Shown: positions 1 through 57,124 of the stretch, piece by piece | Layout of the letters: the number at the start of each line of letters is the position of its first letter | Position numbering within the stretch: position 1 is the stretch's first letter | Origin: a virus | Lineage: Duplodnaviria; Caudoviricetes | Reading direction: 5' to 3' (one strand) | DNA: 57,124 nt | Virus record (IMG/VR): IMGVR_UViG_3300042261_000671 | Coordinates: 1 to 57,124 of that record | Position numbers and translations under genes: made by a program | Notes under the pieces: generated by a model | Databases searched by the model: none | Seen by the model: the letters and a program-made list of their open reading frames with translations, nothing else | What the model was told of the DNA's origin: nothing

Positions 1-1
1 A

Positions 2-442
2 GGGGAATTAATTGAGTATGATAAAAATAAATATTTTAAAGGATGGAAGCATTTTATAACACGACGTCAATTAAAAAAATGGTTAGATGATGGTAGTGCT
101 ACCATTGAAAAAAGAGTTAATGAACAAATTAATGAGTTAGATCCTTATGGTGAAGAAGATTGGGATAATGATATTAAAACTAAATTCGTTAATTTTTTAC
201 GCAATATGGGAGCATATGATAGATATATGGCAAATTTTAATCATCCGATGCAGAGAGCATGGAGAAGAGATAAAGAAAAAAAAATAGATTTTGATGAATT
301 TATATTGGCATCTGATAAAGAATATGTACATAGTAATTTTATATGGGACGCATTTAAGTGGCCATGGACTCCAGAGGGGGTTAGTTTTTGGAATGTATTA
401 GATTCCAAATGGGGAAATTATTTAGCAAGAAATGGTAACTAA
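2..442 (+). CDS. Hypothetical protein, 5'-truncated by the window edge; contains DPYGEEDW
   Basis: The frame of track ORF 206..442 is open back to position 2; it reads ELDPYGEEDWD, with the DPYGEEDW core at 140-163. Confidence 0.75.
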   Translation, partial: GELIEYDKNKYFKGWKHFITRRQLKKWLDDGSATIEKRVNEQINELDPYGEEDWDNDIKTKFVNFLRNMGAYDRYMANFNHPMQRAWRRDKEKKIDFDEFILASDKEYVHSNFIWDAFKWPWTPEGVSFWNVLDSKWGNYLARNGN

Positions 443-878
443 ATTTAAAATATTTGAAACATATTATAATGATTTGTCTCCGTATGAGTATGGATTTTCC
501 ATACCTGGTTGTGTTAATATTGGTTGGTTAGATATTGATCATGATTTTGAGAAAGGATATGTCCCAGATGGTTTCATAGATAAATTAAAAAAACTTCCAA
601 TACTTTTTCAAAACGCTGGTTATCATTTTTGTCAGTTCTGCGAACGTGATGATAAAGGCATGGTGTCAAGAGATGCTATGAGTAGTAATATAAAAATGTC
701 TATAGGAGACGGTGTGGTTTATTTGACTCCATCGATGATAGTTCATTATGTAAGAGATCATCATTATAAACCTCCTCAAGAGTTTATAGATTCAGTAATG
801 AAAATGGAAAATATGAGTGATGCTGATGCTCATAAACATGTTAATATGTTATTAATTAAACATTTAAAAGGATTATGA
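432..878 (+). CDS. Conserved hypothetical protein, possibly Zn-binding, with a capsid-targeting-like N-terminus
   Basis: MVTKFKIFE start; IGWLD, GYHFCQFC and HYVRDHHYKPPQEF resemble a widespread bacterial hypothetical family. Confidence 0.7.
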   Translation: MVTKFKIFETYYNDLSPYEYGFSIPGCVNIGWLDIDHDFEKGYVPDGFIDKLKKLPILFQNAGYHFCQFCERDDKGMVSRDAMSSNIKMSIGDGVVYLTPSMIVHYVRDHHYKPPQEFIDSVMKMENMSDADAHKHVNMLLIKHLKGL

Positions 879-1414
879 TAAAGATATTTGAACAATTTAA
901 TTCAGAAAAAGATATTTTGTCTTGTGTTAGTTTGGACGTTCCTTATGGAGAAGAATGGATAGATGAATCTATAAGAAGTTTAGATCCATACAACGAAGAG
1001 AATTGGGATGAAGTGGATGTTATAGCTATACTCTTATTTAGAAACAATTATTATTTTGATTTTAATGTTGTAAAAGGAAAATTAGAAGATAGAGGAAGAC
1101 CTCCTAGATATTCTTTACGATATATTTTTCGCGATATAAACGGAAATGAATTATTTGAAACTTCTAGAATTATAAATATAAATGATGTTGATGAAGAAAT
1201 AGAGTTATCAGACGGTATGAATAGTTCAGGGGACGCTATAATATTACCAGAAAGTACTAGTAGAGAAGATATAAATAAGATAATTTCCAGAGTTCACGAA
1301 AGAATATATAGACAACAGAGAAGAGATGTAGAAAGTCAAATAAAGAGTATGAGAGACACACTTAATAAAACAGGAGACTTAAATAAAATTGTAAAATATG
1401 ATAATAAAATTTAA
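875..1414 (+). CDS. Hypothetical protein with capsid-targeting-like N-terminus and DPYNEENW motif
   Basis: MIKIFEQFNSE; degenerate DVPYGEEW plus DPYNEENW; ATGA overlap with the upstream gene. Confidence 0.75.
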   Translation: MIKIFEQFNSEKDILSCVSLDVPYGEEWIDESIRSLDPYNEENWDEVDVIAILLFRNNYYFDFNVVKGKLEDRGRPPRYSLRYIFRDINGNELFETSRIININDVDEEIELSDGMNSSGDAIILPESTSREDINKIISRVHERIYRQQRRDVESQIKSMRDTLNKTGDLNKIVKYDNKI

Positions 1415-2231
1415 AATATTTGAATCGATGTCAGGTTTAACATTCGGTGATGAGATCACTCACGAAGATGATAAAAAAATCGATTGGATAGTAGATGAAA
1501 CCGGTCGAGAAAGAGAAGAATGTATCAAGAGATATTTAGAATTCAACAAAGATGCAATAAGAGCAATAGAAACGATGTTGAATGAAGTCCAGGACGATGA
1601 GGATATAGCCGATTTAATGTCAGATACAAATTTAGACGAAGAAACTTGTAGACAGGCTTATTATGATAATAATAAAAATTATGACGCTGCTTATGATTAT
1701 CTAACAAACGATGGACCAGAAGATGATGGTGGATATGATGATGGAGGAGATGGATATGATGAAGAAGAAGATTACATCAATAGAGAAGATACTTTCGTTA
1801 GAAGAAATACGATCTATAATGATCCTACCATAAACGTTATTAAATCTTTTATATTAAAAGATATATTTGATGAATTCGGTGGATCTAGGAAGAAAACGGT
1901 AGATAAACTTAAAGAACTTGTAATGGGTAAAACTGTAAGAGTAGAAGATAAAGATGGACACGGTGGATATGTTAGTGTAAATGAAGGCGATGATGAAGAA
2001 GTTTGGGATGAAACTTCACCTGTAACAAATGTAATGTCATATGGAGATGACCCTTCAAGATATTTTCGTTTTGATAACGGTAATGGAGATAATCTAGAAT
2101 TACTTATAGATGATAGAATAACTATTATAGAGCATAAAAAAGTGGAACCTAAAAAACAAATAACTACCATTTCAAAATCTGATTCAAAAGATTCAGCTAG
2201 ATGGTGGGAACACGGAAAGGTAGATATATGA
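1398..2231 (+). CDS. Acidic hypothetical protein with two short UBA-like helical repeats
   Basis: MIIKFKIFES; repeats IVDETGREREECIKRY..FNKD / LMSDTNLDEETCRQAY..NNKN resemble UBA/EF-Ts N-terminal three-helix units. Confidence 0.65.
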   Translation: MIIKFKIFESMSGLTFGDEITHEDDKKIDWIVDETGREREECIKRYLEFNKDAIRAIETMLNEVQDDEDIADLMSDTNLDEETCRQAYYDNNKNYDAAYDYLTNDGPEDDGGYDDGGDGYDEEEDYINREDTFVRRNTIYNDPTINVIKSFILKDIFDEFGGSRKKTVDKLKELVMGKTVRVEDKDGHGGYVSVNEGDDEEVWDETSPVTNVMSYGDDPSRYFRFDNGNGDNLELLIDDRITIIEHKKVEPKKQITTISKSDSKDSARWWEHGKVDI

Positions 2232-2830
2232 AAAACTACGGACAATTTATAAACGAATTCAATATGCCTTTTTTTAGAAGAGGACCAAAAATTAAGAAAT
2301 TATTAGGATTCTTTGGTAAATCTATTAATTTGAAAAATGTAAGGGGAGAAGAATTTGAAGAATGTGAAATAAAAATAGATCCTATATATGAATTTGGTAA
2401 AAAAACATTCAAGGTAGAACTTAATTTTTCTGAAGATCTTATGGCAGCTCACAGAGAAGTTGACCCATATGGTGAAGAAGAATGGTATGATGAAACAGAT
2501 AGAATTCCAAGAGCAAAAATAACATATAATTCACCATCTACATCTCTCAGAAATGAACAGAATGATAAACCAGAGATGATTCATATTGAATCAGATGATA
2601 ACATTAGAGTCACTAATCTTGAAACAGATAGAGACGGTATAAAGTTAATAACTGATATGTTTAATAGAATCTATAATTATGAAGGAGAAAAAAAGGTTTG
2701 GGCAGAGGACAATGTAAGACAACTTCTATTAAATGGATTAAATTGGAAAAAACGTGAAAGAAATCTATATATGAAAGTTATGGTAGACGAAGAAGATTAT
2801 GTTCCAATGGATTATCAACCAGGATATTAA
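2228..2830 (+). CDS. Hypothetical protein with capsid-targeting-like N-terminus and DPYGEEEW
   Basis: Probable start ATG 2228 (MKNYGQFINE), overlapping the upstream stop; motif at 2462-2485. Confidence 0.75.
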   Translation: MKNYGQFINEFNMPFFRRGPKIKKLLGFFGKSINLKNVRGEEFEECEIKIDPIYEFGKKTFKVELNFSEDLMAAHREVDPYGEEEWYDETDRIPRAKITYNSPSTSLRNEQNDKPEMIHIESDDNIRVTNLETDRDGIKLITDMFNRIYNYEGEKKVWAEDNVRQLLLNGLNWKKRERNLYMKVMVDEEDYVPMDYQPGY

Positions 2831-2866
2831 AAAAAAAAAGGGAACCATATAGGTTCCCTTTTTTTT
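2829..2866. terminator. Bidirectional intrinsic terminator
   Basis: A-run, GGGAACC-atata-GGTTCCC, T-run, between convergent genes. Confidence 0.9.
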
Positions 2867-2882
2867 AACAAACTGGATAAGT

Positions 2883-5207
2883 TTAATTTTTACTCTCGGA
2901 TTTGGTAATGTTTTTGGTTAACCAAGCTGCTAAAAGCTCACCTACACCACTCCCACCATTACTTGTGATTAAAGTATCTGGTACGATTTTAACATTTCCT
3001 TGTCCAATCTTTTCGGCAATCTGGACCTGGATAACACCCTCATTACCGATAGCTTGCTTCTGTTTCTCATAGGCTTCAGCAGTTGCGGTTCCTTTTGCAA
3101 AGATTGCTGTACCTTCAGCTTTACCCACAGCTTCGATACCTGCTGCAATACCTTCCTGTTTCAACTTTGTTGACTGTCCTTCACCTTCAGCAAGGAGAAC
3201 CGCTTTCTTCTTTTGATTGTCAGCGACCTTAACATCGATTTCGGACTGAACGAGATCCTTCTGCTTTTCAGCTTCTGCAGTGGTCTTTTCCATTGCGATA
3301 CGTGACTGCTGAGCTTTCTGCTGTTCGAAGAACATTGCTTGCTTCTGCTGTGCAATAATTCTTTCAGTCTGTGTTTTCATAAGATCCTCAGGAAGTTGGA
3401 TCTGACAGATAAGAACGCTCACCAATTCAACGTGATACTTTTCGAGTTCTGCTCTTGCTCTGTTTTCAGCCTTCTGCTGCTCTTCATGTCTGTTTTGCAT
3501 GAAGTTCATTGCTGATGTAGCGGAAGCCTGATTTCTGAAGCTGGAGTCAATCATTGGGTGAATAACGTGATCCACCAAATTCTTGATAGAACCAATCTTA
3601 GCTACCATATAAGGTGACTGATCTGGACGAACTCTAATAACAACCTTAACTGAAACTCGAATTTCGAAACCATCATGTGATACGACCTTAAGAGGGTCGA
3701 ATGGTGTATTCTGACTTTCATCCCAGTCAATAGTCTGGTTAGTAGTATCTACAATGTAGGGGATATAAGCTCTACGGTTAAGGTAATAAATACCAGGACC
3801 AGCAACGTCCCTTTGAATTCCTCTAAATCCCTTTGGTACTACGTATCTTTCAATACCAGTATCGAGACGTTTCTCAACACCACCGGCTAAAGTTTCATCT
3901 TCGGTTGGTGTAGCTGTAGGACTAGTGCCGACACCACCACCTTCTTTATTGGCAACTTGTTCAGTCATTTCTTTAACCTGTGGTGGTTCTTCACCAACGT
4001 TAGAAACAACAACAGCGACCTGACCTCTTTCAACGACTGCTACATCATCCAATTCGACACTAAACATCAAAGGATTGATATAATATGTACCTGGACGAAG
4101 AACGTCGAACTGAGGACCACGCTGACCACCATTAGCCAAGAAAGCTGTGACATCTTGGAAATTATTATGTCCTGTTACAGATTTAGCAACGTATTCTGTT
4201 TCTGGCAGAGGCTGACCGTCGCGGGCGACAACGATACCAACTTTCTTATCAGGAATAATAACCGTTTCTTTAACCTCAACCTTAAATAAGGCAGTATTGA
4301 TACGATATTTACCTGGAAGAAGAATACTAGTCTGAGGACCTTTTTCACCACCTTTATCTAAGAAGAACCTTCCATTCTGGAAATTATCATGCCCTTCAAT
4401 AGCTTTGGCTAAAAGCCTTCCTTCTGCAATAGGTTTACCATCCTGAGAAGTTACAATACCAATCTGCCCCTTTTCAATAACGGTAATCTTAACAGGAGTT
4501 ACCTTGAACAAGGCAGTATTGATACGATAAGTTCCCGGAGGAAGTGTTTGAATCTGAGGACCTTTTTCACCACCATTAGCTAAGAAAGCTGCACCATCTT
4601 GGAATAAATCGCATTCAACGACTTTACCAAAGATTCTACCCGCTGGTACTGGGCTACCGTCAATAGCTTCAACGACTCCAACTTCGTCCTCTTTAATGAC
4701 AGTCTGTTTAACTGTCTTTACAGTGAAAAGCAACGGATTAATACGGTAACCTCCAGTTCTTGTTTCCTTATCTGTGGCATAACCACCAGGAGGAATAATA
4801 CCAAGTTGGATACCTTTTTCTCCACCGTTCTTCAAAAATGCTTCACCATCCTGGAATAAATTACATTCCACTGGGCGAGCAAAGATTTTACCCGATGGAA
4901 CAGGATTACCGTCGTTAGACTGCACTAATCCAATTTCATCAGGACCGATGATCACGAACGGGAAAGCTCTCCTCTTATAAATAAAAGGAGGAATGAAGGT
5001 CAAACCAGGTCCTTTTACTCTAGCCTGAACCCCAATCTCGTTCGTCATAGCAAAAACTCTGTCTTTTGGCATCTGTTTACCAATCCATCGTCTTTCTAAT
5101 GTTTTAATTTCCCTACCACCAACATTCAGTATAGAACTGAAAACGATGATCAAAAGAAAAATCGCAAGGAGACTATATCCTGCGATTGTCAAAATTAAAC
5201 TTACCAT
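2883..5207 (-). CDS. SPFH/Band 7 (flotillin-like) membrane protein with four internal repeats
   Basis: N-terminal TM helix; four repeats of G.V...DG.P....F.....F...GG..G.Q....PG; SPFH core (SHDGFEIRVSV..IDSSFRNQA); C-terminal Ala/Glu-rich coiled coil. Confidence 0.9.
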   Translation of the reverse strand: MVSLILTIAGYSLLAIFLLIIVFSSILNVGGREIKTLERRWIGKQMPKDRVFAMTNEIGVQARVKGPGLTFIPPFIYKRRAFPFVIIGPDEIGLVQSNDGNPVPSGKIFARPVECNLFQDGEAFLKNGGEKGIQLGIIPPGGYATDKETRTGGYRINPLLFTVKTVKQTVIKEDEVGVVEAIDGSPVPAGRIFGKVVECDLFQDGAAFLANGGEKGPQIQTLPPGTYRINTALFKVTPVKITVIEKGQIGIVTSQDGKPIAEGRLLAKAIEGHDNFQNGRFFLDKGGEKGPQTSILLPGKYRINTALFKVEVKETVIIPDKKVGIVVARDGQPLPETEYVAKSVTGHNNFQDVTAFLANGGQRGPQFDVLRPGTYYINPLMFSVELDDVAVVERGQVAVVVSNVGEEPPQVKEMTEQVANKEGGGVGTSPTATPTEDETLAGGVEKRLDTGIERYVVPKGFRGIQRDVAGPGIYYLNRRAYIPYIVDTTNQTIDWDESQNTPFDPLKVVSHDGFEIRVSVKVVIRVRPDQSPYMVAKIGSIKNLVDHVIHPMIDSSFRNQASATSAMNFMQNRHEEQQKAENRARAELEKYHVELVSVLICQIQLPEDLMKTQTERIIAQQKQAMFFEQQKAQQSRIAMEKTTAEAEKQKDLVQSEIDVKVADNQKKKAVLLAEGEGQSTKLKQEGIAAGIEAVGKAEGTAIFAKGTATAEAYEKQKQAIGNEGVIQVQIAEKIGQGNVKIVPDTLITSNGGSGVGELLAAWLTKNITKSESKN

Positions 5208-5362
5208 TTGTTTGTTGTATTAGATATTGCCTACTCTTTTTACCATTTTCGACGTCCTGGTTTTTTCGATATTTTACTACTTCTTATAGTCATGAAATCG
5301 AAAAAAGTTTGAACTTTTTTCGGAAATTTTAAACTCAAAAATTATATTTAATATATAAATTT

Positions 5363-5770
5363 ATGGTTATGAAGTTTGCAATTTTTGAATCTTTTAATAA
5401 TAAAATACCAATGGCGCTAGAATGTGTTAAACCACCATTCGAATCTAAATTGGTTAATGAAACTTGGTGACATATTATATTAATATCTTTAAAAAATAGT
5501 AATGTAAAAGCGTCTCTTCATTGGTATAATGACGACAATACAACGGTGTATCTTAGTAGTCTTAATGTAGATGACGAATTAAGAAATAAAGGAATAGGTA
5601 GGAAGTTACAAAAGATTAGAGAAAAAATGGGTATAATTCTTGGAGCAAAAGTGGCATGTCTTTGGGCTGAAAAAGGATCGTGGATGCATAAATGGTATGA
5701 ACGTAGAGGTTATAAAGATTATAAAGAATATGATGAAAATCATATATGGATGAAAAAAAATTTGATATGA
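5363..5770 (+). pseudogene. GNAT acetyltransferase interrupted by one in-frame TGA (5468-5470)
   Basis: ATG 5363 (MVMKFAIFES) is in frame with ORF 5546..5770, which has LNV...RNKGIG and WYERRGY GNAT motifs; a single TGA lies between them. Confidence 0.65.
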
Positions 5771-6708
5771 TGATTACAAATTTTGCAATTTTTGAATCAA
5801 CTTATGTTACTCATCAAAATGGTGGCAGAGCTTTCGCTGTCAATTATGATGAAGAATCTGGATTTGTTGATGTGATGAAGAATAAATACGGTAGATACTC
5901 AAAAGTAAAGAAAGTTTGGACAGGCGACAAACAAGATGATAATAGTAGTGTACTTGTAGAATTCCCACATAAAAAATATATGTTTATTGGAACCGAAATA
6001 TACGAATTTGAAACAGATGAATTTATAACAAATTATTACTCAAGAATAGGTAATAGTGATGTTCCCTATCCAGTGGCTTTAAGCGAGAAATATGTATATT
6101 TCATGTTAGAAAAAAAACATGTAAATAGAAAAGAATTTCCTAAAAATACTGATTGGGCTGATTGTTATAGATTTTATTACGATAATAAAGATAATTTATC
6201 AATTAAAGGGTTTAAAAATTTGAAAAATATAGAAGAAAATATTTCAGAAAGAATAAGATGGCCTTTTAAAAATAAAACAATTAATCCAAACGACCCTTAC
6301 GGTGAAGAATATTGGGAAAATCCTGATGATATTTATTGCGATTATTGTCATGGTGTAATACATCCAAAAGAAAACCTGTTTATTTTATTTGGTAAACCAG
6401 TGCATGCAAATGTGAATTGTTTAATGGAATTTAATAGAAAAACTAAACAATATATTAGTAATGTAGAATCAACCCCATATAATACCGCTAAAAAACTATT
6501 AAAAAGATGGGGGTATTTCGATAAGGTTCAGGAAAACAAAAAAGAAGATATTGATCCTTATAATGAAGAAGATTGGAATACTGAACATAAACATATTTGG
6601 GAAGATAAAGTTGAAAGAGATCCGAGAGGACTTTGTCCCCCAATAGACTACAGAGAATGTAAAATATGTGGTAAGAAGTATAGAACACATGTTGGTTACG
6701 GTAAATAA
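5767..6708 (+). CDS. Modular hypothetical protein with two DPY(G/N)EExW motifs and Cys/His mini-domains
   Basis: Probable start MMITNFAIFES; THQNGGRAF..GNSDVPYP domain; CDYC and CKIC motifs. Confidence 0.75.
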   Translation: MMITNFAIFESTYVTHQNGGRAFAVNYDEESGFVDVMKNKYGRYSKVKKVWTGDKQDDNSSVLVEFPHKKYMFIGTEIYEFETDEFITNYYSRIGNSDVPYPVALSEKYVYFMLEKKHVNRKEFPKNTDWADCYRFYYDNKDNLSIKGFKNLKNIEENISERIRWPFKNKTINPNDPYGEEYWENPDDIYCDYCHGVIHPKENLFILFGKPVHANVNCLMEFNRKTKQYISNVESTPYNTAKKLLKRWGYFDKVQENKKEDIDPYNEEDWNTEHKHIWEDKVERDPRGLCPPIDYRECKICGKKYRTHVGYGK

Positions 6709-6952
6709 TAAATTCTTTGAAACTTTCTAAATCTTTTCTCATATAATCATTTATGAGAAAAATATTATATTTTATAACTTTTATATTCCTTTTGTTTTTA
6801 TTAATTTCTTGTATGCCACAACAAAAATGTTCAGCATACGGTGAAACTTCAAGGTACCAAAGATCTTGGAACAAATAAAAATCAGATGGACTGTCGCTCC
6901 TTTAATATATAATTATTGAAAGGGAATAACTTTAAAAAAATAATAGAAAATA

Positions 6953-7891
6953 ATGGAAGAAAAAAAGGACGCATTAGAGAAATTTATTTCTGAACAAACA
7001 AAAAATCCACAAAGAACAATGGTAGAAGATGAACCTACCACATCAGTTGGTACTGCAAACACATTGAATTATATTACAGTAGATTTAAGTGTTTTACCTG
7101 CTGGTTTATTCTATAAACCAGGAACTGTTATTATGATTAGAGCCGCTTCAGTCGCTGAAGTTCAAGCTTATTCTGCAATTGATGACAATAACTTTTTAGA
7201 TGTTACTGAAAAAATGAATGAATTACTCGGACGTTGTGTTAGAGTTAAACATCCGGGTGGTTTAATGGGAACTTATAAAGACTTGAAAGATAATGATAGA
7301 TTGTTTTTAGTTTTTATGATTCGTGAATTAACATTCCAAAAGAATAGTAATTTAGCAAAAGATGTTACTTGTTCAAATTGCAAAAAAGAATTCAAGATTC
7401 AGTTTCGTTCAACTCCAGGTCCAGATAGTCCAAAGACTTTTGTAAACTACGAAATGGATCCAGATCTTGAACCATTCTTCAACAAACAAGATAGAACATT
7501 TGATTTTCTTGTTGGTGAAAAATTATGGAAGTTAGCACCGCCGTGTATATCTTTACAAGAAATATTCTTTAAGAATATAAAAGATAAAGTACAAGGCGAT
7601 AAGACTCCAAACGTGGCTTTCTTGAAAATTATACCATTTACACTTTGGGATAGAAAATCAATAACTGAAGAAGGAATAAAAGCAAAAGAAGAAGAATTCA
7701 AAAATATGGACATGGACACTTTCCTATTTTTAGATGAGGCTGTAAGTAAAATGCTTTATGGTATAAAGGAGTTAAGACAAAATTGCCCAGAGTGTGGCGA
7801 GGAGGTCCACACTGACATGACGTTTCCCAAAGGGGCCTCAAGTATCTTCAAACCTGGCAGCACTGTATTTGGATCCAGACTTGTTAAGTAA
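6953..7891 (+). CDS. Baseplate hub / tail assembly chaperone (T4 gp26-like)
   Basis: LPAGLFY, DRLFLVFMIRELTF and two CxxC pairs; followed by a small gp51-like ORF; late-type promoter upstream. Confidence 0.65.
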   Translation: MEEKKDALEKFISEQTKNPQRTMVEDEPTTSVGTANTLNYITVDLSVLPAGLFYKPGTVIMIRAASVAEVQAYSAIDDNNFLDVTEKMNELLGRCVRVKHPGGLMGTYKDLKDNDRLFLVFMIRELTFQKNSNLAKDVTCSNCKKEFKIQFRSTPGPDSPKTFVNYEMDPDLEPFFNKQDRTFDFLVGEKLWKLAPPCISLQEIFFKNIKDKVQGDKTPNVAFLKIIPFTLWDRKSITEEGIKAKEEEFKNMDMDTFLFLDEAVSKMLYGIKELRQNCPECGEEVHTDMTFPKGASSIFKPGSTVFGSRLVK

Positions 7892-8198
7892 ATTAGAAGA
7901 TTTTGAAAAAACTGTTTTTACTGTTTTTACAGTTTCTTGGGAAAGTTTAACAAGTAATAAGTTCGAGTTTATGAATCAACTCGGAATACCAACAACAATA
8001 GTAGACGATTGGCCTTATTACGAGTTTGAGAGATATATAAAACTTTTGAATGAAAAAAATGAAAATGAAAAGAAACATCACGAAGAACAAGAAAAACAAC
8101 AAGGTCAAAATATGCCTAACTTCAATAGCATGTCAAATCTAGCTAAGAATTTTAATCCCTCCAATTATAGATTACCAGATTTCAAATCCCCATTCTAA
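7869..8198 (+). CDS. Small baseplate/tail chaperone partner (gp51-like); start uncertain, possibly reached by frameshift
   Basis: F.FM...IPTTIVDDWPYYEFERYIKLL pattern; overlaps the upstream gene; only TTG or a late ATG available as start. Confidence 0.55.
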   Translation: MDPDLLSKLEDFEKTVFTVFTVSWESLTSNKFEFMNQLGIPTTIVDDWPYYEFERYIKLLNEKNENEKKHHEEQEKQQGQNMPNFNSMSNLAKNFNPSNYRLPDFKSPF

Positions 8199-8230
8199 AA
8201 GTGGGGATTTTTCATTTATATATAGTGTAT

Positions 8231-9448
8231 ATGAATAAATCTGAGATAGTTAAAAGTTTTTTTGATAACGCAACTAGATTATTAAATCTATACAAAGAGA
8301 TAGAAAATTTTCTAAAAATAGAAAATGACATAGAGAAAATTGTTTCATTTTTGGAAGAAAAGAAACAAGAAACAGATATTATCGAAGATGAAATAAATAA
8401 ATTAAGATCAGAATCAGAAAAATTTTGTAAAGACATTCCACAAAACGAAAAATTAAATTCCAAATACTTAGATAAAATTCATTCTAAATTTCAGAAGATA
8501 ATAAAAGGATTTACATATTGGTATAAACATTATACAGCATATCAAAAAATAGCCATTAAATATAAATGTTGGAAAGTTAGATTCCTCCTACATGATATAG
8601 AGAAACCATTCCTTAATATATTCATGAGCTACGAAAATGTACATAGAATACACAGACACATATCACCACACCACGTAGAATCCTTTAGAAAGAAAAAAGA
8701 TTATCTTGGGATGTTAATAGATTGGGAATGTGCTAGATATACTAAACCAAAAATGCCATTGAATGCTAAAGAAACATGTGATAAATTTTATCCAGAAGTA
8801 AAAGATAAAATATATCCATTATTAAAGAAGCATGGATTGATGGAATTTGTAAAAACGTATGAATCATTTAATTCTCCTATTACAATAGCTGTCACTGGAT
8901 CTATTGCTTCTGGTAAATCTACTGTGTGTAGTTCAATAGAAAAAGATTATGGATATTTAGTATATTATAGTGATATTGAGGCTAAAAATCTTGCAAATAA
9001 TAACAACGAATTAAAGAATGATATAATAAAAGAATTTGGAGAAGAATCATATTTGGGTGGAGTTTATAACACCAAATACATTGCCAGTATAGTATTCAAT
9101 GATAAAAATGAATTAGAGAAATTAAATAGAATATTTAGAATACATCTTAGAAATGATTGGAAAAATTTTATAAATCAACACAAAAATGAAAAATTCATAT
9201 TTTATGAATCTGCTCTTATATTTGAGCATAATCTTGTTAAAGAATATGATTATGTAATTTGTGTTTATGCTAGTTTAGATACTATAAGAAAAAGACTAAA
9301 ATCTAGAAATAACTACAACGATGTAGAGATCGAAAATAGATTAAGTAAACTATCTAATCAAGAGTATAAAATCAAGAATTCAGATTTTTCTATAAATACA
9401 GATTTTGATTGGAAAGATCAATTAGATGAGATAATGCGCAAATTATAA
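8231..9448 (+). CDS. coaE: Fusion of coiled coil, HD-type domain and dephospho-CoA kinase
   Basis: LLHDIEK..H..HHVE..DWECA (HD-like); from about 8840 IAVTGSIASGKST, YSD..AK, ESALIFE, R...R are CoaE motifs. Confidence 0.85.
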   Translation: MNKSEIVKSFFDNATRLLNLYKEIENFLKIENDIEKIVSFLEEKKQETDIIEDEINKLRSESEKFCKDIPQNEKLNSKYLDKIHSKFQKIIKGFTYWYKHYTAYQKIAIKYKCWKVRFLLHDIEKPFLNIFMSYENVHRIHRHISPHHVESFRKKKDYLGMLIDWECARYTKPKMPLNAKETCDKFYPEVKDKIYPLLKKHGLMEFVKTYESFNSPITIAVTGSIASGKSTVCSSIEKDYGYLVYYSDIEAKNLANNNNELKNDIIKEFGEESYLGGVYNTKYIASIVFNDKNELEKLNRIFRIHLRNDWKNFINQHKNEKFIFYESALIFEHNLVKEYDYVICVYASLDTIRKRLKSRNNYNDVEIENRLSKLSNQEYKIKNSDFSINTDFDWKDQLDEIMRKL

Positions 9449-9889
9449 CTGCTCTCTAATTTTAGTAGAACTTATATTTTCAACGTCCTCGGTAGCTATC
9501 ATGTAGATTGTTTCTATTTCTGGTTTTAGATTCTTATTATAATGATCCACATACTTTTCGAAATCAAAATCTTTTGTATTTCTCATTCCTCTTAGCATAT
9601 ATTTAGCTCCCATTTTTACACAATAATCTACAGTCCATCCTTTATATGAATCAATTATAATTTTTGGATTATTGCCGAAGTGTTTCTTTATGATCTCTTT
9701 TCTTTCTTCTATAGTATAATGTCCCTTCTTCTCTTCATTTATACCAACAGCTACTATTATTTTATCAAATAAAGGAAGAAATCTTTTGACCAGTTTTATA
9801 TGACCTTCGTGTATTGGATCAAAACTACCAGGAAAAACTGCGATTTTCTCGGTCATACTGTATTGTTCGTTGAATGTTTTTATTCTCAT
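9443..9889 (-). CDS. coaD: Phosphopantetheine adenylyltransferase
   Basis: AVFPGSFDPIHEGH, LRGMRN..DFDFE, ISSTKIRE. Confidence 0.93.
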   Translation of the reverse strand: MRIKTFNEQYSMTEKIAVFPGSFDPIHEGHIKLVKRFLPLFDKIIVAVGINEEKKGHYTIEERKEIIKKHFGNNPKIIIDSYKGWTVDYCVKMGAKYMLRGMRNTKDFDFEKYVDHYNKNLKPEIETIYMIATEDVENISSTKIREQL

Positions 9890-9938
9890 AGTGGTATATA
9901 TTAAAAAAAATCACCACTAAATTTTTATATATAGCATC

Positions 9939-10376
9939 ATGAAAAATGTTTTCTTATTTGAGGAATTTAATTTATTCAAACCAAAACCTCTTGATGAAAA
10001 AGTCAAAAGGTTAATAGAAGATATTAAATCTACTTTTAATATTGAAAACTTATCATTTCATAAAGAATTTGAAGATAGAACTTTAACACAGACTTTAGAA
10101 TATGTATATAAAGGGCAAAATGTAAAAGTAGAGAGATGGGATTTGATGAGCCCGCATAATCCTCTATGGGGATGGAGATTTTATATAAATAATGAAAATT
10201 TAAGAGGAGATACAAGTAAAAAACTTATAAAAAATCTTTGGGGATTCTTATCAGAAAAATGGAGCGATAAAAATAAACAGAATAGAAACGATAAATTAGA
10301 TAGATTATTAAATACTCCAGAGGATGAATTAATTAACAAAAAAGAAGATCCATACGGGGAAGAAAATTGGTTATAA
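9939..10376 (+). CDS. Hypothetical protein with N-terminal tag and C-terminal DPYGEENW
   Basis: MKNVFLFEEF ... EDPYGEENWL-stop. Confidence 0.75.
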   Translation: MKNVFLFEEFNLFKPKPLDEKVKRLIEDIKSTFNIENLSFHKEFEDRTLTQTLEYVYKGQNVKVERWDLMSPHNPLWGWRFYINNENLRGDTSKKLIKNLWGFLSEKWSDKNKQNRNDKLDRLLNTPEDELINKKEDPYGEENWL

Positions 10377-10391
10377 AAAAATATAAAAAAT

Positions 10392-10463
10392 ATGGAAAAC
10401 ATGAAAACATTTGAGGAATTTAATCTTTTTGGTGTTCTAGACTTTTTCGGTTTTCCGGGTTAA
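10392..10463 (+). CDS. 23-aa mini-ORF consisting mostly of the capsid-targeting-like peptide (possible relic)
   Basis: MENMKTFEEFNLFGVLDFFGFPG*. Confidence 0.4.
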   Translation: MENMKTFEEFNLFGVLDFFGFPG

Positions 10464-10468
10464 TTCAA

Positions 10469-10476
10469 TATCTTTG
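10469..10476 (+). promoter_or_regulatory. Bacteroidota sigma-70 -7 element (TAnnTTTG)
   Basis: TATCTTTG(CAC) about 60 nt upstream of ORF 10535. Confidence 0.6.
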
Positions 10477-10534
10477 CACGGCAATTTTTTGGACATTCAA
10501 TCTTTTTCGTGCTAAAAAAAAATAATAAAGAAAA

Positions 10535-10816
10535 ATGGAAAAAGTAAAATCATTTGAAGAATTCACTAATGAAGAATGGGAATGGACATCCACATCGACT
10601 GCTAATCTTTCTAAAAGTAAACCTAAAAAGGGCGATGAACCCGAAAAAAAACCTAAACATAATACTGGTTCTGTTTTTGATGATCTTGAAGCGAACCAAT
10701 CTAAAAAACCAGTTAAAAAGAAAAAGAAGAATGTAGTTGGAAAAAGACAATCTTTCTCTTGCGGACAAGTTGGAAAAAGACAATCTTTCTCTTGCGGACA
10801 ATCTCCATCTTGCTAA
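10535..10816 (+). CDS. Small basic protein with a duplicated 11-aa C-terminal unit
   Basis: MEKVKSFEEFTNE; VGKRQSFSCGQ twice. Confidence 0.65.
   Translation: MEKVKSFEEFTNEEWEWTSTSTANLSKSKPKKGDEPEKKPKHNTGSVFDDLEANQSKKPVKKKKKNVVGKRQSFSCGQVGKRQSFSCGQSPSC
10735..10800 (+). repeat. Perfect 33-bp tandem duplication
   Basis: agttggaaaaagacaatctttctcttgcggaca twice. Confidence 0.95.
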
Positions 10817-10829
10817 AATAAAATAAATT

Positions 10830-11702
10830 ATGAACAAAGAGATAGCTTTTTTTGATCTAGATGGTACACTCTGGAACATCAAGAATGATAATGTATGGAT
10901 TATAGATAAAGATAAACCATATAAACCAGTATTAATTCTTGATGAACTTGAATTTTCATTGATCCAATCTGGTAAGTTTAGAAAAGACGAAATTAAGTTA
11001 GAATATAATGGTCAAACCTATTATATAAGCAAATCTTTGTTCGATAAAATTAAAAAGAAAAGCGGAAGTGAAAATACAGAAAGATTTGGAATTTCTTTTA
11101 TACCTAGAGTTAGAAAAGAAATTTTAGATAAAAGAGAAATAGCAATCTTAACAAAGAATATTGAACATTTAAGATATAATAAGTTCATTGATATTGGATT
11201 GCTAACAGCCAGATCAAATCAAAAAAATCACGTAGACTTAGTAAATCTACTCAGATTAGAATTAAAAAAAATAGGCATAGAAATATCTAAAATATTCTTT
11301 GTTGGTAATAGTGAAACAGATTATGATCCAAAAAAGAAAGTTTTTGTTCTTTTGGAACATCTTATAGGACTTAAAATTAAAGATAATAGATTTATATCAT
11401 TGAAACAAGATTGGTATAAAAAAGTTAGTTTTTACGATGATGATATAAAAAACACAGATTATGCAAATAGTGCTCAAGATTTCTTCGATGATTTATTGAG
11501 AAAAACGGAAGACGAATTACATAAAATAATTTTAGATAGAGTTAGTTCCAATGATCTGAAATTGGAAACAAATTTGGTTGTTGATAATGAATTAAATAGA
11601 TTTAAGAAAAATATTATAACATTGAGAGAACCAATGAGATTTCCATTAAAAGAATCTTTCGTAAGATATAAAGATTGGATAAAAAAACAAAAGATGATAT
11701 GA
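10830..11702 (+). CDS. HAD-superfamily hydrolase/phosphatase
   Basis: FFDLDGTLW (motif I), LTAR (II), K (III), FYDDD (IV). Confidence 0.85.
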   Translation: MNKEIAFFDLDGTLWNIKNDNVWIIDKDKPYKPVLILDELEFSLIQSGKFRKDEIKLEYNGQTYYISKSLFDKIKKKSGSENTERFGISFIPRVRKEILDKREIAILTKNIEHLRYNKFIDIGLLTARSNQKNHVDLVNLLRLELKKIGIEISKIFFVGNSETDYDPKKKVFVLLEHLIGLKIKDNRFISLKQDWYKKVSFYDDDIKNTDYANSAQDFFDDLLRKTEDELHKIILDRVSSNDLKLETNLVVDNELNRFKKNIITLREPMRFPLKESFVRYKDWIKKQKMI

Positions 11703-11899
11703 GATATATTAATAGATTAAAATTAAATGAAGATGAAGATTTTGATGATTATGTTATTCAAACAGATGAGGAAAAATGGAATGAAATCAAACGTCATTAT
11801 AATGATATTAAAAATGGATGGAATGCTGCCGCTTTTGGTTATTTAACATTTGATAAATTTTTACAATATTATTATCATCCTCCCGGAAGAAAAAAATAA
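11699..11899 (+). CDS. Small hypothetical protein
   Basis: Probable start MRYINRLKLNE, overlapping the HAD stop. Confidence 0.55.
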   Translation: MRYINRLKLNEDEDFDDYVIQTDEEKWNEIKRHYNDIKNGWNAAAFGYLTFDKFLQYYYHPPGRKK

Positions 11900-12004
11900 A
11901 AAAATAAAAAATTTAAAAACATACGAATAAACGAAAGTGTTCCTAAGAAGAACACCTAAAATAGAAGAAGAAAAGAAGATATTCTTTAAAAAAAATATAA
12001 CATT

Positions 12005-12469
12005 ATGAAACACTTACAATCAATAAATGAATACTCCAGCGAATATTATAAAAAACTTATAAATTATGGAAAAGAACGTGGAGATAGTCGTGGTAAAAGA
12101 CTGGCAAATACAGCTAAAGATTTGAAAAATAAATTTTTTCCTGCAAATGAAATAGAATTTTTTTGGGTTCAATATCCAGGGGAAAAATATTTTTTAAAAT
12201 TTAATGATGATAATTTTAATATAGAAAGAGTAAAATACGATTGGAATAGTAATAGAGAGTTTTTTTTATTGGTGAATCTAATCAATAATAAGCATCATGA
12301 AGAGTCTTTAGTGCGTTTCTCTCTGGCTTTTTTAACCAATGATAAATACCATCTAACAGTAGACGGACTAAATATAGAACTAACTAGAAAATCATCAAGA
12401 GATTTATCAAATATACTTAAACAATATTTTGATATTGATGTGGAACCCAATAAATTACCACAAATGTAA
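12005..12469 (+). CDS. Hypothetical protein with N-terminal tag
   Basis: MKHLQSINE. Confidence 0.7.
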   Translation: MKHLQSINEYSSEYYKKLINYGKERGDSRGKRLANTAKDLKNKFFPANEIEFFWVQYPGEKYFLKFNDDNFNIERVKYDWNSNREFFLLVNLINNKHHEESLVRFSLAFLTNDKYHLTVDGLNIELTRKSSRDLSNILKQYFDIDVEPNKLPQM

Positions 12470-12484
12470 AAATAAGTAAAAAAC

Positions 12485-12847
12485 ATGAAATATTTAAAAA
12501 CATACGAAGAAAAATATAATTCAACGTTCCTTGATAATATTAAAGTCGAATTAGAAAAACATGGGTGGGTTGAAATAAAAGAAAATGGTAAAAATCTAAC
12601 ATTTAACGTATCTCATGTTGAAAATATAGTGTCAACAGACGGCAAAATCTGGCTCACTATTGGCACAAAACAAGGAAGAAAATTCGATATAGAGATATTC
12701 GTAATAGGAGACGAAATTAAAACCATTATTAAATATGCTGAAATTACCGCAAATAACTATTCTTGGTGGAATAGTTTTATTAGCCAAAATATTTCAAATA
12801 TAAATGAAAATATAATCTCATCATTTAGTAAAAAATTTAATATTTAA
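12485..12847 (+). CDS. Hypothetical protein with N-terminal tag
   Basis: MKYLKTYEE. Confidence 0.7.
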   Translation: MKYLKTYEEKYNSTFLDNIKVELEKHGWVEIKENGKNLTFNVSHVENIVSTDGKIWLTIGTKQGRKFDIEIFVIGDEIKTIIKYAEITANNYSWWNSFISQNISNINENIISSFSKKFNI

Positions 12848-12860
12848 GAAAAGCACAAGA

Positions 12861-12940
12861 GTATTGAAACAACCTTTGAGATATCCTAATGGAATCTTAT
12901 ATGAAATATGACGAATGGTTAAAAAAGAAGAAGATAAGAA
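12861..12940 (+). pseudogene. Frameshifted relic of a diverged copy of the HAD gene 3' end
   Basis: Reads VLKQPLRYP / MESYMKYDEWLKKKKI versus the HAD C-terminus TLREPMRFPLKESFVRYKDWIKKQKMI. Confidence 0.6.
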
Positions 12941-13015
12941 AAATAGAAATATATTTGATAGAATAATGAATTATGTTGAATATAGATCCAAAAGGAAAAG
13001 AAAATTTGATTTATA

Positions 13016-13333
13016 ATGAACAATTTGAAAACATATGAAGAATATAATATAGAGATAGATCCTTATGGTGAAGAGTTCTGGGATGATGAAAACTTAATAT
13101 TAGTTGATTGGAACACAGAAATAGAGATCGGAGACGAAGTTTACATAAGATATGAGAGAACAGACGATGTAAAATATCTTGGAGAAATTATAAAAATAGA
13201 GAATAAAAAAATTCGTTCATTAACAGGAATGCCAGATTATTTTGATATGACATACACATTAAGAGTTGGTAACGATACAAGAGAAATGGATATGGGAGAA
13301 TTAATAAGATATAAAGCTAAAATAAAAAAATAA
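13016..13333 (+). CDS. Hypothetical SH3/KOW-like protein with N-terminal tag and DPYGEEFW
   Basis: MNNLKTYEE, IDPYGEEFWD, IEIGDEVYI..GEIIKI. Confidence 0.7.
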   Translation: MNNLKTYEEYNIEIDPYGEEFWDDENLILVDWNTEIEIGDEVYIRYERTDDVKYLGEIIKIENKKIRSLTGMPDYFDMTYTLRVGNDTREMDMGELIRYKAKIKK

Positions 13334-13352
13334 AATGGTAATATTTAAAAAT

Positions 13353-13385
13353 AAAAAAACCAGACCTTTTGAGTCTGGTTTTTTT
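13353..13385. terminator. Bidirectional intrinsic terminator
   Basis: A-run, CCAGAC-cttttga-GTCTGG, T-run. Confidence 0.9.
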
Positions 13386-14445
13386 GTTCCCCTACCTTCA
13401 CACCAGTCTTCCTCCTGGTCGACTTTCGTCTTATCGGGCGCCAAATAGGGCTGTCAGAGGTTCACTTTGTAACTTGACATTCGTAACCGTTACCAGTTAC
13501 AAGATAAGGGATTGTGTACTCACATATGTTGGTGGGACTACTTGCCTCTTAGCGACTTCGCTCGGACTTTCTGAAGGTCCTTCTGCTAATCAACCAATCA
13601 TAGTTGATGAAAAAAAGAAAAAAATAATTTGATGAGACTCCTGACTACTCATAATCCTCGGATTTCATCTACCATTATTCACCCACGTTCCACAGATGGT
13701 GATCGGCCACTGTGTTTTACCTTCGTCAGACACCTTACGGTGCAGACACATCAGTGAACGGGAGGTCCTTTCCTCCAACCAGATACAGCCATCAGCATAT
13801 ATACATGCGATTTGTCTGGTTCTTACGTCACTCGGGGTTGACCAACCCCGGCTATTTCAGGTTTATGGTACGAAATCTGTAACACCTGCTCCACAGGCTT
13901 TTCAGTCTGGGCTACATTGCGTTAGGGGCTGGCGACCCCTTCATTCCGCCACAAATTATTTTTTCAATCTTTCAAAGAACTTTATGAGCACTTATGGATA
14001 GTGAAGCCCTTATTCACAGTGAGGGTCGGGTGAAGGTCTAGTATATAGAGACACCTTATACCACACTGACATCAATTTTCAGATCAATATTCTACGAACT
14101 CCCTGAAATCGTCTATCCATATATCAAAGAACTTAATTTGATTCTGTGAGATTCTGTCAAATTTCTTCGGATACCTACTGGTGGGTTGAAAAGTTATCTC
14201 GCCTTTCAGTATTCAGTCAGTCTGTGGACTGATAAAATTTTGTTTATCTCTAATTTGATGATACAAAGATACGTCAAATTCCCGACATAAAAAAATTTTC
14301 TGATGAAAAAAATACGATGTTAATAGTAACAGCTGATATATGTTTCATTATCAATTTAAATGCGAAGGAACCGCAGCCTCACTTTCCTCACATACTATCA
14401 CGGGCGACTGCACCTGACCCTTTATTATAACACCGAATATCTTAC
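13386..14445 (-). ncRNA. Cluster of putative structured non-coding RNAs (family unassigned)
   Basis: Raised GC, no credible ORF, many hairpins including GNRA loops on the minus strand, long-range closing stems, three boxA-like motifs, promoter at 14264-14271 and terminator at 13353-13385. Confidence 0.7.
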
Positions 14446-14460
14446 AGATTCAAAGAACTT
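13971..14460 (-). promoter_or_regulatory. Three boxA-like antitermination motifs (AAGTTCTTTGA) at about 13971-13982, 14124-14134 and 14449-14460
   Basis: Identical tcaaagaactt on the + strand three times, each just upstream (minus sense) of a folded element; resembles rrn boxA GTTCTTTG. Confidence 0.6.
14264..14271 (-). promoter_or_regulatory. Bacteroidota -7 promoter element driving the ncRNA locus
   Basis: Reverse complement is TATCTTTG(TA). Confidence 0.6.
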
Positions 14461-14540
14461 TCTAAATCGTCAATAAATAACTGATTTATGTATATTATAT
14501 TCCCAAAAAATCGCGTTGTTTTAAAAATCGTCGAACTTTT

Positions 14541-15380
14541 TTATTCTACCTCTAATCTCTTCTCCAACATCTGAATACATATCTTATTGACATCAAATAC
14601 TATATAATTCCTTTTCAATTCTTTTGCTGCCACCGCTGTTGTGCCACTACCAACAAAATAATCAACTATAGTATCTCCTTCATTTGTTGAAGCTAATATA
14701 CATCTCTTAACTAATTCTTTTGGCTTTTGTGTATTATGTTTAGTTAGTTCATTGTTTGGAGTTTTCTTTGTTTTGGCATAACTTTTAACTTCCTTCATGC
14801 TCCAATATGGGACACACAAATCATCCCACAAATTCCCAGGATGTGTGTATCTAATCTTTTTACCATCTTTAATAAACCAGTCTTTAGGATTACCATTTGC
14901 ATCTTTGTATGGAGCAATAACTTCTTTTTCAACCATAATATCATCAATATTGAATGTATAAGATTTTTCATCCTTTACGGCAAACCATACATCTTCCATC
15001 ATTGATTTCCAATTTCTTTTGGCACCTCTACCTTTATCTCTTTTCCATGTAATTCTATTTATAACATGAAAACCAGCTTCCTCTAAAAGTTCTTGTATTT
15101 TTCCTGAATGTTCCCAAGACATACATATATAAATACTTCCTGTTTTTTTGAGTTGCTTGTATGCTAATTTAAGACATGTTTTTACCCAATTATAATAATC
15201 TGCTTTATTATGCCACTGTTTATCCCAGTGTGATCTATCTCCATTTTCTAAATCTATATTTTCTGATCTATTTCCAGATATGAAATATGGAGGATCTAAA
15301 AAGAACATATCTATGGAGTTGTCCTCAATAAATGTGGGACTATTTTCGAATGATAAATTATAGTATTTGTTTAATTCCAT
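14541..15380 (-). CDS. DNA N6-adenine/N4-cytosine methyltransferase (beta class), orphan
   Basis: DPPY, HNTQKP, DYFVGSGTT. Confidence 0.93.
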   Translation of the reverse strand: MELNKYYNLSFENSPTFIEDNSIDMFFLDPPYFISGNRSENIDLENGDRSHWDKQWHNKADYYNWVKTCLKLAYKQLKKTGSIYICMSWEHSGKIQELLEEAGFHVINRITWKRDKGRGAKRNWKSMMEDVWFAVKDEKSYTFNIDDIMVEKEVIAPYKDANGNPKDWFIKDGKKIRYTHPGNLWDDLCVPYWSMKEVKSYAKTKKTPNNELTKHNTQKPKELVKRCILASTNEGDTIVDYFVGSGTTAVAAKELKRNYIVFDVNKICIQMLEKRLEVE

Positions 15381-15554
15381 TGAGATTCTAAATTTTATTT
15401 ATTATATATAAGGTGAATTATTTTGTTTAAAAAACAACTAATCCTCTAGTGAAGGAAGATTTTATTATTTGCCCTTACTGTGATAGTAAAGGGTATGTTA
15501 TAGAAGATAATAAAAGCATACAGTGTATTGTATGTGAAGGAAAAGGAATAATTA

Positions 15555-17819
15555 TTACCACTTCCTCTCAAAAGGATTACGAAGAGATCCAGCCTGTTGA
15601 TTAAACGGAGATACATAAGGTATCGGTTTTAACGTTGGTTTTATTCTTGGATAGAAAGTTTTATTTTTCGTAACAATACCATAATTAATATCAGATTCAG
15701 CTCCTCTCGTATTCAAAAAATTCATCATTACCTGTTTATCCCTATCAGACATAACATAATCCGAATAAGAATCTACTAGATTTTTAAAATCATAATGATC
15801 ATATATAGCAGATAGATTTATTAATGTCATCACACAGTCGTCATTGCCAGTTTCACTTCTAAAAGTTATTTCGCCACTTGAGGTTTCGTGTTTAGAGAAA
15901 GATTTTAACTCTATTATGTTATTTTCATTATGAAGTATCATATTATCTTTTTTTACAGCATCTTGAAAATCTTTCAATAATAATTTCTTATTATGCCCTA
16001 TAAGTAATCCTATCTTTGGTTTAGCGTCTGTTTCTCTATGCTTAAATCTTGAGAATACCGCATCCATAAAATCATTATTATCATTAAAAACATGTCTTAT
16101 ATTGTTCAATAAATCGTTTCCAAGATTCTTATTCATTTCCAAAACTATCTTAACTTTCTCTGGATCAAATATCTCAAAAACAATTAAATATAATACGTGT
16201 GCTATTTCGTTAATAGAATATACATTATTTCTAAATAATCCAATTTGCTCTAACTTAAAAAGATCATACTTATTATTCAGAAACATCTTCTTTCTTTCTA
16301 TTAGTTTTTCATCCTTCATTAATAGTCTAAACATGTTAATAACAGTATAGTCTAATCCTAAACCTTCTGCTAAGTCTATTCCTATTGTTATATAATAATC
16401 CTTTGCTTTTTCTAGTTCAAATAAATCAGGTCTATCTTTTATGAATTTTAAGTTATCGTACGGTAAATTGAATTTTTTCTCAAAACATTCTAAGTGTGGA
16501 GTTTCAAATTCCACTTGTTCATTCATGAAACTTTCAAACATAACACTATCGAATAACAATTTATCGTCTGTTATAAATTGTATTTCAAATTCCTGTTTGA
16601 ACATACTCTCACCACCAATAAGACCGGTTTGTTCTTCTTGCCAGTTTGTAACTCTACATATCTCGGGTAACGGTATTATTTCAGATATTCTTATTTGTCT
16701 TATAGTATCTATGTGACAATTTTCACGTGGAGTTTTTTCATCATTTTCGAAGAACTTTATGAAATACCATAGATCTCCATCTATAACTTTCTTATAAACT
16801 TCATACCCCATTGATATTAATTGTTCTATTACTTCATCTACTGTAACGTTATATTGACGCATTTTATAATCCAGGAAGAATAGTTTAGTATCTCTTCTTC
16901 CTTTTACTTGATGCCAATAAATACGCATGGCTTCATATTTGTTCCATCTTGGATCACTTTTTTCTTTTTCTGCATTTGTAAGCAATTCCCAGAATAAATT
17001 ATATCCATCTGGAGTTGATGTAATAATGATCTTAGAATTTTCGATAGATGATACGGTAGGAACAACAGATCCATAATATGCTCTAATGATAGAGTCTGGG
17101 ATTTTTGCAAATTCGTCTAGATACAACAAGTCAATGGCAAAACCGATAGCTGGTTCTTTAGATCTCGATTGACTCTGTACTCTACTGTTATTTTCAAAAG
17201 ATATTTGCTTCTCATTCCAGTTTGTTACTCCAGTTTTCAAAAAGAATGGGAGCAATTTGTAAATATCTTTTATTTTTCTGATAATTTCCTTTACTGTTTC
17301 TGATTTATTAGCAACTATCATAACACCTTTATCATCATTGAACAATACTAAATGTAATATAACAATAGAAGCAGATACGGTATTTAGGTTTAATATATCA
17401 TTAGCATAATAACTATGTTCGTTTGATAAAATAGACAAATCAAACATAGATACTTTATTTGTTGTCTTATTGATTGATTTAACTTTAGACGGTCCTTTCT
17501 TTGTAAGTACAATATCATTCGTTGTTAAATCTTTGGCGAATTTTATATTATGTCCTTCAGTAAAAATTGCGTGAACGTCAGCACAATTCATTTTTACGTC
17601 ATTCTCTAATTCTAGTTCTTGTATCTTATATGGTTGTGTTAAATTTATTTCATCTATTGGTACAAAACCATAATCGGTTTCAACAGATAAATTATCTAAA
17701 GAGAGTATATTAATAACTTTTTTTAGAGGATCTTCTTCATCAAATTTATTATTTTTATATTCTATTTTCTCAATAAATTCAATGAGTTTGTAAATAACAT
17801 TTCTTAAAAATTTACGCAT
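15555..17819 (-). CDS. terL: Terminase large subunit C-terminal part, fused to the C-half of a split intein (aa 1-146)
   Basis: Extein starts TVSA (end of Walker A); LLYLDEFA Walker B, IIITSTPDG, FKQEFE, GIDLAEG, NDDCVM; preceded by HINT blocks B/F/G. Confidence 0.93.
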   Translation of the reverse strand: MRKFLRNVIYKLIEFIEKIEYKNNKFDEEDPLKKVINILSLDNLSVETDYGFVPIDEINLTQPYKIQELELENDVKMNCADVHAIFTEGHNIKFAKDLTTNDIVLTKKGPSKVKSINKTTNKVSMFDLSILSNEHSYYANDILNLNTVSASIVILHLVLFNDDKGVMIVANKSETVKEIIRKIKDIYKLLPFFLKTGVTNWNEKQISFENNSRVQSQSRSKEPAIGFAIDLLYLDEFAKIPDSIIRAYYGSVVPTVSSIENSKIIITSTPDGYNLFWELLTNAEKEKSDPRWNKYEAMRIYWHQVKGRRDTKLFFLDYKMRQYNVTVDEVIEQLISMGYEVYKKVIDGDLWYFIKFFENDEKTPRENCHIDTIRQIRISEIIPLPEICRVTNWQEEQTGLIGGESMFKQEFEIQFITDDKLLFDSVMFESFMNEQVEFETPHLECFEKKFNLPYDNLKFIKDRPDLFELEKAKDYYITIGIDLAEGLGLDYTVINMFRLLMKDEKLIERKKMFLNNKYDLFKLEQIGLFRNNVYSINEIAHVLYLIVFEIFDPEKVKIVLEMNKNLGNDLLNNIRHVFNDNNDFMDAVFSRFKHRETDAKPKIGLLIGHNKKLLLKDFQDAVKKDNMILHNENNIIELKSFSKHETSSGEITFRSETGNDDCVMTLINLSAIYDHYDFKNLVDSYSDYVMSDRDKQVMMNFLNTRGAESDINYGIVTKNKTFYPRIKPTLKPIPYVSPFNQQAGSLRNPFERKW
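17382..17819 (-). mobile_element. Split intein C-fragment (146 aa, no endonuclease)
   Basis: VETDYGFVPI, CADVH (block B), MFDLSI..HSYYANDILNLN|T (blocks F/G). Confidence 0.88.
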
Positions 17820-17840
17820 AAAAATGCTTTGCTTTTCAAG

Positions 17841-17851
17841 TATATATTAAA
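17841..17851 (-). promoter_or_regulatory. Putative phage late promoter TTTAATATATA (representative of about 20 copies)
   Basis: Same motif or its TTTTATATATA variant at 5347, 6901, 8215, 9895(-), 9922, 27393(-), 34763, 42662, 51251, 55487(-), 56782 and elsewhere, just upstream of gene starts. Confidence 0.7.
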
Positions 17852-17866
17852 ATTAAAGGGGCTATT

Positions 17867-18616
17867 TTATAATGCGTTGTCTGTGTTGGGTTCCGCGTTC
17901 TTTTCGTCGTAGATAGTGAATATTTCTTTTAATTCTTCTTTTAATCCATCATCGACGTTATCTACAAGAATGCTTCTTATATTAAGATTACTACTATCCA
18001 TCAATACTTTATCTTCTTTCTTTTTCTTTTCAGTATAAAACACATTATTAAATGTATTTTTTGACAGATAAATATCTATTTTATTTTTATATTCTGCCTT
18101 TTCAAGAAGATCACTATCTATTTCTATATCAATGAAATCTTTTGTAATATTGATATTCTCTAAATCATCAATGGATGATATTTTATATTCAATGAATTTT
18201 GGAGATAATGTATTCTCAATGAATTTTGTTTTATCTTCTTTGAAAATATAATATCCAACATTTGGATCGTCGCTTTTAGAAAATTGAAAGAGAGATTTAC
18301 TTACTTTATTTTCGATTTTATCATCTAATATTCCTAGTTTTAGATCGTCTGCAAATAAAGGAAATATATTTTCGTTACAATCTAATGATATATTAACATT
18401 TTTAAATTCTTTATTTAACAGAATCAAAATAGATTTCATATTATTAAGAATTCTAAAACTATTATTAACAGTATTATTGAAGAGAGGACCAAGTATATAG
18501 AGATCTTTATCTTTATCTAATTTTTTAATACTATCAAAGAAATGATGGAAATATTCTTGTTGGAAATGCCATAATTTTGGATGACCAAATTTAATATTAT
18601 TGAAAACGAAAATCAT
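17867..18616 (-). CDS. Degenerate SbcD/Mre11/gp47-like metallophosphoesterase-fold protein
   Basis: FVFNNIKFG and YILGPLFN align by eye with DxHxG and GDxFD but lack the metal ligands; SLFQ..D...GYYIF...FIENTLSPKF resembles gp47. Confidence 0.55.
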   Translation of the reverse strand: MIFVFNNIKFGHPKLWHFQQEYFHHFFDSIKKLDKDKDLYILGPLFNNTVNNSFRILNNMKSILILLNKEFKNVNISLDCNENIFPLFADDLKLGILDDKIENKVSKSLFQFSKSDDPNVGYYIFKEDKTKFIENTLSPKFIEYKISSIDDLENINITKDFIDIEIDSDLLEKAEYKNKIDIYLSKNTFNNVFYTEKKKKEDKVLMDSSNLNIRSILVDNVDDGLKEELKEIFTIYDEKNAEPNTDNAL

Positions 18617-18666
18617 AGAATATTTATTAAAATAAAGTTGGAAAGTTTAAAATAAAAAAGGGAGAT

Positions 18667-19449
18667 TTAGCCTCCCTTTTTAACACCTGATAACAAAGCT
18701 ATCAAACTATTTAACATCGGTTTTTTCAAATTCGGTGGTATATTAGAAACCACCGAGAAATTACTATTGCCTGATATTTTAATTTGATTTGCTCCTTCGT
18801 TGAGAGATTTATTTTTCAAAAAATGACCAACGAGTGCATGTACGAATGGTTGAATTTCAAAACCTTTTTCATTATTTCTAATGATGTGAATTTCACTGTT
18901 TTTTTCTGTTAGAAGATACCAGTATTCTTCTTTTGATAAAAGTCTTTTCTCAAACATACTTGTAATTTCAGAATATTTCATATCTGTATAATACACCAAT
19001 CTACCTATAGCTTTGATATTATCTGTAGAACTTCGTTCTATAGTAAGATCCACTTGATTGTCTGGAGTATTCTCTTGTTGACGATTTTCTTCTTCTTCTA
19101 TTATTCTTCTTTTTCTTTGTTGAACTCTTCCAACTGGTTTTTCTTCTTCTGGGGGTTGTTGCTGAACATTTTCTGTAAATCTTCTAAATGTTTTACTTTC
19201 AAAAGATCTATTTTTTGGATAATGCTCAGTAACGTCGTCCATAGTTACTTTTAGTGTTGACCCATTCTTTCCTTTGAGAAGATAATATGATTCAAATACT
19301 GCTGATACTTCGCCTCTTATCTCTTTATTGTTGTAAATGGCAACGACAAGATCTCCAACTTTAATGGGATTCATGTTCTCATTCAAAGGGAACTGATCTA
19401 CCTTAATATTAGAGTGATATATGTTATATAATTTTTCCAAGTCTTCCAT
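18667..19449 (-). CDS. Hypothetical protein with an SH3-like N-terminal domain
   Basis: 260-aa ORF co-oriented in the operon; IKVGDLVVA..GEVSAV. Confidence 0.75.
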   Translation of the reverse strand: MEDLEKLYNIYHSNIKVDQFPLNENMNPIKVGDLVVAIYNNKEIRGEVSAVFESYYLLKGKNGSTLKVTMDDVTEHYPKNRSFESKTFRRFTENVQQQPPEEEKPVGRVQQRKRRIIEEEENRQQENTPDNQVDLTIERSSTDNIKAIGRLVYYTDMKYSEITSMFEKRLLSKEEYWYLLTEKNSEIHIIRNNEKGFEIQPFVHALVGHFLKNKSLNEGANQIKISGNSNFSVVSNIPPNLKKPMLNSLIALLSGVKKGG

Positions 19450-19520
19450 TTTACAAAAATAAAGGTCTATCTGCTTTTAGGTGCATAGATAGACCTAGTT
19501 TATTTATTTTTTCAACAGCT

Positions 19521-20054
19521 TTAGATTTGTCCGCCTTGTACTGGAGGAATCTGCGCTGCAGTCTTCTGTGCTCCTTGTGCTGGATGCGCTTGTGCACCTT
19601 GAGCTCCTTGTGCCCCAGGTTGAGCTGGCATTTGAGCTCCTGGTTGTGCTTGTGGTTGAGCACCAGGTTGTGCTGGCATTTGAGCCTGAACAGGTTGAGT
19701 TTCATCTAAACCTTCAGTGTCCATTCCAGGTTGACCTTGTGCTTGAGCACCGCCTTGTGCTTTTGAATATTGATCTCCCAATATTAAATTAACTGGAAGA
19801 TTTTCGATTGTAACATAGGTGTTTATGATATAATCGGCGATTTCTTCAGCCAATTCAACGTCAGAATAAAACTGTCTAATATTCTTACCACTCTCGTCTT
19901 TTACTTTTTTAGCAAAAGCATTTACAAGTGACATAGGAACATCAATTCTCTTTCTTACTCTATATGTATCGTCAACAGCTTGTACATTTTCAGATAAAGG
20001 ACTGACATTTCTTCTTCCTTGAAATTCACCAAATTCGTATAAATTCTTTGTCAT
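19521..20054 (-). CDS. Hypothetical (probably virion) protein with a Q/A/P/G low-complexity tail
   Basis: AQMPAQPGAQ repeats; late-type promoter upstream. Confidence 0.75.
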   Translation of the reverse strand: MTKNLYEFGEFQGRRNVSPLSENVQAVDDTYRVRKRIDVPMSLVNAFAKKVKDESGKNIRQFYSDVELAEEIADYIINTYVTIENLPVNLILGDQYSKAQGGAQAQGQPGMDTEGLDETQPVQAQMPAQPGAQPQAQPGAQMPAQPGAQGAQGAQAHPAQGAQKTAAQIPPVQGGQI

Positions 20055-20081
20055 AGTTTAATCTTATTTTTTATGTATATA

Positions 20082-20666
20082 TTAATATTTTTTTCCACTT
20101 TTTTTACTATCAATAAGTTTTCTGTGTTCTGGGGATGCATTAGAATATATCCAGGCATCTAAATTTCTATTTGCTTTTATATCTTTTTGCATCATGTATT
20201 CTACAAAAGCTCTTTTATTTCTAAATTTTTTATCAATCATATTCTCAATATGTTGCATATAATTATTATTTTTCTTATATTCTTTCCATTTTGCCTTTTT
20301 TTCTTTTTCTTCTTTTGTGAATCCTTCGCTATCTTCTACATATCCTTTTGGATATTCTGTAAAATATTCATCATATAAATAACGAACTTCTTGCATTGGA
20401 TTTCCATTATCATCTTTTATGTCGAATATAAAAACATTTTTATCATCAAGAAAATCTCTAATTATATCTGATGTTCTATAATCTTTATTGTCCCTGGATA
20501 TTTTTCTTAATTCTATTAATTGATCTATATTAAATTTATTAAGGACTCTAAAATCTCCTTTTTTTAGTTTCCAATATGCAATTTCTAATTTTGGCCTTTC
20601 TGGTGCCTTTATTGAAATTTTTGGTAAATATTTCCTAATATTAAATTCTTCAAATAATTTTATCAT
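20082..20666 (-). CDS. Protein with a CysRS C-terminal anticodon-binding-like domain and N-terminal tag
   Basis: MIKLFEEF; LIELRKISRDNKDYRTSDIIRDFL..KNVFIFD matches the CysS C-terminal pattern. Confidence 0.65.
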   Translation of the reverse strand: MIKLFEEFNIRKYLPKISIKAPERPKLEIAYWKLKKGDFRVLNKFNIDQLIELRKISRDNKDYRTSDIIRDFLDDKNVFIFDIKDDNGNPMQEVRYLYDEYFTEYPKGYVEDSEGFTKEEKEKKAKWKEYKKNNNYMQHIENMIDKKFRNKRAFVEYMMQKDIKANRNLDAWIYSNASPEHRKLIDSKKSGKKY

Positions 20667-20690
20667 AAAACTATATATAGTTTTTTAAAT

Positions 20691-21512
20691 TTATTTTTTC
20701 CCCCATCGCCAACTCCATATATTGTAATGAACAGATACACCAAAACTCCATCCGAATCTAGCATTTGTTAAATTTGGATCTGTATTCATTCCAAACCCTA
20801 TATAAGGTCCGAATCCGAAGTTTTTGTCTTTTTTAGGCATTTGAGGAGGTTCTTTATCGAGGACGAATACTCCATTTAAATCCGTAAGTTTGACCATAGG
20901 TGAAGGCGAAATAGCGAAAACTTCGTATTTATCTTTTAAATTTCTGAAACCATATGTTATTCCTATAGTAGTAGTATTTTTTGTAAATAAAGTAGAATCT
21001 GGTGTTAATACCCATTTTTTAGTAATATCATCAAGACTTGCCCTAAATCTACTTTGCCCAGTTATATTCTGCTCAAAACCAGGATCTTTATAATTTTTAT
21101 CAAAATTTAACCCATAAAGATTTTGATCTTTATCCACAGTAACTAATTGATTGCTGGCAGCAACATCAGGTAATTCTATTTTTATTTTAGAATCTATAGC
21201 CGCAATAACGTCGCCTTTAACTTTCTTTAATTGATCTGCTAAATCTTTGTTATATTTTTCGAGGTCTTCGAGTTTATTTACCATGAAATTTTGTTTATCC
21301 CAAACATAAGCTTTTAATTTCTTGTCAAACATAACAGTTAAGCTATCTTCCATTGCTGCAACATTTTGTGCATTTTGTTTTTGAATAAACTCGTTTTGAG
21401 CAACTTGTTTTTGATAATTGCTACACATAGTAACTCCAAAAGTCATTGATATGAGGAATAATACACCTAATATTAGTCCATAGTATTTCTTAATGAATTC
21501 CCAGGTTGTCAT
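20691..21512 (-). CDS. Membrane-anchored coiled-coil protein with a C-terminal amphipathic beta hairpin (spanin-like candidate)
   Basis: Probable start MTTWEF (21512); TM helix, coiled coil, FGFGPYIGFG..FGWSFGVSVHYNIW. Confidence 0.55.
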   Translation of the reverse strand: MTTWEFIKKYYGLILGVLFLISMTFGVTMCSNYQKQVAQNEFIQKQNAQNVAAMEDSLTVMFDKKLKAYVWDKQNFMVNKLEDLEKYNKDLADQLKKVKGDVIAAIDSKIKIELPDVAASNQLVTVDKDQNLYGLNFDKNYKDPGFEQNITGQSRFRASLDDITKKWVLTPDSTLFTKNTTTIGITYGFRNLKDKYEVFAISPSPMVKLTDLNGVFVLDKEPPQMPKKDKNFGFGPYIGFGMNTDPNLTNARFGWSFGVSVHYNIWSWRWGKK

Positions 21513-21553
21513 AATAATAATTTTTATTTTATATATTAAACGATTAAGGTCAA

Positions 21554-23581
21554 TCAAGCCTGATTCTGAGGAGGTATTAAGGATTGTTCGCCGTACTTCT
21601 TACTTATTACCCATTTTGTATTTATTACAGAAGTTTTATTTGTAATTAAATTAGTTTTATTACATCCACCGAAAGTACCATTTATCCATATTCCTCCCCA
21701 CAGTGTTCCATAGAAATATCCATCGTGGAATGTACCACCAGAGAATCCACCATACCATGGGCCACCAGCACAATTTCCTACAGCATAAGAACTATAAAAA
21801 TATCCACCATAAAAATCTCCATTGTACCAATTTATTATACTATTCAGGTTCGCTGAATCGTTGCCAAATATTCCGCCATTGAAAGTTCCACCGCTCCAGT
21901 ATATTAGTGGTTGTTCTGCGTTTATTATAACTCCAATTTGACCACTATTGAATATACCATTTATCCAATTAACATTGTGGAAATATGAATTTGTAACAGA
22001 ACCATTCACGAATGTGCCATATAACCAGCTGCTATTGGACATATTACCATATTGGAATGTGCCACCACTCCACAAACTACCATCAGTGAAATTTCCACTA
22101 TTAAATATTCCATCTTTCCATAAACTATTACTGAATGTTCCGCCATTAAATGTCCCATTATTCCAATAATTATTAATATTAGAATAATTTATTGTGCCAC
22201 CGCTTATACTTGAAGCGTTATTGTTTGAATTGAAAACTCCACCGTTAAATTTCCCATCATTCCAATATGAATTGAAAAAAGTGCCATTATTAAAAGTTCC
22301 ATCATACCAATAACCAGTAGAAAAAGAACCGTTATTAAAATTCCCTTTATACCAATTTGTATTTAATATACTTCCACCATTACAATCTCCATTATACCAA
22401 TTGCAGTTTTTCATACTACCACCATTGAAAGTTCCTTTATACCAAGTAGTATATTCTATATCGCCACCACTAAAAGTTCCACCACTCCATGTACTATTTC
22501 CTTTCATAGTTCCACCTTGAAATAATCCATTTCTCCAAGTAGAACCTGAAAATATGCCAGCGTTAAAAGTTCCATTTCTCCATTCTTTACCAACAAATTC
22601 TCCTCCATTCCATATTCCATCATACCATATGTCTTGTGTAAAAGTTCCTCCACTCCAAATTGCATAAAACCAATAAGAATCTGGGCTCACATATGTATTT
22701 TGAAAAATTCCACCATTTATTGTGGATCCTGATATTGAACAATTAGTAAATAAACCTCCATTTATAGTACAATCACTCAAAGAACAATTATCATAATGAC
22801 CATTATCTAATTGACATAAATATAATCTATTGTTGTATATGTAATTATAACCATATCCGTTATTATTGCTTGTATAATATGAAGAAACTGGAGTAGGATC
22901 TGAATTTAATGTATCTGCCCCCTTATAAACATATGGTTTATAAAATGAAGTCGTGGCTCCAATATCCATAGAAGAATTTGTTGTGATATAAAGACTATCG
23001 TATTTATCTTTAAACATCATATAAAAAGATGTACCGCTTAGAACAACGGATTGAACAAGATTTATGTCTATTAATGTGTCCAATGCTGTATTAAATTGTC
23101 CAGTTTTTATTTCCGCCCCGTCTATCTCTCCGCCATTAATCTGAATATTTCGGATATAAATTTCACCAATGTAATGATTGTAGATTTTCTTATCTACAAA
23201 TCTAGCATCATAATATCTATCTATTGTTATTTCATTATTATTATCATTGATTTCTAATACTTTATAACCTTGCATTTGACGTAGATAAATATAATCTGTG
23301 CATCCTGAGAACTCTAAATAATTGTCCATTATAATGCCATCAGTGTGACCTGTATCTTTTCCATTTTCATCATACATAATAAATACTTTATCTCCGACTT
23401 TTACGTTTGAATTTATTTCTGTATAAAGTTTAATATTTCCATTATTATTTGTTATAGTCGGCAATAATTTAACAGCATTTGGTGATGTAGTATAATTAGT
23501 GTTATTAAAAGAATTAATTTTTTCTTGTTGCGTTGTTACTGCAGTAACGACCGGTAATGTTACGATATCTGCTAATGGCAT
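21554..23581 (-). CDS. Beta-helix repeat protein (WxxGxFxGG repeats), probably structural
   Basis: Many tandem W.NG.FNGG-type units in the C-terminal half. Confidence 0.8.
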   Translation of the reverse strand: MPLADIVTLPVVTAVTTQQEKINSFNNTNYTTSPNAVKLLPTITNNNGNIKLYTEINSNVKVGDKVFIMYDENGKDTGHTDGIIMDNYLEFSGCTDYIYLRQMQGYKVLEINDNNNEITIDRYYDARFVDKKIYNHYIGEIYIRNIQINGGEIDGAEIKTGQFNTALDTLIDINLVQSVVLSGTSFYMMFKDKYDSLYITTNSSMDIGATTSFYKPYVYKGADTLNSDPTPVSSYYTSNNNGYGYNYIYNNRLYLCQLDNGHYDNCSLSDCTINGGLFTNCSISGSTINGGIFQNTYVSPDSYWFYAIWSGGTFTQDIWYDGIWNGGEFVGKEWRNGTFNAGIFSGSTWRNGLFQGGTMKGNSTWSGGTFSGGDIEYTTWYKGTFNGGSMKNCNWYNGDCNGGSILNTNWYKGNFNNGSFSTGYWYDGTFNNGTFFNSYWNDGKFNGGVFNSNNNASSISGGTINYSNINNYWNNGTFNGGTFSNSLWKDGIFNSGNFTDGSLWSGGTFQYGNMSNSSWLYGTFVNGSVTNSYFHNVNWINGIFNSGQIGVIINAEQPLIYWSGGTFNGGIFGNDSANLNSIINWYNGDFYGGYFYSSYAVGNCAGGPWYGGFSGGTFHDGYFYGTLWGGIWINGTFGGCNKTNLITNKTSVINTKWVISKKYGEQSLIPPQNQA

Positions 23582-23666
23582 TATGTTTCTTTTCTTTTAT
23601 TTTATATATTAAATTTTGAAAACTAAATAAGAAAAAATTCATATAAATTGAAAATAAGTATTTTTA

Positions 23667-24002
23667 ATGGAATTAATGGAACTGAATGAGAGGAAAAAAG
23701 ATCTCAAAGAGAGACTAGAAAATGATTTATATGTAAATAGATATGATACATTTAAACAATCTGTTTTTTTTATTAATAAGTCTCTAGATTTTTTTAATAT
23801 AAATCATAAATATACATACGATGAATTTTGTATAGACTTCACAAATGAATGTCTTGACTTTATGGAAAAAAATCCAGATGTTGACATGCAAGATCCAAAA
23901 CAGATTGTGATATTTATACCAACAATAGTCATGTCTATGATGATTAATGCTGAAAAGAAATACGGCTTAAAATCTTCAGATGAAGATTTAAAAAATAATT
24001 AA
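23667..24002 (+). CDS. Hypothetical protein
   Basis: 111-aa ORF, first gene of a + operon. Confidence 0.7.
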   Translation: MELMELNERKKDLKERLENDLYVNRYDTFKQSVFFINKSLDFFNINHKYTYDEFCIDFTNECLDFMEKNPDVDMQDPKQIVIFIPTIVMSMMINAEKKYGLKSSDEDLKNN

Positions 24003-24008
24003 ATATGA

Positions 24009-24656
24009 ATGTTTAATTTCTTAAGAAAATTAAATAGAAAGAAAGATGAGATTCCAGTTCAAATAAAGGAAGTTCAACAGGAAGAAGATAAAACTATACA
24101 AGAAAATTGGTGGGGAGGAACATGGTCTCCTGGATCTTTTACATTAACTGGAACAACAACACCAATAGAGGGGAAATGGCATCCTGGTAATTTTTCAACA
24201 AGAGAAACAATAAATGAAGATGAAGGTAGAGCATTAGTATCTGATAATAACGGCAGTTCATCTTGGGTTAAACCCAGATATGGTTTATCAGGAATGTCAG
24301 GTTCATCTGGCGTGTCTGGAGTATCTGGAGTGTGTGGAACCACTGGATTTGGAATTAGTGGTTTTAGTGGGACTATGGGGTTTGGAGTTAGAGGAACTTC
24401 AGGTAAAAATAAACCTATAGATTATTATGAATACATTGCCGAGAATGTAGATAACGCTATAAGATATAGCGAATATATTGCTGATAACTTAGATCATAGC
24501 GGAGTGATTTTGACACATTTAAAATATCTTGATTATTTGGCTAATGAATTAGATTCTAAATCCAGTGAGATTAGAAATTATTTACAAAAGAAAAAAGAAG
24601 TAAAGAGAATTTATTCTGATGCTGATCCTTACGGAGAGGAGAATTGGGAAGCATGA
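24009..24656 (+). CDS. Mosaic hypothetical protein with SGxSG repeats, Y.EYIA.N.D repeats and C-terminal DPYGEENW
   Basis: Translation shows all three elements. Confidence 0.7.
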   Translation: MFNFLRKLNRKKDEIPVQIKEVQQEEDKTIQENWWGGTWSPGSFTLTGTTTPIEGKWHPGNFSTRETINEDEGRALVSDNNGSSSWVKPRYGLSGMSGSSGVSGVSGVCGTTGFGISGFSGTMGFGVRGTSGKNKPIDYYEYIAENVDNAIRYSEYIADNLDHSGVILTHLKYLDYLANELDSKSSEIRNYLQKKKEVKRIYSDADPYGEENWEA

Positions 24657-24961
24657 AAATTAGAGAAATAATTCAAAATGATATAGTCGAAGACATAACA
24701 CTTTATAGAGAAATAATAGATGATTGTGTAAATACTATAAAAAGCGTAAAACCGGATTATGAACCGAATTTTACTTTTGATGAATTCTATATCAGAGTTT
24801 TAAATAATTTTGATGGAGTAGATGAAGATATATCAGATAATGAAAAAGGAATTATTAAAAAACAAATAAAAGCTGTTCTGAAAGTAGCTTTAGAAGAATT
24901 AAAAAACGATGAAGAAAGCTACAATATTCTTAAAGAAATTATTAAAGAATATTTAGAATAA
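24653..24961 (+). CDS. Hypothetical protein
   Basis: Probable start MKIREI with ATGA overlap; similar in character to ORF 23667 (YTYDEF / FTFDEF). Confidence 0.65.
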   Translation: MKIREIIQNDIVEDITLYREIIDDCVNTIKSVKPDYEPNFTFDEFYIRVLNNFDGVDEDISDNEKGIIKKQIKAVLKVALEELKNDEESYNILKEIIKEYLE

Positions 24962-24984
24962 ACAAGTTTCGGCCCTATAAAATT

Positions 24985-25016
<32 letters not shown>

Positions 25017-25156
25017 AGGTGTATTAAATTTTCAAACTTTATCGGAGATTTAATATAGAATAAATGTGGTTCTGCAGAACACTAACGGCTTTATCAGGCT
25101 TAATTGATGTAATGAGGGTTTAAAGGCTTTCATTTATAAAAAAAATTGTATGCATT

Positions 25157-26182
25157 ATGGCAGAGTACAAAGACAATGAAGATTTTTTATTTGGTACAAA
25201 TGATGAATCTCAAAACGAAGAATTGGCTTTCTTAAATAAAGAAACCAAAAACCAGGACGGAATTTATCGTCCAAATGTAAAAGACGCAGCCGATCCTAAA
25301 GGCGCAGGTTACAAAGCAACAATCAGATTTCTCAGAAATGTTTATCTCGATGGCACTGGAACAGGTCCAGCAGCTATAACAAAGCATGTTCATTTCGTTA
25401 AGAAAGAAGGTGTTTTGGAAGATTATCCTGAACTTTCAGGTTATTACGATTGTGAGAAGAATATTTCACAACAAACTCCATGTCCATTATGTCAGTCATT
25501 TTGGAAACTTTATAAATCCAACAATCAGGCTGATGTAATCAAATCAGGTTTAATTAAAAGAAGCACAAAATTCTATTCCTATATTATGGTTATAGAAGAT
25601 GAGCAACATCCGGAACTTGTAGGTAAGATTTTAATCTATCCTTATGGTCCTGTTATCAAGCAGAAGATTAATTCTGAAATTAATGGAGAAGTTACTGATA
25701 AATGTAATATTTTTGATTTTGTAACTGGAAAAGATTTCAGACTTATTATTAAAGAAATCAAAATTCCAAATCCAAATGGACCAGGTACTGTCGAAATGCC
25801 AAACTACGACACTAGCACATTCTTACCAACTTCACCATTAAAGATATGGAACGATAAGACAAATAAATTTGTCACGCCTCCAACTGTAACTGATGATGAT
25901 GGAAAAATTATGTTAGTAGACAAGAAATGGCAAGCCAAAATCAAGGAAGTCATTATGAGTCGTCCTGCTACAGTTAGCTTAGAAGCTCACATGCCAGACA
26001 AAAATGGTTGGGATGATGCTAGAAGAGCTAATGTCGATAAGATTGTTCAGGTTCTTAGCGGAAGCAACGCCGCATACGCTGAATCGTCAATAAGAAAATC
26101 TGGAACTAAAACTCCATCAGCTGAAGTATTTGAAGAGGAATCTTTCGATGATCTTTTCGATTCTATAGACGATGACAAATAA
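25157..26182 (+). CDS. Single-stranded DNA-binding protein (T4 gp32-like)
   Basis: ATIRFL, H..C..CPLC zinc site, HPELVGKI, FDFVTGKDF, NYDTSTF, acidic tail. Confidence 0.9.
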   Translation: MAEYKDNEDFLFGTNDESQNEELAFLNKETKNQDGIYRPNVKDAADPKGAGYKATIRFLRNVYLDGTGTGPAAITKHVHFVKKEGVLEDYPELSGYYDCEKNISQQTPCPLCQSFWKLYKSNNQADVIKSGLIKRSTKFYSYIMVIEDEQHPELVGKILIYPYGPVIKQKINSEINGEVTDKCNIFDFVTGKDFRLIIKEIKIPNPNGPGTVEMPNYDTSTFLPTSPLKIWNDKTNKFVTPPTVTDDDGKIMLVDKKWQAKIKEVIMSRPATVSLEAHMPDKNGWDDARRANVDKIVQVLSGSNAAYAESSIRKSGTKTPSAEVFEEESFDDLFDSIDDDK

Positions 26183-26197
26183 GATTGTCTTCTGAAA

Positions 26198-26229
26198 TAA
26201 AAAAACCCACAAGAAATTGTGGGTTTTTT
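26198..26229. terminator. Bidirectional intrinsic terminator
   Basis: A-run, CCCACAA-gaaa-TTGTGGG, T-run. Confidence 0.9.
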
Positions 26230-26230
26230 A

Positions 26231-26518
26231 TTATTCATAATTTAAGGTTATATTTTTCCCGTCCCGTGTAATATAATATTGTCTATTTACATCATTAGTT
26301 TTTATGGTATCGTTTTTTAGCGATGCCTCGATTGGCGATACTATTGTTGCTGCCGCACTGGCCGATGTTGAAGCTCCAATTTTTTTCTGAGGATCATCTT
26401 CAGCTTTCAAAAGAGGAGATAATAAAGTGAAGTTGGCTAATATTCCAAGTCCAATCAAAACTTGTTTCAGATTGATGCCTTCATTTAAAAATTCTTGTCT
26501 GGTTGTTATATTTTTCAT
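26231..26518 (-). CDS. Small protein with N-terminal tag followed by a hydrophobic helix
   Basis: MKNITTRQEFLNE-GINLKQVLIGLGILANF. Confidence 0.65.
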   Translation of the reverse strand: MKNITTRQEFLNEGINLKQVLIGLGILANFTLLSPLLKAEDDPQKKIGASTSASAAATIVSPIEASLKNDTIKTNDVNRQYYITRDGKNITLNYE

Positions 26519-26533
26519 ATGTTGCCTTTCATT

Positions 26534-26800
26534 TTATCTCAGATTTTTTAAAACTGTTAATCTAGCTTTTTCTTTAGCAACACTCAACAATTCATATACT
26601 GATCTTAATTGATCTGATGTTAGTTTTCCATGTTCGTCATAATTTACCCACTCTAATAAAGAATCTATATCTTTTTTTATTAAACCTTCCCATAAAGATC
26701 TATTGAAAAATAGATCTTTTGGTTCTGATATGGTTTCTGCTTGTGAAATCACACCTGGGTCAGATTGTTCATTTAAGTTAATTCTTTTAACATGTCTCAT
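26534..26800 (-). CDS. Small hypothetical protein with N-terminal tag
   Basis: MRHVKRINLNE. Confidence 0.65.
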   Translation of the reverse strand: MRHVKRINLNEQSDPGVISQAETISEPKDLFFNRSLWEGLIKKDIDSLLEWVNYDEHGKLTSDQLRSVYELLSVAKEKARLTVLKNLR

Positions 26801-26834
26801 GTCATCATTTTATTTTCTTGTATATATAAAAATT

Positions 26835-27368
26835 CTAATCTAATTTTTCTAACAAATAATATAAAATTTTTTTAGTCTTTTCGAGAAAGGTTAACTCTCT
26901 ATATTTAGATAAAGTATTATAATATAATTTTCCTATACTTATTTTATAAGCGTATCCTGTATTATCATCCCTTACAGTAAGAACAGATCTATAATCAATA
27001 CATTTTCCAACTTGTCTTGAAGCCATTAAGATACTATATCTGTTTTCTGTATATAATTTAATAATATCTTTTTGATACTCTCTTAGTTTCATTTGTCCAA
27101 CAGTACCATCTTCAAGTTTAATTTTACAATAATGTTCAGCAAAATAATATACAGATAATTTACATTTTATATATTCTTCAATTTCATCTGGAGTCATAGC
27201 AAATTTTATGCCTTTTCTACGTACTCCTTCGTTAGAATTAAACCACAATCTTTCGGTTCTTTTTAATGGTAAAGCTAATTTCTCTTTCTCTATTATTTCT
27301 TGAACCTTTAATGTTGATATAATGTTTGTTTCTTCTGTCTTTCTTGTATTTTCTTTCTTTGGCGGCAT
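26835..27368 (-). CDS. terL: Terminase large subunit N-terminal part (aa 1-122) fused to the N-half of a split intein (aa 123-177)
   Basis: EEYIKC..YFAEHY..LREYQ..SRQVGK is the T4 gp17-type N-terminus through the Walker A Lys; followed by intein block A CIDYRSVLTVR. Confidence 0.93.
   Translation of the reverse strand: MPPKKENTRKTEETNIISTLKVQEIIEKEKLALPLKRTERLWFNSNEGVRRKGIKFAMTPDEIEEYIKCKLSVYYFAEHYCKIKLEDGTVGQMKLREYQKDIIKLYTENRYSILMASRQVGKCIDYRSVLTVRDDNTGYAYKISIGKLYYNTLSKYRELTFLEKTKKILYYLLEKLD
26838..27002 (-). mobile_element. Split intein N-fragment (55 aa)
   Basis: Cys1 immediately after GK; CIDYRSVLTVRD..KISIGKLY then a helical tail. Confidence 0.88.
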
Positions 27369-27523
27369 AAAAACTTTTGGAATTTTTTGTTAATATATAT
27401 AAAAACCATTATGACCAAAAATTTCCATGACATTTAGATAAATTATTAAACCTTATATTCAGTTTTGCATATACATCAATGCGTGATGTATTTTCATGCT
27501 ATAAAAAATAATAACAAAAAATT

Positions 27524-28255
27524 ATGTCAAAAGACCCTAAGGATCAAGAATTTGAAAACATCGATGAAGAAGACATCAAAGAAGAATTACTAGAAACAGA
27601 TCTAATGATGCAAGAAGAATTAAGTGACGAATACGAAAATGAAATAATAGAAACAGATCCAGACATGGATATTGATGAGGATCAAGAAGTTAGTAATACT
27701 ATAAATTATGACGAATCGGAAAGTGAATTAGATACTTGGTTTAAGTATGGAACTAATAATCACAAATTGGATGGTAAGCATAGCTTAAAGAGAGATACAA
27801 TTTTGAATGGAAGGTTAAATGATGATAGTGATATTATAGATGAAGAGCATGTTGGAATGCCATATATGGAATTCGAATCTTACGAAAGTGGTGATATTCC
27901 TATAGAAAAAGGTAGTATATTTGAAGAAGAGAGTAGAAGAGGGGATGAAGTTCAGAGTAAAAGAAGATTAGCTCAGGATGTTTATGAACTGTTAAAAGAA
28001 AATACAGATTTAGATTTTAGAGCTAATAGAAGAAAACCAAATAAGACAACTTTCAATAATTATTATAAGATGCTATTGGCCAACATTGACAAACAGTATA
28101 CTAAATGTGATATATTTGTTGAGTTGGCATATTATTTTACAGATAATATATTTAATATGTATAAATTATTAGATAAAAAGTACGCAACTACAATTATTAA
28201 AGAGCTTCGTGAAAAGGGATTTTTAAACAATTTAAATTCAATAAAATTCCAATAA
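27524..28255 (+). CDS. Hypothetical protein with acidic N-terminus and helical C-terminal domain
   Basis: 243-aa ORF upstream of nrdJ. Confidence 0.75.
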   Translation: MSKDPKDQEFENIDEEDIKEELLETDLMMQEELSDEYENEIIETDPDMDIDEDQEVSNTINYDESESELDTWFKYGTNNHKLDGKHSLKRDTILNGRLNDDSDIIDEEHVGMPYMEFESYESGDIPIEKGSIFEEESRRGDEVQSKRRLAQDVYELLKENTDLDFRANRRKPNKTTFNNYYKMLLANIDKQYTKCDIFVELAYYFTDNIFNMYKLLDKKYATTIIKELREKGFLNNLNSIKFQ

Positions 28256-28311
28256 ACTTCATGACATATACAATCTATAATATAACACAGTAAAAAAATT
28301 AATGACAAGAT

Positions 28312-31300
28312 ATGAAAGGCAATCAATTTACAGACGAATTAAGTCGTGAAATTTACGAACAAACTTATAAATACGGAAATGAAACTTTAGAAACTACACA
28401 AAAAAGAGTTGCGGAAGATATAGCTTCAGTAGAGACAAATAAAGAAGAATGGAAAAATAAATTCTTAGAAATACTTGAAGATTTTAAATTTGTTCCAGGT
28501 GGTAGAATTATTTCAAACGCAGGAACAAATATCAGAGGAACAACATATATAAACTGTTTTGTTGATGGTTTCGTTGGAAAACACCAAGATTCAGTTTCCG
28601 GAATCCTAGAAGCACTTAAAAGACAAGCTTTTATTTTAAAATCAGAAGGAGGTTACGGTTTTTGTTGTGATGTTATGAGACCTAGAGGAGGTTATATTGA
28701 AGGGATAGCCAACGATACTCCAGGTGCTGTTAAATGGTTAGATAATTGGAATACTCAATCAGATGTTATTACAGCTGGTAGTGGTAGAAAATCAGGTAAC
28801 AAAAAGGCAAAACAAAAAATACGTAAAGGTGCTCAAATGGTAACTATGTCATGTTGGCATCCTGATATAGAAGAATTTATTACTGCCAAACAAACACCAG
28901 GAAAATTAGACAAATTTAACATGAGCGTTCTTATTACAGACGCTTTTATGGACGCTGTTCATAATAATAAAAAATGGGATCTGATATTTCCTGATTTTGA
29001 TCATGCCAAAGAAACCTACAATGATACATGGGATGGAAATCTTGGTAAATGGATAATGGATGGTAATCCCATAAAAGTATATAAGACTTTTAAAGATGCC
29101 AACGAATTATGGGATCTTATCATGAAATCTACATACAACAGAAACGAACCAGGGGTTCTTTTTGTTGATACAATGAATAGATTAAATAATCTAGCTTATT
29201 GCGAATATATTAGTGCTACTAACCCTTCACTCAGAAAAGGAACTAAAGTTTTAACAAAAGATGGAATAATAGATATAGACGAATTAGAAAATAAAAAATT
29301 CCAGGTTAAAACATTAGAAGGTAACTGGGCTGATGCTGAATGCTTTTTATCAGGAAAAGATAAAAAACTTTACAAGGTAACTTTATCTAATAGGAAAGAG
29401 ATTTTTGCTACAAAGGAACATAAGTGGCCTGTTGAATTGAAAGGTGGTGGTTGGGGTAAAGTTACTACTGATAAATTATCAAAAGGTAATATCTTACCAT
29501 TTCCAAAAAATGAGAATATCGGGCTTGATGTAGATCAAAAAAGATTGACAAGAGATCATGGATTCATGCTAGGTTGGTTATATGGTGATGGATGGATTCA
29601 CGATACAGATAGAACAGTATATGGATTTTTATTTTCCAAAGAAGAAAAATATTTATCAGATGGAATATTAAAATCAATAAATGGTTTAAAAACAGAAAAA
29701 TCTAATTTAAGAGATTGTGGAGATGGAACTTTTGATTTCTGCACTCAATCTAATGAGATACAAGCTACTTTTAAGGGATTATTTGGAGTTAAATCTAAAA
29801 ACGAATTACCATCAAGTATTTGGAAAAGTAATGACGAATTTATCAAAGGATTTATAGACGGAATATTTAGCGCAGATGGGTGTATATCTGATAAAACAAA
29901 TAGGATTATTTTAACAAACAAAAATGAAAATTTTCTATTATCAATATCATCATTATTGTCATTTTATGGTATAAAATCTTATGTTTTAAAGGGCAAACCC
30001 AGAAAATCAAATTTTCCAAATGGTAAAGATTATGAAAAAAATTATGTAAGATATGATCTAATATTGGATTACAATAACGCTGATTGTTTTGCTAAAATAT
30101 TTAATTTATCACATTTGGAAAAACAACGCAAGATAGATAACTTGATAAATAGAAATAAAATAAGAAAGTCAAATTTATCAGAGAAAATACTGATTTTATC
30201 AGTAGAAGAAACTGATATACACGAAGATGTTTGGGACATTCATGTATATGACGAAACACACACTTTCTATATAAGTGATTGCGTAACTGGAAATTGCGGC
30301 GAACAGATTCTTCCCATAGGTGGAGTTTGTTTACTTGGCAATCTTAATTTAACACAATTTATCAAAGAAGATTTATCTGGATGGGATTATGATAAATTAA
30401 AAGAAGTTATTCCTATAGCTATTAGATTTATGGATAATGTTAATGATTTAACTTATGTCCCATTACAAGACCAAAAAGATAATCTCATCAATAAAAGAAG
30501 AATAGGTTTAGGTATTCTTGGATATGGTAGCGCACTTCTTATAATGAAGAAAAGATATGGTGGTGAAGAGGCTTTGAAAATTACTGAAGATCTTATGAAC
30601 TTTATAGCTAACACAGCATACCAATCTTCTGCTTTACTAGCTAAAGAAAAAGGTGCATTTTTACTTTATGACGGTGAAAAATATTTGAAAAGCGAATATA
30701 TCAAAAATTTATCGGAAGAAACAAAGAACATGATTAGAGTTTACGGAATTAGGAACTCTCATCTGCTCAGTATTCAACCAACTGGTAATAGTTCAATTCT
30801 AGCGAATGTAGCTTCGGGTGGTCTTGAACCTGTATTCTTATTTGAGTATATAAGAACAGTTATCCAACCTTATGCTCCAGATGGTATGGATGTTCCAAAG
30901 AACGTAGATTGGGCTAATTTATCATTTTCTTCCAATAATGATTGGAAGTGGGTTAAAGAAGGCGATGAAAACATGTTGAAAATAGAATACAAAGGTGATG
31001 TATATAAATTCGATAGAGGACGTGGTATATTAAAAGAATCTGTGGTCAAAGACTATGGTGTTCGTTTTCTTGAACAAAGAGGAGAATGGGATCCAAACGC
31101 TGAATGGGCAGCAAATATTAACAATCTTAGAATAGAAGAACATATAGGTACAATGAAAGTTATTTCAAAGTATATAGATTCTTCCATGTCAAAGACTATT
31201 AATTTACCACAAGATTATAAATTTGAAGATTTCAAACATGTTTATACGGAATTATTTAAAAGTGGAACAATTAAAGGTGGAACAACCTATAGGGCTGGCA

Positions 31301-31911
31301 CAATGGCTACTGTTATAAAAAAGAAAGAAGAGGAAACTCAAGTAGTATTGGAAAATAATGCACCGAAAAGACCAGTGAAATTAAATTGTGATGTCATTAG
31401 ATTTACTAATAAGGGAGAAAAATGGATTGGTTTTGTCGGATTAGATTGGAGAGACGAAACTAAACCATATGAAATATTTACTGGATCTGCCGAATCTTTT
31501 GTTGTACCTGGATGGGTAGAAAAAGGAATTATTAAAAAAGAAAAGATAAAAAATAAAGAGGGTGTTATAGTTTCAAGATATGACTTCATCTACGCTGATA
31601 AAGAAGGTTATGAAGTTATAATGACTGGTTTAAATAGAGCTTTTCAACGAGAATATTGGAACATCGGTAAAATGACAAGTGCTTTATTAAGACATAGAAT
31701 ACATCTTCCGTCAGTTATTGGAATTATTGACTCATTAAATCTTGATGGTGATGTAATGGGAACTTGGAAGAAAGGTATAACTAGAATGTTAAAAAGATAT
31801 GTAAAAGTAGAAGATGGGTCAGCTACTTGTGATAATTGTGGTTCAACGAATTTACTTTTCAAAGAAAATTGCATATCTTGTCTCGATTGCAACTGGCAAA
31901 AATGTGAATAA
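28312..31911 (+). CDS. nrdJ: Class II (B12-dependent) ribonucleotide reductase with intein
   Basis: FVPGGRI, NCFV, TNP|intein|CGEQ, CLLG, RRIGLG, IQPTG, TTYR; Bacteroidetes-type C-terminal domain and Zn ribbon. Confidence 0.93.
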   Translation: MKGNQFTDELSREIYEQTYKYGNETLETTQKRVAEDIASVETNKEEWKNKFLEILEDFKFVPGGRIISNAGTNIRGTTYINCFVDGFVGKHQDSVSGILEALKRQAFILKSEGGYGFCCDVMRPRGGYIEGIANDTPGAVKWLDNWNTQSDVITAGSGRKSGNKKAKQKIRKGAQMVTMSCWHPDIEEFITAKQTPGKLDKFNMSVLITDAFMDAVHNNKKWDLIFPDFDHAKETYNDTWDGNLGKWIMDGNPIKVYKTFKDANELWDLIMKSTYNRNEPGVLFVDTMNRLNNLAYCEYISATNPSLRKGTKVLTKDGIIDIDELENKKFQVKTLEGNWADAECFLSGKDKKLYKVTLSNRKEIFATKEHKWPVELKGGGWGKVTTDKLSKGNILPFPKNENIGLDVDQKRLTRDHGFMLGWLYGDGWIHDTDRTVYGFLFSKEEKYLSDGILKSINGLKTEKSNLRDCGDGTFDFCTQSNEIQATFKGLFGVKSKNELPSSIWKSNDEFIKGFIDGIFSADGCISDKTNRIILTNKNENFLLSISSLLSFYGIKSYVLKGKPRKSNFPNGKDYEKNYVRYDLILDYNNADCFAKIFNLSHLEKQRKIDNLINRNKIRKSNLSEKILILSVEETDIHEDVWDIHVYDETHTFYISDCVTGNCGEQILPIGGVCLLGNLNLTQFIKEDLSGWDYDKLKEVIPIAIRFMDNVNDLTYVPLQDQKDNLINKRRIGLGILGYGSALLIMKKRYGGEEALKITEDLMNFIANTAYQSSALLAKEKGAFLLYDGEKYLKSEYIKNLSEETKNMIRVYGIRNSHLLSIQPTGNSSILANVASGGLEPVFLFEYIRTVIQPYAPDGMDVPKNVDWANLSFSSNNDWKWVKEGDENMLKIEYKGDVYKFDRGRGILKESVVKDYGVRFLEQRGEWDPNAEWAANINNLRIEEHIGTMKVISKYIDSSMSKTINLPQDYKFEDFKHVYTELFKSGTIKGGTTYRAGTMATVIKKKEEETQVVLENNAPKRPVKLNCDVIRFTNKGEKWIGFVGLDWRDETKPYEIFTGSAESFVVPGWVEKGIIKKEKIKNKEGVIVSRYDFIYADKEGYEVIMTGLNRAFQREYWNIGKMTSALLRHRIHLPSVIGIIDSLNLDGDVMGTWKKGITRMLKRYVKVEDGSATCDNCGSTNLLFKENCISCLDCNWQKCE
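29227..30294 (+). mobile_element. Intein with LAGLIDADG homing endonuclease (356 aa)
   Basis: NP|SLRKGTKV..ATKEHKW..LGWLYGDG..FIDGIFSADG..VWDI..HTF..VTGN|CGE. Confidence 0.92.
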
Positions 31912-31922
31912 CATTAGTCCAT

Positions 31923-31954
31923 AAAAAAGCCCCAGTGAAAACTGGGGCTTTTTT
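31923..31954. terminator. Bidirectional intrinsic terminator
   Basis: A-run, GCCCCAGT-gaaa-ACTGGGGC, T-run. Confidence 0.92.
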
Positions 31955-31956
31955 TA

Positions 31957-34698
31957 TTAGTTAATAACAATTATTTTATTAGTTATTGTTTTATCTTTAT
32001 TGCTCATTATAACATAATATATTCCAGGAATATAATTTAATCCAATTGTCGTTTTCCCTGTTTTGATATTATCAACATAAACAACCTTAGATAAAGAATT
32101 TACAATTTTCAAATTAAAATTATCTTCACATTCAATATTCAATATATCCTTTGCTGGATTTGGATAAATTTTAATATTTTGTAAGTTGTGATTATCAATA
32201 CCAAAAATCAAAGCAAATTTAGCTATCAAATGTAAACTCTGATTCATTACAGTTATTTTCGATGAATCTGAAAATACTACATTATTATCATCTACCCAAT
32301 TTTTAAACATCCAACCATCATAAGGAAATGCTTCCAAAGTAACAGATACTCCATTTTGATATGTGTTACATCCACCTGTTACATAACCTCCTTCTGTTGG
32401 TGATGCTTCTGCTAGTATAGTATAACTTATACCAATTTGGTAAAAATGAGCCATGATGTTCGTATTTTCTGTTATTTCAAAAGTATAAACGCTATCTTTT
32501 GAAACTAATTTACAATCTTTTGTCCACCCATAGAATTCCCAACCAGGATTAGGTTTTACCTTTATTGTTACGATGGAACCAGGAATATAATATCCACTAC
32601 CAATAATGGTTCCGCCACCAGAAGGTAAACCTCCCACCATAACATAAAAAGCTGAATCAAAATTGGCAACTAAATTTCTATTAGAATTAGCAATAAATTC
32701 GTATGTACTTGTATCTGAAACTAAAATTCCATTTTCAGTCCAACTAACAAATACAAAAGCACTATCTGGAATTGCTGATACTGTCACAGTATCTCCTATG
32801 AAATAAATCCCACTACCGATTGTTAATCCTCCTATTATTGGATATGATGATGTTGAGATTGTTACAGGTTGTGGTTTAGACTGAAAATAAGCAATAAAAT
32901 GACTATTCCTAGTTACTATAAAAGTATAACTATTAGAATCAGAAACAATATTACCGTTCTCTGTCCAATGAATGAAATTGTAATTAGTATCAGCCACAGC
33001 AACAATCGTAGCGGTATCACCAATATTATATAATCCACCACCGTATGTAATTCCACCACCAATTGGACTAACTGATGTTTGAATTAATGCGACATTGTTA
33101 TTAATTAATATAGTATTAAGAGGATTTCCGTTTGTTGTATCTGAATTATACAATTCATGTGTGTGAAATCCATTATATTCACATACCATTACTCTATAAT
33201 TAGTATCTTGAACAAGATTAGTTACAGTGACACTATCTGAATTTCCATTATAAACACAATACCATCCAGAATTACCAATCTGACTTCCATTTCCAAAAAC
33301 TGAATCAGCAGAATAAGTTGTCCTATTTACAGGAAGAGCAGACCCGGAGCTATCCTTCTTAACGAAGACAGCTCTATTATCACCATTTCCATTTGTCCAT
33401 TTTATTTTAACACTATTTACTTGTTTATCAGAAAAAACTATATTAGATGCTTGAACTGTCGGAGTTGATATAATATATGGAGAGAATTCAGCCATCGGAT
33501 TTCTTCCATTTGGCCAAGTAGTTCCAGATCCAGTAAAACTATACAATACTGTATTGGTTGTAGTTGAAGGATCCCATTTAAAAATAACTCCGGCGTTGTT
33601 AGACCCACCGTGAGTAGTAGTAGATAGAAAAATTCCACCATTTAATACGAAAGAATATGCACTAATTGGTTCACTACCGTTTGTTACATTAAAATCAATT
33701 TTCTTAGTAAAAACATTTCCATTAAGATTGAATTCAAAAATAGTACCATGATTAAATGAACCACCGGCGTATGTCATTCCGTATAATTTACCATCTTTTA
33801 GAAATAAAGAGCCGTCTGAATTAGCACCATCAATATTACTAAAATCGTGCATTTTATTAAAAATATTAGTATTTGGATTCCATTCGAAAATAACACCGAT
33901 ATTATTATTACCTCCAGCACTTGTCATTCCATAAAAAACATCATTATTCATCACAAGTTGTCCACCTGGCTGATTTCCTGTAGCAGATGATAAATCTACC
34001 TTTTTAAGATATGTATTTGTATTAGGATTCCACTCAAAAATAACACCAACATTATTTGAACCACCATACATAGTAAGTCCATAAAATTTATCATTATATA
34101 ATACTAATGTTCCTTGAGAATTTGCCCCATCAATTCCATTAAAATCTATTTTCTTATCGAAGTTATTAGTGACTGGGTCCCATTCGAAAATTACCCCTTT
34201 ATCATATGCACCACCAGCATATGTCATGGAATAAAACTTATTATTATATAATACAAGAGAACCGTAAGGAGTACTACCCATAGTACTTCCATCTAAATCA
34301 ATTTTTTTTACATATTGATTGTTTTTTGGGTCCCATTCGAAAATTACACCTTTATTGTAATTTCCACCCATCTGGGTCATTCCATAGAATTTACCATTAA
34401 ATAGTGTAAGAGCACCATATATTCTTTTTCCTGGAGTATTAGGACCGCCCAAATCTATTTTCTTCGTGTATGTGTTAGAAGTTGGATCCCATTCAAAAAT
34501 GACACCTGTGTTATAATTTCCGCCTTGCATGGCTGAAGAATAAAATAAAGTGTCGGATTCTTGAATTCCAGTGTATCCAGCAATGTTAGCAAAAGTAGAA
34601 TTGCTGAGAGCACTTTCCCATTTATAATCTAATGAGAAAGCATTAATAGACAAAAAGCAACATAAAGTTGCAAACATCAGATAAATCAGTTTTTTCAT
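31957..34698 (-). CDS. Secreted surface protein: signal peptide, beta-propeller-like G.IFEW repeats, FN3-like domain, InlB-B-like repeats, T9SS type A C-terminal domain
   Basis: MKKLIYL signal; seven YG.T..GG....GVIFEW-type repeats; four GG...GGG.Y..G..F..WT repeats; IKIYPNPAKD..GIYYV..KIIV. Confidence 0.85.
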   Translation of the reverse strand: MKKLIYLMFATLCCFLSINAFSLDYKWESALSNSTFANIAGYTGIQESDTLFYSSAMQGGNYNTGVIFEWDPTSNTYTKKIDLGGPNTPGKRIYGALTLFNGKFYGMTQMGGNYNKGVIFEWDPKNNQYVKKIDLDGSTMGSTPYGSLVLYNNKFYSMTYAGGAYDKGVIFEWDPVTNNFDKKIDFNGIDGANSQGTLVLYNDKFYGLTMYGGSNNVGVIFEWNPNTNTYLKKVDLSSATGNQPGGQLVMNNDVFYGMTSAGGNNNIGVIFEWNPNTNIFNKMHDFSNIDGANSDGSLFLKDGKLYGMTYAGGSFNHGTIFEFNLNGNVFTKKIDFNVTNGSEPISAYSFVLNGGIFLSTTTHGGSNNAGVIFKWDPSTTTNTVLYSFTGSGTTWPNGRNPMAEFSPYIISTPTVQASNIVFSDKQVNSVKIKWTNGNGDNRAVFVKKDSSGSALPVNRTTYSADSVFGNGSQIGNSGWYCVYNGNSDSVTVTNLVQDTNYRVMVCEYNGFHTHELYNSDTTNGNPLNTILINNNVALIQTSVSPIGGGITYGGGLYNIGDTATIVAVADTNYNFIHWTENGNIVSDSNSYTFIVTRNSHFIAYFQSKPQPVTISTSSYPIIGGLTIGSGIYFIGDTVTVSAIPDSAFVFVSWTENGILVSDTSTYEFIANSNRNLVANFDSAFYVMVGGLPSGGGTIIGSGYYIPGSIVTIKVKPNPGWEFYGWTKDCKLVSKDSVYTFEITENTNIMAHFYQIGISYTILAEASPTEGGYVTGGCNTYQNGVSVTLEAFPYDGWMFKNWVDDNNVVFSDSSKITVMNQSLHLIAKFALIFGIDNHNLQNIKIYPNPAKDILNIECEDNFNLKIVNSLSKVVYVDNIKTGKTTIGLNYIPGIYYVIMSNKDKTITNKIIVIN

Positions 34699-34728
34699 AT
34701 AAGATTTTTTTAAATGTTATTTAATAAG

Positions 34729-34736
34729 CAAATATA
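34729..34736 (-). promoter_or_regulatory. Bacteroidota -7 promoter element upstream of the T9SS cargo gene
   Basis: Reverse complement is TATATTTG(C), 30 nt before the ATG. Confidence 0.55.
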
Positions 34737-34777
34737 TAAAAAATTTTTATAAATAAAAAAAATTAATATATAGATTT

Positions 34778-35494
34778 ATGTTAATTAAAGAATATAATAA
34801 AAAGGATATAAATCGTTTTTATAACTTGTCCAGAAAAATGTATGATAACACTGGCAGAAAAAAAGGATATGAATTTTCGGAAGACGAGTCTAGATCTGGT
34901 AAAGTAGGATGGACAGATAGAAGTGGGCAAATTAAGAGATATCAAGATCTTCTTGATATAGGAGTTCAAAATAATGATTCAATTTTAGATTTTGGGTGTG
35001 GTTTAGGTGATTTATATGGATATACTAAAAAAATAAATCTTAACGTAGATTATATTGGAGTTGATATTAATGAGGATCATATTGCGGACGCAAAAGATAC
35101 GTATGAATCAAAACTTAGACATGTTGTTCCATTTCAAGAAAATAATTGTATTTTTCAAGTAATTGATACAATCGATGATGTTCGCAGAGATTTTGATTGG
35201 TTCTTAGCTAGTGGGAGTTTTACAATAGGGTTTAATATGGAAGAAATAATGGAAGTTCTTGACAAAGCTTATTACAAATCACATAAAGGAATGGCTTTTA
35301 ATTTGTTAATAAAAAAGGAAATTGAAAACTTCTGGGTGACTAGATATTATGGAGCTACTTTATACAGCCCTGATTGGGTTCTTGAAAAATTAAGAAGTAA
35401 ATATTCTAAAGTTTATAGTAAAGACTGTAATTTGCCTTCGAAAACTAAAACTTTTGGAATAATAGACGATTATACATTTTATATAAAAAAATAA
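34778..35494 (+). CDS. Class I SAM-dependent methyltransferase
   Basis: VGW....Q..RY, ILDFGCGLG, YIGVDIN, FDWFLASGSF. Confidence 0.88.
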   Translation: MLIKEYNKKDINRFYNLSRKMYDNTGRKKGYEFSEDESRSGKVGWTDRSGQIKRYQDLLDIGVQNNDSILDFGCGLGDLYGYTKKINLNVDYIGVDINEDHIADAKDTYESKLRHVVPFQENNCIFQVIDTIDDVRRDFDWFLASGSFTIGFNMEEIMEVLDKAYYKSHKGMAFNLLIKKEIENFWVTRYYGATLYSPDWVLEKLRSKYSKVYSKDCNLPSKTKTFGIIDDYTFYIKK

Positions 35495-35514
35495 GGAGTC
35501 ATTTCTGACTCCTT
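35493..35514. terminator. Hairpin between convergent genes (probable terminator)
   Basis: AAGGAGTCA-tttc-TGACTCCTT. Confidence 0.7.
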
Positions 35515-35519
35515 AAACT

Positions 35520-36020
35520 TTACACTTTCAATCCAAGTTTTTTCAACGTATCTGCATTTAGAATCCTTTCACCAGGTTTAAGACTTTTCTTAATGTCAGT
35601 AATCGCTTTTTGGATAATGGTTTTTCCATTTGGATTCTTTAACAAATTATCCAAAGTCTTAACTCCCTTCCAATAAGAAAGATGATATGAGTAATCATTA
35701 CCAATCATAATTCCTTTTAGAGCATCTTTATCCCTTTTTTTGTTTTCTTTATCCCTTAAAGACGCATTAATGAGTTCATCAACATACTCATCGAGATTTT
35801 GATTATAGGTCTTCTTAACAAAAGCCTCCACTTTCTTCAAAGTTTCTCGATTTACATTATAACTATCTTGATCAGTCCCAGTTGCGTGGATAAATAAACC
35901 TCCACCCAAACCATCGTCTTGAGCAATAGCAAATGTTTTATTATTTAAGCACACGTCGCAATCTACTGCTGGACCTTCATGTCCACGCAAAGTTTTCAAT
36001 TTCTTGATTGTAATTTTCAT
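35520..36020 (-). CDS. Hypothetical protein, probably early
   Basis: 166-aa ORF downstream of a TATCTTTG element at 36217-36224(-). Confidence 0.75.
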   Translation of the reverse strand: MKITIKKLKTLRGHEGPAVDCDVCLNNKTFAIAQDDGLGGGLFIHATGTDQDSYNVNRETLKKVEAFVKKTYNQNLDEYVDELINASLRDKENKKRDKDALKGIMIGNDYSYHLSYWKGVKTLDNLLKNPNGKTIIQKAITDIKKSLKPGERILNADTLKKLGLKV

Positions 36021-36308
36021 TTTTAGAATAATTTAAGAATAAATAATATAGATTCACCAATACAAACAATAAAATAAAGAATTCCTAGAATCGGAATCAT
36101 CCATTTAATTATAAACCCCCAAAATTTATCTTCTCTCCATTCCTTACCAGCCATCAGCCAACAAAGAAAACAAAGCACAACTATCGGTATAGGGCATTTT
36201 TTTTGATTTAGAATTACAAAGATATAAAAAATATTTAAAATAGAAAAAACAAATTATAATTTTTTAATATATATATTTAGACTGAATAAAAATTAAAAAA
36301 AAGTGAAA

Positions 36309-36437
36309 ATGAAAAAGATAAAAAATATTATTAAGAAAATGTTTGTTAGTAATACTACCAGATGTGAAAAATGTGGTTGGGAAACTACTAAGATTGATAC
36401 TACAGATAAATTAAAAAAATACTGTAGTAATTGTTAA
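36309..36437 (+). CDS. 42-aa zinc-ribbon microprotein (not in the ORF track)
   Basis: MKKIKNIIKKMFVSNTTRCEKCGWETTKIDTTDKLKKYCSNC*. Confidence 0.55.
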   Translation: MKKIKNIIKKMFVSNTTRCEKCGWETTKIDTTDKLKKYCSNC

Positions 36438-36455
36438 AAAAAAAAGAAAAATTAT

Positions 36456-36707
36456 ATGAGAAAAATTATATTAACTTCAATGTTAATTATGTGTTCATTT
36501 TTATTATTCGCTGGTGGAGACATCACAGAATCATCTTATAATAAAAGTGAGATAAACATTGAACTATTAAAACCATCGGTTCCATTGGAAGCCACTTTTG
36601 AAGATGATCAAGACTCCCGGTTGAATATTGATTTGATAAAACCAATTACTCCTAGGGAGGCTAATTTTGAAGATGATACTATATCACAAACAAAAAAGGG
36701 GATTTAA
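36456..36707 (+). CDS. Small secreted protein with a duplicated KP..P.EA.FEDD unit
   Basis: Signal peptide; LLKPSVPLEATFEDD / LIKPITPREANFEDD. Confidence 0.7.
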   Translation: MRKIILTSMLIMCSFLLFAGGDITESSYNKSEINIELLKPSVPLEATFEDDQDSRLNIDLIKPITPREANFEDDTISQTKKGI

Positions 36708-36720
36708 ATCCCCTTTTTTT
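36691..36720. terminator. Bidirectional intrinsic terminator
   Basis: A-run, GGGGATTTAAATCCCC, T-run. Confidence 0.85.
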
Positions 36721-38065
36721 ATTTACTTTCCTCCATTATGTCATTTTCTATACATAAAAAATGTGGGTGGAAATCGAAAAGTATGGTTTCTTCTTTATGA
36801 TCTCCATCTCTCAATTTGAGAATTTTCAATCTGTATTTATTATGTTTCTTCATTTCAGTATTACGAATAATACCCCAAACACTATCAGCTGTTTCAGCAA
36901 CCGCTTTAGATTCGGGTATATCTTGTAATTTTAGGTCGTTTGCTCCCCATACTGCTCTATCTACTTGTGTAGCTGTAATGAGTGCCAAATTGAATTTGTC
37001 AGCAATATATCTTAGTCCTTCAGCTAAATGCTTACCTTTCATGTATAAATTAGTACCAATATCTTTATGTAATTTATCTACCGACATAAGATTGATATAG
37101 TCTAAGCAAACAACATCAATATCAATACCTTTAGCTTCTTCTAATTTTGTTAGATAATTGTCTATATCTGTGACTGTACAAGCACCTGTATTAAATTTCT
37201 TAACAAATATCTTTCCAGGATTATCTGTATTAAATAAACCATTTCCTTGATTTTTAAGTAGGTTTATTCTATTTTTAATAAAAGTAGAGTCTTTACTAAT
37301 TTCATCATATTGATCTACATCTATTTTAAGACGCATGGCACCGAGACGTTTCATAACTTTTCTTTGTGACATTTCAACTGTGATAACAGCGACGTTTCTT
37401 CCTTGATTTGCTGCGTTACAAGCATAATTATATAACCACATTGATTTTCCAACGTTGGTTTCTCCCATAAGAACATTGAATGTTCCTTTGTCCCAACCAC
37501 CGTGTAGAATTAAATCTTGATTACCATAACCTGTTGATATTTTATTCTTCGCTGTATCTTGTTTATGCATTTCAGGATCGTCAAAATCTGCTCCTAAATC
37601 GGCATCGTCATCTTCTATTAATTGAAGATTATTCATCATAGCTTTTAATTGAGATCCTACATCAGAAACATTTTCTAAATCTATTTCTTTAAGATTTCTA
37701 ATTAATTCTATTGCACCGTAAACATTATTTCTAAGTAGATTTGATCCACGCCATGCCTTAAACTTATTCTCTAACCAGTCACTATCATGGACTGTGTTGT
37801 CGTTCTTAAGAATGGCTTTAATTACATTATTTGATATTTTCTCCTCTGGATCGTGGAGTTTTATCATTTGTACTATTTGTTGAGGCGAAGCAACTTTCTT
37901 TGTTTTAGATAGATCGTATTCGTCTCTAACTATTTTGTATATAAATTGAATATCTTCGTTTTTGAAAAAACTTGGTTCAACTTTGTAAAATTGTGTAGGG
38001 TGATCTAATATCCAAGTGAAGAATAATTTCTCCATTTGAACATTCATCACTTCTTTATCGTTCAT
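36719..38065 (-). CDS. Replicative DNA helicase (T4 gp41/DnaB-like)
   Basis: GETNVGKS, ITVEMS, LDYINLM, TATQVDR, ESKAVAETAD, KLRDG. Confidence 0.93.
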   Translation of the reverse strand: MNDKEVMNVQMEKLFFTWILDHPTQFYKVEPSFFKNEDIQFIYKIVRDEYDLSKTKKVASPQQIVQMIKLHDPEEKISNNVIKAILKNDNTVHDSDWLENKFKAWRGSNLLRNNVYGAIELIRNLKEIDLENVSDVGSQLKAMMNNLQLIEDDDADLGADFDDPEMHKQDTAKNKISTGYGNQDLILHGGWDKGTFNVLMGETNVGKSMWLYNYACNAANQGRNVAVITVEMSQRKVMKRLGAMRLKIDVDQYDEISKDSTFIKNRINLLKNQGNGLFNTDNPGKIFVKKFNTGACTVTDIDNYLTKLEEAKGIDIDVVCLDYINLMSVDKLHKDIGTNLYMKGKHLAEGLRYIADKFNLALITATQVDRAVWGANDLKLQDIPESKAVAETADSVWGIIRNTEMKKHNKYRLKILKLRDGDHKEETILFDFHPHFLCIENDIMEESK

Positions 38066-38075
38066 ACATATTTTA

Positions 38076-38600
38076 TTATTTTTTGATATAAGCTACCATA
38101 ATATCATCTTTGATATGACCGTCCTCGTATGTAATTGTATAATTGGGATTTATAGTCATCAAAAATTCTAAAATGTCATCTCTATCGAAATCGAAGTGTG
38201 GTTTTACCCAAACTCTTAAATCATCTATAATTATTGTGTGTGTTTTTATAGGATGATTTTTAATTATTTCTAATTCGCGCATTAAAGGGCACTCATGCCT
38301 ACCAAAAGCAGTATTTGCACCAGAATAATGTCCATCTAACCAAAAAGTAATCGGTTCGTTAATATTTGAAATTATCCCTTCCAATAAGTCCTCAGAATCT
38401 CCTTCATATAGATGAATGTTTGGATTGTTTTTAAATAAATTCACACAATGTTGATAATAATGTGGGGCTAATTCTATAGAATAAATATTTTCAAATTTAG
38501 CATCCATAGCCTTTTTAATTCCCAGTCCGACGTGAGAACCAGTTTCTAAAAAGAATTTCGTGTTTTTATATTTTTCAAATAAATTGTTTACTATTGGCAT
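38076..38600 (-). CDS. SAM-dependent methyltransferase-fold protein
   Basis: FLETGSHVG, SIEL, GDS, FWLDGH, IIIDD. Confidence 0.75.
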   Translation of the reverse strand: MPIVNNLFEKYKNTKFFLETGSHVGLGIKKAMDAKFENIYSIELAPHYYQHCVNLFKNNPNIHLYEGDSEDLLEGIISNINEPITFWLDGHYSGANTAFGRHECPLMRELEIIKNHPIKTHTIIIDDLRVWVKPHFDFDRDDILEFLMTINPNYTITYEDGHIKDDIMVAYIKK

Positions 38601-38678
38601 TTTAATTTTATTATTTTTTAGGCACTATAATGCCATCTAAACATTATAGTTGATTATTAATAAGAAGATTTAAATTAA

Positions 38679-39914
38679 TTAACCGAATAATTTTTCATTA
38701 GCTTCATCACCATCGATTTCAAAATCAATATCTTGTTCAAATTCTGCATATTGTTCGTCTAAAGCTTCCATTTCGGCTTGATATTCTTCATATGATGCGT
38801 ATCTGAAATATTCATAGATGATTGGATCTAGTGCTTCCAGTACTTCGCGTGTAAATACTTTACTGTTATAGAGTTGACTATCGAATAATGTTTTGTCGAG
38901 ATGTTTTACGTACCATTTTGAACCATTTTCGTAAGTTATTTCTCCAGTTTTCTTGTCAACTACAGGTTTTACTTTTGCGATTCCTACTTTTTCGAAATTT
39001 TCAGGAGTACAGAAATAATCTAATCCCTTAAAAGCGTTACATCCTTTAGAATGATCTATTTCAAATTTAACTTTTTTAGGTTTAGCCAATCTATTTTTTC
39101 TAGCCATTGCTGTTATTGTTGATCCTATAGAACCAGTAGATAATTCGTCTTTATTTTTATCTTCGAGTTTTGCCTTAGATAATAGAATGATAATAGATGC
39201 TAAGTAGTTGAGTCCTTCACCACCAGTTTGTACTGTTTGTGGGAATAAATCTTGTGTGAGATATGTGTGGTTTGTTGCAATTAAAGGAATATTGAGATAA
39301 CCAAGATCATCTATAATAATTCTGAGCATTGATTTTGTAGCTTTTGCTCTACTCATATCTTGTTTATCATTGCCCTTAATAGCATCTTCAATTTCTTTCT
39401 TAGAGGCAAGAGCACCAAGACTATCTATTACAAATAGGGTCTTAGATACATCTTCTCCCTTTTCTTTCATTTTCTTTAATTCGTCTAATAATTGTGCAAG
39501 GAATACTTTAAGGTTTTCTACTTTATTACTTCTAATTAACATGAATTTCTTTTCATCTGAAGTATCGATTCCAAACATATCGAAGTCGTTATTTTCAATA
39601 GCAAATTCAGTATCAATATATATCACATTATATCCTTCTTTTTGAGCGTTTCTAACTATATTTAAGCAAATATAGGATTTACCTGTCTGATAAGGTCCTG
39701 CGAAAATTGTAAATCTATTTGATGGAACTCCCCCTTTAAGAATACTTTTTGATAGAAGAGCGTTGAGAATATAAATTCCAGTGCTTATATATTTTCTTTC
39801 TGATTTAAGGTTGTCTATTGTAATCATAGACTTCTTTGAAAGATTTTCTATTACTGATGATATTTTACCTAAATTAAATCCATTTTCTTTTGGTTTTGCT
39901 GTGGTTTTGGCCAT
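38679..39914 (-). CDS. uvsX: RecA-family recombinase (UvsX-like)
   Basis: ISTG..LN.LLS, GPYQTGKS, YIDTE, IDSLG, DMSRAK, TNHTY, KNR. Confidence 0.92.
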   Translation of the reverse strand: MAKTTAKPKENGFNLGKISSVIENLSKKSMITIDNLKSERKYISTGIYILNALLSKSILKGGVPSNRFTIFAGPYQTGKSYICLNIVRNAQKEGYNVIYIDTEFAIENNDFDMFGIDTSDEKKFMLIRSNKVENLKVFLAQLLDELKKMKEKGEDVSKTLFVIDSLGALASKKEIEDAIKGNDKQDMSRAKATKSMLRIIIDDLGYLNIPLIATNHTYLTQDLFPQTVQTGGEGLNYLASIIILLSKAKLEDKNKDELSTGSIGSTITAMARKNRLAKPKKVKFEIDHSKGCNAFKGLDYFCTPENFEKVGIAKVKPVVDKKTGEITYENGSKWYVKHLDKTLFDSQLYNSKVFTREVLEALDPIIYEYFRYASYEEYQAEMEALDEQYAEFEQDIDFEIDGDEANEKLFG

Positions 39915-39963
39915 ATTAATAATTCTTATTTTTTAATGTCCCTAAAATGGTCATATTGGATTT

Positions 39964-41034
39964 TTATGTCATTAAAGACAAAAAGTTTAATTTATCATAT
40001 AAATTCTCATTATATTTAATTCTTATTAACTTAATGTCGTTATCTATACAAAATTTATTTTTTATTTTGTCTAACATAATAGTATATTCTAGTCTTTCTT
40101 CTCCTCCAAAATAAGTGACTGGTTCAAAATGTTGAGGACCATCATATTCTATACAAATATTTAGTTCTGATAGGTAAAAATCGAAAGGCAAGGGATTTTT
40201 ATATCTACACCCATCAAAACTTTTATATTGCTGAAATTTTATATTGTTTTCCTCTAGAAAATGTCTTATTTTTCTTTCACCTTTTGTTTCTAAACAAACA
40301 GGACATCCTTGACCATTTAAATGATTATTGAGTTTTTGAAAAAATTCACCGTGTTCAGGACATATAATTCTAATTTTTTGTTTTACATTGATATATTCTG
40401 TAAATAAGGAATAATCATATTTATTCTTATGTATTTCTGATGCTTTAGCTTTAGCCATCTCGAGATTGGATTTGTTTCTAGCACAATATGGACAACCTCT
40501 TTTTAGAAAGATATGATTATGAGGCAACTGCTCAAATTTTCCATGTTTTGGACAAATTATTATAACTTTAACATGATTATTTTTATAATTAACTAAACTA
40601 TAATCATATTTGTCACCGTGTACTTCTTTCGCTTTTTGAATAAACATTTCATTATCCCATCTTTTATTTGCACAGAATGGACATTTTTGTCCATCTAAAT
40701 GATTACCAGATCTTTGTTCAAACTCACCGTGTTCAGGACAAAATATTTTCATTTTCTTAGCGATTCCTTGAAAATCAGACATAGAATAATCATAAAAATT
40801 ATTATGAACTATATTACATCTATCAAAAAAATCTTTCGATGAAATTTTCACAGAGTTACATATAGGACATCCAGCTCCCGATAGATGATTATTTGGAAGT
40901 TGTTCAAAAATGCCGTGTTTTGGACAAATTATTTTTATATTTTTTAGCATTCCTCTATAATCCACAAGATCATAATTATATTTATCTCCGTGAACTTTTC
41001 TAAATCTATTAATCAAATCTATTTTTTTAATCAT
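39964..41034 (-). CDS. Free-standing homing-endonuclease-like protein: four Zn-finger (DUF723-like) repeats plus Vsr/PD-(D/E)xK nuclease
   Basis: HG.KYDY..ICP.HG.F.Q..NHL...CP.C four times; KGE..I, PFDFY, IEYDGPQH, LIRIKY. Confidence 0.85.
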   Translation of the reverse strand: MIKKIDLINRFRKVHGDKYNYDLVDYRGMLKNIKIICPKHGIFEQLPNNHLSGAGCPICNSVKISSKDFFDRCNIVHNNFYDYSMSDFQGIAKKMKIFCPEHGEFEQRSGNHLDGQKCPFCANKRWDNEMFIQKAKEVHGDKYDYSLVNYKNNHVKVIIICPKHGKFEQLPHNHIFLKRGCPYCARNKSNLEMAKAKASEIHKNKYDYSLFTEYINVKQKIRIICPEHGEFFQKLNNHLNGQGCPVCLETKGERKIRHFLEENNIKFQQYKSFDGCRYKNPLPFDFYLSELNICIEYDGPQHFEPVTYFGGEERLEYTIMLDKIKNKFCIDNDIKLIRIKYNENLYDKLNFLSLMT

Positions 41035-41085
41035 ATATTCGGACTCTTTAGTAAATATATATATTAAAAAATAAAAACCAGGACC

Positions 41086-41487
41086 ATGGCGAATAGTTTC
41101 TATCTAACCCTATGTAAATCTAGGAAAAAATTTGACAAATATTGTAAAGTTAACAGATTGAAGAACAAGGTTATAGTTGATATAAAATTAGCACTCGAGG
41201 AAAATGAAATTTATGATGATAAATATGATGATTATTTCAATCTAATGATTTATACAAGAATAATACAATCTCTTAACAAAGGAAAAGATATTTATTATAT
41301 ACCAAATTTCACTAACGAAAAATTAGATATTAAAGAAGTTCTGAAAATTAAGAAAATTCTAAAGGAAGGAACTTTGTTTAATATACTAATGTTTTTTGAT
41401 GAATTTAAAGAAGATACAAGAATACAAAACGATGTTTTAACTAATCTTGGACTGTTTGATAATTCTCAATTATTAAAAGATTATTAA
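41086..41487 (+). CDS. Hypothetical protein
   Basis: 133-aa ORF. Confidence 0.7.
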   Translation: MANSFYLTLCKSRKKFDKYCKVNRLKNKVIVDIKLALEENEIYDDKYDDYFNLMIYTRIIQSLNKGKDIYYIPNFTNEKLDIKEVLKIKKILKEGTLFNILMFFDEFKEDTRIQNDVLTNLGLFDNSQLLKDY

Positions 41488-41490
41488 AAT

Positions 41491-42318
41491 TTATTTTTCG
41501 TTCAATTTTTCTTCTAGCACTAATGAAATAACTTTATGAAGTTTATTTCGATAATACAATCCTTTATCATTTACAAATTTTTGTAATTTTTTTAGATTTT
41601 CATTATTGTATTGCATGCCATATCTTTTAAGAACTTCAGTCATGCTTTTTTTATTTTTATCTATATCCCCATTATTTATTTCTTCAAATATATTAAACTC
41701 TATCATTTTTTTATAAGCCACCCAGATTACTGTTCTTCTATCTTCCATTTCTTTTGTCATATTTAATAAATCTTGATATGTTGGATTTGGATTATCTTTA
41801 ATTCCTTCCTTTAATCTACTATAAAAATCATGTAATCTGGATTTTATTTCAGTTGGATAACACATGTATAAAAATCTTGTTATATTGTCTGTTGTTTTTG
41901 AAGAAAAATTAGGATCTGTTTTCATATCAGATATTTTATGCCAATCAAAGAAGTAATCTTTTGTGCCTTTTTCTTTTTTTATAATCCAATCAATACCATG
42001 ATTTATTTCGTGGTGAGTTACTCCTTTGACATTATATTCAGAAGGTCTTACGTTAAAAAATAATTTATATCCAGTTGGAGTACTCATACTAGTAGATGGA
42101 TTAAAATGAGAAACAATATTATCATCGACACTGATTGTTATTTGATCAATATTGTATTGAGTTTTCGGTATTTCGGCTTTTTCTATAACAATTTTTCCTT
42201 TCTTATTTGGAAGAGATTGTATTTTGTCATAAACAAGATCTGATATTGCAACAACATCTTTGTTTATGCCCATTTTTTCTAAAATGAAATTATTATATTT
42301 TTTAATCATATTTATCAA
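41491..42318 (-). CDS. Putative zincin-like metalloprotein with N-terminal tag
   Basis: MIKKYNNFILE; HEINH plus downstream Y..PTEI. Confidence 0.65.
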   Translation of the reverse strand: MINMIKKYNNFILEKMGINKDVVAISDLVYDKIQSLPNKKGKIVIEKAEIPKTQYNIDQITISVDDNIVSHFNPSTSMSTPTGYKLFFNVRPSEYNVKGVTHHEINHGIDWIIKKEKGTKDYFFDWHKISDMKTDPNFSSKTTDNITRFLYMCYPTEIKSRLHDFYSRLKEGIKDNPNPTYQDLLNMTKEMEDRRTVIWVAYKKMIEFNIFEEINNGDIDKNKKSMTEVLKRYGMQYNNENLKKLQKFVNDKGLYYRNKLHKVISLVLEEKLNEK

Positions 42319-42622
42319 AATTTTCTATTGGATATACTCCTTCTCCACATGGAGTATCTGTGAAAAATACTCCTTCTTTTTCGTATCTTTGTTGACATAT
42401 TATTGTTCCGCCATCTATTATTTTAATTTCTCCTCTCCTTATCCTAATAAATTTATCTGGTATAGATTCTCCATCTATATGAAAGTTAATACAATCTTTT
42501 ATGCAGATAACTTTATCTCCTTTTTTAACAACCACATCTGGGTCCGCTAAATTTTTGGAATCGTCTTCTTCCTCCTCTTCCTCATAATCTAATTGTTCGA
42601 ATAACTTAAATTTTGTAATCAT
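42302..42622 (-). CDS. Small SH3-like protein with N-terminal tag
   Basis: MITKFKLFEQ; KKGDKVICIKD. Confidence 0.7.
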   Translation of the reverse strand: MITKFKLFEQLDYEEEEEEDDSKNLADPDVVVKKGDKVICIKDCINFHIDGESIPDKFIRIRRGEIKIIDGGTIICQQRYEKEGVFFTDTPCGEGVYPIENFDKYD

Positions 42623-42690
42623 AAACTTATATATTATTTTTTCATTTTGTAATGCAGCTTTTTTAATATATAAAAGAAAAAGACTTTTTA

Positions 42691-44334
42691 ATGTATTCCG
42701 AAATAGGATTTATTTTTAGTCCAGCACTGAAATCTTTTGGTAATAATAATAATACTGGAAACATATATGGTAGAACTGTAAAGATTCGTCCCGCTCCATC
42801 CAATAACCAAAGCTCACAAGGACAACAAACACAAAATAATCAGGGTCAAGGTAGTCAAAATTCATCTCAACCAGACGCCGCTCTACAAGATACTGTTTTG
42901 GTTTATAAAGACCCAAATAGCACAAATATAGTGAATTATCTTAAAGAAAATGTTTATAAATATGATAATTCCAATGAAGATCCATATATTTCTTTAATTG
43001 ATTATTTCAGTACAAGAAAAACAAAAGCTTTAGCTCTTAGAGCTGCTGACTTTGCTTATCTTAAAGATCTTGGAGTTTATCCTATAAATAGATTGTGGAT
43101 ATTAAGAAGATTTCCAGATAATTGCGTTGTTCCAAATAATCTTTTAATTTGGGGTAACGCAGTAGAACCAATATCTACAGTCGTTGGATGGATAAAAGAT
43201 AAAGAAGATCAAGAATTTTTATCAGTATCTTTTCATGAAGTATGGGTATCTCAAAATAACTGGATAGATAAAGTCATAGGTGAAATTCTTAATAAAGAAT
43301 TTGGACTCGCTGGAGATAAAATAATGAGTGTTCCTGGTTGGGGACAAGGTATCTTATTTGGAATGTTAAAAGCCATGGGATTTACAAGTGATTTTAACGC
43401 ATTCAATGTAGCAACAGGAGATCCTAATTTACTTAGAACAGGCACAATGAGAGATATTAATAATCAGGGGTTAGTATCAAAAATGGAAGTAAGATTGGAA
43501 ACATGTTACGAACAAAAATATATCAATGGAGTAGATCCAGGAATGGCTATGATGGATATAATCACAAACTTATTGAAAATGGGCACATCAGATCAAAAAT
43601 TTGTTTTGGATGCTAGTAGTAAAGTTATAGTTGATTTCTTAAATCAGATAAATAATAAACCAGACCTTGGTGCTTGGGCTACTTTTTTAGTCAATCTAGT
43701 AGGAAGTTTCCTAGAAGGAGTTAAGAATTTTATTAGTGATATGACTCAAAACGGAGGCGGCGCTGGACAACAAATAGAAGGCACGTCCGAAACAACAGAA
43801 AAACCAGCACCGGGAACTATACCAAATCCAGAAGCTAAATATACTCAATCTACATCAATACTAGGAAATCTAGCTAAAAATTTAGGTAACACTTTATTAG
43901 CAGGAACTGTCTATAAATATAGATGGCCATTAAAAGGAACTATTGGTCTTATGACTGGTATTTCTACAACCCCGTGGCATCTAACCGTCGGTAATCCATA
44001 TTCTCCAATTATAAACATTGGTAATATTATAGTAAATGATGTTTCCGTTAAATTAAGTAACGATCTTGGTTTCAATGACATGCCAGCTAGAATTGATGTT
44101 AATGTTCAAATAGATTTTGGAAGACCTCTTGGTAAACAAGAAATAGAGAAAATGTTCAATAATGGTTATAAAAGAATATATGCTAAAGATAAATCAAATA
44201 CAAATACATCTTCAGTAGTAGCATCAAGTAACACGGCAGCTTCTGGTAATCCGGCTACAGTAAATGTTGCGGCAAATCAAACACAACCCATTGAGACTAG
44301 AAATATTATTCAAAAACAAACAGGCGGAGGTTAA
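42691..44334 (+). CDS. Putative tail/baseplate structural protein
   Basis: First gene of the baseplate cluster; WHLTVGNP.SPI..IGN..LGFNDMP..V....GRP. Confidence 0.6.
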   Translation: MYSEIGFIFSPALKSFGNNNNTGNIYGRTVKIRPAPSNNQSSQGQQTQNNQGQGSQNSSQPDAALQDTVLVYKDPNSTNIVNYLKENVYKYDNSNEDPYISLIDYFSTRKTKALALRAADFAYLKDLGVYPINRLWILRRFPDNCVVPNNLLIWGNAVEPISTVVGWIKDKEDQEFLSVSFHEVWVSQNNWIDKVIGEILNKEFGLAGDKIMSVPGWGQGILFGMLKAMGFTSDFNAFNVATGDPNLLRTGTMRDINNQGLVSKMEVRLETCYEQKYINGVDPGMAMMDIITNLLKMGTSDQKFVLDASSKVIVDFLNQINNKPDLGAWATFLVNLVGSFLEGVKNFISDMTQNGGGAGQQIEGTSETTEKPAPGTIPNPEAKYTQSTSILGNLAKNLGNTLLAGTVYKYRWPLKGTIGLMTGISTTPWHLTVGNPYSPIINIGNIIVNDVSVKLSNDLGFNDMPARIDVNVQIDFGRPLGKQEIEKMFNNGYKRIYAKDKSNTNTSSVVASSNTAASGNPATVNVAANQTQPIETRNIIQKQTGGG

Positions 44335-44336
44335 AT

Positions 44337-44807
44337 ATGAGTTATTTATATACAAATGAAACAGTAGAAAGAGATTTAACTATGGGCAATTTATATGATA
44401 TAGTTGATCCCGTTATTATGTGGGACGATACTATAAAATATTATCCATATGTTGTTCAAAGAGAAGAAGCTATGAGAATGGATCTTGTTTGTTATAGTAT
44501 ATATGGCAACTTTAACTATATAGATGAACTTTTAACATTGAATCATATTCTAAATCCCTGGTCTATAAAAGAAGGAGATATAATATATTTCGCTGAAGAA
44601 GATGATATAAATTCTCTACAAATGCAGGCTAAAACAGATCAAAATAGAATTGTTAGATCTTTAGTTAATCCAAGTAAGGATACGAAAAAAGATCCTAATA
44701 GGGATGAAGGAACTGGTTTAACTCCAACAATTAAACCTACTAATTTGAAAGAAGTCGATATTGATTTTAATAGTAAGAAAATAAAAATAATGGATAGACT
44801 TAAATAA
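44337..44807 (+). CDS. Baseplate wedge protein (gp53/LysM-like)
   Basis: YVV..EE.MRMDLVCYSIYG..LL.LN.ILNP.SIKEGD. Confidence 0.75.
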   Translation: MSYLYTNETVERDLTMGNLYDIVDPVIMWDDTIKYYPYVVQREEAMRMDLVCYSIYGNFNYIDELLTLNHILNPWSIKEGDIIYFAEEDDINSLQMQAKTDQNRIVRSLVNPSKDTKKDPNRDEGTGLTPTIKPTNLKEVDIDFNSKKIKIMDRLK

Positions 44808-46195
44808 TGATTGAAGTTATAAATAGATCAAATAAAAAACTTGTTACTTTAGAGTTTAGTTATAAAGAAGGAGTTAAAGATAAAGACGCCACTTCTTACG
44901 CTGACGATATAGGAAGACTTCCTTATGTTGTTATAAATGGGGTTACTATTGAAAGTAAAGATATTAGATATTTGAAAATATCTAACGATACTTTTTTACC
45001 AGGAATAGAAATAGTATTTTTTGATCCTACAGATTATATTTGGGATTCTAATTTTCCTTTAGATCAACAGATAGTTAGTATTTTAATTAGATCTAATTCG
45101 GATTTATTAATGCCTATAAGAATGGATTTCTGGATTTATGAATTTAACTCTGTTAAGAATGATGGTCAAGAATCAGAAAAGAAAACATATAGTGTATTAG
45201 GAAGATTGAATGTGCCTTATATCATAAAAAATTCTAGTTTTAAGGGAACAAGTTATGATGTATTAAAACAAATTTCCGAACAAACAGAATTGGGATTCGC
45301 TTCAAACATAGATAGCACAAACGATAATATGACGTGGATTAATTGTGGAATTGATTATGTTAGAGAACAAATACCTGAAATTGTAAAACGTTCATATATA
45401 AGTGATAACACTTTCACTTGGGCGTATGTAGATTTCTGGTATAACTTAAATTATGTTGATATTGAAAAACAAATAGGAGAAAGTACAAAAGATTCTAAAA
45501 CAGTCGATCCAAACTCTTCACTAACTGGAACAGATGATACTTTACCTTTAATTTTATCAAATCATCCTAATTATAAATCGACTAATCTTTATATAGATAA
45601 GTTTAATTTAGTAAATAGTTCAACTCAAACAAATTTCGAATTAGGTTATAACCCACACATATATTACTATACCATGAAGGAAAAGAAGATAAATAATTTA
45701 TTGTTAGATACTATATCTTCTAAGGGAGATAATAGTGATAAGATAGTATTAAAAGGGCAGCCCCAGGATAATAATTATGGAATAAATCAATCGAAAAATT
45801 ATTTCTTAGGTAAAATTGATGTCGATAATTCACATGAAAATTATTTATATGCTGAACAAATGAATTTGCATAATATTAAGTTTATACAAAATGTTAGTAT
45901 GACTGTTATATTGAAAAATATTAATTTTCATTTATATAGATTTCAGCCAGTTAAAATAAATATTTATAAATTAAAACAATTGGGCAATGACACAAATCCT
46001 GTAACAAGCGCAGATATTCAAAGTTCGAAGGATGTTGATAAATATAAATTGAACGAGAGATTAAGCGGAGATTGGTTAATTGTTGGTATAAATTATACAT
46101 ATAGAAAAAGAGAGAATAGTGCAGGTAAAATGGTACAAGAAGTAAACTTAGTTAGAAGAGAATTAAGTGCAGCTAAGATAGCAAAAAATGATTAA
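44807..46195 (+). CDS. Putative baseplate hub protein (gp27/gpD-like)
   Basis: Position between gp53-like and gp5-like genes; LSGDWLIVGINY..QEVNLVRRE C-terminus. Confidence 0.6.
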   Translation: MIEVINRSNKKLVTLEFSYKEGVKDKDATSYADDIGRLPYVVINGVTIESKDIRYLKISNDTFLPGIEIVFFDPTDYIWDSNFPLDQQIVSILIRSNSDLLMPIRMDFWIYEFNSVKNDGQESEKKTYSVLGRLNVPYIIKNSSFKGTSYDVLKQISEQTELGFASNIDSTNDNMTWINCGIDYVREQIPEIVKRSYISDNTFTWAYVDFWYNLNYVDIEKQIGESTKDSKTVDPNSSLTGTDDTLPLILSNHPNYKSTNLYIDKFNLVNSSTQTNFELGYNPHIYYYTMKEKKINNLLLDTISSKGDNSDKIVLKGQPQDNNYGINQSKNYFLGKIDVDNSHENYLYAEQMNLHNIKFIQNVSMTVILKNINFHLYRFQPVKINIYKLKQLGNDTNPVTSADIQSSKDVDKYKLNERLSGDWLIVGINYTYRKRENSAGKMVQEVNLVRRELSAAKIAKND

Positions 46196-46200
46196 AATTA

Positions 46201-49116
46201 ATGGCAGAGCAAGACACAAGACAAGCTACAAAACCAGGTTACTACGACGTTCAAAGCGTTGTAGATATAGACTCTGAAAATTTTAAATATGGTCTAGGAT
46301 ATTATAATGGAAAATATCAAGATCCTTGGTTCTTTTTTCAAGACCCTTTACTTCCAACTTACGATATTGTTTTAGACACAGAAAGATCTCCTTTATTACT
46401 TACTCACACAGGTGATACCTATAGGAATGGTTTATGTAACTTTTTAAATGATTATAATGATATTTATTCTATAAGAGCACGTGGGAAAATATATGACGAG
46501 TTTATTAAAACATTATATACTTTATTTAACACAGAATTTAATCAAAAAGAAAGAAATAAATCATATTATATTAATAGTATAACTGGTTTAGATAAACTTA
46601 CTGCTAGAATTGTAGATTTTGAAAAAGAAAAAATTACTATAACTCTCAACGAAGATGTGTCTATGGTAGCTTTGTACCTTTCACAACTATATAACAATTT
46701 ATCATATTCATATAGAGATCAACACCAGATGATTCCAGCTAATTTATTAAGATTTAATATGTATGTTAAAGTTCGTGATGTCAGAAATATGCCTTTATAT
46801 TTACCAGACGGAACTGGCACAACTTTATCATTTGAACACTCTTATGTAATATATTTTTTAAGAGATTGTACGTTTGATTTCAAAAAGGCTAAAAACTTTG
46901 AAGATAATTTAACTGCTGGAGGATTTGACGCTGGGGCACCAACGAAACCTTCAACTATATCTTTTGATGTTACATATAAATCTATTGAAATAGAATCAGA
47001 ATTTCCACTCATCATGGATAATTTTGAAAATGGTAGTAGTGCTTTGAAATTGAATAATAAAGATAAAGATGTTCTCGGTTATATAAATGGACAATATACA
47101 GACGCAGATAATTCATATGGTCTAAATTCAGTATTTATTAATAATTATAAATCTCCAGACAGTATTCTAGATAAGTTTTATAAAGATTATAACAGAGGAA
47201 AAGACAATCCAACTGAAAGAGTATGGGATAGCGACGTTGTGGTTAATAAAGGACAAGATCCAAAATGGGTATCAGCATCAAGTTCAGATACAGTTCCTGA
47301 AGTAATAAATAATAATAGAACAGACACTTTAGACAATAAATCCGTAGTAGATAAAGATAAGACTATGACTAAAGAAGAGCTTGATAATTATAAATCTGAT
47401 ACATTATCACAAAAATCAGTAGTCGATCCAGATAAAATTATGACTGAAGAGCAATTGGATAACTTCAGAAGTGATGAACTTAACGATTGGCATCTATACG
47501 ATCCATCTGTCTTTGAGGGTCAATGGAATATGGGATTTGGATATTCCGAACCTGAACTTGAGGCTCTTAGAAACAGTTTCATGAATGAAATAAATTTAGG
47601 AGGTTTCTTATGGAATCTTCCAGAATATATAATAAATTTCTTCCTTGGCGGATTACACGGTATAAATCCATTACTTCCAATTTATATAGATACTTATGCT
47701 CCAGATATAAGAGGATTGAATTATATTCATACATATGAAAATAAACCATTTATTAATCAATCTCCAGATATTATAATTACTGGACATACTGATCAAGGAA
47801 TTGGTTTAAATGGAGAAACTATAGACACAAATGCAAATCCACACGGAACAATATCTGGACATATAGACACTACTATTCATCCAAAACAACCGTTGACAGG
47901 ACACATTGATACAACGATTAAACCTAAACCACCTTTCAATGAATTTATACCATTTGCTTTACGTCCAAGAATACCTTTATCTGGACGTATAGATACTTCA
48001 TTCAAGATACAATCTCCTTTATTTGGCTATATAGATACAACTGTTAGACCACACGGTCAAGTTCTTGGTATAATTGATATGACTATTAAACCAAGACCTC
48101 CTTTGAATGAAAGAATTGATACAACTCCAAGACCTCACGATGCAACTCTTGGATATTTGTATCAAAATTCTCCTTTTGTGAGAAATGCAAATCTTGGAGT
48201 CTTGTATGTTGGAGTGACACATGATAATATTCCACTTATAACATATTTATATGGTAAAACTACCAAGTTCAACGATTTATCAAATTATAGAGCATATAAC
48301 AATGTAGCCAATGAAAGTAAACCATTGAATAATATTAAAATAGATCAGACTGTTAGAGATATTGCACCTTTTGTAGAAACCAGAGATTATAATAATAACA
48401 TTGATGTAGAGAAGACGTTAAATGATCTTATTCTTTATAATAATAATGTTAATAAAATTAATAATTTGAACTTATTAACTGTCGTGAAAGAAATACCTCA
48501 AGAAAAAGTATTTAATCCAACCAGATTATATACTAATGCTGAGTTTAATAGAGTGTTAGAAACTGTTTATTTATATCCTAAAGTTTCATCAACAAAAACT
48601 TTAAAGGAAGAAACGCTCTATGAAAAAGTATTTACTAATAAGACTCTAAATAAAGAATATATATTGGCAACATCAAGATTTATTCCAGAAGTTGAACTTG
48701 GTAAAATAGATCTTACTATAGAAAAAACATCTCCAGTTAAATTGGGTTCTGTATATCCAGAAGTAGAAAGTGTAACTAAAAAGTTATTGGTTCCTGAAAA
48801 ATTATTTCAACCAAAAGAAAGAAAATTCAATGATTTAGGTAATGTTTACACAAATCCAAAAAATGATACGAATTTAATCAATCCATTGAAGCCAATAATT
48901 GTAGATGTAACTCTTAAAGAAGAAGATGAATATCCTGTTAGACTAAATAAATCTGATAAGATTGAACAAAAAATTCCAATTGAAAAGGAAATAGATTTAG
49001 GTAGTATTGATCAATCAAGCCTGAACGAAAAAAGATCAGGGTTGAAAGATAGTGATAATATAAGACCTAATGAAATAAAAGAAAAACAAGGATTAAATAA
49101 CGAAAGGCTTAGATAA
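46201..49116 (+). CDS. Large structural protein with a tail-tube-like N-terminal domain and IDT..(R/K)P repeats
   Basis: 971 aa within the baseplate cluster; repeats visible in the translation. Confidence 0.6.
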   Translation: MAEQDTRQATKPGYYDVQSVVDIDSENFKYGLGYYNGKYQDPWFFFQDPLLPTYDIVLDTERSPLLLTHTGDTYRNGLCNFLNDYNDIYSIRARGKIYDEFIKTLYTLFNTEFNQKERNKSYYINSITGLDKLTARIVDFEKEKITITLNEDVSMVALYLSQLYNNLSYSYRDQHQMIPANLLRFNMYVKVRDVRNMPLYLPDGTGTTLSFEHSYVIYFLRDCTFDFKKAKNFEDNLTAGGFDAGAPTKPSTISFDVTYKSIEIESEFPLIMDNFENGSSALKLNNKDKDVLGYINGQYTDADNSYGLNSVFINNYKSPDSILDKFYKDYNRGKDNPTERVWDSDVVVNKGQDPKWVSASSSDTVPEVINNNRTDTLDNKSVVDKDKTMTKEELDNYKSDTLSQKSVVDPDKIMTEEQLDNFRSDELNDWHLYDPSVFEGQWNMGFGYSEPELEALRNSFMNEINLGGFLWNLPEYIINFFLGGLHGINPLLPIYIDTYAPDIRGLNYIHTYENKPFINQSPDIIITGHTDQGIGLNGETIDTNANPHGTISGHIDTTIHPKQPLTGHIDTTIKPKPPFNEFIPFALRPRIPLSGRIDTSFKIQSPLFGYIDTTVRPHGQVLGIIDMTIKPRPPLNERIDTTPRPHDATLGYLYQNSPFVRNANLGVLYVGVTHDNIPLITYLYGKTTKFNDLSNYRAYNNVANESKPLNNIKIDQTVRDIAPFVETRDYNNNIDVEKTLNDLILYNNNVNKINNLNLLTVVKEIPQEKVFNPTRLYTNAEFNRVLETVYLYPKVSSTKTLKEETLYEKVFTNKTLNKEYILATSRFIPEVELGKIDLTIEKTSPVKLGSVYPEVESVTKKLLVPEKLFQPKERKFNDLGNVYTNPKNDTNLINPLKPIIVDVTLKEEDEYPVRLNKSDKIEQKIPIEKEIDLGSIDQSSLNEKRSGLKDSDNIRPNEIKEKQGLNNERLR

Positions 49117-50063
49117 TGAAAGATTTAGACAGACTATGGGTAGGATTAGTAGAAGATAATAAAGATCCAGATAGACTTGGTAGATGTAAAGTTAGAGTTC
49201 AAAGTATATATGATGATATACCTGTGGAAGATATTCCCTGGGCATCGCCAATAAAAAGTTTGAGTTCTAGATCTTTTGAGGTTCCTGCTGTTGGGAAGAT
49301 AGTATCTGCATTTTTCCCAAATGATAATTTATATGAGCCATATTATTTTTATGCTGATCACTATAATGTAAATCTTAGTAAGAAACTTCTAGATTTAAGT
49401 GATGATGAATATGGTAATTTTATAGCGATGGCATTTGATCATAAAACGAAAGTATATTCTGATGACAGTGCTCTCACTATGGATTATATGTATAATAAAA
49501 TAACTATTACCAATGACGATATAAATCTAGAAATGAAAGATAGTCAAAGGAAAGTTAATATTGGATGTAAGACTGCAGATCAACAAGCAGTTCTCGGTAA
49601 TCACTGGTTTGATTGGATGGATAAATTTGTAGAAACATTATTAAAACCAGAATCTTTAATAGGAAATAATGGTTCTCCAGTGCTTAAATCTGAATTGGAT
49701 CAATTGTTGATTAAATATCAATTAATAAGAGAAACGTTCCTTTCAGATTATGTTTATATAGTGGATGATAATAAAGTTGATAAATTAGAAATGAAATATA
49801 ATAGCCCTATTATGGACGATGGCGTGAAGATAAATAACACGCCTGTGGCTGGAAATAATGATACTAACGATCCAAACGCTCAAAGTTTATCAGATAAATT
49901 AAAAGAACAAAAAGACAAAGAATTAGATAAATTGAAAAAGGCTATGCCTAGCGACGCTTTAGCTAAGGATCATTTTATTGATTTACCTGAAGATCCTACA
50001 GCTAATAATATGATGACAGGTGGAGGAGGCGATATTACAGTATATTATGAAGTGAAAAAATAA
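49116..50063 (+). CDS. Baseplate spike protein (gp5/VgrG OB-fold N-terminus)
   Basis: GLVEDNKDPDRLGRCKVRV..IPWA.P..VP.VG..V. Confidence 0.88.
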   Translation: MKDLDRLWVGLVEDNKDPDRLGRCKVRVQSIYDDIPVEDIPWASPIKSLSSRSFEVPAVGKIVSAFFPNDNLYEPYYFYADHYNVNLSKKLLDLSDDEYGNFIAMAFDHKTKVYSDDSALTMDYMYNKITITNDDINLEMKDSQRKVNIGCKTADQQAVLGNHWFDWMDKFVETLLKPESLIGNNGSPVLKSELDQLLIKYQLIRETFLSDYVYIVDDNKVDKLEMKYNSPIMDDGVKINNTPVAGNNDTNDPNAQSLSDKLKEQKDKELDKLKKAMPSDALAKDHFIDLPEDPTANNMMTGGGGDITVYYEVKK

Positions 50064-50071
50064 ATCTTAAA

Positions 50072-51250
50072 ATGGCTGGTTACGTTTATACATTATTACA
50101 AATAAGCACAAATGATTACGAAATAGATGTCTATGAAGTCCAAAGTAACGGACATGAAAATTTGATTTTTTCAGAACATCAATTTGGAGATCCAAATACC
50201 GCAATTAATACCGCTAAGAATGAACTCCAAGAAGATTATCCTGGTGTAGAAAATATGCAACCAAAACAAAGCGGAACTTCAGGAACTAGTTCACCTCAAA
50301 CATCCGCCGGGTCTTCATTTAATAATGTGGGGTCAGCTCCTGCAATCACACCAACAGGAGGTTCAGGAACTACAGGCATTGGGTCTAATAATTCATCAAT
50401 GGTTGAAATTACAAAAGAAAGATATGATGAGATAAAAAATAAAGAACTGTCAGAAAATAATCTTGACGTATATGAAGTAGTCGACGATCAACAAGACGCC
50501 GATGACATGATAGCAGCAGGTAATTTTGCAGGAGTAGACGAAGGAGATGTGATTAATGAAAGTGATTCTAATTGGATATTTACAGCCCCTGATGACAGTA
50601 AGTATGTAGATAAAAACACAAGAAATAATAGTGTTTCCCCACCAAACGGGGCCACTCCATTCACTGGCGGGGGAGTCGGATTTAATTGTTCTGATATTCA
50701 AAACAATTTTAATTCAAATCTTAAAATTTCAAAATATTTTACATTAGGTCAGGTTGCAGTTGATTTTAGTAGATTGAAAGACAAAACAGTAGGAGACAAG
50801 ACATATACTAAATATCAATTGGCTTGCAATCTTAAAGCTTTAGCCGTGAATGTTTTAGATAAAATAAAAGATCAATATCCAGATATGACTATAAATAGTA
50901 CTATTAGAAATCTTGGAACTAAATCAGAACACGAAACTGCTCAAGCTGCTGACTTAATATTTCCAAAGCATAAGAAGAAAGAATATTATGATATAGTATT
51001 ATGGATATATCAAAATACGCCGTGGAATCAATTGTTTATCGAATATAGACCAAATAATAGCACTTATAAGGGAGTTTCTTATAAAGGAAATCCTAGAGGT
51101 GGTTGGATTCATGTATCTTTTCAACAAAAAGGAAACCAAGTATATGGCGCTCCTCACAATTGGGGATGTATGGTAAATGATAAATTTGAAAATCCTGGCT
51201 CTTTTAAGTCATTCACTAATCCAATGGCTAATAATGATTGGTATGCATAA
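50072..51250 (+). CDS. Peptidase M15-family peptidoglycan hydrolase, probably tail-associated
   Basis: ISKYFTL, INS..R, SEH..AQAAD, QLFIE, WIHVSF. Confidence 0.85.
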   Translation: MAGYVYTLLQISTNDYEIDVYEVQSNGHENLIFSEHQFGDPNTAINTAKNELQEDYPGVENMQPKQSGTSGTSSPQTSAGSSFNNVGSAPAITPTGGSGTTGIGSNNSSMVEITKERYDEIKNKELSENNLDVYEVVDDQQDADDMIAAGNFAGVDEGDVINESDSNWIFTAPDDSKYVDKNTRNNSVSPPNGATPFTGGGVGFNCSDIQNNFNSNLKISKYFTLGQVAVDFSRLKDKTVGDKTYTKYQLACNLKALAVNVLDKIKDQYPDMTINSTIRNLGTKSEHETAQAADLIFPKHKKKEYYDIVLWIYQNTPWNQLFIEYRPNNSTYKGVSYKGNPRGGWIHVSFQQKGNQVYGAPHNWGCMVNDKFENPGSFKSFTNPMANNDWYA

Positions 51251-51267
51251 TTTAATATATAGTATTA

Positions 51268-52053
51268 ATGAAAAAAATTATTAAAACATACGAAGAATGG
51301 TATTTTAATAACGCTTCTAATCAAGATATTCCAGCTGTAGGTGTAGATCAAGAACTTGGTTATCCTAAGCGTTTTCCAGATCCTGAGGCTACTCGTACAC
51401 TTATAACTGATCCAGATGACGAATTTCAATATCCAAATAAAATAATAGAAAACACACACGGCATGACGAGTCATGCTATAAAACACATGTGGGAATTTGA
51501 TCCAAATCTATATAAACAATTAATAAGAAGAACAAAAGATATTCTAAAGAAGTATATAGATAGTGATGATATGAAAATCATAAATAAAAAAGGAGCAATC
51601 GAAGATGATATTTATGAAGATGAGGATATAGACGAAATGAGTCTTTATAATATAATAAACGCTTTAGATTTCATTCAAGATAAAACCTTCAAGAAAATGA
51701 GATTGAATGAAATTGAAAATAGAATACAAACTGAAATCATTTTACCATTAAGAAGAGAATATAAAAAGTTAATAGAAAATATTTTACAAAACGCAGTAAG
51801 AATAGAGGATTATAAACCAGAAATGGAAAATAGAGCAGTTTATTTTAATGGAGATAATGGAAGAGATTTATTATATTACGATCCTAATATTAAAGGTCTT
51901 ATGGTTGTAACAAAAGATAAAGAAAGAGTTTTTACTTTATTTGGAATAAGTAAAAATGATATTCATAGTTATTTTGCTTCATTAAATCCGGGGTCAAAGA
52001 AAACAAGACCTTCTAAAGAGACATTACAATTATTGAGAAATTACGAAAGATAA
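51268..52053 (+). CDS. Hypothetical protein with N-terminal tag; weak resemblance to BECR-type RNase toxins
   Basis: MKKIIKTYEE; SHAIKHMWEF and YYDP..LMVV....VFTLF. Confidence 0.6.
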   Translation: MKKIIKTYEEWYFNNASNQDIPAVGVDQELGYPKRFPDPEATRTLITDPDDEFQYPNKIIENTHGMTSHAIKHMWEFDPNLYKQLIRRTKDILKKYIDSDDMKIINKKGAIEDDIYEDEDIDEMSLYNIINALDFIQDKTFKKMRLNEIENRIQTEIILPLRREYKKLIENILQNAVRIEDYKPEMENRAVYFNGDNGRDLLYYDPNIKGLMVVTKDKERVFTLFGISKNDIHSYFASLNPGSKKTRPSKETLQLLRNYER

Positions 52054-52787
52054 TCTATTTTTATAGCTAAACGATAATATATTCCAACTTCGTCAGGATC
52101 AGAGTTTTCTTCTATTATAGTAAATTTATATTTATCATTACTTAATTCTTGGAATATTTTTTTATATGCTTTGAATTTGTGTCTAGTATAAGAACCTATT
52201 AAAACGTATTTCATGGAATACTCTGATAAAAAGTCCAAAAATATCTTAAATACTGTATTTAATATTCTGTGCATGTCGTTTATATTTATCTGATTTATTG
52301 ATTTCATTGGTTTATAAGCAGCGTATATTTCTCTGTTGGCATAAAATTGTTTTTGATCTGCCCAATCAATAGATACGACATCATCTAATTTCATGTATCT
52401 TTCATCATCATAATCTTTAGTATATCCGAGCGCAACATTATAAACTTCACCTGTGGTGGATTTAAATTCGTATATAAAGTCATATTCATCACGTAATGGA
52501 TTAGGCTCTTCTTTTATAAATTTATATGGATATGTATCATTAATATTAACAAATTCATATAATTTATTTTCATTGTTCCAATTTTCTTCGCCATAAGGAT
52601 CCAATTCTGGATTTTTGATCTTTTTAATTTTTTTAAACTTTTTTAATTTTTTAGAAGTTTTTGGAAAAATACAAGAAAATAAAGTATTCCTTCCTCTTGT
52701 TCTCTCTAAATCTCTCCATATTTTATAATATACAGGAATATCTTTGAGTGTCATTTCATTAATGAATTCATTATAATTTTTTATCAT
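52041..52787 (-). CDS. Hypothetical protein with N-terminal tag and DPYGEENW
   Basis: MIKNYNEFINE; motif at 52578-52601. Confidence 0.75.
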   Translation of the reverse strand: MIKNYNEFINEMTLKDIPVYYKIWRDLERTRGRNTLFSCIFPKTSKKLKKFKKIKKIKNPELDPYGEENWNNENKLYEFVNINDTYPYKFIKEEPNPLRDEYDFIYEFKSTTGEVYNVALGYTKDYDDERYMKLDDVVSIDWADQKQFYANREIYAAYKPMKSINQININDMHRILNTVFKIFLDFLSEYSMKYVLIGSYTRHKFKAYKKIFQELSNDKYKFTIIEENSDPDEVGIYYRLAIKIDYLS

Positions 52788-52802
52788 TATTTCATATTTT
52801 TT

Positions 52803-55481
52803 TTAATCTTCCCAAATCTCTTCTCCATATGGATCAAGTTCTGAAACTATTCTATGTGGCACTATTATTTCTCTTGCAGTATAAACTTTATCATTGTAAT
52901 CAGTAATAAATAAAAATCCTTGATCATATGATATATTTTTAACTAAGACATGAACTCTTTTGTAAACTGCTTGACCCCAATGCAACTCTCTATCAAATAC
53001 TTCTATTTCTATTTCTGTTCCTTTTATTAGTCTTTTTAGTTCTCCAACTATAGTTTTGATTCTTTGAATAGAAGGTTTCTTTTTTCCTTTTGGTTTAATT
53101 AGATCTTTTATATTTATTATTCCAGTAGATTTCATACTTTCTGAAGTTTCCCCCCAATCTTCTTCGCCGTAAGGATCTTCAGTGTTGTATATTTTATCTT
53201 TAATTTCTATTATGTATATGGGATTATGTTCATCTAATATTTTTTTCATTTTTACATCCCTTATTACAGGTTCGCCTGTATTAGACATAGTTCCGATTTT
53301 TACTTTTTTAGTATAATGAAGAAATATTTTATATTCTTCTGAAGACACGTTCTCTAGAATTACATCATTTTCGATTCTTTGTTTCCATGTAGCCGATGGA
53401 TCCATTTCCCAATACGTAAAAGTTATATTTTTTCCAATAATGTCTTTCAACCCTTCTGATATTTCTTTTGCATTTACACTATTAACATACCTAATTGGAA
53501 AAAGAGGAGTATAAACTTTTTGTGGAATTTTAGTTATCGCTTCTGTAATATGATCGATCCAATCCTCTTCACCATAAGGATCAGCATCAGAAAATATCTG
53601 TTTTGGTCCTTCATAAATTTCTAAATCAGAAGGATCACAATATTGAGACCAATTTCCCGGCCAGTCAACAAGCACTGGCCATTTTCTTCCGTGAATTACT
53701 GCTCTCACAAATCCTACATTTCCAGACATTCTGCTTCTTACTTTATCTCCTTTTTGAAGATCATCTATTGATAAATATCCATTGGATTCGACTGCCCAAT
53801 CTTCTTCCCCATAAGGATCTTCAGGGGTTATTATTCTTAGTGCTTCTCTTACATATAAAACTAAATTATCATTAACTGGAAATTCACTATATGAAGGACC
53901 ATTTTCATCACCTAGGTCTATAAATACCATAGGATATTCTGAAAATTTTTCATTAGAATAAACAGCATTCAATAATAAATATTCATTACTTCTTCCAAGA
54001 GATATGTCATTTAATTTTTGTGGATTACTAAACCAAGCTTTTATTGACACATACATTCCTATGTATTTTGATAATTCTTTTTCAATATATTTATATCTAT
54101 TTATATGAAATTTGTATTTATCATATAATGTATCCAATCTAACAATTTTTATAACATTATCTAATTTAACTCCCTCTGAAGTCCAATCTTCTTCCCCATA
54201 AGGATCTCTTTCAGATATTTCTCTTTTATTTATTATTCTAAGATCTCTACCTAAAAATATTCTATCTCCATTTAAAAATATTCTAGTTTCCCACCAATCA
54301 AAATCTCCCCACCTATTCTTTTCTACTCTAATATTCGTAATAATTTCTATTTTTGGTTCAAACTGATTATCAGGATCATATGTATAATAAAAATATTTAA
54401 CTCTTCTATCGAGTAAAATGTCTTCTAATTCTTTTTTTAAATGTTCGGAATCACTTTGACCGTAGAGCCAATGAAATTCGTCTATTAATTTATTAGTTTT
54501 AAGATATGTATATTCTACGTTATCATCAAAGCTAATATCCTTGTAGAGATATCTTTTATCATCTACATTTTTCATTTCTCTTAACCTGTTTTCCGGATTT
54601 ATATCATCACCCCAATCTTCTTCCCCGTATGGGTCATCTTCTCTATATGTGTATTTTTTATTTAATGGATAAATTTCGTGTTTTATAAAATGAATCTTAT
54701 TATTATATAAATCATTTATAATGTCAGCGAATTCTGTTAATGTAACGAGATAATCATAGTATTTTTTATAATTGCTCGCATTTTCGATTTTACACCATCT
54801 TGTAAATTCACGACTATAATTATCTGTAAATCCAAAACAAAAATATACTCCATTATCAAAAAGATGATCTTGCATATTATCAGGATCTATTTTGAATCCA
54901 TGATCTATTAAAAATTTCTTAACAGGAGATATAAGTTCGATATCTTCTTTATATACAGCAAAGAAAGTTCTTTTCAAAACTTCAAGTCCGTTTCTCACTA
55001 TAGCATCAGATAATCTATTGGCATTTATTGATGGATATTGATTTGCTTCATTTGTATCCCATACTTCTTCACCGTAAGGATCTTCTGGAATAAATCTTCT
55101 TTCAGGTTTTGCTTTCTTAACAATAGTTATAGGATAATTCATTGATAATACGTAAGTATTATTATCTTTATCGTAGATAACAACTAGACCAGCCTCTTTG
55201 TTTCTTGATCCTTTAATGCCTGAATTGCGAGGTGGGAAATATTCTATTCTTTTTATAAGTACATTTTCTGCTCTTTTTTTAAGACCTGCTAATTTAACTT
55301 CAGTAAATGACACATAATACCTAGATAAAAGGGCATTTATTCTCATTCCTAATTCTTCATCATTTATAACATGTTCATATTTTAAGTGATCTATCATACC
55401 TTTAACTGTACCAAAAGTTGTTCCAGGAAGGTCTGAAATAAATAATTCGTTTAAGGAAATGCCATTATAACTTTTAATCAT
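52803..55481 (-). CDS. 892-aa polyprotein-like protein of seven modules, each ending in DPYGEExW
   Basis: Motifs at 55059, 54612, 54183, 53796, 53559, 53154 and 52812. Confidence 0.85.
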   Translation of the reverse strand: MIKSYNGISLNELFISDLPGTTFGTVKGMIDHLKYEHVINDEELGMRINALLSRYYVSFTEVKLAGLKKRAENVLIKRIEYFPPRNSGIKGSRNKEAGLVVIYDKDNNTYVLSMNYPITIVKKAKPERRFIPEDPYGEEVWDTNEANQYPSINANRLSDAIVRNGLEVLKRTFFAVYKEDIELISPVKKFLIDHGFKIDPDNMQDHLFDNGVYFCFGFTDNYSREFTRWCKIENASNYKKYYDYLVTLTEFADIINDLYNNKIHFIKHEIYPLNKKYTYREDDPYGEEDWGDDINPENRLREMKNVDDKRYLYKDISFDDNVEYTYLKTNKLIDEFHWLYGQSDSEHLKKELEDILLDRRVKYFYYTYDPDNQFEPKIEIITNIRVEKNRWGDFDWWETRIFLNGDRIFLGRDLRIINKREISERDPYGEEDWTSEGVKLDNVIKIVRLDTLYDKYKFHINRYKYIEKELSKYIGMYVSIKAWFSNPQKLNDISLGRSNEYLLLNAVYSNEKFSEYPMVFIDLGDENGPSYSEFPVNDNLVLYVREALRIITPEDPYGEEDWAVESNGYLSIDDLQKGDKVRSRMSGNVGFVRAVIHGRKWPVLVDWPGNWSQYCDPSDLEIYEGPKQIFSDADPYGEEDWIDHITEAITKIPQKVYTPLFPIRYVNSVNAKEISEGLKDIIGKNITFTYWEMDPSATWKQRIENDVILENVSSEEYKIFLHYTKKVKIGTMSNTGEPVIRDVKMKKILDEHNPIYIIEIKDKIYNTEDPYGEEDWGETSESMKSTGIINIKDLIKPKGKKKPSIQRIKTIVGELKRLIKGTEIEIEVFDRELHWGQAVYKRVHVLVKNISYDQGFLFITDYNDKVYTAREIIVPHRIVSELDPYGEEIWED

Positions 55482-55549
55482 AACTCTATATATTAAAAAA
55501 AAACCTTTAACTAATTTTTTGATAAAATATAAAAATAAATAAAATTAAT

Positions 55550-56500
55550 ATGGCTGTTAAGAACCAATTATTTTGGAGAAAATATCGACCAAAAACATTA
55601 AATAGTATAATTATATTACCTAGGATTAAAAAAATCATAGAGAATGGTATTCAACAAGACATGATATTTCATGGACATCCTGGTACTGGTAAATCAACAT
55701 TAATAGAAGTATTACTCAAAGATAAAAACCACTTGAAGATAAATGCTTCGATGGAAAATGGCATTGATACTTTGAGGGATAAGATAACAGATTTCTGCGA
55801 TTTAATGCCAAGCCCTTTTATAAAGACAGATGATAAAATGAAATACGTCTATCTCGAGGAGTTTGATAGAACTACACCTGCTTTTCAAGATGGATTTAAG
55901 GCTTTTGTTGAAAACTACGATCATAAAGTCAGATTCATTATATCTATGAATGATATAACTAGAGTTATACCTGCTCTTATATCAAGATTAAAACCACAAG
56001 TATGTTTTAATCCAGCCAATGATGAAGAGAAGGCATATTTAATGACCGGATATTTCAAATATCTAAGTGGTATAGTTAAACACGCCAAAATAGATGTAGA
56101 TGATGACAAATTGAAAAGAATCATTGTAACGAACTTCCCTGATCTTAGAGCATCTGTGCAGGAATTACAAACCATGAGTATAGCAGGAGTTGATGAAGTT
56201 CAGTATGGTATTGGTAATACAGATGTGTTCAATTTTATTCTTGATAATAGAAATGACTTCTCTGATAACTTCTATTTTGTAATGGATAATTGGGCAAATC
56301 AGCCAAAAGATTTAATAGATATTTTAAGTCGTCCTTTTTATTATTATTTACTACAAACAAAACCAGAAGTAATAGAAAAATGTGGATTTGAATTGTTAGA
56401 TTTAAGTAAAAGATATAATGCAGAATTTGAAGCAACTACAGATCCACCATTGCATGTATTCTCTTATATTTGTGAATTAAAAAAGACATTATCAGAATAA
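55550..56500 (+). CDS. Sliding-clamp loader AAA+ subunit (T4 gp44/RFC-like)
   Basis: WRKYRPKT, GHPGTGKS, INAS..GID, LEEFD, LISR, FPDLR. Confidence 0.93.
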   Translation: MAVKNQLFWRKYRPKTLNSIIILPRIKKIIENGIQQDMIFHGHPGTGKSTLIEVLLKDKNHLKINASMENGIDTLRDKITDFCDLMPSPFIKTDDKMKYVYLEEFDRTTPAFQDGFKAFVENYDHKVRFIISMNDITRVIPALISRLKPQVCFNPANDEEKAYLMTGYFKYLSGIVKHAKIDVDDDKLKRIIVTNFPDLRASVQELQTMSIAGVDEVQYGIGNTDVFNFILDNRNDFSDNFYFVMDNWANQPKDLIDILSRPFYYYLLQTKPEVIEKCGFELLDLSKRYNAEFEATTDPPLHVFSYICELKKTLSE

Positions 56501-56781
56501 TGGAAAATACTTTTTTAAGAATGGGAGAATTCTCTATTAGAGTTATGCCAGATGCTCCTCCAACAGGTCACTTAAAAAAACTAATACACGAAGCAGAGGA
56601 AGCCATATCTGAACCAAATGATATATTTGAATATGCAGATTGTATATTGTGTGTATTTGCCGCGGCTTATAAATCAGGATTTTCTTTTGAAGATTTAAAA
56701 AAGGCAGTAGCTGAGAAGGTAAACATATTAGAGAACAGGAAATGGAAAAAAACCGAAGATGGTCTTTACCAACATTTATAA
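56500..56781 (+). CDS. MazG-like dATP/dGTP pyrophosphohydrolase (DUF550-like)
   Basis: HLKKL..EAEE...P.D..EYADC..K..I...RKW. Confidence 0.75.
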   Translation: MENTFLRMGEFSIRVMPDAPPTGHLKKLIHEAEEAISEPNDIFEYADCILCVFAAAYKSGFSFEDLKKAVAEKVNILENRKWKKTEDGLYQHL

Positions 56782-56796
56782 TTTATATATAGTGGT

Positions 56797-57124
56797 ATGA
56801 AATTATATCACGAATTCCTTAACGAAGAATACGAAGAATTTAAAAAAACTGGAGACGTCTTCAATTTTGCTAATTATATAATAACGAAAGACAATTGGCA
56901 TGAAATATTAAGAGATCTACGGGATTTTCTCATAATAGGTGATTGGTATAGAATAAGATTTACTGAACATAAAAATGTAGTTATTAGATTATCTGGGCAT
57001 CATTCAGTAATGACTGTTCCAGCAGAAGCGATGAAATATTATCAAAGAAGTTTCACTATAAATTTTGATAGGCAATATTCAAATGGTGAAATTAGAGACC
57101 CAGATCCAAAATATCAGGCTATGG
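56797..57124 (+). CDS. Hypothetical protein with N-terminal tag, 3'-truncated
   Basis: MKLYHEFLNEE, open to the window end, preceded by TTTATATATA. Confidence 0.7.
   Translation, partial: MKLYHEFLNEEYEEFKKTGDVFNFANYIITKDNWHEILRDLRDFLIIGDWYRIRFTEHKNVVIRLSGHHSVMTVPAEAMKYYQRSFTINFDRQYSNGEIRDPDPKYQAM

Follow-up and report, generated by a model that had tools for sequence, protein, structure and literature searches.

Described systems comparable to the locus

The boxA motif belongs to the Nus-factor antitermination complex (rrnTAC) of rRNA operons, and is also known from the lambda nut sites and from upstream of CRISPR arrays. Several phage RNAs provide further points of comparison. Phages and prophages encode ROOL and GOLLD, two large and ornate RNAs of unknown function that often neighbour tRNA islands and form RNA-only cages via kissing loops and A-minor contacts, according to the consulted sections of Kretsch et al. 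(2025, PMC12286853). The manA RNAs are presented, in the consulted part of Weinberg et al. (2010, PMC2864571), as a riboswitch candidate located in the 5' UTR of protein genes, and the available excerpt of a preprint (10.64898/2026.07.01.735769) reports that they assemble into pentamers, decamers and 60-mer RNA-only cages, the assemblies being held together by kissing loops and a GNRA-receptor contact. Finally, wcaG, manA and abiF RNAs lie within about 0.8 kb of one another in cyanophage S-CREM1 (excerpt of PMC9964418).

The locus described here lies in a phage sequence of 57,124 nucleotides, the whole of which is called the window below. Judging from the excerpt on S-CREM1, it resembles that cluster in that a T4-like phage carries several structured RNAs, including one of manA type (element C), in one short non-coding stretch; it differs in that its companion RNAs, X, A, B and D, have no Rfam family. 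The excerpt makes no mention of boxA sites in S-CREM1. Like ROOL and GOLLD as described in the consulted sections, C is an ornate phage RNA found in a tRNA-island setting, but it shows no sequence or model similarity to them, and ROOL is about twice as large. Neither the window nor any of 30 related loci was hit by the Rfam models of ROOL and GOLLD. The comparison with these two RNAs, made in the initial annotation, is nonetheless apt because relatives of C occupy phage tRNA islands. Our preferred reading, to which we give a probability of roughly 55%, is that of a boxA-equipped ncRNA operon of a huge T4-like phage infecting Bacteroidota, built like a miniature rRNA operon and encoding in C a manA-like, trans-acting RNA.

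Organisation of the non-coding locus

Positions 13353-14460 of the window hold, on the minus strand, one conserved promoter block, three exact copies of AGTTCTTTGA, five folded RNA elements and an intrinsic terminator. In the direction of transcription, the features are:

14450-14459, minus strand: boxA-1, exact match to AGTTCTTTGA, about 80 nt past the stop of the upstream methylase gene
14321-14420, minus strand: element A, RNA of about 100 nt with three helices (homologues, covariation)
14264-14300, minus strand: promoter block, conserved in relatives, with the -7 box TATCTTTG at 14264-14271
14169-14250, minus strand: element X, highly conserved leader RNA of about 80 nt (8 distinct homologues)
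14124-14133, minus strand: boxA-2, exact match, followed after 3 nt by the closing stem of B
13994-14120, minus strand: element B, multi-branch RNA of 127 nt (homologues, covariation)
14113-14120 with 13994-14001, minus strand: closing stem ATGGATAG/CTATCCAT of B, read from the sequence
13956-13984, minus strand: boxA-3 (exact match, 13972-13981) and downstream AAGATTGAAA, matching the host 16S-23S spacer boxA region
13618-13964, minus strand: element C, ornate RNA of 347 nt, enlarged and manA-like (25 distinct homologues, covariation)
13952-13964 with 13619-13631, minus strand: closing stem AAAAAATAATTTG/CAAATTATTTTTT of C, read from the sequence
13386-13580, minus strand: element D, structured RNA (homologues, covariation)
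13353-13385, usable on both strands: intrinsic terminator of the form A7-stem-T7 (terminator scan)

All the features listed in the initial annotation, among them the closing stems of B and C, were found where they had been placed or a few bases off when the sequence was read again; element X, located between the promoter and boxA-2, was absent from that list. The GC content was 0.405-0.495 over 13400-14099 and 0.325-0.38 over 14000-14499, against 0.215-0.31 in the 3 kb flanking the locus on each side. No ORF longer than 101 aa was present in the locus, either under translation table 11 or with TAG read as Q. The GC profile and the ORF scans thus agree with the earlier description of a GC-raised stretch of about 1.1 kb with no credible ORF. 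Table 4 opened a single frame of 210 aa, on the plus strand. The genes flanking the locus are intact and read well under table 11, and a Pfam search with the two longest frames of the locus gave zero matches.

ARAGORN detected 0 tRNA or tmRNA in the window. Searching the locus against Rfam returned zero families at the gathering score, and terminator look-alikes and nothing else at E values up to 10. Together with the comparison to rRNA loci described below, these searches uphold the earlier remark that no tRNA, tmRNA or rRNA is recognisable. RNase P (GAGGAAAG-like words), a group I intron (R/S-like words), SRP and 5S RNA were each weighed by eye as identities for the locus, and all were dropped because none had a model match.

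The gene order TerL, RNA locus, convergent gene is conserved, 8 loci having TerL and 6 the convergent gene. As clues to the host, the phage DNA encodes a T9SS Por_Secre_tail protein, along with T4-like replication and baseplate genes; a huge, T4-like phage infecting Bacteroidota is the best explanation. Covariation in C, B, D, A and X, detailed below, supports reading the locus as a unit that runs from promoter to terminator and encodes several structured RNAs but no protein, as the initial annotation had proposed.

Promoter block and terminator

The consensus of Bacteroidota sigma-A promoters is TTTG at -33 and TAnnTTTG at -7, and we take TATCTTTG at 14264-71 to be a -7 box of this type. The word itself is not significant, because TANNTTTG occurs 90 times for 91 expected occurrences, and the -33 region is only T-rich. 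What distinguishes the site is its context: the block TTTTTTTAT.TCG..AA..TG.CGTATCTTTGTAT is nearly invariant between the window and L002, L012, L024 and L010, the four relatives whose upstream region could be compared, all of which keep it over about 45 nt. The putative promoter proposed earlier at this place lies within a conserved block, around a word that stays at chance level.

The terminator consists of a 14-bp stem and a T-run (13385-13353) and sits where convergent transcription meets. Our scan of 2.2 kb retrieved 4 terminator-like sites for 1.0 expected. The stem exhibits compensating changes in L002 and the hairpin is conserved in L024, L010 and L012, so that both the scan and the compensatory change agree with the terminator of the initial annotation.

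boxA motifs and comparison with host rRNA operons

The three sites listed above are the only exact copies of AGTTCTTTGA in the 57 kb, all on the minus strand and all within the locus. The shuffle expectation was 0.32 and three copies were reached in 1 of 100 shuffles. In G005:C291, three copies of AGTTCTTTGA lie in a stretch resembling ordinary coding DNA.

We compared the motif with rRNA operons of the presumed host group. An initial look at three genomes revealed AGTTCTTTGA at both rRNA positions in one of them and variants in the other 2. The survey was then made on 30 loci from 30 genomes, taken from the phylum of a Bacteroidales MAG. Allowing at most one mismatch, 27 of the 30 loci carried AGTTCTTTGA 86-221 nt upstream of the 16S gene and 29 had it in the spacer between 16S and 23S, for a chance rate, estimated from the window, of about 0.06 per 500 nt per strand. 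Moreover, the boxA-3 region (13956-13984) aligned over 29 nt at 93% identity with the rRNA spacer L072, and over 34 nt at 88% with L063. The sites first described as boxA-like thus carry the boxA word of Bacteroidota rRNA operons, which supports regarding the repeated AGTTCTTTGA, on sequence grounds, as a host-type rRNA boxA.

The sites are also conserved in position. The leader TTATT.TGACGATTTAG.AAAG.TCTTTG of boxA-1 is kept in L002 and L012, with a degenerate form ending in TCTTAG in L024. boxA-2 is found at the same place in L002, L012 and L024, and boxA-3, which lies 7 nt on the upstream side of the C closing stem, is conserved before C in L002, L024, L010 and L012. In these four relatives the motif precedes each RNA module though the modules differ, and the window and its relatives have three to four copies per transcript. 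Two of the sites in the window are located downstream of the TATCTTTG block and one after a stop codon, all of them upstream of structured RNA. As in rRNA operons, the transcript would be long and untranslated, and boxA-2 and boxA-3 lie just 5' of a stem enclosing a structured RNA. Unlike in rRNA operons, three to four boxA occur in about 1.1 kb, in a phage and before small orphan RNAs, and their function is putative. No boxB or boxC was identified at the locus.

Alternatively, the 5' ends of the individual modules could be set by the AGTTCTTTGA copies, acting not as Nus sites but as weak -7 boxes or as signals for an endonuclease or for processing. Such a role would fit the positions of boxA-2, 3 nt before the closing stem of B, and of boxA-3, 7 nt before that of C, as well as the fact that relatives shuffle modules along with the motif. 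In L053, moreover, the boxA position before C is occupied by TATCTTTGAAAGG, a perfect TAnnTTTG word; as the sequence of the motif there, TATCTTTGA, doubles as a -7 promoter word, we keep a promoter or processing role under consideration. We nevertheless judge it rather improbable. AGTTCTTTGA lacks the TA of the -7 consensus given above and has no TTTG near -33. The same word occupies the two boxA positions in rRNA operons of Bacteroidota (27 and 29 of 30 loci), the similarity to the host spacers extends beyond AGTTCTTTGA, and boxA-1 follows a stop codon, where protection from Rho is needed and a promoter is not.

Structure and covariation of element C

Homologues of C were collected by successive scans and sorted. 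Chance matches accounted for 6 of the 9 loci of the first viral scan, and 3 of the 28 loci of the metagenome scan (L028, L030 and L049) were chance matches in coding sequence; later scans yielded true homologues in 9 of 26 new loci, then in 0 of 25. The resulting alignment (A9) comprises 25 distinct sequences of 303-351 nt from huge phages, including genomes of 735 kb and 553 kb; L014 (2780-3082) has one of the short forms. Besides the closing stem, the following features of C were located on the minus strand:

13900-03: GAAA tetraloop
13858-62 with 13681-85: long-range helix
13837-46: self-complementary hairpin tip
13815-21 with 13777-83: core helix
13791-95 with 13641-45: loop pairing

Over the 25 sequences, 36 of the 54 pairs were compensatory and 97.3% of the cells were paired, as compared with 7-11 compensatory pairs when the structure was slid along the alignment; none of 500 shuffles scored as high. 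The collection of homologues and the covariation analysis advocated in the initial annotation thus came out in favour of a conserved fold. No variation was seen in the core helix among the first 23 sequences, and those added later show covariation at 4 of its 7 pairs; the loop-loop pairing displays compensating changes in L009 and L053. The GAAA loop is conserved in 24 of the 25 sequences, L009 having GGGA, which is still a GNRA loop. The 4-nt core of the hairpin loop is self-complementary in 25/25, with the variants GGCC, GGCU and GGUC. Only these three variants of the loop occur, and it could also pair elsewhere. The single-stranded stretches CAUAA, GACGUAAGAA, CAAAUCG, UGAAUAAUG and GGUAGUCAGGA are invariant across phages with different promoter types. 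In clade 3, an obvious closing stem was lacking when the alignment was read by eye.

Such a pattern leaves practically no room for decayed coding DNA, or for a functionless spacer that is GC-rich by chance. The 210-aa frame opened by table 4 on the plus strand could be taken as a coding remnant. However, in addition to the compensatory pairs of C, close relatives differ in the locus by indels of 1-2 nt, the two longest frames have no Pfam match and the neighbouring genes need no code other than table 11. We consider this explanation refuted for practical purposes by the covariation.

An origin of C from an rRNA fragment was rejected as well: against 37 rRNA loci, nhmmer returned nothing and blastn matched the boxA stretch alone.

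Elements A, B, D and X

The four other elements were treated in the same way. Element D, which comprises a GUAA-capped hairpin, a GAAA-capped hairpin and the invariant loop GAGGAAGA, has homologues in L002, L024, L046, L031 and L012, and 8 of its 31 predicted pairs are compensatory (6 sequences). For element B, homologues were found in L031, L025, L024 and L046, with partial ones in L002 and L012; 8 of 42 predicted pairs are compensatory (5 sequences). Element A is present in L025 (94% identity), L002 and L012, where it is placed differently, after B, and exhibits 4 compensatory pairs out of 25 predicted (4 sequences). Element X, restricted to clade 1, has an almost invariant core of about 65 nt between divergent flanks and 2 compensatory pairs out of 15 predicted, among 8 distinct homologues. 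Searched against Rfam, X, A, B and D matched no family. They are thus four further orphan structured RNAs, with natural variants ready for structural and functional tests.

Relationship of element C to the manA family

Relatives of C gave consistent sub-threshold matches to the Rfam manA model RF01745, on the RNA strand of 5 out of 6 loci in a first set and 12 out of 16 in a second (no match on C in the remaining 1 and 4, respectively). The scores ranged from 13.1 to 32.1 bits for a gathering score of 55.2 bits, which neither the window nor any relative reached. The best match (32.1 bits, E 9.7e-7 in 351 nt) was accompanied by one more copy, a partial one, in the 3' third. As controls, 0 of 14 control genomes matched and the positive control P-SSM2 scored 181.6 bits. 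The C element of the window itself had no match even at E values up to 10. Since this copy is unmatched and all matches fall far below the Rfam cut-off, the link between C and manA is carried by the alignment of the family.

In this alignment, the manA 5' box GUGaCUGAAUAA, followed by a hairpin and UAAgG, has counterparts in L041 and L042 that align at high posterior probability; in the window the box has diverged to GUGGCGGAAUGA, again followed by a hairpin and by UAACG. For the manA 3' hairpin GGGUA..A..AAUCCC, the relatives of C have GGGUAGUCAGGAAUCCC aligned, and the GNRA hairpin is present too. The two RNAs therefore share the 5' box GUG.CUGAAUAA with the subsequent hairpin and UAAGG, a GNRA-capped hairpin, a central helix led by GACGUAA, and a 3' hairpin GGGUA...AAUCCC whose loop is able to pair with the central domain; both are carried by T4-like phages. 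They differ in length, C being about 1.7 times longer (303-351 nt versus about 190), and C seems to contain a partial second unit, as seen from the GUG..UGAAUAA box, present twice in 13 of 25 sequences, and from the second partial model match. The manA hairpin with a GUGGUG loop is missing from C, which has the self-complementary loop in its place. C has no downstream ORF and is found in tRNA arrays or in the boxA operon of huge phages with non-cyanobacterial hosts. From these comparisons, C is probably a distant, enlarged member of the manA superfamily, a relationship that is in part demonstrated.

The claim that the RNAs of the locus are novel, and the Rfam check that went with it, must be qualified accordingly. 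No Rfam family reaches its gathering score at the locus, and the claim stands for X, A, B and D; it does not stand in full for C, whose relatives match manA below threshold. C appears only partly new, its family being already known as manA while the enlarged form and the contexts are new.

The first proposal for manA would make C and its neighbours cis-regulatory leaders or riboswitches. It rests on the riboswitch-candidate rating given in the consulted part of PMC2864571, and in P-SSM2 the bona fide manA indeed has its own promoter and precedes purL by 15 nt. C, however, does not sit in the untranslated leader of a protein gene: in the window it is followed by D, the terminator and then the convergent gene, with no ORF between C and the terminator, and its neighbours in other clades are tRNA genes. 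We therefore hold a riboswitch role of C for unlikely, and very much so as an account of the whole set of RNAs.

Genomic neighbourhood of element C

In 15 loci outside clade 1, C lies among tRNA genes on the same strand, and tRNA-Met is one of the two tRNAs nearest to it in 13 of them. This raises the question of whether C might be a catalytic RNA or one directed at tRNA or translation, such as a ribozyme or RNP that processes or binds tRNA, which forms no cage and shares with manA its fold only. The long invariant single-stranded stretches that persist across phages with different promoter types would be expected of such an RNA. Against it, the RNase P, tmRNA and group I models remained unmatched on C even at E values up to 10. 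The association with tRNAs is not universal either, since G001, a genome judged 100% complete, has C and one tRNA only, and in clade 1 C stands apart from tRNAs (LR756501 has its 66 tRNAs elsewhere). We regard this possibility as a minor one, on a par with the promoter or processing role of the boxA motif.

The neighbourhood also bears on a quite different idea, in which the multiple boxA would work as a decoy, sequestering the NusB-S10 of the host so that its rRNA synthesis is starved, the RNAs being mere stabilising scaffolds. Three to four boxA per transcript, identical in sequence to the host rRNA boxA, would serve this end. But the attached RNAs show strong covariation and conserved loops of their own, and C occurs in tRNA arrays without the boxA arrangement, so that we find a decoy very improbable.

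Proposed operation of the operon

In the preferred reading as a boxA-equipped ncRNA operon, transcription would enter the locus in two ways, by read-through from the terminase and methylase genes and from the Bacteroidota-type promoter (-7 box at 14264-71). It would proceed in the order X, boxA, B, boxA, C, D and end at the intrinsic terminator (13353-85). The three AGTTCTTTGA of the nascent RNA may bind host NusB-S10, converting the polymerase into the Rho-resistant, fast and folding-assisting form used for rRNA, which would allow the 1.1 kb of untranslated RNA to be completed. The closing stems just 3' of boxA-2 and boxA-3 would define the individual RNAs, perhaps released by RNase III. A classic RNase III site is longer than a 13-bp A-U stem, and the closing stem of C is short for one. 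The antitermination and processing put forward in the initial annotation stay at the level of inference.

C would most likely be a stable, trans-acting and self-assembling RNA. Following the excerpt of the preprint on manA, it may form a closed homo-oligomer through kissing loops and a GNRA contact; this assembly is pure analogy. The features of C relevant to it are the self-complementary loop core (25/25), the GNRA loop and the loop-loop pairing with compensating changes. As a more speculative extension, which we think unlikely, the operon would mass-produce the RNAs of a nanocompartment built solely or mainly of RNA by means of the host rRNA machinery, C forming the shell via its kissing loop, X, B, D and A being partners or cargo, and the whole cage family, like ROOL and GOLLD, acting on tRNA or translation initiation. 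The latter role is hinted at by the tRNA-Met genes adjoining C.

Sequencing data

No RNA dataset sharing words with the locus was found among the sequencing runs listed, and runs X7 (RNA) and X8 contained no reads matching it. Run X6, labelled metatranscriptomic and judged to be probably DNA, gave contigs of 93-465 nt that are 80-95% alike to parts of C, X, A and D, one of which skips 13668-13772. These contigs indicate the presence of relatives, not transcription. The DNA metagenomes with at least 0.93 of the locus words come from lakes and fresh water; they are possible source samples and thus provide no independent evidence on habitat.

Implications

In our literature search we found no report of this operon, of a boxA-equipped phage ncRNA operon or of an enlarged manA variant. 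The manA RNAs were previously viewed as a marine cyanophage riboswitch candidate and, in the consulted excerpt of the preprint, as 60-mer cages. Huge phages from freshwater, the gut and the rumen now appear to carry this family too, those with genomes of 553 kb and 735 kb among them. Its occurrence in tRNA islands and in a terminator-ended RNA operon makes a cis-regulatory role hard to sustain, and places manA in the genomic niche of ROOL and GOLLD. If our interpretation of the multi-boxA operon is true, phages borrow the antitermination and folding machine of rRNA for their own stable RNAs, a borrowing that would go beyond the classic case of lambda N.

The locus in the window and its phage

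An operon dedicated to non-coding RNAs had been proposed in the initial annotation for the minus strand of this locus, with a promoter, three boxA-like sites, several folded RNA domains and a terminator, and all the features that it listed were found in the sequence. They are given here together with a fifth RNA element, X, which was absent from that list and is the most sequence-conserved portion of the upstream half.

Features of the locus and neighbouring features of the window
14450-14459, minus: boxA-1
14321-14420, minus: RNA element A
14264-14271, minus: promoter -7 box
14169-14250, minus: RNA element X
14124-14133, minus: boxA-2
13994-14120, minus: RNA element B
13972-13981, minus: boxA-3
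13618-13964, minus: RNA element C
13386-13580, minus: RNA element D
13353-13385: terminator, recovered by a terminator scan
2883-5207, minus: ORF of 774 aa with an SPFH/Band7 domain
5228-5262, minus: DUF805b RNA (RF02914)
15555-17819, minus: TerL, with a faint intein hint only (domain match)
28312-31911, plus: large subunit of RNR, split by a LAGLIDADG-bearing intein (domain match)
31957-34698, minus: 913-aa protein, InlB B-repeat-like with a T9SS Por_Secre_tail sorting signal (domain match)

The GC content is indeed raised (0.41-0.50 over 13400-14099 against 0.22-0.31 in the flanks). No credible ORF was found, none exceeding 101 aa in table 11 or with TAG read as Q; in table 4 a single plus-strand frame of 210 aa opens in the locus, and the adjacent genes are intact in table 11. 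Three exact copies of AGTTCTTTGA are present in the window against 0.32 expected, all of them inside the locus on the minus strand. For the promoter the outcome was mixed: taken as a word, TATCTTTG does not reach significance, whereas the surrounding block is almost invariant (4 of the 4 relatives shown upstream). Folding was supported by pairs with compensatory changes on both sides, 36/54 in C, 8/42 in B (5 sequences), 8/31 in D (6 sequences), 4/25 in A (4 sequences) and 2/15 in X (8 sequences), the modest values outside C being due to the few sequences available.

The virus record of which the 57-kb window is a fragment is 8% complete according to CheckV. Its only close public relatives are LR756501 and LR756503 ("uncultured phage", 735,411 bp each), which are 80.5% identical to the locus across 71% of it. 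T4-like proteins of the window comprise gp32, baseplate, RecA/UvsX-like, DnaB and clamp-loader ATPase proteins and the intein-bearing RNR. The sorting signal of the 913-aa protein indicates a Bacteroidota host, since T9SS Por_Secre_tail is not known outside Bacteroidota. The DUF805b RNA (37.8 bits, gathering score 35.6) lies 21 nt 5' of the SPFH/Band7-domain ORF.

Organisation of the probable operon in related phages

The closest related loci form clade 1 (L002, which is LR756501, L012, L024/L019/L052, L009/L010/L011/L032, L025, L031, L046 and L053). Wherever enough sequence was available, these loci keep the order TerL, same-strand RNA locus, terminator and convergent gene, with 8 loci showing TerL and 6 the convergent gene. 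Clade 1 is the only group in which elements X, A, B and D were detected, and none of them matched an Rfam family, be it in the window or in those relatives that were scanned. The hairpins of D are capped by GUAA and GAAA, and its GAGGAAGA loop is invariant.

The make-up of the RNA module differs from one clade-1 locus to another. Element A precedes the promoter in the window and follows B in L002 and L012. An added GC-rich module with its own boxA lies between B and C in L024 (about 1085-1265, minus), D is short in L010, and in L012 (about 8440-8590, minus) C is gone apart from its boxA and a remnant of the closing stem. A boxA-like word stands 5' of B and C, where present, and of the extra L024 and L012 modules; the copies number 3 in the window, 3 in L002, 3 plus one degenerate in L024, 4 in L012 and 2 in L010. 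An additional TATCTTTG promoter is located 17 nt 5' of a boxA in L002 and L012. The "boxA plus RNA" units behave like cassettes. The layout is that of a small-scale rRNA operon, with a promoter and a leader, then boxA and stem-enclosed RNA (these two repeated), then a terminator. Very probably the locus is a transcribed, terminator-ended operon of non-coding RNAs, although every functional step in it is one that we infer.

Identity of the boxA-like motif

The scan of a genome collection with a C pattern had a single hit, L053, which is a contig from a Bacteroidales MAG, and the comparison with host rRNA loci started from there. A 16S locus was present in 3 of the 13 genomes of the order of this MAG; one of the three has AAAGTTCTTTGA both about 100 nt 5' of 16S and in the spacer that precedes 23S, and variants of it occur in the remaining two. 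For the phylum, 121 genomes were searched, 65 had a 16S match and the best 30 of these 65 were used (30 loci from 30 genomes). Among these best 30, AGTTCTTTGA with at most 1 mismatch was found 86-221 nt 5' of 16S in 27, the misses being L063, L083 and L078 (the last offering just 130 nt upstream), and in the 16S-23S spacer in 29, the miss being L073. The background in the window under the same tolerance is 13 matches in 114 kb of strand, or about 0.06 per 500 nt. Furthermore, two host spacers have the sequence AAAGTTCTTTGAAAGATTGAAAGAG; aligned to window positions 13956-13984, one is 93% identical across 29 nt and the other 88% across 34 nt. The leader and spacer counts, taken with this longer match, show the phage motif to be the host-type rRNA boxA, with part of its spacer context. 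In rRNA operons, binding of NusB-S10 to boxA renders RNA polymerase resistant to Rho, and the phage motifs would likely act as antitermination sites in the same manner.

Structure of element C

Homologues of C were collected by pattern scans of IMG/VR, metagenomes and genomes, and confirmed with nhmmer. The resulting alignment holds 25 distinct, essentially full-length sequences, whose contigs, where long, span 79 to 735 kb; one of them (L101) is a record of 553,716 bp with a completeness rating of 100%. The 54-pair structure has standard pairs in 97.3% of 1338 cells. None of 500 shuffles attained any of five measures, and sliding the structure by 1-3 columns lowered pairing to 36-45% and the pairs with two-sided changes to 7-11. 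The 7-bp core helix AACCAGA/UCUGGUU showed no variation in the first 23 sequences; with the later sequences, 4 of its 7 pairs display compensatory change at 100% pairing.

CUGAU (13791-95) additionally forms 4-5 bp with GUCAG (13641-45), which is the loop of the 3' hairpin. Both sides are changed with pairing kept in L009, and U-G becomes C-G or U-A in clade 3, L009 and L053. This pairing may form within one molecule or between molecules, the covariation fitting either. Another hairpin loop, N-GGYY-A, has a 4-nt core that is self-complementary in 25/25 sequences, in three variants.

Probable relationship of element C to manA

Regarding the novelty initially claimed, C had no Rfam match at gathering score in the window or in the scanned relatives, but its relatives show sub-threshold matches to manA (RF01745, gathering score 55.2 bits). 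When small loci were searched at permissive thresholds, manA was the one recurrent family. Its matches lie on C in the orientation of the RNA and were obtained for 5 of 6 loci in one set (16.2-24.5 bits) and for 12 of 16 in another (16.4-32.1 bits); three of the matching loci are clade-1 members (L031, L046, L025). At these thresholds the model matched neither L113, L019, L053, L011 and L032 nor the window's own C. Single-locus searches gave 32.1 bits (E 9.7e-7) for L042 and 23.2 bits (E 4.2e-4) for L041. The model matched 0 of 14 genomes used as negative control, and the positive control, manA of Prochlorococcus phage P-SSM2, scored 181.6 bits.

Four parts of manA align to C: the 5' box GUGaCUGAAUAA, which is followed by a hairpin and UAAgG; a hairpin capped by a GNRA loop; the central helix; and, on the 3' side, the hairpin GGGUA...AAUCCC. 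A second, partial match falls on the 3' third of C in L042, and two GUG..UGAAUAA boxes occur in 13/25 C sequences, from which we infer that C would consist of one manA-like unit and part of another. The P-SSM2 manA has its own promoter and lies 15 nt 5' of purL. C falls outside formal manA membership by score, size and context while having the defining sequence boxes in common, and we class it as an enlarged manA-type variant. An evolutionary relationship between the two is probable; all matches are sub-threshold.

manA, found in marine metagenomes and T4-like cyanophages, was put forward as a candidate riboswitch (Weinberg et al. 2010, PMC2864571). In a 2026 preprint, not peer reviewed, cryo-EM structures are reported in which manA RNAs assemble into decamers based on pentamers and into an icosahedral-like cage of 60 subunits, with kissing loops (L5-L7', L8-L9' and L3-L8') and a GNRA-receptor contact holding them together (10.64898/2026.07.01.735769). 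ROOL and GOLLD are likewise described as cage-forming phage RNAs "often near tRNA islands" (PMC12286853). C agrees with this picture in lying in tRNA islands and in having a GNRA loop, a loop that is self-complementary and a pairing between loops. The complementary loops read in the P-SSM2 sequence are GUGGUG with UUACCAG and CUGUA with UACAG; in C, one self-complementary loop stands instead of the former and CUGAU/GUCAG instead of the latter. Self-assembly of C into a closed oligomer is a tentative proposal, with odds slightly short of even.

Element C in tRNA arrays

Outside clade 1, C lies within tRNA arrays in 15 loci, on the same strand as the tRNAs, which often flank it directly (tRNA-Thr/C/tRNA-Met in L101 and L095, tRNA-Gly/C/tRNA-Met in L014). 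One of the two nearest tRNAs is tRNA-Met(CAT) in 13 of the 15 array loci (L014, L101, L095, L096, L104, L099, L108, L113, L013, L016, L017, L018, L021). We treat this as a lead only, because several loci are near-identical and the arrays carry several tRNA-Met genes; one GOLLD has been reported downstream of a Met-tRNA (PMC12286853). LR756501 has 66 tRNAs, none close to the locus, and genome G001, with a completeness rating of 100%, combines C with a single tRNA. Clade 3 has a TTGACA-17-TATAAT promoter directly 5' of C, and clade 1 has the TAnnTTTG type; C is therefore common to phages whose hosts differ in promoter type.

Other elements were observed in these arrays. Words of the boxA-like form TGTTCTTTA/G occur on the tRNA strand in clades 2 and 3 (L014 3087-3095, 5 nt 3' of C; L013 8082; L021 11218; all plus). 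In clade 2, L016, L018 and L051 conserve AATAATTGGT...ACCAATAGGA.GCCTTTTTAAGG in the 100-250 nt 5' of C, and this stretch between the TTGACA promoter and C may represent a further small RNA. The tRNA array of L018 has a match to YrlA (Y RNA-like) below threshold (38.9 bits, cut-off 69), about 0.9 kb 3' of C (3627-3743, plus). Group I introns above gathering score were found in clade-3 tRNA arrays of C-bearing phages:

664-846 of L041, minus: group I intron
747-938, 1686-1859 and 2547-2729 of L042, plus: group I introns
427-601 of L047, minus: group I intron

Possible role for the phage

Taken as one statement, the whole explanation (an operon of non-coding RNAs, boxA sites, a manA-related C and assembly) has in our estimate a probability of about 0.55. 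Our best-supported guess for the role of the locus is that it would provide the phage with a stable, trans-acting RNA assembly tied to the tRNA and translation apparatus.

Follow-up and report, generated by a model that had tools for sequence, protein, structure and literature searches.

The RNA Region in the Window

The window analyzed here, to which all coordinates refer, is a 57,124-nt stretch of viral DNA (Caudoviricetes; IMG/VR record IMGVR_UViG_3300042261_000671). At 13386–13965 it holds an RNA region whose neighbors encode a DNA methylase and a terminase, and a convergent ORF on the plus strand ends at 13333. The region forms a GC island (44% at 13601–14000 and 37% at 13201–13600, as against ∼23–31% in most nearby bins). 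ARAGORN detected no tRNA or tmRNA anywhere in the window.

The original prediction described this region as one ornate, structured RNA of about 580 nt on the minus strand, and the hairpins that it listed are present in the minus sense. Folding energies of the whole stretch were well below those of shuffled sequences, with z-scores of –4.02 for the minus and –4.10 for the plus strand (20 shuffles each), so that the two strands could not be told apart by energy. The minus-strand orientation was confirmed instead by near-invariant G-U pairs, which are present in 33–41 of 41 homologous sequences and would be A-C on the opposite strand, and by the tRNA genes near homologues, all of which lie on the element’s own strand. 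Together with the covariation described below, this bears out a structured RNA on the minus strand. The 580-nt region, however, appears to be composed of two modules, element C and element D, rather than one unit. Their parts, all on the minus strand, are as follows.

13973–13980, minus: GTTCTTTG box, about 8 nt upstream of the 5′ end of element C
13617–13965, minus: element C, a structured RNA of ∼350 nt, member of a widely conserved family
13952–13965, minus: P1 5′ strand GAAAAAAUAAUUUG, partner at 13617–13631, compared by cognate-end energies
13919–13949, minus: P2/P2a domain with GAAUGAA internal loop (GAAUAAU in the family), hairpin GGGGU/GCCCC and UAA; manA-like module
13930–13933, minus: loop L2a, GCCA, forming PK1 with UGGC at 13788–13791
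13894–13909, minus: P3 hairpin, GAAA (GNRA) tetraloop within conserved CUGAAAAG; the stem of the R1 consensus closes GAAA
13830–13852, minus: P6 hairpin, loop L6 UGGUCA at 13839–13844
13777–13821, minus: P7 long hairpin AACCAGA/UCUGGUU, 5 of 7 pairs covarying
13788–13795, minus: P7 3′ internal strand CUGA-UGGC, taking L2a (PK1) and, tentatively, L10 (PK2)
13761–13776, minus: P8 hairpin GGAGG/CCUCC, 4 of 5 pairs covarying, 100% paired
13720–13754, minus: GUAA hairpin inserted within P9a, complete in the window and in LR756501 only
13691–13714, minus: P9 hairpin, loop L9 GCCGAUCAC with self-complementary center GAUC, 7 of 7 pairs covarying
13681–13685, minus: P5 3′ strand, long-range helix
13676–13680, minus: second GAAUA internal loop, between the P5 and P4 3′ strands
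13672–13675, minus: P4 3′ strand, long-range helix
13661–13666, minus: P4 extension GAAAUC, partner at 13872–13877, compared by cognate and non-cognate energies
13632–13652, minus: P10 hairpin, 11-nt loop L10 UAGUCAGGAGU, 4 of 5 stem pairs covarying
13386–13600, minus: element D, clade-specific 3′ module, conserved core ∼13386–13512
13353–13385, minus: intrinsic terminator, 14-bp stem followed by a U run, ending the noncoding transcription unit

Homologues of Element C

A GenBank blastn search with 961 nt of the window as query returned only the 735-kb phage LR756501 and LR756503, both of which carry element C. Fifteen Prevotella Lak megaphage records likewise have one copy apiece; these were matched only with a Lak-like copy as query. 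Further homologues were gathered by exact sequence baits, which missed divergent members such as locus L131 and in part dictate that the core GUGACGUAAGAA..CAAAUCG and GUAGUCAGGA look invariant. A bait from element A added L131 and L132. A partial covariance model built from element C (R1) scored 170 bits on the window copy, its sole match in the window, and matched 80 of 98 pattern-selected metagenome and MAG loci. R1 did not recognize the other 18 as members, although they hold the core bait; they include 9 of the 12 genome_contigs loci. No earlier description of the family was found in the literature searched or in part of the supplement of PMC10690425, and within this scope it appears previously undescribed.

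Fold and Covariation of Element C

Pairing was conserved among homologues. Across 41 representatives (alignment A3), 61 pairs in 12 helices were 98.7% paired, compared with 36–45% in slid controls. Compensatory changes occurred in 45 of the 61 pairs, a number that none of 500 shuffles reached, and on its own element C folded better than all of 100 shuffles (z = –2.93). The architecture is closed and multi-helical: P1 is formed from both ends and is accompanied by two GAAUAA-type internal-loop modules, a GNRA hairpin and the long-range helices P4 and P5. End duplexes of P1 were far more stable between cognate strands (mean –12.1 kcal/mol, n = 59) than between 465 non-cognate combinations (–6.7 kcal/mol, p = 4e-19), and the same was true of the P4 extension (–8.4 and –5.4 kcal/mol, respectively, p = 2e-13).

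Several helices of the original prediction covaried in the 41 homologues, namely AGGGG/CCCCU (P2a), CGGGGUUG/CAACCCCG (P6), AACCAGA/UCUGGUU (P7) and GGAGG/CCUCC (P8; its loop is AAAGGA in the window and UAAUCAAUC in the family). Its CACC-GUAA-GGUG hairpin is compensated in LR756501 as CCCC-GCAA-GGGG but is a clade-specific insert in P9a, with a shorter insert of ∼9 nt at the same place in locus L007 and no counterpart in 38 of the 41 sequences. The proposed CACUG/CAGUG helix was not supported; across the family, CAGUG is part of P9 (CACAGUG/CAUCUGUG). The GNRA loop of P3, a motif not among the search baits, was kept in 38 of 41 sequences (YUGAAAA in 36, GCAA and GUAA in one each, three unmatched). 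Loop L10 seems invariant because its sequence served as a bait; members found without that bait have variable loops (UAAUCAUUA and others) with the consensus UARUCAnnnAU. The AGUAGUC string, seen earlier in both elements, does occur in each, but its copy in element C lies in this variable loop and its copy in element D is not conserved.

A crude all-against-all covariation screen was swamped by G/U-rich columns, and only targeted tests were used thereafter. All four pairs of PK1, between L2a and the P7 internal strand, covaried, with 95.7% of cells paired. The loop and partner combinations include GAUG/CAUC, GCCA/UGGC, GCCG/CGGC and AGCA/UGCU, and further GAUA/UAUC, GACA/UGUC, GAAG/CUUC and GCUA/UAGC. 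A pairing of L2a (UUGAU) with L8 (AUCAA) was dropped in favor of the P7 internal strand, since sequences with UCGCCAG as L2a have no complement in L8. The same internal strand may tentatively also pair with L10 (PK2). Here the pair of 13641 with 13795 varied (GC in 38, UA in 6, CG in 2 and GA in 4 of 50 sequences), while the remaining three pairs never vary. The local helix P7b (UCG/UGA) never varies either and competes with PK2, so that it is no more than a possible helix. Covariation in PK1 and PK2 fits pairing within one molecule and between molecules alike.

Self-Complementary Loops L6 and L9

The central tetramer of L6 was self-complementary in all 41 sequences (GGCC 22, GCGC 7, GUAC 6, GAUC 1, GGCU 3, GGUC 2), and the center of L9 in 40 of 41 (AGCU 21, AAUU 9, GAUC 7, CAUG 2, GGCU 1; UGCU fails). 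Among 228 variable four-column windows of the alignment (median 0.10), L6 ranked first and L9 second; other such windows reached self-complementarity scores of 0.83–0.88 through G-U-rich UUGG/GGUU strings. Four different Watson-Crick palindromes were present in each loop. The two central bases covaried, being GC in 25, CG in 7, UA in 6, GU in 2 and AU in 1 of the sequences for L6, and GC in 23 and AU in 18 for L9. As neighboring bases cannot pair within one molecule, this covariation argues for pairing between copies, and the change of loop sequence under retained self-complementarity points in the same direction. We therefore regard L6 and L9 as candidate homotypic kissing loops that may link copies of the RNA. 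The kissing cores comprise only 4 bp, and the flanking pair that would extend them to 6 bp was kept in 28 (L6) and 33 (L9) of 41 sequences. In the window’s own L6 (GGUC), self-pairing needs two G-U pairs.

The palindromic center of the HIV-1 DIS kissing loop likewise varies by lineage and mediates RNA homodimers. Element C differs in having two such loops in one RNA of a DNA phage, with dimerization predicted from sequence.

Palindromes would also suit dimeric binders, and it might be argued that element C is a monomeric RNP scaffold whose palindromic loops, L10, GAAUAA modules and GNRA loop bind protein, perhaps a dimer from phage or host. Highly conserved single-stranded motifs are compatible with such a role, as is the confinement of the RNA to one phage clade rich in translation-related proteins (PMC7162821). 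Nevertheless, the loops vary freely (GGCC, GCGC, GUAC, GAUC) and only self-complementarity is kept, so that base pairing fits better than sequence-specific recognition by a protein; the neighbors seen are the methylase and terminase in the window and tRNA genes elsewhere. We consider such an RNP scaffold rather unlikely.

Element D and the Transcription Unit

Outside the window, element D was confined to LR756501 and two IMG/VR contigs; L132 has a diverged form of it. A bait for its nested hairpin retrieved no IMG/VR loci, and a second bait only the two contigs already known. Among three sequences, 7 of 46 predicted pairs were compensated, three of them in the terminator stem, which is compensated in LR756501. 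Of the helices predicted earlier for this part, ACCAG/CUGGU was compensated as ACCUG/CAGGU (three homologues) and UUGUAAC/GUUACAA and GAC..GUC were kept, but GGAC/GUCC and AGCG/CGCU were not conserved. Element D is thus clade-specific and poorly supported.

The single RNA of ∼580 nt, of ROOL/OLE class, that was first proposed would unite both elements. On the minus strand downstream of element C the only terminator-like site called was that at 13353–13385; as none was called between C and D, the two are likely co-transcribed in the window, and the 3′ core of element D is ∼90% conserved among three close relatives. However, element C is closed by its own ends in P1, and Lak phages as well as dozens of contigs carry it with no D. 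Conversely, a D-like module without C follows the same promoter-like box in the 152-kb relative L132 and in one metatranscriptome contig. No covariation connects C with D, no ROOL, GOLLD, OLE or raiA model matched, and the better-than-shuffled folding of the whole stretch and of element C did not extend to element D alone (z = –1.44), which 16 of 200 shuffles equaled. A single RNA in which both elements work together is accordingly improbable.

Bacteroidota-type promoters have a –7 consensus of TAnnTTTG. Boxes of the form nnTCTTTG lie at 14458, 14271 (a perfect TATCTTTG), 14132 and 13980, and similar TCTTTGAAA boxes precede element C in loci L070, L101 and L035. The box at 13973–13980 may thus be a candidate –7 promoter element of this type. 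Two metatranscriptomes yielded contigs with C-like sequence at word depths of 87 and 105, while the lone contig covering the flanks had a depth of 5. These contigs come from relatives 80–95% alike, and as contigs from RNA libraries are no proof of transcription, they give a hint of expression of element C. RNA run X11, of the study to which the likely source sample also belongs, contributed no sequence, and X4 and X6 left parts of D and of A/B without coverage; both outcomes are silent on absence.

tRNA Context and Comparison With Known RNA Families

The element C family is located in or next to phage tRNA arrays, unlike the window’s own copy. Of 61 unique copies, 47 had tRNA genes at the locus, without exception on the strand of the element. 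A tRNA gene ended within 100 nt upstream in 22 copies and started within 150 nt downstream in 20; both applied to 16 of the 61.

In a scan with all 4,227 models of Rfam 15, only DUF805b passed its gathering score in the window, and this at a different place; hence the earlier statement that no family could be assigned still holds. ROOL, GOLLD, OLE and raiA, whose models we take to be included in Rfam 15, gave no match at E up to 10 (13200–14600 and 13620–14000), nor did group I and II introns, RNase P, tmRNA or small ribozymes. Weak Rfam matches in the region were rejected as terminator-like sRNA and snoRNA noise.

ROOL and GOLLD occur mainly in phages of Firmicutes and Actinobacteria and in marine samples. 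With 350 nt, element C is shorter than these RNAs (∼580 and ∼800 nt) and matches them in neither sequence nor structure. They are described as large ornate RNAs of phages and prophages that lie “often near tRNA islands”, have no known function and form RNA-only homo-oligomeric cages through kissing loops and A-minor contacts, with intermolecular contacts visible as covariation (Kretsch et al., 2025, PMC12286853).

A catalytic RNA of tRNA arrays, cleaving itself or processing tRNAs, could likewise show an intricate conserved fold that contains pseudoknots, have junction nucleotides that hardly vary and lie between tRNA genes, as element C does. Yet neither RNase P, introns nor small ribozymes matched at E up to 10, processing of the flanking tRNAs would suffice for release, and no conserved cleavage-site signature was seen. 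Nothing points to the ribozyme that the original prediction had entertained, and we regard catalysis as very unlikely.

Possible Relationship to manA RNA

The nearest known family, and the only one with any resemblance, is manA (RF01745), which the original prediction did not consider; the likeness is weak, reciprocal and below threshold. The Rfam manA model did not match the window copy at E up to 10; at E up to 0.1 it matched 2 of 9 loci holding a copy of element C. It scored 28.7 bits on L016 and 24.6 bits on L024, compared with 96.6 bits for a true manA and a gathering score of 55.2. In the opposite direction, R1 was run with filters off against positions 1500–2200 (701 nt) of cyanophage S-CREM1. 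Its best match was the manA RNA, end to end (12.6 bits, rough E ∼5e-4, collinear over model positions 1–203); with default filters manA was not found. The manA of S-CREM1 sits exactly between tRNA-Leu and tRNA-Asn, and both RNAs are phage-borne and found directly between tRNA genes.

Both families share a 5′ module, GUGnCUGAAUAA – hairpin – UAAGG. The family consensus UUUUGnCnGAAUAAU-hairpin-AUAAGG aligns to the manA consensus, the P2/P2a module of the relative L016 aligns to the manA “GUGaCUGAAUAA-hairpin-UAAgG”, and the version in the window is degenerate (GUGGCGGAAUGAA...UAACGC). Both also have a hairpin and, after it, a long hairpin. In element C the loop of the former pairs with the 3′ internal strand of the latter (PK1), and manA may have an equivalent pseudoknot. 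A complementary GGUC/GACC was seen by eye at the PK1-like place in one sequence, the manA of S-CREM1, and a figure legend of the 2010 manA description bears the label “pseudoknot?” (PMC2864571). The family loop of P8 resembles the loop of the manA terminal hairpin “GG-UA..AAUCC”.

Element C differs from manA in size (∼330–350 against ∼190–215 nt), the additional parts being the second GAAUAA module, P3 with its GNRA loop, P4, P5, P9 and P10. It lacks the manA architecture of a P1 enclosing the module, a three-hairpin junction and a long and a terminal hairpin within ∼190 nt. The topology also differs, since the CAUCC strand that closes P1 in manA pairs downstream in element C (P9a), where a new P1 joins the ends. 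Hosts are huge phages of Bacteroidota for element C, but cyanophages or Photobacterium for manA. According to a preprint (bioRxiv 10.64898/2026.07.01.735769), manA assembles via kissing loops into 10-mers and a 60-mer cage, the contacts joining unlike loops (L5-L7′ and L8-L9′); the candidate contacts of element C are homotypic, as each palindromic loop would pair with its own kind. We infer that element C is a distant, enlarged relative of manA.

The resemblance raises the question of a cis-regulatory riboswitch, as first proposed for manA, which was rated a likely riboswitch from its 5′-UTR positions (Weinberg, 2010, PMC2864571). However, the unit in the window ends at a terminator facing a convergent gene and has no same-strand downstream ORF, tRNA genes flank 16 of 61 copies on both sides, P1 joins the ends, and no expression platform was seen; we give a riboswitch hardly any credence. 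That the conservation reflects a protein or a DNA-level packaging or methylation site, as might be proposed from the 101-aa plus-strand ORF antisense to the element (13696–14001), the adjacent terminase and methylase and the fact that palindromic loops are also DNA palindromes, is extremely unlikely, as no frame is open across homologues (longest stop-free stretch median 70 and minimum 40 aa in elements of ∼330 nt), the compensatory changes and the G-U pairs specific to one strand speak for RNA, and the terminase/methylase context is absent elsewhere.

A Probably Self-Assembling RNA of Huge Phages

On balance, element C probably represents a trans-acting, structured RNA of Mahaphage/Lak-type huge phages, related to manA and predicted to assemble with itself. 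In most phages the RNA would be transcribed within tRNA arrays and released by the processing of tRNA ends. In the window it would have its own promoter-like box, and C would probably be co-transcribed with D to the terminator at 13353–13385. Copies would bind each other via L6 and L9 and so form dimers and, probably, larger assemblies that are either closed or chain-like. This proposal parallels the behavior reported for manA, ROOL and GOLLD, which are also located at phage tRNA islands. Judged by context, its role in the cell most likely concerns tRNA or translation while the phage infects.

A more far-reaching version is possible, although we hold it only tentatively: element C might be a third RNA type of phage tRNA islands that builds cages or lattices, carried here by the largest phages known (Lak megaphages and the 735-kb Mahaphage lineage), in which two independent two-fold kissing interfaces and a splint strand gathering two further loops build a defined RNA-only particle of an order higher than a dimer, and which shares a common ancestor with cyanophage manA. 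If so, phages of different bacterial phyla would generally use manA-like assemblies when they take over translation.

RNA-only cages (ROOL, GOLLD and, in the 2026 preprint, manA) are a very recent finding, have no known function and are all located at phage tRNA islands. Variable loops that keep their palindromes are a directly testable signature predicting pairing between copies, and element C, present in named genomes, is short enough for cryo-EM and compensatory-mutation tests. Its presence or absence among close relatives, such as the window and L132, could help to find its function. The element C family is a well-supported addition, coming from the largest known phages and a different host phylum, and suggests that the manA family is much broader than the Rfam model shows.

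The RNA Locus and Its Phage Context

The 57-kb IMG/VR window had a CheckV completeness of 8% and is thus one piece of a very large phage genome. The closest GenBank match to the RNA region was an uncultured 735-kb phage (LR756501/LR756503, 80.8% identity over 80% of the 961-nt query), a genome described as belonging, with the Lak megaphages, to the 'Mahaphage' clade, with Bacteroidetes as predicted hosts (PMC7162821). The region sits within 1.2 kb devoid of long ORFs and forms a GC island (44% at 13601–14000 versus ~29% genome-wide). ARAGORN found neither tRNA nor tmRNA over the whole window.

Features of the noncoding stretch and its flanks
end at 13333, plus strand: convergent ORF, one flank of the stretch
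13353–13385, minus strand: strong terminator downstream of element D
13386–13600, minus strand: element D, 3' module
13617–13965, minus strand: element C, structured RNA, from homologue covariation
13980, 14132, 14271 and 14458, minus strand: four nnTCTTTG boxes, a conserved module after each
14183–14271, minus strand: element A, conserved ~80 nt (CAGUCCACAGACUGACUGAAUACUGAAAGGCGAGAUAAC...) behind a box
14326–14424, minus strand: conserved module of ~100 nt (GUGAUAGUAUGUGAGGAAAGUGAG...GCAUUUAAAUUG...) between the methylase gene and element A
14541–15380, minus strand: DNA methylase gene, the other flank, with the large terminase gene next

Elsewhere in the window, a second local GC rise (36–40%) was seen at 19201–20000, in or beside the minus-strand ORFs 18667–19449 and 19521–20054. 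A DUF805b RNA motif (5228–5262, minus strand), which at 37.8 bits exceeds its gathering score, is found just upstream of a gene of 774 aa (2883–5207, minus strand) with an SPFH/Band 7 domain, whose island has a GC content of 40–43% versus 29% for the genome. The large terminase (15555–17819, minus strand, 754 aa) gave a weak, sub-threshold Intein_splicing match (E 0.006, residues 37–249) and may contain an intein or insertion.

Element C Is a Conserved Structured RNA

Homologues were collected with an exact 26-mer from element C (7 IMG/VR loci), another bait, taken elsewhere in the element (15 loci), and a gapped core bait (86 metagenome and 12 MAG loci). The independent motif GTAGTCAGGA was present within 300 nt in 96 of 127 core matches, 93 of them complete and 59 unique, and a Lak-like copy retrieved 15 Prevotella Lak phage records with one match each. 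A covariance model built on the 5' 203 nt (R1) matched 80 of the 98 metagenome and MAG loci, 79 at 100–206 bits and one, truncated at the locus end, at 62 bits; in the window it matched exactly once. As exact-sequence baits were used, the core GUGACGUAAGAA..CAAAUCG and GUAGUCAGGA are invariant in part because of how members were selected. Loop L10 was variable (UAAUCAUUA, UAAUCACUA, UAGUCAUGA) in members recovered without the second bait, and the core sequence of one locus, L131, was divergent.

The original prediction had proposed a single minus-strand RNA spanning elements C and D, and its listed hairpins were found in the sequence of 13386–13965. The fold of the whole stretch was better than that of shuffled sequences, but to the same degree for the plus and the minus strand (z about –4 for each, with 20 shuffles), so folding energy carries no information on orientation. 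Folded alone, element C gave z = –2.93 (0 of 100 shuffles as good) and element D z = –1.44 (16 of 200 as good). The minus-strand orientation itself was borne out by pairs that are G-U in 33–41 of 41 aligned sequences and by tRNA genes near homologues, which all lie on the strand of the element.

Conserved pairing was examined in an alignment (A3) of 41 element C representatives below 93% identity, to which the collected copies had been reduced. RNAalifold predicted 49 pairs, 36 with compensatory change; a refined model of the same 41 sequences contains 61 pairs in 12 helices, with 98.7% of cells paired and both-sided change in 45 pairs. The observed pairing and change were reached by 0 of 500 shuffles, and pairing fell to 36–45% when partners were slid by 1–3 columns. 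Cognate duplexes of P1, which joins the 5' and 3' ends, averaged –12.1 versus –6.7 kcal/mol for 465 combinations of mismatched ends (n = 59, p = 4e-19); for the extension of the long-range helix P4 the values were –8.4 versus –5.4 kcal/mol (p = 2e-13). The GNRA tetraloop of P3 is conserved (GAAA in 36 of 41 sequences, GCAA and GUAA in one each). All four pairs of a 4-bp pseudoknot between loop L2a and a strand inside the P7 hairpin covary, with at least eight different combinations. Immediately 5' of this strand, CUGA is complementary to UCAG of L10; one pair covaries (GC 38, UA 6, CG 2, GA 4; n = 50), tentatively suggesting a second pseudoknot. A protein-coding reading was rejected, as no reading frame is conserved among the homologues.

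ROOL, GOLLD, OLE, raiA and group I/II introns, all of which we take to be contained in Rfam 15, were not found at gathering threshold or at E up to 10. The Rfam 15 scan of the region gave nothing at gathering threshold and just terminator-like and snoRNA noise at E up to 10. Literature searches returned no earlier description of the element C family, nor did a motif search of part of the PMC10690425 supplement. Robust support thus exists for element C as a family of structured RNAs carried by huge Bacteroidota phages.

Element D and Neighboring Noncoding Modules

According to the alignments, only element C is common to the homologues, and the proposal that C and D form one RNA did not hold. 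Outside the window, element D turned up in just LR756501 and two IMG/VR contigs. Its 3' core (about 13386–13512) is well conserved among three close relatives, and one helix, ACCAG/CUGGU, is compensated to ACCUG/CAGGU; the 5' half is unconserved, including the predicted GGAC/GUCC, AGCG/CGCU and second AGUAGUC. Element D is a weakly supported, lineage-specific 3' module. In L132, the locus of a close relative (an IMG/VR contig of 152,665 bp), the promoter-like box known from the window and the first P1 bases lead into a short hairpin, then a D-like module with terminator (reverse strand, about 2080–2350 of the locus), without C. The same C-less join (13506 to 13996) occurs in an RNA-library contig of the metatranscriptome run X4. 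This makes C and D separable, although in the window the two modules are probably co-transcribed. Compared with the window, L132 is a natural presence/absence variant for element C.

Further conserved noncoding modules lie upstream of C, each downstream of a TCTTTG-type box. Element A, with a perfect TATCTTTG box at 14264–14271 and TTGACG upstream of it, is common to the window, LR756501, L007, L131 and L132, had no Rfam match, and is probably a small RNA gene in its own right. The module at 14326–14424 is placed elsewhere in the noncoding array of LR756501, L131 and L132. The 1.2-kb stretch resembles a series of noncoding RNA genes, each with its own promoter, the nnTCTTTG boxes being read as promoters by the Bacteroidota consensus.

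Genomic Context and Possible Expression of Element C

Context was counted for 61 unique element C copies, in fetched loci that ranged from about 0.6 to 7 kb. Of these copies, 47 had one or more tRNA genes in the locus, always on the strand of element C. A tRNA ended within 100 nt upstream in 22/61 and started within 150 nt downstream in 20/61; close tRNAs on both sides (16/61) were often few bases from the P1 ends. The natural inference from this arrangement is that element C would be freed from a tRNA-array transcript by tRNA-end processing. The lineage of the window differs from most copies in having no tRNA genes. Here P1 is preceded, 8 nt upstream, by a GTTCTTTG box that we liken to the Bacteroidota –7 element TAnnTTTG; comparable boxes precede C in three unrelated contigs. 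Contigs 80–95% alike to element C were present in two metatranscriptome runs of different studies (word depths 87 and 105), and the single metatranscriptome contig across the flanks had a word depth of 5; these contigs, assembled from relatives, are a hint that element C is transcribed.

Other RNAs were seen in such arrays. In L016, a 7.9-kb viral contig, the tRNA array adjoining the element C copy contains a group I intron at 1689–1900, plus strand (54.6 bits against a gathering score of 50). Sub-threshold matches to YrlA (Y RNA-like; 35–39 bits, gathering score 69) in tRNA arrays holding element C may be tRNA-like RNAs or odd tRNAs:
L003, 3520–3634
L005, 3585–3697
L024, 1029–1105

Self-Complementary Loops and Likeness to manA

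The centers of loops L6 and L9 vary in sequence and are kept self-complementary. L6 (GGCC 22, GCGC 7, GUAC 6, GGCU 3, GGUC 2, GAUC 1) is so in 41/41 sequences; L9 (AGCU 21, AAUU 9, GAUC 7, CAUG 2, GGCU 1) is so in all but one sequence, which reads UGCU. In a ranking of the 228 variable four-column windows of A3, these two centers take the top two places (1.00 and 0.98; median 0.10); those that come next (0.83–0.88) consist of G-U-rich strings and show no more than one Watson-Crick palindrome. When pairs are counted, both inner positions of L6 are paired in 41/41 sequences and those of L9 in 40/41 and 41/41, and the pairing and covariation scores of both loops were reached by 0 of 500 shuffles. 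The outer pair needed for a 6-bp interaction is less regular (L6 28/41, L9 33/41); the window's own loops read UGGUCA (L6) and GCCGAUCAC (L9). Because neighboring nucleotides cannot pair within one molecule, the kept palindromes point to pairing with the loop of a second copy. Judged from these loop sequences, self-assembly through two homotypic kissing loops seems the likeliest mechanism, an assignment we favor with moderate confidence: copies would bind each other by L6–L6 and L9–L9 kissing.

The sole Rfam family giving any signal with element C relatives was manA (RF01745), a riboswitch candidate of marine phages in Weinberg et al. (2010; PMC2864571). Its model matched two of nine loci searched, all nine with a copy (L016 28.7 bits, L024 24.6 bits, gathering score 55.2), and did not match the window's own copy at E up to 10. 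Conversely, the best match of R1, filters off, in a 701-nt stretch of the cyanophage S-CREM1 was the annotated manA, in an end-to-end alignment that scored 12.6 bits (E roughly 5e-4); with default filters it was not detected. In S-CREM1, tRNA-Leu and tRNA-Asn directly border this manA, whose coordinates are also listed in Table 4 of PMC9964418. The parts that align are a module GUGnCUGAAUAA-hairpin-UAAGG, the long hairpin and a terminal hairpin GG-UA..AAUCC. On score, size and topology element C falls outside manA membership: it has one more GAAUAA module and additional helices, and it closes with another helix.

A July 2026 preprint describes manA RNAs forming decamers and a 60-mer cage via kissing loops (10.64898/2026.07.01.735769), and ROOL and GOLLD are described as RNA-only cages 'often near tRNA islands' (PMC12286853). 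Element C would work like an RNA of the manA kind, and may descend from one. Its role during infection probably has to do with tRNA or translation.
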